Source of the DNA: Promethearchaeota archaeon
GTDB lineage: Archaea > Asgardarchaeota > Lokiarchaeia > Sigyniarchaeales > SOKP01
Direction: 5' to 3'
Length of the DNA stretch: 32,000 nucleotides
Assembly: GCA_030606485.1 (NCBI GenBank)
Contig: JAUWGH010000005.1
Coordinates: 180,001-212,000, forward strand
Part shown: piece after piece, positions 1 through 32,000 of the stretch
Layout of the letters: the number at the start of each line of letters is the position of its first letter
Position numbering within the stretch: the stretch's first letter is position 1
Program-made: the position numbers and the translations under genes
The notes under the pieces: generated by a model
What the model was told of the DNA's origin: nothing
Databases searched by the model: none
Seen by the model: the letters and a program-made list of their open reading frames with translations, nothing else

Positions 1-1
1 A

Positions 2-1600
2 AGGACTGAAGCAGAATTACTTTTAAAAGTTCAAGAACATATGTTATCTCCTCGTTTTGGTGGACCAATAATAGGTGGAATTCAGGATTTTATATCTACT
101 GTTTATCAATTTACAAGTAAGGACTCTGTTTATAATATTAAGGATACTTTAAAATTATTATATTTAGGTAGAATATTTGACACAAATCCAGATTTTTCAA
201 TAAATGATTTAACACCAGTAATAACTGATCCAGAACCAAAATATTCTGGAAAGTCAATTTTTAGTGCATTATTTCCAAAAGACTTAAATTTACGGCAAAG
301 ATCAAAGTTTTGCAAGAAATGTGACGTATGTAAAGAGTATGATTGTGAATTTGATGCATATGTTCATATTGAAAACGGGAATTTGTTAACTGGAACTATT
401 GATGAAGCAACTTTTGGAGCAATGAAACCAAATAGTATTTTACACCGAATAATAAAAGATAATGGAAATGAAAGAGGGAGAGTGTTTTTGGATAATTCGA
501 TACAAATGCTCCTTCATGTAATCAGAATGAATGGGATTACTATTGGTCTAGATGAAGTTTTTGTAAAAGGTGATGCAATGGAAGAAATCATAAATGCTCT
601 AGATAAAGCAAATATAGAATGTGAAGAACTCATAAAAGCATACCATAATAAAGATGACACTATTTTATCTCGAGCCCCAGGAAGAACTTTAAAAGAAACT
701 TTGGAATTAAGAATTAGAGGGATATTAAACGATGCAAGAAAGAAAGCTGAAACGATTGCCTCCATTGATATTGGAGATCAAGCCCATTCGGTTATAATGA
801 CAAAGTCTGGAGCGCGAGGTAATCCTCTAAATCTTGGTCAAATGGCTGCAGTGGTTGGGCAACAAGCAATTCGGGGAGAAAGAATACATCGAGGTTATAT
901 GAAGAGAACATTACCTCACTATAAGATTAATGATCTCTCTGCTAAAGCAAGAGGATTTGTTTCCTCATCATATCGAAAAGGTTTAAATCCTGAAGAGTTT
1001 TTCTTCCATTCAATGGGTGGTAGAGAGGGACTTGTTGATACTGCTGTTAGAACCAGTCAGAGTGGATATATGCAAAGAAGGTTAGTTAATGCATTACAAG
1101 ATGTAATTGTTGAAAATGATAATACTGTAAGAGATGCTAATAAGAGTATTGTTCAATTTCAATTTGGCGATGATGGAATTGACCCCTCTAAGAGCGACCA
1201 TGGTTTAGCAATAAACCTTGATCTTTTAATATTAAAAGCCAAAGCGTTAAAATCTATCAAGAAAATACCAATTATTAAAACTTCGGTGAAAAAAGCACCA
1301 GTGAAAAAAGCACCAGTGAAAAAAGCACCAGTGAAAAAAGCACCAGTGAAAAAAGCACCAGTGAAAAAAGCATCAGTGAAAAAAGTTCCAGTAAAAAAAG
1401 CATCAGTGAAAAAAGTTCCAGTAAAAAAAACAAAAAAAAAAATTCTAAAGCAACCAACGAAAAAAGATAAAAAAAGTCCTGATGAAGAATCTATAATCCA
1501 AGAATTTGAAAATGAAACGGGGAAAAAGGCAATCTGGCGTGGAAAACAAACAAAACAATTTAATGAATGGAAAAAAGAAAAATATGGAGTTAAAAAATAA
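2..1600 (+). CDS. rpoA1: DNA-directed RNA polymerase subunit A' (Rpo1N), 5'-truncated by window edge, with long basic C-terminal extension
   Basis: Frame is open from base 2 (RTEAELLLKVQEHMLSPRFGGPIIGGIQD). Motifs SGARGN, FFFHSMGGREGLVDTAVRTSQSGYMQRRL (bridge helix) and QFGDDGIDP are present. Followed by rpoA2. Confidence 0.98.
   Translation, partial: RTEAELLLKVQEHMLSPRFGGPIIGGIQDFISTVYQFTSKDSVYNIKDTLKLLYLGRIFDTNPDFSINDLTPVITDPEPKYSGKSIFSALFPKDLNLRQRSKFCKKCDVCKEYDCEFDAYVHIENGNLLTGTIDEATFGAMKPNSILHRIIKDNGNERGRVFLDNSIQMLLHVIRMNGITIGLDEVFVKGDAMEEIINALDKANIECEELIKAYHNKDDTILSRAPGRTLKETLELRIRGILNDARKKAETIASIDIGDQAHSVIMTKSGARGNPLNLGQMAAVVGQQAIRGERIHRGYMKRTLPHYKINDLSAKARGFVSSSYRKGLNPEEFFFHSMGGREGLVDTAVRTSQSGYMQRRLVNALQDVIVENDNTVRDANKSIVQFQFGDDGIDPSKSDHGLAINLDLLILKAKALKSIKKIPIIKTSVKKAPVKKAPVKKAPVKKAPVKKAPVKKASVKKVPVKKASVKKVPVKKTKKKILKQPTKKDKKSPDEESIIQEFENETGKKAIWRGKQTKQFNEWKKEKYGVKK
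1286..1435 (+). repeat. 15-bp coding tandem repeat (GTGAAAAAAGCACCA) encoding VKKAP-type pentapeptides
   Basis: Five perfect units at 1286-1360, then four variants (VKKAS/VKKVP alternating) and one degenerate unit (VKKTK). Confidence 0.97.
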
Positions 1601-1627
1601 AATTTTACAATCTAGAGGTAAAAATTA

Positions 1628-2863
1628 ATGTCAAAAGCGTCGGAAAGATATATCGTTAATTCTTTAGAAAGTCTTGAAAAAGATGGAATTCCTCATGATT
1701 TATTAGAACGTGCTAAAGAAAAATTAATGAAGGAACAACTAACTGAATCTCAAATAGATTACTTAGCAGATAGACTTTACATTATATATATGAATTCACT
1801 AGTAGAGCCTGCTGAACCAGTTGGAACAGTTGCGGCTCAGAGTATAGGAGAACCAGGAACACAGATGACTTTGCGGACGTTTCATTACGCAGGCGTTGCA
1901 GAATTCTCGGTTACTCAAGGTCTTCCACGTTTAATCGAATTAGTTGATGCTCGCCGATTTCCTTCAACTCCAATTATGAAAATATTTTTAGAAGAAGAAT
2001 ATGCTCATGATGAAGAAAAAGCTAAAGAAGTTCATAATCGTATTGAACAAATCAGAATTGAAAATATTACATATGATGTAGATTTAGATTTCATAGAATG
2101 GCGTATCCACATCAACTTAATCCCAGAAATGTTAAAAAAAAAAGGTATAAGTATTGATGAAATTCCCAAGATTTTAAAACGTTACAAAAAAAAAGGTTCA
2201 ATTAAAAAAGAACAAAATTCGATTATAATAGATCCTGGAATAGAAGATTTACAAAAACTTCAAAAACTAAGAGAAAAAATCCTAAAGAAAGTAATTAAGG
2301 GAGTAAGAGGTATAAAGAGAGGATTAATAACAAAGGATTCAAAGGTTAATGAATGGATAATACAGACAGAAGGAACTAATTTACAAGGCGTTATTGAGAT
2401 TGAAGGTGTAGATTCAACAAGAACCTACTCAAATCATATTCATGAGGTTCAAAAAATTTTCGGAATCGAAGCAGCTCGAAACCTCTTAATTAATGAAGCA
2501 TTGCAAGTTCTTGAAGATCAAGGTTTAGATGTTGATTTAAGGCATCTACTGATTTTGTCAGACTTAATGTGTCAAAATGGAACAGTTTTATCTATTGGAC
2601 GGCATGGAATTTCAGGATCAAAGTCTAGCGTTTTTGCAAGAGCTGCTTTTGAAGTAACAGTTAATCAATTGTTGGACGCTGGGATATATGGTGAGGAAGA
2701 ACTTTTACTAGGAATTCCTGAGAATGTAATCATCGGACAGATTGTACCAATGGGAACAGGAGGAGTTGAACTTATGATGTCTTTAGATGATAATTTAAAG
2801 ATCTTAAAGGAAAAAGAAAAGAAAGAGAAAAAATTATTATCAGAAGATTTAAATGATGAATGA
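1628..2863 (+). CDS. rpoA2: DNA-directed RNA polymerase subunit A'' (Rpo1C)
   Basis: [27 protein letters not shown] (trigger loop), [14 protein letters not shown] and ENVIIGQ motifs. GAGGT SD-like element upstream. Confidence 0.98.
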
Positions 2864-2978
2864 TAAAGATTTTATTTATCAATACATAACTTATTAAATA
2901 TAAAGGTTATAAAGAATTAATTATTTAATAATTGAAAACAAACCTATTATTCCAAAAAATTCTGCGGGAAAAACAAGG

Positions 2979-3341
2979 ATGTCTACCAAAAGTTTTGTCT
3001 CTAAATATAAAACGGAACGAAAAAGAAAAGAAAAAGAATTCGACGTTAGAAAAAACATTAATATTGCAGTTAAAAGTGGAAATGTAATTATTGGTTCAAA
3101 AAGAATCATACAAGAGATAAGACTTCATAGATTTAAAATGATTATACTGGCTGATAATTGTCCTGCGAATATTGAGAATAAGATTAGATATCAAAATTCT
3201 CTTTTAGATGACCCTATTTTTTTATATAAATTCAATTCTTCAAGTTGGGAGTTAGGTTTAGCTTGTGGAAAACCTTTTATGGTTTCAACATTGGGAGTTT
3301 ATGACGAAGGAGATTCGGATCTATTACAATTAATAAAATGA
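2979..3341 (+). CDS. rpl30e: 50S ribosomal protein L30e
   Basis: AVKSGNVIIGSK, IILADNCP and ELGLACGKPFMVSTLGVYDEGDS motifs; canonical position after rpoA2. Confidence 0.95.
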   Translation: MSTKSFVSKYKTERKRKEKEFDVRKNINIAVKSGNVIIGSKRIIQEIRLHRFKMIILADNCPANIENKIRYQNSLLDDPIFLYKFNSSSWELGLACGKPFMVSTLGVYDEGDSDLLQLIK

Positions 3342-3363
3342 AATCATTTAATGAGGAATTCTA

Positions 3364-3825
3364 ATGCATAGAAAAGCTGTTAAAATTGATGAGGAATCTA
3401 TAAAGTTAATTTCTCTATTTAATAATTTAACTGGTGCTGTTGTTAAAGATTGCATTGTGGTCCCTGGAAAAATGGGAGTACGAGATAAGGTCATATTTCT
3501 TGTATTAAAAGAAGATGTAGGAAAAGCAATTGGTAGAAATGGAGAGAATGTTAAAGTTTTAAAGGAAAAACTACAGAAAACTATAGATATAATTGGATTT
3601 TCCGAAGATATTAAAGAATTTATTCAAAATATTCTTAATACAAGTAAAGTCCGTAATGTTGAAATTAGAGAAAATATCAGCGGAAAAAAAACTATAATAA
3701 TTACAGTTAACCCTGAAGATAAGGGGAAAGCCATCGGAAAGAATGGAATAATGATAAAGAAAACTAAACTCCTCGTACTACGACATTTTAATGTTGATAA
3801 TTGTATTATCAACACGAAAAATTAA
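3364..3825 (+). CDS. nusA: Archaeal NusA-like transcription factor (two KH domains)
   Basis: GKAIGRNGENV and GKAIGKNG KH motifs; canonical position after L30e. Confidence 0.95.
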   Translation: MHRKAVKIDEESIKLISLFNNLTGAVVKDCIVVPGKMGVRDKVIFLVLKEDVGKAIGRNGENVKVLKEKLQKTIDIIGFSEDIKEFIQNILNTSKVRNVEIRENISGKKTIIITVNPEDKGKAIGKNGIMIKKTKLLVLRHFNVDNCIINTKN

Positions 3826-3966
3826 ATTTATTTGTAGTTTTTTCACTTCTAAATTTTTAATAAATAGTGAAAGTAAAAAAATGAATCTAAATTAAGAAAA
3901 ATGGAAGACCTCTTAATTCCAAGATGAATTGCCAAAGAAAAGGAAAGAAATCGCTAAATTTATGTG

Positions 3967-4398
3967 CTAGCGCATAGATTTTTCTCGCTTTCCAGATACT
4001 AAAGCTTCTAAACTTACTCCGTTAACCTTTGTTACTTTCCACCTAACACCAGGTAAATCACCTACTGCCCTTCCCTTTGCACCACCTATGCCCTCTACCA
4101 ATACAGTGTCATGCTCCTGGATGAAGTTAAGCGCACCATCACCCGGAAGAAAACAAGTTATAGTTTTGCCGTTTTTTCTTAATTGGACTCTAAGACATTT
4201 ACGTATTGCACTGTTAGGTTGTTTACTCTCTCTGCCCACCTTCTCAAGCACTATTGCTTCAGCGGCTGGAGCTCCTTGTAATGGATCTGCTTTTTGTTTT
4301 AATTTAAGTTTTTTTCTTTTATATTTTGTCTTACTCCATCTAAATTTTTTCCTATTTCGTTTTAGTGCTTTGGCACTATATAGACCCTTAGGCGGCAT
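3967..4398 (-). CDS. rps12: 30S ribosomal protein S12 (uS12/S23e)
   Basis: [21 protein letters not shown] and [10 protein letters not shown] motifs. Confidence 0.98.
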
Positions 4399-4586
4399 TT
4401 AAAACTCAATTTATTGTGAAATTTTTTTTGTTATATTTTAATATTTAATCACTTTAATTAAATTTTACTGTTATTTTCGCTTCATTACTTTCTAATTTTT
4501 CTTTAGGAGAAAGATAAATTTAAGAGAAATGGAATTTTATATTCAACAATAGATATTTTTGATTGTTATGGTGTTAAATTGAATAT

Positions 4587-5204
4587 ATGAGCAAAACAAA
4601 GAAAAAACCTACAATAAAATTTTTTAATAAATGGGATTTCGATATTGAAATTCATGATTATAGCTTAGAGAGATACATTAATTTAAAGCCAATTATAATA
4701 CCAGATTCTCAAGGTCGCCATACGCACAAAAGATTTTGGAAATCTAATATATCTATTGCAGAACGTTTAATTAATAAACTTCAATCTCCGGGTTATATAA
4801 GTGGAAAAGTAAAGGGCCATAAAAGCTCTTATAATTCAGGTAAAAAAAGTAAACTAATTAAATTGGTTGAGACTGCATTTTCATTAATTGAGTTAAAAAC
4901 TGGTATGAATCCCTTGCAAGTGTTAATTAATGCAATTGAAAATGTTGCCCCTAGAGAGGAAACTACAAAAATAGCAATGGGTGGTATTTCATATGCAAGT
5001 GCTGTTGATATTGCTCCGCAACGTCGAGTAGACCTTGCATTAAAATTACTTGTTCATGCTATGGTTAATATTACTCATGATAATATAATTACAATTGAAG
5101 AAGCCATCGCCCAGGAATTAATAGCGGCTTCAAAAAAAAGTCAAAATTCTAAAGCAATTAAAAGAAAGGACGAAATTGAAAGAATTGCCATTTCTGCTCG
5201 ATAG
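4587..5204 (+). CDS. rps7: 30S ribosomal protein S7 (uS7)
   Basis: NPLQVLINAIENVAPREETT, AVDIAPQRRVDLAL and KDEIERIAISAR motifs. Confidence 0.98.
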   Translation: MSKTKKKPTIKFFNKWDFDIEIHDYSLERYINLKPIIIPDSQGRHTHKRFWKSNISIAERLINKLQSPGYISGKVKGHKSSYNSGKKSKLIKLVETAFSLIELKTGMNPLQVLINAIENVAPREETTKIAMGGISYASAVDIAPQRRVDLALKLLVHAMVNITHDNIITIEEAIAQELIAASKKSQNSKAIKRKDEIERIAISAR

Positions 5205-5379
5205 TTAGAACTTTACTCTTACTATATTTTTCTTAATTATTTACCATATTCTAAAATGATTTTTGTCGGAAGGGATAATGAAAATCCTTACTTTTTCCCA
5301 ATTATATGGTATTAGCAAATTTTATATTTGTATTTGGTTAAATCTAGTTTAAAAAAGAAGAAAAAATTAACACAATAAT

Positions 5380-7509
5380 TTGAATACAAAAGACAGTTCA
5401 AGTAATTTAGAAAAGCATTTGCAAATTATTGGAAAAAATATAAGATTACGAATTCTCAAGATTTTATATGAAATAAACAGCCCAATTCCATTTATGGCTT
5501 TAAAGAGAAGAATTTTAGAAGAAAAAGGGGATAGCAGTAAAATTTCATATCATTTAAACATTCTAAAAGAAAACAATTTCATATTATCAGGAGACGAAGG
5601 TTATTTCTTAACAAAATTGGGTGGGAGAATATTGGAGAAATTATTAGACATAGGAGATATAATTAATGAAGAAAAAAGAAATCTTCAAATCCGAACATCA
5701 AATTATACTTTTGAACTATTTGATTTAAAGAAAATCGTCGAATACTTAATTCGAGAATCAGAGATGCCAGAAAAATTAGCAAGGAAAATTGCAAATGAAG
5801 TAAAGTTAAAGTTATCTAATTCAAAAGTAAATTACTTAACTACTCCTCTAATAAGAGAATATTTAAATGGCATTTTAATTGAAAAGGGTTTTGAGGAATA
5901 TAGACACAAACTTACACGATTAGGCTTACCACCTTTCGAGGTAGAATCCTTAATAAGAAGCCAGCAATTTTCTGATCCTAAAGAATTTTTAAAAAAATTG
6001 GGTAGTGAAGTATCAGAGCAATATCTATTATTAAATTTATTACCACGAGAATTCGCAGATCTCTATCTTTCAGGTCAGATATCGTTATTACATCTAGATT
6101 CTTGGGCTTTACGCCCTTTGTCTATTTCTATTTCTAATTTAGAGAATACAAATAATTTGGATAAAAGTTTTCTAAAAATCGATGAAACTCTTGAAAAAAC
6201 CCAAATAAAATCTTATTTCTCAAATTTTATCTCAATTCTAACTGATATTAAGAAATTTTTTAATGAAGATATTTTGTTAAATAGGTTTAATGAAATATTA
6301 CTTTCAATACTTTCAAGATTTAATCAAAAAGATACTAAAGGTTTATTATTATTCCTTTTAGAACATTTCTTTAAATTAAATTTAAATTTAAATTTAGGAA
6401 AATCTCAAATCAGTTTAGATTTTTCACACGGTTTTTTACGAAAGAGAGAATTTGACCCGAGTCTTATCACAGAATTAGAGATTGATTTGATTGAATCAAT
6501 AAAAATTGATCCATTTCGAAATTTTGTTCATTTAAATCCATTGATGTTATATGATTGTAGTGATATTAATTCTCAAAACTTCAAGGAAAGTGTTCTTACT
6601 CGATTTTTCGATATAATTGATAAATCAAATTTGCTTTTCTATAGAAATCGAGGTTCAAATCCTATAAACAATATATTAACTTCAATAACTCAAGATTTTG
6701 ATTCTATCCATAATTCATTTAACAAAATATTATTGGATAAAATCTTTATAAATTTACCAAAAATTGCATTAGAATCAAAACAAAATGATCAACACTTTCT
6801 AGAATTATTAGATTTAAATATCACAGCGGTATTTGAAATTTTTAAAATAAAACAAGATTTAATAAAAAAATATTTAAATTCATTTCATCATTGGAAGTCT
6901 CTTTCTAGAATTCTCTTTAATAATGAAAATTGTATATTACCAGATCATGTTTTTAAAGCAATCAGTTTTTTTGGTTTAAATGAATCTATTCTATATCATT
7001 GTAATATCGAGCTAGATCGAATTGACCAAAGTCAAGAGTTTGCAAAACAAATTTTAACTACAATTAAAAACAGAATAAATGAAATAAATAATGAACAAAA
7101 TGAATACTTCATTTTCTCCCAGCCTCATATAGGTAATTATCTTATGAATAGATGGAATTTTGAATTTGATAATATTTCTCATAAGTATGATAGTTTCAGT
7201 ACAGAATTCATACGGTTTGAATCAAAATTGAATTTTGAAAAAAAAGTATCATTATTTAAAACATTTCAAAAAATAGTAAATGGGGGCACACTTTTTAACA
7301 TATTGTTACCTGATTCAAAAAATATAGAAGATTTCCATGAAAAAGTAAAATATTTAATTACATATGGGATTCATTATTTTTGTTTTTCATCAAAACAATT
7401 AAATTATTACAATGAATCTATTGACAGAAAAGGTATTCTTATAAGACCAGACACTCAATATATAGATTCTGATTTCTTAAATAAAGAAATTGTAAAGAGA
7501 TATTTATAA
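5380..7509 (+). CDS. ArsR-type winged HTH + ATP-cone + class III ribonucleotide reductase (NrdD)-like barrel, apparently catalytically inactive
   Basis: TTG start. Residues ~10-95 wHTH (IRLRILKIL...KISYHLNILKENNFI...GYFLTKLG); ~102-175 ATP cone (QIRTS...FDLKKIVEYLIRE...LTTPLIREYLNGILIEKGFEEYR). NrdD-like segments LTRLGLP, ADLYLSGQI and INLPKIALES follow. No RxxGY glycyl-radical motif. Confidence 0.8.
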   Translation: MNTKDSSSNLEKHLQIIGKNIRLRILKILYEINSPIPFMALKRRILEEKGDSSKISYHLNILKENNFILSGDEGYFLTKLGGRILEKLLDIGDIINEEKRNLQIRTSNYTFELFDLKKIVEYLIRESEMPEKLARKIANEVKLKLSNSKVNYLTTPLIREYLNGILIEKGFEEYRHKLTRLGLPPFEVESLIRSQQFSDPKEFLKKLGSEVSEQYLLLNLLPREFADLYLSGQISLLHLDSWALRPLSISISNLENTNNLDKSFLKIDETLEKTQIKSYFSNFISILTDIKKFFNEDILLNRFNEILLSILSRFNQKDTKGLLLFLLEHFFKLNLNLNLGKSQISLDFSHGFLRKREFDPSLITELEIDLIESIKIDPFRNFVHLNPLMLYDCSDINSQNFKESVLTRFFDIIDKSNLLFYRNRGSNPINNILTSITQDFDSIHNSFNKILLDKIFINLPKIALESKQNDQHFLELLDLNITAVFEIFKIKQDLIKKYLNSFHHWKSLSRILFNNENCILPDHVFKAISFFGLNESILYHCNIELDRIDQSQEFAKQILTTIKNRINEINNEQNEYFIFSQPHIGNYLMNRWNFEFDNISHKYDSFSTEFIRFESKLNFEKKVSLFKTFQKIVNGGTLFNILLPDSKNIEDFHEKVKYLITYGIHYFCFSSKQLNYYNESIDRKGILIRPDTQYIDSDFLNKEIVKRYL

Positions 7510-7546
7510 AATCTTTCAGCACTTAATATATCTTGATTTTTAAAAT

Positions 7547-8479
7547 CTATACAAAATTATTTCCTTTTAATACTAATGCAAGCAGTGCCATTCTTAGATA
7601 AAGTCCATATTTCATCTGTTTAAAATAAATTGCTTTAGGAGATTTGTCAATATCGGGAGATATTTCACCTACTCTTGGTAAAGGATGCATTAGACGAAAA
7701 TTCTCTTTTGTATTATCTAAATCCTTCTTAGTTAGAACATATACATCTTTAACTTTTTCATATTCTTCTGGTTCTAAAAAACGTTCTTCTTGAATTCGTG
7801 TCATATACAAAATGTCTAATATTGGTAACATCTCCTTAAATTTTTCAGTTTCTTTAAATTTCATCTTTTTGTCATATAGCCAGTCAGTAATTCTAAATCG
7901 CATTTTCAATGAAGCAGGAGATATTAAATATAAATTTATATTATAATTACTAAAAAGATAGGCTAGCGAATGAACTGTCCGGCCATATTTTAAATCACCA
8001 CAGAGTCCAATATTTAGTCCATCAATGGTCCCACATTCTTCTTTGATTGTAAATAAATCTAATAACGCCTGTGTAGGGTGTTCTGCGCTTCCTGATCCAC
8101 CATTAATAATCGGAATTGACGAAAATTTGGCTGCCATACGTGCTACACCTTCCAAAGGATGACGTATTACAATAATATCTGAATAATTTTCAACTGTCCT
8201 AATTGTATCTGCAATAGATTCTCCCTTTTTAACTGATGAGACATCTCGAGTTTGAAATCCAATAACTTTTCCTCCTAATCTAAGCATTGCAGATTCAAAA
8301 CTTAATCTTGTTCTGGTTGAAGGTTCAAAAAATAAAGCAGCCATTATTTTATTATCTAATAATTTAGAATATTTATTATTTACCATCTTTTTACCGATTT
8401 CCAGAATAAAATCAATTTCTTCCCTAGTAAAATCTCTTGCACTTAATATATGCTGGTTTTTAAAATCCCTCATTATCAT
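7547..8479 (-). CDS. pyrB: Aspartate carbamoyltransferase catalytic subunit
   Basis: FFEPSTRTRLSFE, HPTQALLD and MHPLPR motifs. Confidence 0.98.
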   Translation of the reverse strand: MIMRDFKNQHILSARDFTREEIDFILEIGKKMVNNKYSKLLDNKIMAALFFEPSTRTRLSFESAMLRLGGKVIGFQTRDVSSVKKGESIADTIRTVENYSDIIVIRHPLEGVARMAAKFSSIPIINGGSGSAEHPTQALLDLFTIKEECGTIDGLNIGLCGDLKYGRTVHSLAYLFSNYNINLYLISPASLKMRFRITDWLYDKKMKFKETEKFKEMLPILDILYMTRIQEERFLEPEEYEKVKDVYVLTKKDLDNTKENFRLMHPLPRVGEISPDIDKSPKAIYFKQMKYGLYLRMALLALVLKGNNFV

Positions 8480-8616
8480 TTAGGAAGTTTTTTTATTATA
8501 TAAAAATTTTCTTGAAATATAATAATTCTTAAAATAAGTTTTGAAACTTACTTTTTGTGATAAAATTTAAAATTTATCAATTTTTATTTTCTATATATTA
8601 ACGAGAAAAAACATTT

Positions 8617-8898
8617 ATGAAGTATCCCAAGATCCAAAGAAGATATTGTAAACATTGTAATAAGCATACAGAACACAAGGTAACTATTTATAAAAAAGGA
8701 AAAGAGCGATCAAAAGCGGAAGGCAAAAGAAGATACGAGCGAAAGAAAAAAGGCTATGGTTCGCAGCCCAAGCCAGTTCAGCATAATTTTGCCAAAATTA
8801 ACAAGAGATCTACGCCTGTATTTCAATGTACGGAGTGTTCAAAAAAGTCAATTGGTAAATCTTATCGAGTAAAACGATTTGAATTAATTGAAGTATAA
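8617..8898 (+). CDS. rpl44e: 50S ribosomal protein L44e (eL42)
   Basis: [22 protein letters not shown] and QCTEC motifs. Confidence 0.96.
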
Positions 8899-8920
8899 AA
8901 AAAAAAGGAATAAAAAAAAA

Positions 8921-9121
8921 ATGTCAAGAGAAATTCGAAAATTAATACCAAGTCCTAAATCAAGATTCCTGGGCGTCAAATGTTTGAATTGCGGTAATGA
9001 ACAAGTCATTTTTGGTTGTGCTTCCACTAAAGTTGTTTGTCATGTATGTGGAAAGCCTTTAACACAATCTACTGGAGGTAAAGCTAATATTTTAACAAAA
9101 ATTTTAGAAGTTTTAACCTAA
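8921..9121 (+). CDS. rps27e: 30S ribosomal protein S27e
   Basis: [20 protein letters not shown]...[16 protein letters not shown]. The ATG at 8921 is preferred over the ORF-track start at 8888, which overlaps L44e. Confidence 0.95.
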
Positions 9122-9128
9122 AAAAGAA

Positions 9129-9464
9129 TTAATATTCACGCCAAGTAAATTTACATTTTGTGCAACGAAAAAAAGTTGTTGATCCTTCATCTGCCGAACG
9201 TGTTTGGGATTGCCAATATTCTGCTTCTTTATTTCCACATTTTCTACATTCTGACTTAGTTATTGGATAAATTATAGCATTTATTTCTGGTAAGACAATT
9301 GTTTTATCTGAATATTTTTTGATTTTACTTTTAGATATCATTTCCTTTTCTAGTATATCTTCTTCAAACGGTTCTGAATATCCGCAAGCACAAGAATAAA
9401 TAAATTTCTTATCAATTATTTTCTTTCGTAATAAATTATTACATTTTGGACAAAATTTAACCAT
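9129..9464 (-). CDS. tfs: Transcription factor S (TFS/RpoM, transcript cleavage factor)
   Basis: Two Zn ribbons (FCPKCNNLL...CACG; CRKCGN...CTKC) and the QTRSADE acidic hairpin. Confidence 0.95.
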   Translation of the reverse strand: MVKFCPKCNNLLRKKIIDKKFIYSCACGYSEPFEEDILEKEMISKSKIKKYSDKTIVLPEINAIIYPITKSECRKCGNKEAEYWQSQTRSADEGSTTFFRCTKCKFTWREY

Positions 9465-9539
9465 TTTCTTATATTCACAGTAAATTTCTCTTAAGTTCAG
9501 AAATAAAACAAGCCATAATAGGATTTCGAATACTTAATT

Positions 9540-9875
9540 TTATAAAAAATCTTTTTTTAAGTGATAAATCTTTTCATAATATTCATAATTCAACATATTC
9601 ATATTTTGAATAAATTTCGCCTTCAGATTCTTTTCACCTTCAACATTTATTTCCAATTCACCAATTACATTAATTAATAAATCTTTTTTAATAGAAAAAT
9701 CACTTTTTTCGAAAGTAACCTTGATTTCTCCTGAATTATCTTTTAAAATAAACTCTGAATTGGATATTGTTTCCTTAATATATCCAATAATTTGAATTCT
9801 AACATCATCGCTTTTTAAATCACCAATAATCCTTTGTATTGCTGGTGATTTGGGTTTAAAGAATTGCTCAGACAA
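9540..9875 (-). CDS. Small OB-fold protein, replication protein A 14 kDa (RPA3)-like subunit
   Basis: TTG start. PAIQRIIGDL..DDVRIQIIG...FILKDNSGEI...INVIG pattern resembles Thermococcales RPA14 (recalled similarity). Divergent from PCNA. Confidence 0.7.
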   Translation of the reverse strand: MSEQFFKPKSPAIQRIIGDLKSDDVRIQIIGYIKETISNSEFILKDNSGEIKVTFEKSDFSIKKDLLINVIGELEINVEGEKNLKAKFIQNMNMLNYEYYEKIYHLKKDFL

Positions 9876-9973
9876 AATAATAGTGGCTTAATAATATAAT
9901 TTTTAATATATATTTAGATTATTTATCAAAATATAATTATTTTTATTAAAAGGTTGGTAGTTGATACCGTTTT

Positions 9974-10771
9974 ATGTTTAAAATAAAATTAGAAAATAGT
10001 AAAATTTTAAGAGGAATTATAGAAGCTTTAGCATCAATTATAGACGAAACTGAATTTATAATTACTACTAAGGAATTATCAATTAGAGCTATGGATCCAT
10101 CTAGAATATGTCTTCTCCAATTGTCAATGACTAAACAAGATTTCGATGAGTATGAATGCGATAAAGATACCAAAATTGGTCTAAATCTTGAAGATCTCGA
10201 TAAAATATTAAAAAGAAGCTCTGCAGGTGATTCTGTTGAGTTAATTTTCGAACCTGATACTCAAAAATTAAAAATTAAAATGAAACAACGTGATAGCACA
10301 AAAGTTAGGACCTTTAGTCTTGCATTGTTAGATATAGAGATGGAAGATATCCCGATGGAAAATCTTTTAAAATTAGAATATAGTGCAGATTGGTCAATGA
10401 ATCCTGCATTTTTTGTAGAAGCAATAAAAGATGCTGAAATTTATTCAGAAATTCTAACTATAAAAGCAGAGGAAGATAGAGGCTTATTATTTAGTTCTGT
10501 TGGACAAATTGGAGAAATGGAATATGAATTAGCTCTCGATGATCTATTGGAAAAAAATATTAAGGCAATAAGTAAAGGTTCTTATTCACTTCAATTTTTA
10601 AAGAGCATTCTTAAAATTGAAAATATTACTGAAAAATTAACGATTTCGTTGAAGGACGATCATCCATTAAAATTAATCTTTAATATTTTCGAAGGAGGTA
10701 CAATTAGTTATTTTCTGGCACCGAGGGTAGAAGAAGTTGAATTTGAAGAAGAAGATTTAGAAGAATACTAA
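9974..10771 (+). CDS. pcn: Proliferating cell nuclear antigen (sliding clamp)
   Basis: AMDPSRICLL, GLNLEDLDKILKR, YSLQFL and YFLAPRVEE motifs. Confidence 0.98.
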   Translation: MFKIKLENSKILRGIIEALASIIDETEFIITTKELSIRAMDPSRICLLQLSMTKQDFDEYECDKDTKIGLNLEDLDKILKRSSAGDSVELIFEPDTQKLKIKMKQRDSTKVRTFSLALLDIEMEDIPMENLLKLEYSADWSMNPAFFVEAIKDAEIYSEILTIKAEEDRGLLFSSVGQIGEMEYELALDDLLEKNIKAISKGSYSLQFLKSILKIENITEKLTISLKDDHPLKLIFNIFEGGTISYFLAPRVEEVEFEEEDLEEY

Positions 10772-10888
10772 AATTTAATCGTTGATTCATATCGTTTTTT
10801 TATTTATTACTAATTTCTCATTCTTACAAATTTTATTAATTTTTTTAGATAATTATTTATAATAAGAAAAAATCTGCGCACTATAATT

Positions 10889-12139
10889 ATGAGTTCTGAT
10901 GAAAATATCTTAACATCGAAACCAGAATTATTATATAGATTCCCATGGTTATCTTTTACTAAAATAAAATTCAAAGAGATTGGAAAAAAAAACCCCAATG
11001 AATTTGTTGAGTGGCTATACAAAAAGTATTGGGATAAAAATAAAGTTGATATTGATAAGAAAATCGAATCAATTTTTGAAGATGCTATAAATAATTTAGA
11101 GATTATTCGAGATTTTAGCCCAAAAGACGGAGAGTTGAACATTTACATTTATTGGATGTTAAAAATTATTTTATTCCTTCTAAATAATCAAAATATCACA
11201 AATAGAATTGCTAATCTATATTCAAAAAATGCAAAAACACAGTTAGAACTACTTAGAGATGAAAAAATGGAATATCTTTACTGGATTTGTAGTGATTTGG
11301 GTCTCGATGTTCAATATTATGAATATCCAATTAAAATTACAGCTGTTGAAAAAACAAATCTAAGCGTGCATTTTATTGATTTCATAAAAATGGGAATCAA
11401 TCTCAGGGATGATTATAGAAAACTTGTAAATAATTCACTTTCTCACGAATATGTATTCATTTCAAAGAATCGATTGATTAGACTTCTTCAAGAATATGTT
11501 AGAAATGAAATTTTAAAGTTTGAAAAGACTAATAAATCTCAGGAAGTTCCAAAAGAAAGAACTGATTTAGAAGAAATCTTAACCAAAATAACCCCTTTTA
11601 AAATCACATTTGAAAAAATAAAAAATCTAATTAAAAGTAAAAAAATAGATTTAAGCAGTGATTATACCGAAACTATAAAATATAAAGAGGGAAAAGATTT
11701 ATCTATTTTTTTTCCTCCATGTATAAAATTTCTTTTATCAAAAGTGCAACAAAGTCAAAATTTAATTCACAATGAACGTCTATTTCTAGTGTTTTTTCTA
11801 AATTCTTTAAAATACCCTATAGACCAGATAATAAATATTTTTAAAACATTACCGGATTTTGATGATAAAATTGCAAGATATCAAATTGAATTTGCTATTA
11901 AAAAGGGGTATTCACCCCATAGTTGTGCAAAATTAGAAACATTGGGGATTTGTCAAAAGGATAATAAAATCTTTGGGGATGAAATTTGTCGGGAAGGATT
12001 TTATTCAAGAAATCAAGAAAGAAACATAAAAATTACACATCCACTTTTCTTTATAAATGTTAAAGAATCAAGATATTATAAAGAATTGAAAAAACGAGAC
12101 ATTAATGGACAAAAAATAACAAGAATCGAAAAAAATTAA
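10889..12139 (+). CDS. priL: DNA primase large subunit
   Basis: Fe-S C-terminal domain FPPCI...HNERLFL...PDFDDKIARYQI...YSPHSCAKL...GIC...C...HPL; between PCNA and priS. Confidence 0.92.
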   Translation: MSSDENILTSKPELLYRFPWLSFTKIKFKEIGKKNPNEFVEWLYKKYWDKNKVDIDKKIESIFEDAINNLEIIRDFSPKDGELNIYIYWMLKIILFLLNNQNITNRIANLYSKNAKTQLELLRDEKMEYLYWICSDLGLDVQYYEYPIKITAVEKTNLSVHFIDFIKMGINLRDDYRKLVNNSLSHEYVFISKNRLIRLLQEYVRNEILKFEKTNKSQEVPKERTDLEEILTKITPFKITFEKIKNLIKSKKIDLSSDYTETIKYKEGKDLSIFFPPCIKFLLSKVQQSQNLIHNERLFLVFFLNSLKYPIDQIINIFKTLPDFDDKIARYQIEFAIKKGYSPHSCAKLETLGICQKDNKIFGDEICREGFYSRNQERNIKITHPLFFINVKESRYYKELKKRDINGQKITRIEKN

Positions 12140-12151
12140 GGAATCTAAATA

Positions 12152-13411
12152 ATGGAAAGTATAAGGTTTGTAAAAAGATTATTTCAAGCATATTATAAAG
12201 ATCAACAGAAATCTCTTCCATCAGTTAGTAATTTGCTGAAAAGAGAGTTTGCGTTTATACCATGGGAAAACAATATTATGATTAGACATTTAGGCTTTAA
12301 ATCCTTAGATTTTTTAACAGATTACTTAATTAATAATGTTCCAAAACATATGTATTCAAGCGCATCACTTTATGAGCTACCTGGTGCATCTAAAATGGAT
12401 AATAAAAATTATCTTGGTTGTGATTTAATCTTTGATATTGATGCTGATCATTTAGATACTACATGTAAAGAAAAACATGATTTTTGGGAATGTAAATCTT
12501 GCAAACAAAGTGGAACTGGCTTATCACCCAAATTCTGCCCCAACTCTGATTGTAAATCAACAAAATTTAAAAAAATAACTTGGATTTGTGAAGAATGCCT
12601 AGAGAAGGCAAAAAAAGAGATATTTAAGTTGATTAATGAATTTTTAGAACCAGATTTCGGAATTAATAAAGATAGTTGTTTTGTTTTTTTTTCTGGACAT
12701 AGAGGTTATCACCTTCATATAGAAAATGAGAAATTAAGGAAATTATCAAGTCATGAACGAAGAGAAATAGTTGATTATATTACTGGGAACAATATTTCAT
12801 TAAGTGTTTTTGGACTAAGGAAATCGGATAGGGGGATAAGTTACTTTAATCAATATAAATTGGGTTGGCCAAGAAAAATAATGTTAAAATTGAAAAATAT
12901 TCTTTCTATTGAAAATGAAGTTGAATTAAGGAATAGATTAAATCTTTATCCCCTCTCTAAAAAACAAAAAAATACTTTAATTAAGGAAAGGAAAGATATT
13001 ATTGATAATATCGTAAAAAAACAAAGAGATAATTGGATTTTACTCGGTTTTGGAATAATCACATGGGAAAATTTATTATTGAGTTTAGCCAAAAATATTG
13101 GTGCAGATATTGATATTCCTGTAACCATTGATATTCATAGATTAATAAGATATCCTGGTTCTTTACATGGCAGTAGCGGCTTTAAAGTGGTTGGAATTGA
13201 GTATAAGAATTTAGAAAGTTTTGATCCATTTTCAGATCCAGTAATTTTTTCAAAAAAAAATTTCCTTAAACTGGAAATTATCGTTCCAGAAGTACCTAAA
13301 ACCCGTGTAAGAGAAATCACTTGGGGTCCGTTTAAAATGGGAGAAGTCTTAGATCTTCCACACGATATTGGAATCTTTCTTTTATGTAAAAATGTGGCTA
13401 CTCTTAAATAA
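12152..13411 (+). CDS. priS: DNA primase small (catalytic) subunit
   Basis: REFAF, LIFDIDADHL, FSGHRGYHLH and IDIPVTIDIHRLIRYPGSLHG motifs, with a Cys-rich Zn insertion. Confidence 0.96.
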   Translation: MESIRFVKRLFQAYYKDQQKSLPSVSNLLKREFAFIPWENNIMIRHLGFKSLDFLTDYLINNVPKHMYSSASLYELPGASKMDNKNYLGCDLIFDIDADHLDTTCKEKHDFWECKSCKQSGTGLSPKFCPNSDCKSTKFKKITWICEECLEKAKKEIFKLINEFLEPDFGINKDSCFVFFSGHRGYHLHIENEKLRKLSSHERREIVDYITGNNISLSVFGLRKSDRGISYFNQYKLGWPRKIMLKLKNILSIENEVELRNRLNLYPLSKKQKNTLIKERKDIIDNIVKKQRDNWILLGFGIITWENLLLSLAKNIGADIDIPVTIDIHRLIRYPGSLHGSSGFKVVGIEYKNLESFDPFSDPVIFSKKNFLKLEIIVPEVPKTRVREITWGPFKMGEVLDLPHDIGIFLLCKNVATLK

Positions 13412-13503
13412 AATTTAATTATTTAATAGTGATTTTAAATTTATTTAAATAATAACACATTTAAAATAATTGAATCGGTACTAAAAGATATAATCAAGAA
13501 ATA

Positions 13504-14172
13504 ATGAATTCACAAAAAATATATAATAAATTGTATCAACAATGGACTAATGAAATAAATAATAAAGAGATAACTTCTCTTACTAATGAATCTTTTAAGG
13601 AATATTTAAAATTATATGCACTCGATTCGGCTTCAGATGGAAAACTAAATAATTCAGATATGCAAGTTATAAAAGAATCTTTAATTGATTCTTTAATAAA
13701 AAATATTAAATTTCTATTAGATGATTTATTAAAAGTTAGAAAACGCAAAATAATTGATAAATCACTTAATTTATTAGAAATTGATAGAAATAAATTATTA
13801 GAACATGAACAAATGTTCTATGATAATCTCATTGCTTCTTTTAAAGGATTTAAAAATTTGGAATCTCTAACATTATCTGATATCGAACGTTCTTTAAAGA
13901 AGAAAGAATTAACTCCAATTGAAAAGAAGGTTTCAGAAATTCCAAATATACCTTCACAAAAAGATGAAATGGCTGTGAGTCCAACAAGATCTGCATCTTT
14001 AAATGGAATTGAATATTTAAATGTAAGATTCATGATGGATTGTCCTGCATTAGTAGGAATTGATCTTGTAAATTACGGTCCTTTTTTAAAGGAAGATGTC
14101 TGTATGGTACCTTTTGAAAATGCGAAAATTCTTATTGAAGAAAAGATAGTAGAAAAAATTAGGCCAAAATAA
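13504..14172 (+). CDS. GINS complex subunit (Gins51/15 type)
   Basis: Helical A-domain, linker, then B-domain VRFMMDCPALVGIDLVNYGPFLKEDV...ENAKILIEEK; directly follows priS as in the conserved archaeal cluster. Confidence 0.88.
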   Translation: MNSQKIYNKLYQQWTNEINNKEITSLTNESFKEYLKLYALDSASDGKLNNSDMQVIKESLIDSLIKNIKFLLDDLLKVRKRKIIDKSLNLLEIDRNKLLEHEQMFYDNLIASFKGFKNLESLTLSDIERSLKKKELTPIEKKVSEIPNIPSQKDEMAVSPTRSASLNGIEYLNVRFMMDCPALVGIDLVNYGPFLKEDVCMVPFENAKILIEEKIVEKIRPK

Positions 14173-14189
14173 ATTATTGTTGAAGAATT

Positions 14190-14396
14190 TTAATCATTAT
14201 TATTAGAGGTTCTATCAAAACGCTTGTTAAATTCCTCTTTGAAATATTCTTTTCTATATCTTCCAAATTTATCAATTAATGAAAACTTAGGAGGTTTGGG
14301 ATTCTTTAAATTCCCTCCACAAATTTTGCATTTCATTTCTTTGTTTGGTAATGAATATTCTCCACAATTAGCACATTTAAAAAGTAATTTCGTCAT
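14190..14396 (-). CDS. nop10: H/ACA RNP protein Nop10
   Basis: KCANCGEYSL...CKICGG...PKPPKFSLIDKFGRYR; directly downstream of aIF2-alpha. Confidence 0.93.
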   Translation of the reverse strand: MTKLLFKCANCGEYSLPNKEMKCKICGGNLKNPKPPKFSLIDKFGRYRKEYFKEEFNKRFDRTSNNND

Positions 14397-14426
14397 AATT
14401 CTTTAAAAACCAAATAAATTCATTAT

Positions 14427-15245
14427 TTATTTATCTCGAATGAATTCAAAAGTCCCGCCAACATTAATCATCTCATCTTCAATTGTTTTTAGAACACTAG
14501 CTAGTACTGATTCTGCTTCTTGATAATTTTTTTCAATCACTTCTAAACGATAATTAGAGGCAGCAACATAACGAATATCAACTCTCTGTGTTTCTTTTGG
14601 GCTTTTAATCACTTTTATTCCGGTATTTATTGCGTTTTTTATAATGTTAATTCCATTTGGAGCAGTGGAAGTCAATGACAATTTACCGCTAATTGAAACT
14701 GTACTTACAATAACATTCTCTTCGATAATTTTTACGAATTTTTTAGCAATTTCTGAGTCAATATCTAAATTTTGAATTGCTTGAATACCACTTTCTTTAA
14801 TATCTTCAAGTGTTTTTTGATATGATTCATAAGAATCTAATATCGGAAATCCAATCGTTTCATACAGCTCATTTATTGATTTACCAGTTTCATCTGCTAA
14901 AAATGTTAATAAATTTTCAAATTTAAAAGCATATTTCCATTCTTTCATTCTTAATTGCTTTTGTTGAGCCGTAACTCGCCGTAATGATAAATCCACATGA
15001 CCTTTAAAATTATCTACTTTCAAAACTTTCAGTACTAAAATTTCGTTCATACGAACATAATTTCTTACATTTCTTATCCACCTAGATGATATCTCGGATA
15101 TGTGAATCATCCCTCTTGCTAGATTTTCGTCTTCCCGACCTTCAAAATCTGATAGATCTACATAAATATAGCCCCTTTGAATATCCACAACCTTAGCAAT
15201 AACAAAACTTCCTTCTTTTGGAAATTTTATTTTTGATTTGACCAT
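14427..15245 (-). CDS. eif2a: Translation initiation factor 2 subunit alpha
   Basis: S1 domain FPKEG...GMIHISEISSRWIRNVR...VLKV...GHVDLSLRRV and C-terminal GGTFEFIR. Confidence 0.96.
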   Translation of the reverse strand: MVKSKIKFPKEGSFVIAKVVDIQRGYIYVDLSDFEGREDENLARGMIHISEISSRWIRNVRNYVRMNEILVLKVLKVDNFKGHVDLSLRRVTAQQKQLRMKEWKYAFKFENLLTFLADETGKSINELYETIGFPILDSYESYQKTLEDIKESGIQAIQNLDIDSEIAKKFVKIIEENVIVSTVSISGKLSLTSTAPNGINIIKNAINTGIKVIKSPKETQRVDIRYVAASNYRLEVIEKNYQEAESVLASVLKTIEDEMINVGGTFEFIRDK

Positions 15246-15344
15246 AATTTAATGTAAGAAACAAATTTTTAAAATTCTTCTAAAAATAAAATTGTTTTTT
15301 ACATTTTTTATTTAAATAATCCTATTCTATTATGAATTTCAATT

Positions 15345-15590
15345 ATGATTATCGAATATTGTTTTTTATTTTTAGGTGTGTTAATAATATCCTTTTTGTT
15401 GTCCTTATTGACAATGCACTTAGAAAATAAAAGTTCATTTTGGAAACATTTCCTTCGATCATGCTTCTTTATTGTGATTATTGTTCATGAGGTAAGTCAC
15501 TACATTATTAGTTTCTTAACTCATACTAAGGTAAATTTTCACCACGCACTCAAAAGTAGAATTGAGAAGAGAATTGAGGTAAGAAAATAA
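15345..15590 (+). pseudogene. Short membrane protein with HExxH motif; probable truncated M50-like metallopeptidase remnant
   Basis: Hydrophobic segments followed by IIVHEVSHY. The ORF stops ~30 aa later, with no third zinc ligand region. Confidence 0.4.
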
Positions 15591-15937
15591 TGTTTAAATT
15601 AATAATATATGGGGTAATAATATTGATGGGTTTTATCTTTTTTCAGAAAGATCCCATAACTACGTCAATAATTGTTGGAATTATTTTAATAATTTATCTA
15701 TATCCTAAATATCGAAAATATAAGAACTCCGACGGGGGAATTTTTAGTAAAGGAGAGGTTGGGGTATCGACAAACAATGATTTAGTAAAGTTTGTTCTTT
15801 TAATGTCTCTACTGAATCAGAATCAATCACAACCTGTAAAACTTATTTTAAAACAAGATGTGATGAATTCTTTAAAAGAAAGAGATGAAGATTTGAAAGA
15901 AGAAAAAAGTCAAATTTTAAAATTATTTGATAAATAA
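15590..15937 (+). CDS. Hypothetical small membrane protein (2 N-terminal TM segments)
   Basis: Two hydrophobic N-terminal helices and a charged tail; TAATG overlap with the preceding ORF and a GAGGT SD-like element. Confidence 0.65.
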   Translation: MFKLIIYGVIILMGFIFFQKDPITTSIIVGIILIIYLYPKYRKYKNSDGGIFSKGEVGVSTNNDLVKFVLLMSLLNQNQSQPVKLILKQDVMNSLKERDEDLKEEKSQILKLFDK

Positions 15938-16694
15938 GGTAAAAAAACTGATAAAAAATAATAATACAAAATTCTCCGATTTTATTCCAAATAAAAATGA
16001 GTTTTGTAATGGATTTATTGCCTTAATTTATAATCTCCTAAGTAATAATTCCAGAATAATTCAAGTATCTGGGAAATCGGGTTCAGGTAAATCAACATTT
16101 GTTCAATATCTAGTCGGACATCTGATTTCAAATAAGAAAAATTTATTGTCTGCTTTATGGATAAATACCGGTTCGCCATTTTCAGATAAAAGATTAGAAC
16201 ATAACTTTAATGAAGCTCCAGAACAGTTAGAATATATTAAGAATAATATTTTTTTAACTAATATTTCTTCATATTTTAAACAGCAAAATTTAATAAATGA
16301 GTTAAGCTCATTAAAAGATTTTATTCCCATAAATACAAAATTATTAATATTTGATTCAATTTCTTACAATTTTCGCCTTAAACTGATGAAGTTTAATGAG
16401 ATTGATATTAAAATCAAGCTAATAAATTCATTCTTTATTGAGCAAATATATCCGTTACAAATGTTTGCTTCACTTAATAGAGTAAATTTGATTTTCATTC
16501 ATGAAGTTTCATATAAACCAAAATTGAATAAAAATGTAAAATTTTTACATAAAATGTTTGATAGGATTGACTCAATAATGATTAAGTTGGAAATAAATGA
16601 GAAACGAGAAAAATTTCTAAACTTAAAATATCACAATATTGAGTTCGATTCAAAATATAAGTTGTCAAATAATGGATTTAAATTTATAATTTAA
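15927..16694 (+). CDS. RecA/RadB-family P-loop protein (degenerate Rad51-paralog-like)
   Basis: IIQVSGKSGSGKST Walker A, LWINTGSPFSDKRL, and LLIFDSIS Walker B; ATPase core only, no N-terminal HhH domain. Confidence 0.8.
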   Translation: MINKVKKLIKNNNTKFSDFIPNKNEFCNGFIALIYNLLSNNSRIIQVSGKSGSGKSTFVQYLVGHLISNKKNLLSALWINTGSPFSDKRLEHNFNEAPEQLEYIKNNIFLTNISSYFKQQNLINELSSLKDFIPINTKLLIFDSISYNFRLKLMKFNEIDIKIKLINSFFIEQIYPLQMFASLNRVNLIFIHEVSYKPKLNKNVKFLHKMFDRIDSIMIKLEINEKREKFLNLKYHNIEFDSKYKLSNNGFKFII

Positions 16695-16715
16695 AATCAA
16701 AATGGATGTTAAGAT

Positions 16716-17153
16716 ATGACAGATAAGCATAGTCAAAGTTTTTTTGGTCAGAAAGTGGGAATTATTGTAAAAAGTAATAAAAAAAATGACCCATTTATAT
16801 ATTTTCATTGTATAAGAAAAAAGGAGAATGGAGTTTGGGAAAAACCTTCACTTAATGAAGGAAAAATAGTGAAATTAAATATGGGTGAAATTATTGAGAT
16901 GTTATTTGTTCTCTCTCAAAAAAAAAGAGAGTGGAGCACGATTCATACATTTAATAATGTAACTACAAGAATTTCGATAAAAGAACATGAAACAGATCAA
17001 GCTTTTTGGATAAATATTGGAAATTATAATAGATTATTGAAATTTCCACAGTCAGAGTTATTAAAACGTTTGTTCGAACATATACTACAGGAAAAAATTG
17101 AATTTGCTACAACCACCTTGCCTAATTCCTCAATGATAAATGATTATCATTAA
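16716..17153 (+). CDS. Hypothetical protein, possible Whirly/PC4-like ssDNA-binding fold
   Basis: Clean 145-aa ORF within an operon-like run; repeated beta-strands-then-helix pattern with aromatic and basic residues. The fold is inference only. Confidence 0.6.
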   Translation: MTDKHSQSFFGQKVGIIVKSNKKNDPFIYFHCIRKKENGVWEKPSLNEGKIVKLNMGEIIEMLFVLSQKKREWSTIHTFNNVTTRISIKEHETDQAFWINIGNYNRLLKFPQSELLKRLFEHILQEKIEFATTTLPNSSMINDYH

Positions 17154-17208
17154 CATTTATCCGCACTTTTTTTTTATTTAAATATTTTGAATTTAGCCTT
17201 TCATTGTT

Positions 17209-17535
17209 ATGAGAAAAATCATATTTATTGGCGAATGCCCTAAATGCGGAGCAGATGAATTAAATCTCTATCAAACAAAAGCTTATAAGAGGTTTGTCAA
17301 GTGTGAATCTGAAACATGTAAATTTTCGTATGCTGTGCCTAAGGCAGGAAAGATTGAAAATACTACTTTATTATGTCCAAATACAAAAGTTCCAATCTTG
17401 CTTGTATTAAAAAAAGATAAAACTAGTTATTTTTGGACTGATAGACCATGTTTTACTTGCATTGATTATACCCAATGTTCTGAAGTTAATTGTCTAATTA
17501 ATGAGTTTAAAGAATTAAAGGTGAATGGGTATTAA
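17209..17535 (+). CDS. Stand-alone topoisomerase-I-type C4 zinc-ribbon protein
   Basis: IGECPKCG...KRFVKC...CKFSYAVPKAGKI...LCP...PIL...C..C resembles the C-terminal Zn ribbons of archaeal TopA. Confidence 0.72.
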   Translation: MRKIIFIGECPKCGADELNLYQTKAYKRFVKCESETCKFSYAVPKAGKIENTTLLCPNTKVPILLVLKKDKTSYFWTDRPCFTCIDYTQCSEVNCLINEFKELKVNGY

Positions 17536-18628
17536 GAGAATAATTAAATCCTTATTTCTGATTTTTTCTCTAATATCTTTAATTCTTATAAATTCAATCA
17601 ATCTTAATATTTATAAAGTGATTGCTAACGAATCAGATGAGTGGCCAAAGACTTACATTGATAAAGTATATAAATTTAATTTTCCAAAAACAACAAGAAT
17701 ATTCGAGTTAGCATTTAGAGAACACTATTATTATATAATCGATTGTGAATTAGTAACGCCGAATGAGTGCAATATATCTCTAAATATGATAGATCCCGAC
17801 GGTATTGAGTTTGAAATCTATAATGCTTCAATATCTTTTTATTTTGAAAATACGAAAAAATTTACTGTGCCTTTTGGAACAGCAAAAAATGGAACTTATG
17901 AATTGAAAATAACAGTTGAAACTGAATATAATCTTAACTTACATATTGCAATAAATGAGGGGGATATGTGCATATATGATAAATTAGTAGATGATGTCTT
18001 TAATGATAATATCGCATATAAGGTTCATTGTTTTAGTTCAGGAATTTATAATGAATTACAATTTTTGGCTAATTTAGAAAATGATACATGGTATCGAATA
18101 ATTGCTGCAAGAGTTTCTCCGATTGCCTATACATTACCAGCAACTCAAATGGTAAATTTAACTATTATTGATCCTGAGGCAGATCCTTATCTTATATTTG
18201 ATAATACAACCTATCTCCCAGAAAAGCTTGAGTTTGCTGATGTTCTATTCGGAATTGCATTTCGTGGTTCTTATTTATTTAAATTTGGTATAGCTTCAGC
18301 ATATCCCAAATATAATTTTGCATATCTAATATATGAATTTGGAAAAATTGGACAAGGAATTAATGAAACTCAAGCCTACGAAATAAATAATCCAGTGAAT
18401 GACTCTATTAATAATTATACTAGCAATTTTAACACAACATTTTATTACGAAATCCCTCAAGAAGGTTATTTTTTAATGATAGTCGTAAGTATTGTGGTTG
18501 TAATTGTAATAATTTTATCAATGCAAGCAAGGAAAATAAGAATTAAAGGATTGGAGCAAGGAAATAGGGAAAAACCAATAAATAAAAAAAAATATAAACC
18601 TAATCAAACATTAGAGAAACTAGAATAG
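17525..18628 (+). CDS. Secreted, C-terminally membrane-anchored surface protein with two beta-sandwich repeats
   Basis: N-terminal hydrophobic signal, many N-x-S/T sequons, internal repeat (MIDPDG...FGTAKNGTY vs IIDPEA...FGIAFRGSY), C-terminal TM helix plus basic tail. Confidence 0.75.
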   Translation: MGIKRIIKSLFLIFSLISLILINSINLNIYKVIANESDEWPKTYIDKVYKFNFPKTTRIFELAFREHYYYIIDCELVTPNECNISLNMIDPDGIEFEIYNASISFYFENTKKFTVPFGTAKNGTYELKITVETEYNLNLHIAINEGDMCIYDKLVDDVFNDNIAYKVHCFSSGIYNELQFLANLENDTWYRIIAARVSPIAYTLPATQMVNLTIIDPEADPYLIFDNTTYLPEKLEFADVLFGIAFRGSYLFKFGIASAYPKYNFAYLIYEFGKIGQGINETQAYEINNPVNDSINNYTSNFNTTFYYEIPQEGYFLMIVVSIVVVIVIILSMQARKIRIKGLEQGNREKPINKKKYKPNQTLEKLE

Positions 18629-18708
18629 TACAGAAGTTTATTCTAACAATTCTTTTTTGATTTATTCATTAAATAAATAAAATTTATAAAAAAAAAGATT
18701 TATTTTTT

Positions 18709-19887
18709 CTAAGCAGGAATTTGTTCAATCCATTCTTTTACTTTCTTACTTGAGATTCCAGGCAAATCTTTAGCAAGATCATTAGGATTTAAGTCTTTCA
18801 ATTGCTCAGTAGTAGTAATTCCTATTTGTTCCAATTTCTTCATTATATTTTTTCCTATTCCTCTAATTTTTTCTAAGGTAAATTCATCATTAGCCATAAC
18901 AAACTTGGCTTCAATATTTTCTTCCATACTTGAAAAATCTATTTTTTCTGTATCTGCGATTCCTGCTGGAGTTATAAAAAATTGGCAATCCTCAGGAGGT
19001 AAATCAGGTGCGTCAACAATAATTGCCTTTCTTTCAAGAGAATTATTCGCGGCGAACCCTTTGGTCTTTAACATCACCCGAATTTGGCAGCCATGAGCAA
19101 CGATATTCCCTCCAATTGCATCAATACCACTGAACATTCCCTTTATTTGTTGGGCAACCTGATTTGTTACAAGGATCGCAATATTATAACTCTCTGCAAT
19201 TCTGGAAAGAGCATGAATCATTTGGTTTAAAGTAGCTTGTCGTTGTGGAAGCATTCCAATTCCAATATATTCTGCTCGAAGAAGCGCCATTAAACTATCT
19301 AAAATAATTAATCTAACATTTTTTTCTTTTACGAGTTTCTCCGCTTCTAAAATCATTTGAGCTTGATGATCGGAACTATAAATTCTCGCATGAAAAATGT
19401 GTGAGAGTACATCTTCGGGTTTAAGACCAAATCTTCTGGTAATTCGTTTGATCTTTTCTTTAGAAAATGTATTTTCGGTATCAATATAAATTACAGCACC
19501 ACTTAATCCACCTTTTCCTTTTGGTAATTGTGTAGTAACACACAAAGTGTGCGCTAAATTGGTCTTTCCGGATTTAAATGGACCAAAAACTTCTGTTATA
19601 AAACCTGTTTCTATACCACCTCCTAAAATTGCATTAAAATTTAATGACCCTGTACTGATAAACTCGTGGTTCTCTTGAAATTCCGATATAGATTTGAACT
19701 CGGTCATACCCAAAGCACTCCGAGCATTCCATATGAGTTTTTTAGAAGTTGCTTCTCCAATACCATCCATTGCAGTAATACTCTTAAAACCCGACATAGC
19801 CAGAGCTTCTGCTGTAGTAATACCGTTCTCTATAAAAATCTTAATATGTCTCGCTTGAATGCCTTTCACTAATTTTAATTCTGTCAT
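18709..19887 (-). CDS. radA: RadA/Rad51-family recombinase with an extra C-terminal (HhH)2 domain
   Basis: GGGIETGFITEVFGPFKSGKT, YIDTENTF, LIILDS, TNQV and IGGNIVAH motifs; HhH pairs at both termini. ATG at 19887 (TTG at 19896 is an alternative). Confidence 0.85.
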   Translation of the reverse strand: MTELKLVKGIQARHIKIFIENGITTAEALAMSGFKSITAMDGIGEATSKKLIWNARSALGMTEFKSISEFQENHEFISTGSLNFNAILGGGIETGFITEVFGPFKSGKTNLAHTLCVTTQLPKGKGGLSGAVIYIDTENTFSKEKIKRITRRFGLKPEDVLSHIFHARIYSSDHQAQMILEAEKLVKEKNVRLIILDSLMALLRAEYIGIGMLPQRQATLNQMIHALSRIAESYNIAILVTNQVAQQIKGMFSGIDAIGGNIVAHGCQIRVMLKTKGFAANNSLERKAIIVDAPDLPPEDCQFFITPAGIADTEKIDFSSMEENIEAKFVMANDEFTLEKIRGIGKNIMKKLEQIGITTTEQLKDLNPNDLAKDLPGISSKKVKEWIEQIPA

Positions 19888-20134
19888 TATTATCAAAATT
19901 TCTTAAATTTTGAAATAATTATACGATGAAGATATTTAAAAGAAAAAATTAGAATAATTGAAAATAGTTAATTTTTTCCTCTACAATTAATTTAAAGCAA
20001 GTTAATATAAAAAGAAAAAAACTAAATGAAAAAGAAATAATCTCGGAAGTAAAAATTCCTAAAAGTCCAATATTACTTACCTTGCAAGAGTGAATCTCTT
20101 TTTTATTTAAATATTTTTAATTTAAAAACTATTC

Positions 20135-20833
20135 ATGAGCAAATCTGAACAATTTATTCAATATTCTTACTACGAGAAAACGGTAATTGATAGTTTTGAA
20201 CTAATTTTAAACAAATTGATGTTTACTTTAGATTTGACAAAATATATTAATTTGCATAATGAATGTATTCAGATTTTTTTGCAAATATGGAAACGGATGA
20301 GGAAGGGAACCAAATTCAGATCACCAAAAAGATTAGGCCCAGTAATAATTTATATGATACTTAAAGCAAAAGGATTTGATATCAAAATTTCATATTTTAT
20401 TGAAAAGATTAATATAAATAAAAAAAAATTTACTGAAATTTTAAAACAAGCAGTGATATTTTATCCTACTTATTTTAAAAGAGATAGAAAGACCGTTATT
20501 ATCAAAAAAATAAATGAAACAAGGGAAATTTTTGGATTTGACCGTGATTTTACTAATAAATATCAAGAGATTTTTAAAAAATTTTGGCCTATTATAAAAA
20601 ATACAAAAGATGATGTAATCGCAGGAGTAATTTTTATTTTAACAATGATTGCATTGGGAATAAATTCCATCCCTTTTGTACACGTATGTAATAAAATAGG
20701 AATTAAAATGAGCACAGTAAATTATCAAGTAAAAAATAAAATTTTTAAAAGTCTTCATTTGCCTGGATTTATAAGTCTGAGAAAATCATCTAATGTTATA
20801 AAGGACTTAATAGATAAAATAATTAAAAAATAA
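20135..20833 (+). CDS. TFB/TFIIB-like core domain protein (two cyclin folds, no Zn ribbon)
   Basis: Two helical repeats: KGTKFRSPKRLGPVIIYMIL and TKDDVIAGVIFIL...VCNKIGIKMSTVNYQV (HTH-like). No N-terminal CxxC ribbon. Confidence 0.7.
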   Translation: MSKSEQFIQYSYYEKTVIDSFELILNKLMFTLDLTKYINLHNECIQIFLQIWKRMRKGTKFRSPKRLGPVIIYMILKAKGFDIKISYFIEKININKKKFTEILKQAVIFYPTYFKRDRKTVIIKKINETREIFGFDRDFTNKYQEIFKKFWPIIKNTKDDVIAGVIFILTMIALGINSIPFVHVCNKIGIKMSTVNYQVKNKIFKSLHLPGFISLRKSSNVIKDLIDKIIKK

Positions 20834-20846
20834 ATGAATATTGATT

Positions 20847-22010
20847 TTATTTTTTAAGAGCACGCAATCTTTTTTGAAAAACAATATGCTTCCTTAAAGG
20901 TTTAGTATGAGGAAAGATTGACTGTACCGCTTCTTCATTCTTATTCCAGATATGTGTTCCTTCAATATATTTTATTCCGTTGAATCCGGTAGTGATCTGT
21001 CCGATGTTATTTAATGCAGAGAATATTCCTTTACCTGTATAACCGGGTTTAACAAAAACCGTATCAACATTAACCCGTGTAATCGATTCTCCAAGCCATA
21101 GTTGATAAAGATCAGGAAGTGAAAAGATGGCTCCAACAATCTCTCCTATATAACGATTAATTGCTATCGGAGCCCATGTAACTACATTTTCTAGGTCACA
21201 AGATTCCCATGCTTCAATAAACTCTGGAATATCGGAATATTTCCTTGGGCTAAAATTGGGCGGCAATTTATAATGAGTTTTTGGTACGGCAGCATATTGT
21301 CTCATAACTTCATCAAACCTACCACTTCCACTATGATCAGGTAAAATGAAATTAAACGCGTTGGATGCCAATTCCATAATCTCTTCTTCTTTAGCAATTA
21401 TATCTTTTAAAGGAAGAAATCTTAAACGAATATTATTATCTATTTTTTTTCCCTTTTTCCAAGTTTTTTCTGTCACATGAACACAAATATATTCAGCATC
21501 TCTTTTAAATCCCAACTTGTCTAAATAATCTGCGATATTAGTTGGATTGAAAGCAACACCATAAAATAACTTCTCATTAAATCCATCTACTTGAACTCCA
21601 ATACCACCTAAACCTTTTGGATAATTAATTGGACCTCTAATTTTTCGAAATCCATGTTTTCTAGCAAAATTTTCACAAGCATTCATAAGTTTTTTGCATG
21701 TTTCTATGGAATCAGCCCGTAACCATCCAAAAGTAGGACACAACTTTCCATAACTTCGATAACTAGGATCAATTTGAGCAATGACAAATCCAACAATTTC
21801 AGAATTATCACAACAGATATAAACAGCTACTTTATAACTATTATCAAAAAATTTCTCAATTAGATATTTTAAAATTTCACTTACAACTCTTGATTTCAAT
21901 CGTTTATCGGAAATTTCGAGGATAGATTCTAAAGCATATTTAATTTCTATTAAGTCATGGGTTTGATAAATCTTTTTTACTAATTCATATTCTAATACCA
22001 TTTTTTTCAC
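20847..22010 (-). CDS. Tandem GNAT-fold acyltransferase (YghO-like)
   Basis: IVGFVIAQID...TFGW...FARKHGFRKIRGPIN...FNPTNIADYLDKLGF and FVKPGYTGKGI acyl-CoA-binding motif. Confidence 0.75.
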   Translation of the reverse strand: MKKMVLEYELVKKIYQTHDLIEIKYALESILEISDKRLKSRVVSEILKYLIEKFFDNSYKVAVYICCDNSEIVGFVIAQIDPSYRSYGKLCPTFGWLRADSIETCKKLMNACENFARKHGFRKIRGPINYPKGLGGIGVQVDGFNEKLFYGVAFNPTNIADYLDKLGFKRDAEYICVHVTEKTWKKGKKIDNNIRLRFLPLKDIIAKEEEIMELASNAFNFILPDHSGSGRFDEVMRQYAAVPKTHYKLPPNFSPRKYSDIPEFIEAWESCDLENVVTWAPIAINRYIGEIVGAIFSLPDLYQLWLGESITRVNVDTVFVKPGYTGKGIFSALNNIGQITTGFNGIKYIEGTHIWNKNEEAVQSIFPHTKPLRKHIVFQKRLRALKK

Positions 22011-22340
22011 TTATGGGTTTAACAAAATTTATAAATTTATTTTAAAGGAAAGTTAAAACAGACATATTTAAATAAAAATTTCTAATTAAATAGAAATTAA
22101 ATAATGAAATTTTAATATCATATTATCAAAAGCTTTTAATTCTTCAATAGTACTCATCTAAATATCATAATAATTGATCATAAAATGTATTCAAATTCTT
22201 AGATCTTATCTGTTTTTCTGTTTGATAAGTTATTATAATTCTTTTAATAATATGGTTTAATTTTTTCTTTAAATATCCTCATTTTATGAAGTTCCTATCA
22301 AATTTTAAAAGAATAAAAAGAGAGTATTGCTGATTTTTTT

Positions 22341-23567
22341 ATGGCGTCAAGTAGTCTTATAATAAAAACTAAATTGATAACATCAGATTCTACAGAAAAA
22401 TTTATTGAGAAATTTGCTAAAATTGGAGTTAATCCAGATATAACTGAAAATATGGAATTAAATTTCGAGATTGATAAAAATTTAGATAGATTAGATTGCT
22501 ATTTGACCTTAGCTTCACCTGAAGATGCCTATGATATAACTGAAATTTATAAAGATTGTTATAACGGGACCTATCCTTATAAAGAGATGGAAAACCCCAC
22601 AGAAGTTCAAAAGATGATATTTGATAAAGATTTTTATTGGATCTTATTCAGAACACCTAGAGGAAAGACTATAGGATGTTTTACTTATGTATTAAATAGA
22701 AAACAAAAGAGAGGTTATATGAGAGGTTTATTAGTAAAAAAGAAATATCAGAAAATTACAAATGTTAAGAAATTAATGATTGGGTCGATGATTGGAATGT
22801 GGGGTACATTCAGAAATAGTATTTATATATGGTACGCAGAATGTCGGACAGCCCATATAAAATCACAATATTTAGCAAATATCTGTGGTATAAAACCCTT
22901 AGCTTTTCTACCTAATAAAGATATTTTCTTTAATAAAATAGAATCAGATATCTTCCATACAATTTATTCAGAGAAGGTTTTATCTTCTTTACGGAAAAAA
23001 AATCCTGTTCTAATACCAGAGATAAATATGATATATTCATTTATTCAAAAACAATATAATCTTGAAGAAGCAATCTATTTAGAACCATTAGTTCAATATG
23101 ATTTTGATTTAGATAGGAAGATTTATAATAGAAAAAGTGTAAAAATTTATGAAGAAATTGATAAATTTGGATATCATAAGGTTATAATTAAGATTTTAGG
23201 AACAGATTCCAATATCAACTTCTTATATACACCAACTGTTGAAAACATCGAAAAGATTAAGTATAATGTTAATAATGATATTGCATTGTTTGTCTTACTT
23301 AAAGAACTTAAACGATATGCTTCTGAAAAAAAAGTTCGTTATATTGAATGTTTTGTATCAGCCTATAAACCTAATCATCAAAGAATATTTTGTGATGTTG
23401 GATTTAAAATTAGAGGATATATTCCAAGTTGGAAAAGAGTTATCACACCATCAGGAGAATTATTTGAAGATCATATAATATTTAATCTAGAAAAAGGAAA
23501 ATTAAATCCTAAACTACAATTAATTCCTGAAGCACAAAAAATAGTGGATATTGTTTACAGAAAATAG
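22341..23567 (+). CDS. Tandem GNAT-fold acetyltransferase
   Basis: LASPEDAYDITEIYKDCY, GYMRGLLVKKKYQK, AECRTAHIKSQ, and a second GNAT-like module IECFVSAYKPNHQRIFCDVGFKIRGYIP. Confidence 0.7.
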   Translation: MASSSLIIKTKLITSDSTEKFIEKFAKIGVNPDITENMELNFEIDKNLDRLDCYLTLASPEDAYDITEIYKDCYNGTYPYKEMENPTEVQKMIFDKDFYWILFRTPRGKTIGCFTYVLNRKQKRGYMRGLLVKKKYQKITNVKKLMIGSMIGMWGTFRNSIYIWYAECRTAHIKSQYLANICGIKPLAFLPNKDIFFNKIESDIFHTIYSEKVLSSLRKKNPVLIPEINMIYSFIQKQYNLEEAIYLEPLVQYDFDLDRKIYNRKSVKIYEEIDKFGYHKVIIKILGTDSNINFLYTPTVENIEKIKYNVNNDIALFVLLKELKRYASEKKVRYIECFVSAYKPNHQRIFCDVGFKIRGYIPSWKRVITPSGELFEDHIIFNLEKGKLNPKLQLIPEAQKIVDIVYRK

Positions 23568-23624
23568 TTTTTAAATAAATATTTTAATAAAAAGAAGACA
23601 AGAGAAAAAAAAAAGAAAAGAAAA

Positions 23625-24773
23625 CTATAAGGAAATTCCTTTTAATTTCATAGCATTCTCAATATTATCCCTTCGAGGATCATTTTTCCGTTTAAATCGA
23701 GCTAGTTCTATCAATTCATCTCTTGTCATACCTATTTGCTTAAAAAAACGGTCTACTTGTTGAGTATTGAACTCACCATTCGCTACGAGAGGTTCTAACC
23801 TGTTAAAAATCTCTAACCAATGCTCTCTGTCTCCTACTCCCTGTCGTATCAATTTTGCGATTTGTAATCTATACATATGGTGTCCAAATCGCATTATATC
23901 ATACATACCTATAGCCCAGATAAGTATGCAATTAGTTTTTAGAGGATCAGCTTTACCTCTCCTTACGAGACCTGCTCTCTCAACCGTTGCAATGACTTCC
24001 TTCTCATTATACGGCCAGATATGAAGAGGAAATAACAATCGAGGTTTCTTTTTTGATCCAAATTCATTTGGATCCCACCACCATTTTCTATCCTCATTAC
24101 TATAAAAATCAGATTTCCAATGTTCAGGTAACAAGGAATGATTTAATTTTTCTTTAGGAATTTCAAAGAAATATCTTGCATTCTCGTCTGGCGAAAGCCC
24201 AATAAAAACATAAGGGATTCCCCTACGTGCTGCTTCTCTTATCACAAGCGAGTCAATAAGATCAGTGCAATTATCACAGATTTTCTTCATCATAGGTAAA
24301 TCGTTAGAATCATAGTTAATAATGTGCCAGCGATATAATTTAGTGAATACTTCTATTGGTGGTTTAATAAAAATATGCTCCACACCTAAGTTTTTAATCG
24401 TTTGTTTAATATTATTTAAAGCAACCTTATTCATATAACCTGAATTTACTGAAACTGCAAGAACGTTAAGTCCATATTTAACGGTAAGAATGTACAACAG
24501 ATATGTAGAATCCTTTCCGCCAGAAAAACCAACCACACAGTCATATTCCCGATTTCTATGTTTGGCTTTTATTTTTTTTAGGATTCCATTCATTTCTTTA
24601 CGTTTTTGCTCTTTTAATTCTTGTGATATTGGGACAACAAAATATTTATCTGGTTCTTTACAGTGATTGCAAATGCCATCACTTCCTATCTCTACGCTGA
24701 TACATCCTTTATGATTAATACATTTTTTACAATAAAATGTATTTTCTTGTATTTCAATTTGCAAATTAAACAT
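23625..24773 (-). CDS. PP-loop N-type ATP pyrophosphatase (N-acetyl sugar amidotransferase/WbuX-like)
   Basis: N-terminal CKKC...CNHC, DCVVGFSGGKDSTY PP-loop and ICDNC. Confidence 0.8.
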   Translation of the reverse strand: MFNLQIEIQENTFYCKKCINHKGCISVEIGSDGICNHCKEPDKYFVVPISQELKEQKRKEMNGILKKIKAKHRNREYDCVVGFSGGKDSTYLLYILTVKYGLNVLAVSVNSGYMNKVALNNIKQTIKNLGVEHIFIKPPIEVFTKLYRWHIINYDSNDLPMMKKICDNCTDLIDSLVIREAARRGIPYVFIGLSPDENARYFFEIPKEKLNHSLLPEHWKSDFYSNEDRKWWWDPNEFGSKKKPRLLFPLHIWPYNEKEVIATVERAGLVRRGKADPLKTNCILIWAIGMYDIMRFGHHMYRLQIAKLIRQGVGDREHWLEIFNRLEPLVANGEFNTQQVDRFFKQIGMTRDELIELARFKRKNDPRRDNIENAMKLKGISL

Positions 24774-24926
24774 CTTTTTTAATAATTTTAGAAATTTAAG
24801 TGAAAGATAAAATAGACACTTTTAAATAAAAAAAAAAAGAAAATATTTTTCTTTAATAATAAAGAGTATATATTCCGTCTACAAATTGGAATTTTTTATT
24901 TAGAAAAAAATAAATAAGAAGATAAA

Positions 24927-25403
24927 ATGAAAAAAAACTCTCATAGATTTATGAGTCTTGGAATCGGCTCTTTTTTATTAACAATTTTTAATTTTTTTCA
25001 AAATATTGGAGTTATTTATTTTTTTATGTTGCCAATTTATTTTGAAGCGGGAATAATAAATGATATCCTTGATTATAAATTGTTTATTAAACATAAAAGA
25101 TATTTTTGGACACATTCTCCACTCTCTCCATTACTTATCGGATTAGCAATAATCTTAGGATTATTTGGAATTTTTATTAATCTTCCTTTTTCAATGTTTT
25201 TAACCGTTTCTATGTGGTTTATTTTTGAAATTCATATATTACTGGATGCATTAAATCCGACTGGCATCCCTTTACTATTTAATAATAAAAAAATATCCAA
25301 TATACCTTATGACGACTTTAAATGGAATGCCATTTTTATCTTGATTGGAATTATCTTAACAGGAATGTCATTATTTAATAATTTGCTTATATATTATGGT
25401 TAG
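24927..25403 (+). CDS. Membrane metal-dependent hydrolase (YdjM-like)
   Basis: N-terminal His, HKRYFWTHS and HILLDALNPTGIPL motifs within TM helices. Confidence 0.78.
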   Translation: MKKNSHRFMSLGIGSFLLTIFNFFQNIGVIYFFMLPIYFEAGIINDILDYKLFIKHKRYFWTHSPLSPLLIGLAIILGLFGIFINLPFSMFLTVSMWFIFEIHILLDALNPTGIPLLFNNKKISNIPYDDFKWNAIFILIGIILTGMSLFNNLLIYYG

Positions 25404-25582
25404 AAAGACCATATTAATAATAAGAAACAAGATATTTGTAAGTTTTTGTACAATAAAATCATTCTGTATAAAAATTCATTTAAAATTTCAATTAATTTCA
25501 AAAGTCAAAAAAGATAAAACGTTAAACTTAGTTAATCTTCAAAAATCTTCAAAATCTTTTATATAGATGTTTTTAAACAATA

Positions 25583-26455
25583 ATGCAAATTTTATATCAA
25601 AAACCTTTAAAATATTTTAATTTGATTCTTATGACTTCTACAAAACTAAATAAATTGTATTTAATCCTTATTATGGTTTTTATAATTGCAATTTTAAATT
25701 TTATTAGTTTTTTAAGTTCTTTTGTTCTTGCTCAATCACCTCCAACCGGAATGGAATTTAATGTTGATCCTTTATTAACCATTTCAATTATTGCTAGAGA
25801 AATCGTGTTAATATTTTTAGGTTTTTTTTTACTAAATAAATGGTTTAAAGCAGAAAAACGATTTTTTACAGATTTACCATTTCTGATGGCACTTACTACT
25901 TTCATACTAATTGTTGCAAAAGCATACGATCTATACCTTTACAATCTCTTTGGAGACTACAATTTTGAAATCTATATCGCTACAGATCCAATTTTAATAT
26001 GGTATGCTAAAATAAGATGGCTCGTAATACTGGCGAATACAGTTCCAATGGTGGGTTTATTATTATCTATATGGATGGCAGATTATGATAAAAAATATTT
26101 ATATTTAACGCTTATTATATTCATTTCCTCTTGGACTATATACATTGTTGTAGTTCCTACTTTTGGACTTATAAAAGATATTCATGTTTTTTTGTTGTTA
26201 CCAATTATTCTCTTATCTATTATTACATATCTATTTCTTTATAAATATAAAAGGCTACCTGAGATACATAGTTTAATAATATCTATTGCTTGGATAGCGT
26301 ATTTAGTTTCATCAATTTTAAGACCTTTCCTCATGACAATTGGAGAACCCCCTTGGGGCCTTGTATGGGTTTCAGAATTAATGGATCTAATTATATGGTG
26401 TATAATGACTTTGGGTTTTGTAATAAAACCAAATTATTCAAAAACTGTAAAATAA
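25583..26455 (+). CDS. Polytopic (~7-8 TM) membrane protein of unknown function
   Basis: Successive hydrophobic helices; no recognisable soluble domain. Start uncertain. Confidence 0.7.
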   Translation: MQILYQKPLKYFNLILMTSTKLNKLYLILIMVFIIAILNFISFLSSFVLAQSPPTGMEFNVDPLLTISIIAREIVLIFLGFFLLNKWFKAEKRFFTDLPFLMALTTFILIVAKAYDLYLYNLFGDYNFEIYIATDPILIWYAKIRWLVILANTVPMVGLLLSIWMADYDKKYLYLTLIIFISSWTIYIVVVPTFGLIKDIHVFLLLPIILLSIITYLFLYKYKRLPEIHSLIISIAWIAYLVSSILRPFLMTIGEPPWGLVWVSELMDLIIWCIMTLGFVIKPNYSKTVK

Positions 26456-26523
26456 ATAAATAAATTAAGTCACTTTATCTTTTTTCTTTTAACGATTTAC
26501 AATAACAATTGTAATTATAAATT

Positions 26524-27252
26524 TTATTCAAATAATTTCTTATTTTTTTCAACCCATTTGAATCCTATACCCCGTATTTCTCCTAAAGGACCTTCCACTC
26601 CCTTAGGATTTCCTGTTTTTGTAAATAATAATTTTGAATGATTTATTGTATAGAGAACATCATATGGAGTTTTAAACTTTTCAATTAAAATTTTCGCGAG
26701 TTTTGGACCTGTATCATAAAACCCCTCCAAAATAAATTTTTTCCTTTCTTCATTATTCATCTTTTTTGGGGCATACCGGGCAAAAATAGGGGCAGGGTTT
26801 TTAACTTGTTCTCGAATTGCGATTCTCTTTAAGCATGTCGCGGTTTCCGCTATATTTCTAGTAGGAATAATAGGGTATCCAAATTTTATTGCAATATAAA
26901 TAAGAGCACCGTAGAGAGAATCAATTTTCATTTTTGGTCGTGTGAACATTTTTTCAAAATCCTCTAAAATCAAAATTGGCGATTCGAATGATTCCTTTAA
27001 TCTCAATAATTGTTCAAAAAGCCGAGTATCATATAATGATTTTGCAAAATCGTCACCACGTTTTCTTTCAACAGCTACTTTTTCAGAGAGAATATAGTCG
27101 GCTATATCAAGAGTTTGATTAATAATATCACACCCTATATTATCAAGTATCTCTTTAATGATTTTTGGTTCTCTCTTATCTACAATAATATAGGGTCGAT
27201 ATTTAATTGAGGATTTCGATTTTTTCTTATATTGACTTTTAGAAATAATTAT
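26524..27252 (-). CDS. xpf: Short-form XPF/ERCC4 structure-specific endonuclease
   Basis: The frame of the 27006 ORF stays open upstream to 27261 and encodes IIVDKRE, DIADY and VAVERKRGDDF (ERKxxxD). HhH motifs GFYDTGPKLA and IRGIG are present. No in-frame ATG/GTG/TTG upstream; start is probably ATA 27252 or ATT 27249/27246. Confidence 0.88.
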   Translation of the reverse strand: MIISKSQYKKKSKSSIKYRPYIIVDKREPKIIKEILDNIGCDIINQTLDIADYILSEKVAVERKRGDDFAKSLYDTRLFEQLLRLKESFESPILILEDFEKMFTRPKMKIDSLYGALIYIAIKFGYPIIPTRNIAETATCLKRIAIREQVKNPAPIFARYAPKKMNNEERKKFILEGFYDTGPKLAKILIEKFKTPYDVLYTINHSKLLFTKTGNPKGVEGPLGEIRGIGFKWVEKNKKLFE

Positions 27253-27253
27253 A

Positions 27254-27258
27254 CACCC
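27254..27258 (-). promoter_or_regulatory. Shine-Dalgarno-like GGGTG upstream of the non-canonical xpf start
   Basis: GGGTG lies 7 nt before the in-frame ATT at 27246. Confidence 0.4.
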
Positions 27259-27314
27259 ATTCTATAATTTACAGAAATATTATTATGATGAAAGTATAAA
27301 AATTAAAAGGAAAA

Positions 27315-28484
27315 CTAAGGAAGATGTTTTTTTTCTAGAATTGAATCAATCTGATCTAATTTATTAAGGATCCATTTCTCAAACTTGTCTATATTATTAA
27401 TACTTGGAATCTCTTTAATATCAGTACCTTTAAGGTTGAAATCAATAGAGGAATTAGAGTTATTTATTATCAGTGATTTTTTTTTTTCCTTAGTCGATAA
27501 GATCTTTATAAAAAGAGAGTTAATTTCTGGCTCAGATACGTTTAATATGCTTAAAATCTGTTTGAATTCTGTGTAATCCTCCTCGTTTGGGTTCATTTGA
27601 CTAATATAACGAGAATGCCAATTATTTAAAAATTTTCGAGGTATACCATTTTTCCAATGATGTTCTCTTAAATATACAAAAAAATTTTTCGGAAATAATT
27701 GCTTAGTTGCTAGATTACTATCATCAAAATTTTTCTTGTAATCTTGCAATAAGGTCTTAAAAATCGAAAATATTTTTAAATTTATCTTTTGAATTTTTTG
27801 ATATTGTTCTATTATTTTAGAACCAGTGTTTTTATTGGGTTGGTTTAGTTCTTTTGAAATAGAAATAGGAATAACAATATCATAATAATTTGAAACAAAT
27901 TCTAAAATTTTTTTATGGTATTGAGGTTTAAGTTCACTCAGTAAGTAAATAATATCTTCAATTTTTCCGGTTTTATTAAATTCCAGATATATCCTATTGC
28001 CAAGATTTTTAATAGATTGAATCTCATCAGCTAAAAATTCTAATGAAGAAGATTTTTGTATTATCTCAGTTTCAAATGATAGATCAATGTTAGAAAAATC
28101 TTGATTTAGAAATGTTTTCGTTTTTTTATTATATACAACAAAATCGGAATTAGAAATTAGATTATCAGATACTTCTTCTTTTGTGTTAATTATACAATGA
28201 AAATTCTTTATCTTAATTAATTTTTCAATTTCTTCTCGATTAACATTTGTGATGATAAAAAATGTAGGATTATGATTATGAGTTGAAATTGAACCATATT
28301 CAATAATCTCACTTAAATTATATAATGCTGTTCCATCTAATTTTTCAATATTATAACTAACTAAAAAGCACTCAAGGGGAATTAAATGCTTTAAATCAAT
28401 ATATGGGTAAATAATTAGACTTTTTTGCTTAAAAAATAATAAATAAAAGAGTTCAGGAGATATAATGTCATATTCAGTATCCAT
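27315..28484 (-). CDS. Hypothetical protein, third gene of the roadblock-MglA operon
   Basis: 389-aa ORF 15 nt downstream of the GTPase; alpha/beta N-terminal part and helical C-terminal part; no motif recognised. Confidence 0.7.
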   Translation of the reverse strand: MDTEYDIISPELFYLLFFKQKSLIIYPYIDLKHLIPLECFLVSYNIEKLDGTALYNLSEIIEYGSISTHNHNPTFFIITNVNREEIEKLIKIKNFHCIINTKEEVSDNLISNSDFVVYNKKTKTFLNQDFSNIDLSFETEIIQKSSSLEFLADEIQSIKNLGNRIYLEFNKTGKIEDIIYLLSELKPQYHKKILEFVSNYYDIVIPISISKELNQPNKNTGSKIIEQYQKIQKINLKIFSIFKTLLQDYKKNFDDSNLATKQLFPKNFFVYLREHHWKNGIPRKFLNNWHSRYISQMNPNEEDYTEFKQILSILNVSEPEINSLFIKILSTKEKKKSLIINNSNSSIDFNLKGTDIKEIPSINNIDKFEKWILNKLDQIDSILEKKHLP

Positions 28485-28499
28485 ATTAACAATATACCT

Positions 28500-29147
28500 T
28501 CAATTATTTTTTATAAAAAAATTGATGAATATTTTCATAACCAAATCTTTAAAAATTCTTACAACATTTTCACCCTCTAAAGCTACGGTTTCATAAACAA
28601 TTGGTGTTCCATCTTCATTTTTATCTAAATTTGGAAGGCCTAAATGTTTTTTAAAATTTTTTAAAGAAATTGCATCTGGCAAATCTCGCTTATTTAACTG
28701 AATAACAATAGGTATATTATTTCTATTGACAAAACTTATTAGCTCTCGATAGCTCCGTTTATTTTGCTCTATTTTATCAGGACATGAATCTCCGACAAAA
28801 ATAACTCCATCAGCACCATCGATAACATACTCTCGAGTTGATAAAAAACGCTCTTGACCGGTACAAGTGGTTATTTGAGTAATAATATTATATTTTTTTC
28901 CTTTAATTTGTAAATTAAATGTAAAAAATATGGAATCGTGCCAAAGTGTTCTGCCATCAGTAGTATCTATAGAATATCCATTAGAAATTTTTAAAAGACT
29001 GAATTTTTCCTTTAATCTTAGAAAATTTGTTGTTTTTCCTGATTCACCTGGGCCCCAATATACAATTTTAAATTGAATTATATACTCATCTTTATTAAAA
29101 TCTGGAAGTTCTGATTTGCCTGAATCATGTTCAGATTTGATAATCAC
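28500..29147 (-). CDS. MglA-like small GTPase
   Basis: KIVYWGPGESGKTT, DGRTL, CTGQERF, DGVIFVGDS and IQLNKRDLPDA motifs; GTG start with GGAGG SD-like element. Confidence 0.9.
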   Translation of the reverse strand: MIIKSEHDSGKSELPDFNKDEYIIQFKIVYWGPGESGKTTNFLRLKEKFSLLKISNGYSIDTTDGRTLWHDSIFFTFNLQIKGKKYNIITQITTCTGQERFLSTREYVIDGADGVIFVGDSCPDKIEQNKRSYRELISFVNRNNIPIVIQLNKRDLPDAISLKNFKKHLGLPNLDKNEDGTPIVYETVALEGENVVRIFKDLVMKIFINFFIKNN

Positions 29148-29165
29148 AGGTTATAGACCTCCTAA

Positions 29166-29711
29166 TCATGAGATAATTCCGATTTTATCCGAAAATATTT
29201 GCTTCTTTAATTCTTTTATATGTTCTCTAAGTTCGCTTTCTGTCATTTTCAATGTGTTCTTAATATTTCCGCTTTTCTCAATCAATGCTTTTATCTTATT
29301 TGCAAATTTACTCATTTGTAAGATGATAATTCCGATATTTACTTCATTATCTGCTAAAATAACAATAAGAATATCTCTTTTACCCTTATCTCCAATATAG
29401 ACATTACCGATAGACTTAACAAATAACTGCATGTTTTTATAAATTAAAGCACCGCGCTCAAGTTCCTCTGCCTCGAAAAAATCTTGACCTTGTTTTGCAA
29501 CTCCATATAATGCTGTACCAATCGATGCAAGATCCCAATAATTTAATTTTTTATCAAATCTAGTATCAACTGCAATAATTTTTGCGTCCTGATCCACTGC
29601 TATTAAACCATAAATGTAACCATGTCGTGATAAAATCCCGTAATTATATCTAATTTCACCCAAAATTTCTGAAATTTTATTTTTATACAATAGTTTCGGT
29701 ATTGCTTGCAT
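29166..29711 (-). CDS. Roadblock/LC7 (MglB-like) domain protein
   Basis: GLIAVDQDAKII...LASIGTALYGVAKQ...ILIVILADNEVNIGII pattern; directly upstream of the MglA-like gene. ATG at 29711 with GAGG upstream is preferred to the TTG at 29774. Confidence 0.8.
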   Translation of the reverse strand: MQAIPKLLYKNKISEILGEIRYNYGILSRHGYIYGLIAVDQDAKIIAVDTRFDKKLNYWDLASIGTALYGVAKQGQDFFEAEELERGALIYKNMQLFVKSIGNVYIGDKGKRDILIVILADNEVNIGIIILQMSKFANKIKALIEKSGNIKNTLKMTESELREHIKELKKQIFSDKIGIIS

Positions 29712-29863
29712 TTTATATATCCTCTTTTTTTTAATATTAATCAGACAAAAAATGAAATGAGTATATTTAAACAAAAATTTTTAAAATGCTTAGAAATTAA
29801 AAGATTTTTCTAATCCAGTGTTTTTTTTGTTTTTAAATTCTCAATTTATAACATTTTATCGAA

Positions 29864-30955
29864 ATGGGAGTAAAAATTAAAGATATTCTGACTATTCATC
29901 AAATTGAATTAAAGGATTTGGAAGGTAGCATAGTTGCAGTAGATGGACCAAATGTAGTCATGTCTTTATTAAGTTTTTCTTATAAAAAATCCAGTTATTT
30001 CAACTCAAAATATATGATAGATCGGACAAGAAGGATTATTTCTCATCTTTATGGACTGTTATATCGAATAAATTTTTATTATTCGAAAAAAATACTCCCA
30101 ATTTTTTGCTTTGATGGTTGTGTACATCCCTATAAACGATTGATTACCAAAGATAAATTACATGACTTCCAATACATTAAACAAAAATACAAAGAAGCAA
30201 TAGAAAATCATAATTACCAACTTGCTCAACAAATCGCTACTGGAAAAGAATTTTTGTGGATTAATACAATTCAAGAATCAAAAAAGATGTTGTCATATTT
30301 AGGAATTCCTTACGTGGAATCTCCTGCATCAGCGGAGTCACAATGTGCTTGTTTAGTCAAGGATAAAGTGGTAGATTTTACAATTAGTCAGGATTTTGAT
30401 TGTTTAGTCTTCGGCAGCTTGGGACAAGTTAGAAATTTATCAAAATCGAGAGTAAGGAAAATAAATAATAGTTGGCAATATACAAAAGTAAAACCATCCA
30501 TCATTAAATTAAAAGAGAATTTAAAAAAATGGGGCATTGATATATTTCAATTAGTCGATATCGCAATGCTTATTGGAACAGATTATAATAAAGGAATTAT
30601 GGGAATAGGCCCCAAATTAGCGTTAAGGTTTATTAAAAAATTTGGCCATGTGGAATCAGTTATCAAAAATTGTGCGTCTAAATTTGATTTCTCAAAGTTA
30701 AATGAAAAAAAAATCGCGGAGATTAGAAAAATATTTCTATTTCCCGAAGTAATTAGCAAATATTCTAATTTTAACTGGAATTATCCCCAAATAAAGAAAA
30801 TTATGGAATTTTTGTGTGAGGATCATACATTAAATTCAAAAAGAATTAAAAATAATATAATTAAATTTACTAATAATTACGAAAAATGCATATCTTTTTT
30901 TAAAAACAAGAAATTAATAACTTTAAAGCAGAGAAAACTATTTTCTTTTATCTAA
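29864..30955 (+). CDS. fen: Flap endonuclease 1 family nuclease (divergent)
   Basis: MGV, VAVDG, SHLYGLLYR, FCFDG, SQDFD and LIGTDYNKGIMGIGPK motifs, with C-terminal PIP-like QRKLFSF. Confidence 0.88.
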   Translation: MGVKIKDILTIHQIELKDLEGSIVAVDGPNVVMSLLSFSYKKSSYFNSKYMIDRTRRIISHLYGLLYRINFYYSKKILPIFCFDGCVHPYKRLITKDKLHDFQYIKQKYKEAIENHNYQLAQQIATGKEFLWINTIQESKKMLSYLGIPYVESPASAESQCACLVKDKVVDFTISQDFDCLVFGSLGQVRNLSKSRVRKINNSWQYTKVKPSIIKLKENLKKWGIDIFQLVDIAMLIGTDYNKGIMGIGPKLALRFIKKFGHVESVIKNCASKFDFSKLNEKKIAEIRKIFLFPEVISKYSNFNWNYPQIKKIMEFLCEDHTLNSKRIKNNIIKFTNNYEKCISFFKNKKLITLKQRKLFSFI

Positions 30956-31211
30956 TATATATATATTAAATTCATGTAATTCTAATATCAATAAAATTGA
31001 TTAACATTTTGAATAAAAAATTTATTGTGAATGAGTAACTTAAATGGGGTTTATTAATCCTTTAAAATAAAATAAAATTAAAAAATAATTGAATATTTGG
31101 ATTATTAATCGTGAATGACAATATCTATACTTTAAAATTTTAATATCTATAAAATTAAATACATAAATTATTAATTTCAATTTAAGGAAAATAAAAATTT
31201 TTGACAAAACC

Positions 31212-31217
31212 AAGGTG
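31212..31217 (+). promoter_or_regulatory. Shine-Dalgarno-like AAGGTG upstream of an ATT start
   Basis: AAGGTG lies 8 nt before the in-frame ATT at 31226. Confidence 0.55.
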
Positions 31218-31225
31218 TAACCAAA

Positions 31226-31759
31226 ATTCGAGATGCAGTTTTTAAGATTTTTATTTGTGGGGAGGGTGGGGTAGGAAAGACTGCATTGACTTATCGTTAT
31301 GTAACAGGTATTTTTAAAAGTGATTCATTAATGACAATAGGTCTTGATTTTCACTTAAAAAATATTAATTTTAATGGGAAAAAGATTTCTTTACAAATCT
31401 GGGATTTTGCAGGAGAGTCAAGATTCAGATTTCTTTTACCCGGTTATATAATTGGGGCTTCTGGAGGCATTTTTATGTATGATATAACAAGATATTCTAG
31501 TTTTACAAATTTAGATCAATGGCTTAAAGTAATAAGTCAAGGTTTAAAAGATGATTATAACAAAATTCCAATCTTGATGGTCGGAGGGAAGGCAGATCTT
31601 TCTCCAAAAAGAACTGTAAATAAAGAAGAAGCTATAGAGATGGCAAAATCTCGTGATTTTATTGGATACACTGAATGTTCTTCTAAATCTGGCGAAAATG
31701 TTGAATCAGTCTTCATTGCTTTAGCTCGTGTAATGATGGAAAATGCAAATTTGCTTTAG
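31226..31759 (+). CDS. Rab/Ras-like small GTPase
   Basis: The G1 box (FKIFICGEGGVGKT) lies upstream of the ORF-track start at 31286. TIG, WDFAGE, GGKAD and ECSSK are present. An in-frame TGA at 31202 bounds the ORF; the likely start is ATT 31226. Confidence 0.9.
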   Translation: MRDAVFKIFICGEGGVGKTALTYRYVTGIFKSDSLMTIGLDFHLKNINFNGKKISLQIWDFAGESRFRFLLPGYIIGASGGIFMYDITRYSSFTNLDQWLKVISQGLKDDYNKIPILMVGGKADLSPKRTVNKEEAIEMAKSRDFIGYTECSSKSGENVESVFIALARVMMENANLL

Positions 31760-31788
31760 TTAAAAAATTATATACTCAAAAGGAAAGT

Positions 31789-31998
31789 CTAAACAATTAT
31801 TTGGTAATATTTAACATCATTAGTTTTTAAATTTTGATCAATTTTTTTGTCTTTTAAAGCCAATTTTGTAAATTGTCTAATTTCTGAACTCTTAAAACCC
31901 TTATTTATAAAAAATAAATTAAAAATAGTTTGTGGAATAGTAGAGAAATTGCATTTTAATTTTTTCAGCTCAAATATAAATTTATTATATGAATTTTT
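31789..31998 (-). CDS. 3' end of a probable gene entering from the right edge
   Basis: 69 open codons (KNSYNKFIFELKK...YYQIIV*) in AT-rich DNA, convergent with the GTPase; no motif. Confidence 0.4.
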   Translation of the reverse strand, partial: KNSYNKFIFELKKLKCNFSTIPQTIFNLFFINKGFKSSEIRQFTKLALKDKKIDQNLKTNDVKYYQIIV

Positions 31999-32000
31999 AT

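Follow-up and report, generated by a model that had tools for sequence, protein, structure and literature searches.

A conserved terminal module behind a variable, predicted disordered linker on RNA polymerase subunit A' in Promethearchaeales

The tail of A' and its repeat array

The gene analysed here raises the question of what a long, repeat-bearing tail does at the end of a catalytic subunit of RNA polymerase (RNAP), and which part of that tail matters to the cell. The archaeal enzymes are generally seen as counterparts of Pol II that lack a tail. The window, by which we mean the whole stretch of 32,000 nucleotides that was analysed (G000:C5:180001-212000), belongs to a 3.75-Mb Promethearchaeota genome of 13 contigs and 29% GC. 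The initial annotation had noticed that subunit A' runs on past its normal end into lysine-rich repeats and a small Trp-containing module, and had read the repeats as a tail like that of histone H1. The features concerned are the following.

2-1600, + strand: rpoA1 (RNAP subunit A'/Rpo1N), 3' part, from the ORF, Pfam and alignment to solved A' chains
1064-1249, + strand: last conserved A' core, from the bridge helix to the terminal helix (..LILKAKAL), the canonical A' end
1250-1483, + strand: cationic linker of 78 aa, predicted to be disordered (AF2 and composition)
1286-1435, + strand: 15-bp tandem repeat encoding ten VKKxP-type pentapeptides (TRF, unit listing and congener comparison)
1423-1442, + strand: A8-C-A10 homopolymer tract in the coding frame (TRF, period 1)
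1484-1591, + strand: conserved 36-aa terminal module (alignment A1 and AF2)
1598-1600, + strand: rpoA1 stop codon TAA
1628-2863, + strand: rpoA2 (A''/Rpo1C), Pfam Rpb1_5 positions 66-265, E 3e-56

The full rpoA1 ORF encodes 961 aa from the first ATG (L081), and its product matches Pfam Rpb1_3, Rpb1_4 and positions 1-67 of Rpb1_5 (E 7e-35, 5e-26 and 2e-29). This is the make-up of an archaeal A' (Rpo1N), with Rpb1 domains 3, 4 and the N-terminal part of 5, the rest being encoded by the separate A'' gene, which has an SD-like AGAGGT of its own upstream. The core encoded at 1064-1249 has a mean pairwise identity of 75% among 51 relatives. Three solved archaeal A' chains (4qiw_A, 906 aa; 8cro_A, 910 aa; 2pmz_A, 880 aa) align to about nt 1240 and stop within about nine residues past the residue encoded there, and the approximately 116 residues encoded by 1250-1597 are therefore an appendage. 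The extra residues first noticed are thus real, in frame and repeat-bearing, and the terminal peptide quoted for them is present in the ORF. We also agree that they sit at the end of A' and not at the end equivalent to the CTD, as they follow Rpb1_5 position 67 and the alignment of yeast Rpb1 to A', over residues 814-876, stops at 876. The point of departure of the tail from RNAP is thus the A'/A'' split; in yeast numbering this lies just beyond residue 876 of Rpb1, which we take to be the position where the eukaryotic foot domain is inserted.

The linker has 41% K/R and 3% D/E (net charge +30), and in an AF2 prediction of the 178-aa C-terminal piece residues 69-137 have a pLDDT below 50 and no secondary structure. 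Its ten VKKAP-type pentapeptides were recovered both by TRF, which reports a 15-bp repeat at 1286-1429 (9.6 copies, 89% matches), and by a listing of the units. Five identical 15-mers (VKKAP) occupy 1286-1360 in the assembly and are followed by two copies of a 30-bp VKKAS+VKKVP pair at 1361-1420, the order that had been described for them; the tenth unit is degenerate (VKKTK) and runs into the A8-C-A10 tract. In congener G003, whose A' core is 97% identical, we found one AP, one AS and one VP unit, which indicates that the array gained 60 + 30 bp in the present genome and bears out the proposed recent origin by slippage. Congeners have three or four units or degenerate ones, two further congeners carrying degenerate versions. 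By these comparisons, the VKKAP array is a recent expansion private to this genome and an example of a repeat tail that evolves by slippage on an RNAP.

The A8-C-A10 tract lies inside the coding frame. After a +1 or -1 slip there, both shifted frames meet a stop within 2-9 codons, so that the product would be an A' with a Lys tail and without the module; in G003, the A-run is interrupted at this place.

Read-level data, by which the initial annotation was to stand or fall, uphold the array in part. Logan contigs from three metagenomic DNA runs, each of a different study of cold seeps or marine sediment, are identical to the assembly on both flanks, and Logan unitigs at 1343-1393 and 1370-1423 back the AS/VP duplication, while the run of identical units collapses at k=31 in the Logan contigs, five being the count in the assembly only; RNA-run contigs extend only to about nt 1330. 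The number of identical units could accordingly be an assembly artefact or polymorphic, with a true count other than five. We consider this somewhat unlikely: the k=31 contigs do break within the identical run, and in two runs the purely periodic unitig is covered about as deeply as the flanks (1x), which would fit about three units there (a weak, depth-based indication), but the genome, at 13 contigs and 100% completeness, is probably well assembled. Moreover, any multiple of 15 bp preserves both the frame and the module, so an error in the unit count would leave the tail intact as a finding.

A' tails compared across relatives

The comparison of rpoA1 C-termini across relatives that had been suggested at the outset yielded complete A' ends with 54 distinct tails from families f1 and f2 of Promethearchaeales. 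One architecture was found in 54 out of 54: the terminal helix, a hydrophilic low-complexity linker and the terminal module, with a repeat copy number that varies. The linker measures 39-219 aa and has a net charge of -4 to +30 (median +5.5). Pairwise identity is 0.75 in the core, 0.27 in the linker, where 33% of the positions are gapped, and 0.56 in the module, where no indels occur. The linker of the window is the most basic of the 54, and within its genus the net charge ranges from +11 to +30. Several lineages have linker repeats of their own that are unrelated to these, and others have none. The cultured Promethearchaeum syntrophicum MK-D1 (G038) has an A' with a Lys/Thr-rich linker and one module, and Ca. 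Harpocratesius repetitus (G032) has three modules on its A' tail, as is the case across its genus. In sister family f4, A' stops right after the terminal helix. The single f3 genome (G026, L038; 66% complete) has a 65-aa Lys-rich A' tail without the module, at a locus that is partly masked and whose end is uncertain. In the other orders of the class, we found a short helical A' extension, a fused A'-A'' gene or an intein, and the module in none of them.

Two observations were made alongside this comparison. The A' tail at one f2 locus (G039, L041) is strongly acidic, its end being uncertain because of masked bases. At three loci from other orders (L076, L077 and L078, from G227, G224 and G222), A' and A'' are fused into one ORF, and in two of these genomes the trigger-loop motif of the fused gene is interrupted, between GEPGTQM and TLKTFHYAG, by a large insertion that resembles an intein.

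These tails bear directly on the idea that the VKKAP/Lys-rich array is itself the functional part, an H1-like, DNA-binding or compacting and possibly acetylatable element that holds RNAP on DNA in analogy to the CTD. The composition of the linker in the window speaks for it, as the linker is Lys/Ala/Pro-rich, strongly basic and predicted to be disordered, like H1-like and Hc2 proteins (41% K/R, net +30, pLDDT <50), and is the second most cationic 60-aa window among the 3574 ORFs of at least 80 aa in this genome, well away from what chance would give. It matches HC2 and H1-like models by composition, and a homologue search with the whole tail was dominated by low-complexity K/A/P proteins of bacteria, whose sigma factors, topoisomerase I and RNase R often bear K/A/P tracts. 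We also count in its favour that the PAKKA repeats of M. smegmatis Ku modulate how this protein binds DNA (PMC3553676), and that Lokiarchaeial acetyltransferase (HAT) and sirtuin (SIR2) enzymes act on Lys-rich tails, as described in a preprint that leaves RNAP unmentioned (10.64898/2026.07.02.735847). However, every H1-like family score lies below its cut-off (PF07382 (Hc2), 22 bits against 40; NCBIfam NF038053, 25.3 against 80; NF038052, 15 against 135), the array is private to this genome with few or degenerate units in its congeners, and the 54 tails span -4 to +30 around a median of +5.5. Because the charge, the repeats and the sequence of the linker vary in this way, H1-like compaction cannot be what clade-wide selection maintains. 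We thus regard this reading as unlikely; it may describe a genus-specific add-on, not a conserved role. Of the initial annotation, the H1-like composition stands for this genome, while its conservation does not (27% linker identity), and neither does DNA compaction as a conserved function, since the linkers of relatives range from polyampholyte to +30 with different repeats or none. The VKKAP array should not be annotated as a histone-like domain.

What is conserved, judging from the alignments, is not basicity; it is the 36-aa module, which seems to be under purifying selection and which the initial annotation had underrated as a small Trp-containing cap. The conservation of the module also bears on a further explanation, namely that the tail is a tolerated, functionless appendage that grew from low-complexity sequence at a permissive chain end in an AT-rich genome. 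A GC content of 29% favours Lys codons, and the linker evolves very fast, with independent repeats in several lineages. Nevertheless, although the linkers before it vary from 39 to 219 aa, the module has stayed in frame and taken on no indels in 54 distinct tails, and one genus carries it in triplicate; a comparable charge is reached by only 15 of the genome's ORFs, rpoA1 included; and we saw neither a dN/dS near 1 in the module nor frequent loss of the module in f1 and f2. This explanation is very improbable. By eye, most of the other 14 highly cationic windows, which are unannotated, look like small basic ribosomal-type proteins.

Like the Pol II CTD, the A' tail is a repetitive disordered tail on the largest RNAP subunit with a lineage-variable repeat number, and plausibly a device for tethering or recruitment. 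Unlike the CTD, which follows the A''-homologous part behind the clamp core and linker, it leaves at the A'/A'' split; its units are VKKAP, VKKAS and VKKVP pentapeptides, with no tandem YSPTSPS-type heptads in the A' tail, and the repeat is not conserved even within the genus. The end of the tail is a module that is predicted to fold and that other proteins carry as well, which makes RNAP resemble a client and not a landing pad. The PAKKA repeats of M. smegmatis Ku, HupB and Chlamydia Hc2 share the Lys/Ala/Pro composition and the charge of the A' linker, and bacterial K/A/P tails, like the A' linker, are appended to enzymes of nucleic-acid metabolism (sigma factors, topoisomerase I, RNase R). 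This likeness is one of compositional convergence only, the basic character not being conserved among A' orthologues. A further lineage-specific basic addition to an archaeal RNAP is Rpo13 of Sulfolobales, which is reported to lie near Rpo5 and to contact double-stranded DNA (summarised in PMC13257274). In contrast to the A' tail, Rpo13 is a subunit of its own, belongs to a different phylum, occupies another site on RNAP and has no sequence similarity to the tail. RNAP tails and Lys-rich DNA-binding tails are known in kind; new are the position of this tail, the conserved mini-domain at its end and the use of that mini-domain as a clade-wide tag.

The terminal module and its host proteins

An alignment of 36 copies of the module (A1) shows an acidic amphipathic helix followed by the consensus ETGKxAIWRGKxTKxYxxWK. 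Four residues (T12, A16, T23 and W29) never change and K14 and G20 hardly do, while positions 19 and 21 vary (R/H/Q/N and K/S/N/R/I/V/A, respectively). The tail in the window has the features by which A1 defines this new 'TGK-W' terminal module. AF2 predicts for the module alone a helix (2-12), a beta-hairpin (17-22) and a second helix (24-34) with a pLDDT of 88, and the same fold at a pLDDT of 86-91 when the module is part of the 178-aa C-terminus. Basic residues make up the conserved polar positions, which fall in loops and at a helix N-terminus, and the net charge of the module in this window is nearly neutral (about +1). A complex prediction with two copies, run without controls, gave no support for a homodimer.

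We found nothing significant for the module in Pfam, NCBIfam or PDB sequence profiles, the PDB giving only short chance matches. Foldseek against the PDB gave no match at E <= 0.001, VIA-align against 48k chains gave a best Z of 2.9 with all hits at noise level, and the Atlas feature search gave no usable match. In the literature covered, searches for the motif of the module returned only unrelated peptides, and those on Asgard RNAP extensions and disordered tails returned nothing on the A' tail. Matches to the N-terminal hybrid-binding domain of RNase H1 (PF01693) were seen for 3 of the 36 members (best E 0.0087, not significant after 36 trials), and a profile search of PDB sequences did not find a domain of this type. 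From sequence and predicted fold, the module thus appears to be a new mini-domain with no significant structural or sequence relative.

Two known domains resemble it in part. SHOCT (PF09851) is a tiny domain found at the extreme N- or C-terminus of many unrelated proteins, including membrane-protein tails, and both are thus short and promiscuous terminal domains; the module differs from SHOCT in its predicted helix, beta-hairpin and helix, in giving no sequence match and in having been found in one archaeal order only. The C-terminal DNA-binding domains of Lsr2 and H-NS share with the module two short helices, an Arg-Gly loop and a flexible linker. An assignment to them is not supported, as 0 out of 36 members match these families at E up to 10 and the R-G-(R/K) triplet of an Lsr2- or AT-hook-like element is not conserved across the module family; the VIA-align match of the module to 6qkp (Lsr2; Z 2.4) ranks 11th among 49 rows of Z 2.0-2.9 and lies in the noise range.

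The search of Asgard proteomes with the terminal module, also suggested at the outset, found it on hundreds of proteins and, in all searches run, only in the order Promethearchaeales. Among 201 genomes sampled across the phylum, it is present in 40 out of 40 f1 and 3 out of 3 f2 genomes, with 3-24 copies each, and in 0 out of 157 genomes from 25 further families. Each of the four f4 genomes has one copy or two; the two ORFs that we inspected belong to one response-regulator family, and the remaining three hits are to ORFs that resemble these in length (295-329 aa). When 1.84 billion representatives were searched, approximately 495 clusters were obtained at E <= 1e-3, with at least one bacterial false positive. 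Among the best 150, the module is C-terminal in 71 and N-terminal in 27. Its hosts contain Rpb1, LRR, beta-helix/NosD, REC, zinc-ribbon, eL13, Ras/Roc, reverse transcriptase and Na/Pi transporter domains and, in the Atlas search, also include ABC and AAA+ ATPases, and K-rich linkers recur beside the module in hosts other than A'. Of 55 longer hosts, 14 carry the module behind their last TM segment, on the K/R-rich side, which places it in the cytoplasm in these membrane proteins. One metagenomic representative (P0021, 624 aa) has matches to a BBS7/BBS2-like beta-propeller (E 8e-16 and 2e-10) and a Lys/Glu-rich linker with the module at its C-terminus.

The only host family that we found to be common to f1, f2 and f4 is the response regulator, in which the module abuts an RHH_1 segment that scores below threshold (16-17.5 bits against 20.5). 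In G030, a 317-aa ORF (L096, G030:C11:33151-34077, minus strand) consists of an eL13 core and two linker+module units; the eL13 of the genome under study (C1:213821-214051) is without the module. The other carriers in this genome are only two tandem response regulators and a 248-aa zinc-ribbon protein with two modules, which, being bivalent, might partner the RNAP tail or compete with it. The latter (L002 868-1614, minus strand, on G000:C12) has an acidic middle part and a C-terminal CxxC...CxxC zinc ribbon, belongs to no Pfam family and is conserved in the genus.

Stand-alone genes of 44-46 aa that encode little more than the module occur in f1 genomes, and the module thus appears to be autonomous. 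At L088 (G179:C4:54200-55700), the interval from the end of rpoA1 to the beginning of rpoA2 holds a 46-aa module gene, in which HCG replaces WRG. A short metagenome contig of low coverage (L082 1-839, 839 bp) has a 99-aa ORF of Lys-rich linker and module directly before rpoA2. An SD-like AAGGTGA precedes this ORF, and the frames upstream of it are closed within the 48 nt available; the tail may have split naturally from A' here. Two other candidates for a free-standing tail gene were rejected, L083 as a frameshift or gene-calling artefact and L086 as a chimeric contig, its GC content jumping from 58% to 33%, while L084 is kept as a candidate only. The neighbours of stand-alone module genes are inconsistent, with a RecA-fold neighbour in two out of four. 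At L091 2470-3475 (minus strand) and L095 601-1575 (plus strand), from two genera, a 44-aa module gene directly follows a 250-aa RecA/RadB-like gene with an SSGDSxLDELL motif and a degenerate Walker A (GDKKKT). Overall, the module looks like a lineage-specific, promiscuous terminal tag, small enough to be easily synthesised and with natural 44-aa stand-alone versions.

A putative tether with a docking module

We propose that the A' tail is a disordered tether with an autonomous docking module that leaves RNAP at the A'/A'' split and docks to a ligand shared with other proteins, a reading that we hold to be probable. Its first part would be an intrinsically disordered, fast-evolving hydrophilic spacer, which in this genome seems to have acquired the VKKAP array and its exceptional positive charge through two recent slippage events. 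The second would be the 36-aa helix-hairpin-helix module, predicted to fold autonomously. Selection that keeps a spacer of any sequence together with an intact module points to a tether with a docking end, and the occurrence of the module on many unrelated and often membrane-anchored proteins suggests that RNAP is one client of a shared cytoplasmic ligand. Most likely, then, the flexible tail tethers RNAP to a cytoplasmic ligand common to all module-bearing proteins, and its conservation suggests that mature A' retains it. Two whole families of Promethearchaeales, the cultured P. syntrophicum MK-D1 among them, would thus carry a conserved tether and a putative docking module on their catalytic subunit, and the tail is directly testable in that organism.

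As to the ligand, we favour a polyanion, namely a nucleic-acid backbone, which would be contacted by the loops that hold the conserved TGK and RGK/T residues, together with the N-terminal end of helix 2. Four observations point in this direction: the response regulator of f1, f2 and f4 has the module directly before its sub-threshold RHH_1 segment, two modules are attached to the eL13 of G030, the module has Lys-rich linkers next to it time and again, and the conserved polar residues are basic and located in loops and at a helix N-terminus. In this genus, the Lys-rich spacer (+11 to +30) would add non-specific electrostatic affinity for nucleic acid. On the other hand, the module is nearly neutral and its R19 and K21 vary, which disfavours an AT-hook-like insertion into a groove, and the linkers of many relatives have a net charge of about zero. 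Membrane-protein tails, GTPases, LRR proteins and the BBS-like propeller would also fit a protein hub or a membrane target better than a polyanion.

The same hosts would suit a module that acts as a protein-protein adaptor, similar to a dockerin or a zip code, for one receptor or scaffold, with RNAP as one client that is positioned in the cell; candidate scaffolds are the cytoskeleton, a membrane-associated hub, a chaperone or the degradation machinery. This is possible, if on balance doubtful. The hosts are extremely diverse and range from LRR proteins, Ras/Roc GTPases and the propeller to single-pass membrane proteins with the module on a cytoplasmic tail, the module is mostly terminal and on long linkers, and proteins with several modules could serve as multivalent scaffolds; but no receptor candidate was found, with the neighbours of stand-alone genes being inconsistent (RecA-fold in two out of four). 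A further reading, which we think decidedly unlikely, is that the module is a clade-wide cellular 'address code'. Modules on flexible tethers would in that case bring RNAP, eL13, response regulators, small GTPases and membrane-protein tails together at one common scaffold or compartment, e.g. a condensate or a cytoskeletal or membrane-associated structure. If true, it would be a way of organising gene expression in space among the cultured relatives of the ancestor of eukaryotes, with an RNAP tail that exits at the position that presumably became the eukaryotic foot domain. For the tether with its docking module, which we continue to prefer, a ligand, if found, could reveal how these cells position transcription or couple it to DNA, ribosomes, the membrane or the cytoskeleton.

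A minor observation concerns the genes downstream of rpoA2. A minus-strand gene at 3967-4398, which by eye encodes ribosomal protein S12, is placed between nusA (3364-3825, plus strand) and the S7 gene (4587-5204, plus strand). The usual archaeal rpoA2-rpl30e-nusA-rps12-rps7 cluster is co-directional, and the arrangement in the window therefore looks like the inversion of a single gene.

Follow-up and report, generated by a model that had tools for sequence, protein, structure and literature searches.

A winged helix fused to a catalytically dead class III ribonucleotide reductase scaffold in Asgard archaea: a candidate regulator of nucleotide metabolism encoded beside pyrB

NrdR is the bacterial repressor of ribonucleotide reductase (RNR) genes and consists of a zinc ribbon and an ATP-cone. 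PyrR, the bacterial regulator of pyr operons, is derived from uracil phosphoribosyltransferase; it binds RNA and has kept residual enzyme activity. To our knowledge archaea have no NrdR, and the transcriptional control of archaeal nucleotide-precursor genes is little known. The gene described here lies in a contig of a Promethearchaeota archaeon, within a window (the whole stretch of DNA that was analysed) of 32,000 nucleotides. Its features and those of its immediate surroundings are as follows, in window coordinates:

5205–5379, forward strand: upstream intergenic region, a candidate operator with a TATA-like box and an inverted repeat
5380–7509, forward strand: the whole gene, from a TTG start to a TAA stop; its 709-aa product joins a winged helix-turn-helix (wHTH), an ATP-cone and a catalytically dead NrdD body
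5419–5637, forward strand: wHTH, ArsR/HxlR-like, residues 14–86, then a long helix at 79–99 (Pfam DUF7347, AF2 and structure matches)
5686–5901, forward strand: ATP-cone, non-canonical, residues 103–174 (Pfam ATP-cone)
5902–6129, forward strand: post-cone linker and first NrdD helices, residues 175–250 (alignment to the organism's own NrdD)
6130–7395, forward strand: NrdD-derived alpha/beta-barrel body, residues 251–672 (Pfam NRDD at 456–672, nt 6745–7395)
6649–6714, forward strand: remnant of the finger (thiyl-radical) loop, residues ~424–445, directly before the INLPKIA strand (alignment to the organism's own NrdD)
7396–7506, forward strand: Cys-free C-terminal tail, residues 673–709, subclade-specific, in place of the zinc ribbon and glycyl-radical domain
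7547–8479, reverse strand: pyrB, aspartate carbamoyltransferase catalytic chain, convergent with the gene, 37 bp from stop to stop (TIGR00670)

Class III NrdDs with an ATP-cone, among them those of P. copri (8p23), S. thermophilus (9dca) and T. maritima (4coi/4u3e), are homologous to the window protein in cone, linker and alpha/beta barrel, but the window protein lacks the finger-loop Cys, Gly-radical loop, zinc ribbon, NxN flap and HxH of these enzymes and has an extra N-terminal wHTH. It resembles NrdR in joining a putative DNA-binding module to an ATP-cone. Unlike NrdR, however, it begins with a wHTH without CxxC rather than a zinc ribbon, carries a dead enzyme body of ~530 residues, has a cone that lacks the K-R pair and does not match TIGR00244, and belongs to a family whose conserved neighbor is pyrB, not nrd genes. 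The likeness to PyrR lies in the re-use of a nucleotide-metabolism enzyme fold and its linkage to pyrimidine biosynthesis genes, although the window protein has an unrelated fold, zero catalytic residues and a wHTH that is presumably for DNA.

The TTG start codon aligns with GTG, ATG or TTG in sister genera, and the N-terminus is conserved. Pfam places three domains in order along the protein, DUF7347 (residues 14–86, E = 3.8e-10, 40.3 bits vs. a cut-off of 27.6), ATP-cone (residues 103–174, E = 3.3e-6, 28.0 vs. 25.8 bits) and NRDD (residues 456–672, E = 3.9e-20, 72.5 vs. 26.2 bits), the last spanning profile positions 283–507 of 562 only. An earlier note made from the sequence alone had read the gene as a wHTH fused ahead of an ATP-cone and an NrdD-type body with the segments LTRLGLP, ADLYLSGQISLLH and INLPKIALES; the domain order is as it stated, and all three segments are present and can be aligned with the NrdDs of the organism itself and of T. 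maritima, for the latter of which phmmer also matched the structures 4coi and 4u3e. Structure prediction and fold search, which the note had suggested as a check, recovered the class III RNR fold: a Foldseek search with the AF2 model (pLDDT 78) gave a class III RNR structure at each of its first 36 ranks (E = 1e-15 to 2e-10, TM up to 0.62), and the body has the ten-stranded alpha/beta barrel of RNRs and glycyl-radical enzymes. The analysis thus confirms that in this protein a class III RNR scaffold, catalytically dead, follows a winged helix of ArsR/HxlR type and an ATP-cone.

The note had also seen no Cys in the loop before INLP, no C-terminal CxxC zinc site and no RxxGY motif, and alignment to characterized NrdDs upheld each of these absences, with both the catalytic Cys and the radical Gly missing from the window protein. 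The finger-loop remnant is Cys-free at and near the expected position and has a near-invariant N430. In an alignment of 222 wHTH-bearing proteins anchored on the organism's own NrdD, none has a Cys within ±8 columns of the finger-loop position, and Cys392/393 of that NrdD face a family-wide gap. The four-Cys zinc site is kept in 59 of the 222 wHTH relatives, all more distant ones; in the window protein no Cys occurs in residues 673–709. These last 37 residues likewise contain no RxxGY, and R-x-x-G-[YF] was found in only 1 of 223 wHTH-bearing proteins. Most family members end right after the last barrel strand, beyond which the window protein runs on for 37 residues; the tail is modeled at pLDDT below 50 (residues 675–704), has dN/dS of at least 1 over few sites, and appears unconstrained.

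The NxN flap and the HxHD motif are landmarks of substrate-triphosphate binding in NrdD (PMC11226230). The flap, NAN in the organism's own NrdD, is deleted in the window protein, and the HxH of HxHD, HVH in the own NrdD, reads S-L-L. These two losses are absent from the earlier note and were found on alignment. Because catalytic and substrate motifs have been lost, and because the score against the NCBIfam equivalog TIGR02487 (63.7 bits) is below the cut-off of 326.35, the window protein, as judged from its sequence, cannot be a reductase.

The cone scored 32.3 bits in a genome-level profile search, and the marginal Pfam match leaves its last 13 profile positions unmatched; a single-sequence phmmer search of the PDB with residues 95–260 gave no match. 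Every named position of the hairpin I104-R105-T106-S107-x-Y109-x-x-E112-x-F114 is invariant across the family. The Lys-Arg phosphate-binding pair of canonical cones is T106-S107 here, preceded by an invariant Arg; in P. copri NrdD the canonical cone residues are K7, R8, R87 and R91 (PMC11226230). Invariant positions of the cone and linker region include R105, R159, R175, H176 and R180. The linker (residues 175–250) is the stretch most conserved with real NrdD, with R175, H176, T179, R180, G182 and P184 invariant, and identity to the organism's own NrdD is 34% over residues 114–248. The region in which the specificity-site hairpin would be expected is poorly conserved and modeled with low confidence. 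Sensing of (d)NTPs, which the note had proposed and which we can only infer, is weakened because the cone lacks the Lys-Arg pair and the protein the substrate-site motifs of NrdD; the variant cone may have a ligand different from ATP/dATP, or none at all.

The wHTH modeled alone (AF2, pLDDT 90.6) shows the recognition helix, wing and C-terminal dimerization helix of the ArsR/HxlR fold. In structure it matches best to YodB, HlyU, SqrR, BigR, CzrA, SmtB and the DNA-bound QsrR and NolR (TM 0.66–0.86). The window protein falls under the cut-offs of both HTH_5 and HTH_20 and is captured only by DUF7347; relatives pass the HTH_5 cut-off. With the dimeric ArsR/SmtB and HxlR/YodB repressors the domain shares the fold a1-a2-a3-aR-b1-b2-a5 and the recognition-helix signature S-x-H-L-x-x-L-K (residues ~55–64, with S56, H58, L59 and K63 near-invariant), but it has none of their sites for sensing metals or thiols, and the putative sensor is instead the fused cone and NrdD body. 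It is through this wHTH that the protein would bind DNA.

A survey of the fusion architecture, also suggested in the note, found wHTH, cone and NrdD body together in hundreds of Asgard homologs (more than 294 with the same architecture; 728 representatives match at E ≤ 1e-3). Of 25 other genomes sampled from the window's own taxonomic family, 24 contain a member, and members also occur in six more Asgard families. In a tree without a bacterial or other archaeal outgroup, all 32 wHTH-bearing proteins fall to one side of a branch with 100/100 support, with less decayed relatives that have the zinc ribbon placed basally. Descent of the family from Asgard NrdDs is supported by this sequence tree.

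The gene context with pyrB is the new point of this analysis. By the NCBIfam equivalog model the neighbors are true PyrB (TIGR00670, 375 bits vs. a cut-off of 237, with the OTCase model under its own cut-off). The adjacency holds in 79 of 80 Loki-type loci and extends to other Asgard families (f13, 3 of 3; f15, 3 of 3; also f9 and f2); it is absent from f19 (0 of 5), f21 (0 of 2) and one f2 genome. Arrangements vary between convergent, the commonest, co-directional and overlapping, and Helarchaeota carry the gene upstream of pyrB in the vicinity of carA/carB. A convergent layout is not the usual one for a regulator and its target, and the adjacency in Loki-type genomes may partly be inherited synteny. 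The transcription, translation and replication genes among which the note had placed the gene are indeed kept within the Loki-type family, but that neighborhood is not conserved outside it.

The reading we prefer, with about an even chance of being right, is a dimeric, probably nucleotide-responsive transcription regulator that is tied to pyrimidine synthesis and is not a straightforward NrdR analog; DNA binding, dimer state, ligand and targets are what we infer. An ancestral Asgard NrdD, already with an ATP-cone, would have acquired a winged helix of ArsR/HxlR type at its N-terminus and shed its thiyl-radical Cys, and the Loki-type branch, to which the window gene belongs, would then have lost the substrate flap, HxH, zinc ribbon and glycyl-radical domain. 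Selection is now strongest on the winged helix, on the cone and on the linker between cone and barrel, and the barrel would persist as a scaffold. An NrdD-type dimer would offer two winged helices to DNA, and a ligand at the variant cone, most likely an adenine or another nucleotide, would shift the cone position or the oligomeric state, as happens in real NrdD and NrdR; such a shift would toggle DNA binding. The persistent linkage to pyrB suggests pyrimidine synthesis as the controlled process, which would be de novo pyrimidine nucleotide synthesis, possibly with deoxynucleotide supply. A bolder version is one we advance tentatively and regard as rather doubtful: an RNR catalytic subunit, with a single early Asgard origin and stepwise decay, would have become a transcription factor whose relic allosteric module reads nucleotide status and which sets the rate of pyrimidine synthesis through pyrB, perhaps acting on nrd genes too; it would fill, in archaea, the place of NrdR and PyrR in one protein and be the first DNA-binding regulator derived from an RNR.

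The note itself had proposed a possible archaeal analog of NrdR, and the dead RNR scaffold behind a wHTH and cone stands; the analogy would predict a link to RNR genes and is weakened, as the neighbor conserved across lineages is pyrB. An NrdR-like repressor, whose cone would sense the dATP/ATP ratio and whose wHTH would act at nrdD, nrdG and nrdJ operators, is in our judgment unlikely. TIGR00244 finds no NrdR in the genome, which leaves that niche open, and does not match the window protein; three cone-bearing RNR-type proteins are present. These include a 753-aa class II RNR with its own cone on contig 10; a genome search with PF02867 that pointed to no class I/II RNR was a false negative. 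The intact NrdD (491 bits, with RVTGY and CxxC pairs) and NrdG (146 bits) were found as well, which answers the note's question about a separate nrdD/nrdJ, and with all three intact the organism needs no catalysis from the dead copy. Against an NrdR-like role, nrdD, nrdG and nrdJ all sit on contigs other than the window's, the canonical K-R pair of the cone is gone, and it is pyrB, not nrd, that adjoins in the Loki-type loci, f13 and f15. Linkage of the family to RNR genes is rare: only one examined locus, G007, has nrdD beside it, in the order pyrB, dead copy and convergent true nrdD. The NrdR-like reading is nevertheless compatible with our preferred one, in that a single regulator could serve both nrd and pyr.

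The upstream DNA bears on the same question. A TATA-like box lies at about 5316–5329, and an imperfect inverted repeat is formed by AAGGGAT (5270–5276) and ATCCTT (5284–5289). At the position aligned to this repeat, sister genera have a conserved tandem element, ATATYAYC-N3-ATATYAYC, which is missing from the window's own genus. In four of the five sister genomes the element is 2–3 times enriched over a control with the pattern reversed; across the five genomes scanned it has no site on nrdD-bearing contigs, a further point against an NrdR-like repressor, and none at pyrB. Its other intergenic sites flank unrelated genes, for an integrase, Ras-like GTPases, GNAT, beta-lactamase and a HAD hydrolase, and no regulon emerged from them.

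The linkage to pyrB could also reflect a partner without any role in transcription. The Pseudomonas aspartate carbamoyltransferase requires an inactive dihydroorotase-like chain, PyrC', and by this precedent the window protein would be an allosteric or scaffolding pseudo-enzyme subunit of aspartate carbamoyltransferase or of another nucleotide-synthesis enzyme, using its winged helix for dimerization or protein contacts. An 11-bp overlap between pyrB and the gene in some lineages, and direct abutment in others, suggest translational coupling, and pyrI is unlinked from pyrB in the window's genome. But pyrI is still present there, the commonest arrangement is convergent and not operonic, the wHTH has a classic recognition-helix signature with DNA-bound repressors among its best matches, and it is the part under the strongest selection. 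We consider such a partner improbable.

Selection by domain speaks to the remaining alternatives. Estimates of dN/dS are 0.07–0.19 for the wHTH, 0.11–0.13 for the cone with its linker and 0.28–0.37 for the body. The moderate purifying selection on the barrel, together with a few invariant residues (D453, D470, K491, F554 and P582), is what could be expected of a protein that is still an enzyme, with a chemistry that needs neither thiyl Cys nor glycyl radical. However, selection is centered on the wHTH and cone, all known NrdD substrate-binding and radical elements are missing, and conservation is among the lowest in the active-site region, which is also modeled with low confidence, so we regard an enzyme as very improbable. 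The idea of a pseudogene in decay, or of an nrdD artifact from assembly or frameshift, has nothing but the missing C-terminal domain in its favor and deserves almost no credence, given 709 open codons, an overall dN/dS of about 0.25, the same architecture in hundreds of independent assemblies, and an intact nrdD elsewhere in the genome; the frameshift artifact that the note had raised is ruled out by this purifying selection and by relatives that likewise lack an intact C-terminus.

Literature searches found no published description of this family, one of them returning enzyme papers only, and the family is probably an undescribed regulator of nucleotide metabolism that databases mislabel as an enzyme. 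It provides a concrete candidate regulator of archaeal nucleotide-precursor genes, with a checkable hypothesis on pyrB and pyrimidines, as well as a clean natural example of stepwise conversion from enzyme to regulator. Mislabeled members can inflate Asgard metabolic reconstructions, for example where class III RNR capacity is inferred from a dead copy; many members bear the name "anaerobic ribonucleoside-triphosphate reductase" in annotations from the NCBI and JGI pipelines. Active enzyme, intermediates that keep the zinc ribbon and fully stripped forms coexist in one phylum.

The gene encodes a winged helix-turn-helix (wHTH) domain, an ATP-cone and an NrdD-type body, as listed below.

Features of the gene and its protein; dN/dS was computed against two same-genus orthologues.
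Window 5380-7509, + strand: wHTH + ATP-cone + NrdD-body gene, one uninterrupted 709-codon frame starting at TTG
Residues 14-86: DUF7347 winged helix, Pfam E 3.8e-10; dN/dS 0.07-0.19 (wHTH)
Residues 103-174: ATP-cone, Pfam E 3.3e-6, barely over the gathering score; dN/dS 0.11-0.13 (cone + linker)
Residues 456-672: NRDD, Pfam E 3.9e-20, match limited to profile positions 283-507 of 562; dN/dS 0.28-0.37 (barrel body)

The GTG, ATG or TTG start codons of orthologues align with the TTG start, and a TATA-like box lies ~55 nt 5' of it. The protein scores 63.7 bits against the NCBIfam NrdD equivalog (cut-off 326). Class III RNR structures are all 36 top PDB matches of its AlphaFold model (pLDDT 78, family alignment of 40 sequences), which together with the Pfam NRDD match bears out the NrdD-type body proposed in an earlier note. 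Modelled by itself (pLDDT 90.6), the N-terminal domain resembles the dimeric winged-helix repressors YodB, HlyU, SqrR, BigR, CzrA and SmtB (TM 0.66-0.86, with QsrR and NolR DNA complexes included); this match rests on TM-scores because the Foldseek E-values are weak (≥2e-3), as expected at 100 residues. With the DUF7347 hit, it confirms the wHTH predicted in that note.

The organism's own intact NrdD (720 aa, 491 bits, on another contig) still shows a Cys-Cys finger loop along with two CxxC pairs and RVTGY. Its thiyl-radical Cys aligns with a gap throughout the dead-NrdD family; in an anchored alignment of full-length wHTH-bearing proteins, none of 222 has a Cys within 8 columns of that position, and R-x-x-G-[YF] is present in only 1 of 223. 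Two further landmarks, the NxN substrate flap and the HxHD triphosphate motif, have been defined for P. copri NrdD (PMC11226230); in the window protein the flap is deleted and HxH reads S-L-L, vs. NAN and HVH in the own NrdD. Loss of the finger-loop Cys and glycyl-radical motif, as first read from the sequence, holds against the own NrdD and, save for that single R-x-x-G-[YF], across the wHTH-bearing proteins, and on these residues we consider the protein catalytically dead. Most family members end at the last barrel strand, so relatives do not show the intact C-terminus that a frameshift artefact would imply; a 37-residue subclade-specific tail lacks Cys, is modelled with low confidence and shows a dN/dS of ~1 or more.

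Since the same genome also carries the intact NrdD, a genuine NrdG (146 bits) and a cone-bearing class II RNR, the dead copy is dispensable to the organism for catalysis; the separate nrdD and nrdJ that the earlier note proposed to look for are thus both represented. The class II (B12-type) RNR (753 aa; L027:900-3161, contig 10, ~800.4 kb) was missed by a genome-level PF02867 screen and detected via its cone only, a caution for presence/absence calls made by that screen.

Homologues of the same architecture number more than 294 in a word-indexed search and 728 representatives in an exhaustive one. The closest is from Promethearchaeia isolate ABR01 (90% identity), and all taxon-assigned members are Asgard archaea (Promethearchaeota/Loki, Hermod, Odin, Hel or Baldr). 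Under the title 'Candidatus Nanopelagicaceae bacterium', one contig (L156, DATKTW010000033.1) carries a typical member of the window's branch, hereafter Loki-type (37% identity, pyrB downstream), and is probably a mis-binned Asgard contig. Among 151 genomes of the phylum, the wHTH-bearing form occurs in six further families and, within the window's own, in 24 of 25 other genomes (all but an 89%-complete assembly in 720 contigs); the remaining families searched gave none. Invariant residues cluster in three places: the cone hairpin (I104, R105, T106, S107, Y109, E112, F114), later helices of the cone (P156, R159, E160) and the linker (R175, H176, T179, R180, G182, P184). The dead NrdD is a functional, conserved protein. 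A pseudogene or artefact reading was excluded.

In a 50-protein tree built after trimming off the wHTH, a 100/100 branch separates all 32 wHTH-bearing proteins from 18 without it (true NrdDs and short paralogues). Short basal branches are occupied by relatives from families f13, f15, f19 and f21, in which the zinc ribbon persists together with a shifted R-x-x-G-x-Y loop; the finger loop, where readable (two f19 loci), has no Cys. Proteins of the window's type group together in a long, derived clade (100/100). The topology as a whole fits one fusion followed by stepwise decay, with the root assumed (no outgroup from beyond the sample) and many rows of deviant composition. In sister genera, 604-618-aa NrdD paralogues without wHTH, zinc ribbon or Gly motif (L192, G121 contig 95; L193, G132 contig 35) are sister to the same family's true NrdD (100/99); by this placement they are a second, independent, more recent truncation.

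The main addition over the sequence-only reading is the genomic context with pyrB.

Arrangements of the gene and pyrB.
Window locus: convergent, 37 bp separating the stop codons
f13: convergent, 3/3
f15, Baldrarchaeota: convergent, pyrI alongside, 3/3
G007 (f9), L032, contig 56: pyrB then dead NrdD, zero gap, one strand; true nrdD (746 aa, RITGY) convergent with both
G089 (f2): pyrB then gene, ~200 bp between tblastn hit ends
Metagenomic contig L072: pyrB then gene, 11-bp overlap
Helarchaeota: gene first, pyrB 757 bp downstream, then carA/carB

Of the 80 best Loki-type loci in named genomes, 79 show the convergent pairing (in the other, the locus runs past the contig end), although these are mutually related, many within an S7 ... 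L44e frame, and hence not independent. Linkage in lineages with different other neighbours is more telling. Five neighbours across all four arrangements passed the PyrB equivalog model and failed that for ornithine carbamoyltransferase. Linkage is absent in f19 (0/5), f21 (0/2) and one f2 genome, where neighbours are unrelated. The L032 locus is a compact nucleotide-metabolism cluster of pyrB, dead NrdD and true NrdD. In the window, rps12 (3967-4398, -) lies opposite to rps7 (4587-5204, +); the two are adjacent and co-directional in related loci (L028, L072), and the orientation in the window's genus looks like a local inversion.

A tandem ATATYAYC-N3-ATATYAYC, conserved in sister genera, lies ~35 nt upstream of the TATA-like box; in the window's genus its place is taken by an imperfect inverted repeat. 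The tandem element is modestly enriched genome-wide, its other occurrences adjoining unrelated genes, and at most suggests autoregulation. Three tandem units with 11-bp spacing also occur in intergenic DNA at L100:1501-1530 (G132 contig 51), upstream of a beta-lactamase-fold gene, and at G121 contig 85:7580-7609.

We read the dead NrdD as a putative DNA-binding regulator because selection is stronger on wHTH and cone than on the barrel, the wHTH is repressor-like, and the scaffold is that of NrdD, which is dimeric in the enzyme. A ligand would set its activity through the relic allosteric module, and we read its biological role as tied to pyrimidine synthesis. Among less likely rival readings, an NrdR-like regulator of nrd genes, as the earlier note envisaged, is compatible with this; no NrdR was found in the window's genome, and a genome-wide pattern search placed the tandem element on no nrdD-bearing contig in the five genomes scanned. 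A non-transcriptional ATCase partner would share the pyrB linkage, and the constrained, repressor-like wHTH speaks against it. Residual enzymatic activity sits poorly with the missing catalytic residues. A literature search found no paper describing this family; the systematic pyrB linkage, per-domain selection analysis and family tree are new here.

Which ligand the cone would bind is uncertain, since T-S stands where canonical cones have K-R. This position reads Q-S in the own NrdD and N-S in a stand-alone 145-aa cone protein, and the T-S cone may be a lineage-specific variant rather than a dead cone. The 145-aa protein (L026:980-1417, contig 1 of the window's genome, ~207.5 kb, outside the window) joins a cone-like domain to a linker, 'TAPLIRE...YTRLGFP', of the kind seen in NrdD and the dead-NrdD family. 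At least five more genomes from the window's family carry small ORFs like it, and the protein could be a free regulatory cone pairing with NrdD or the dead copy.
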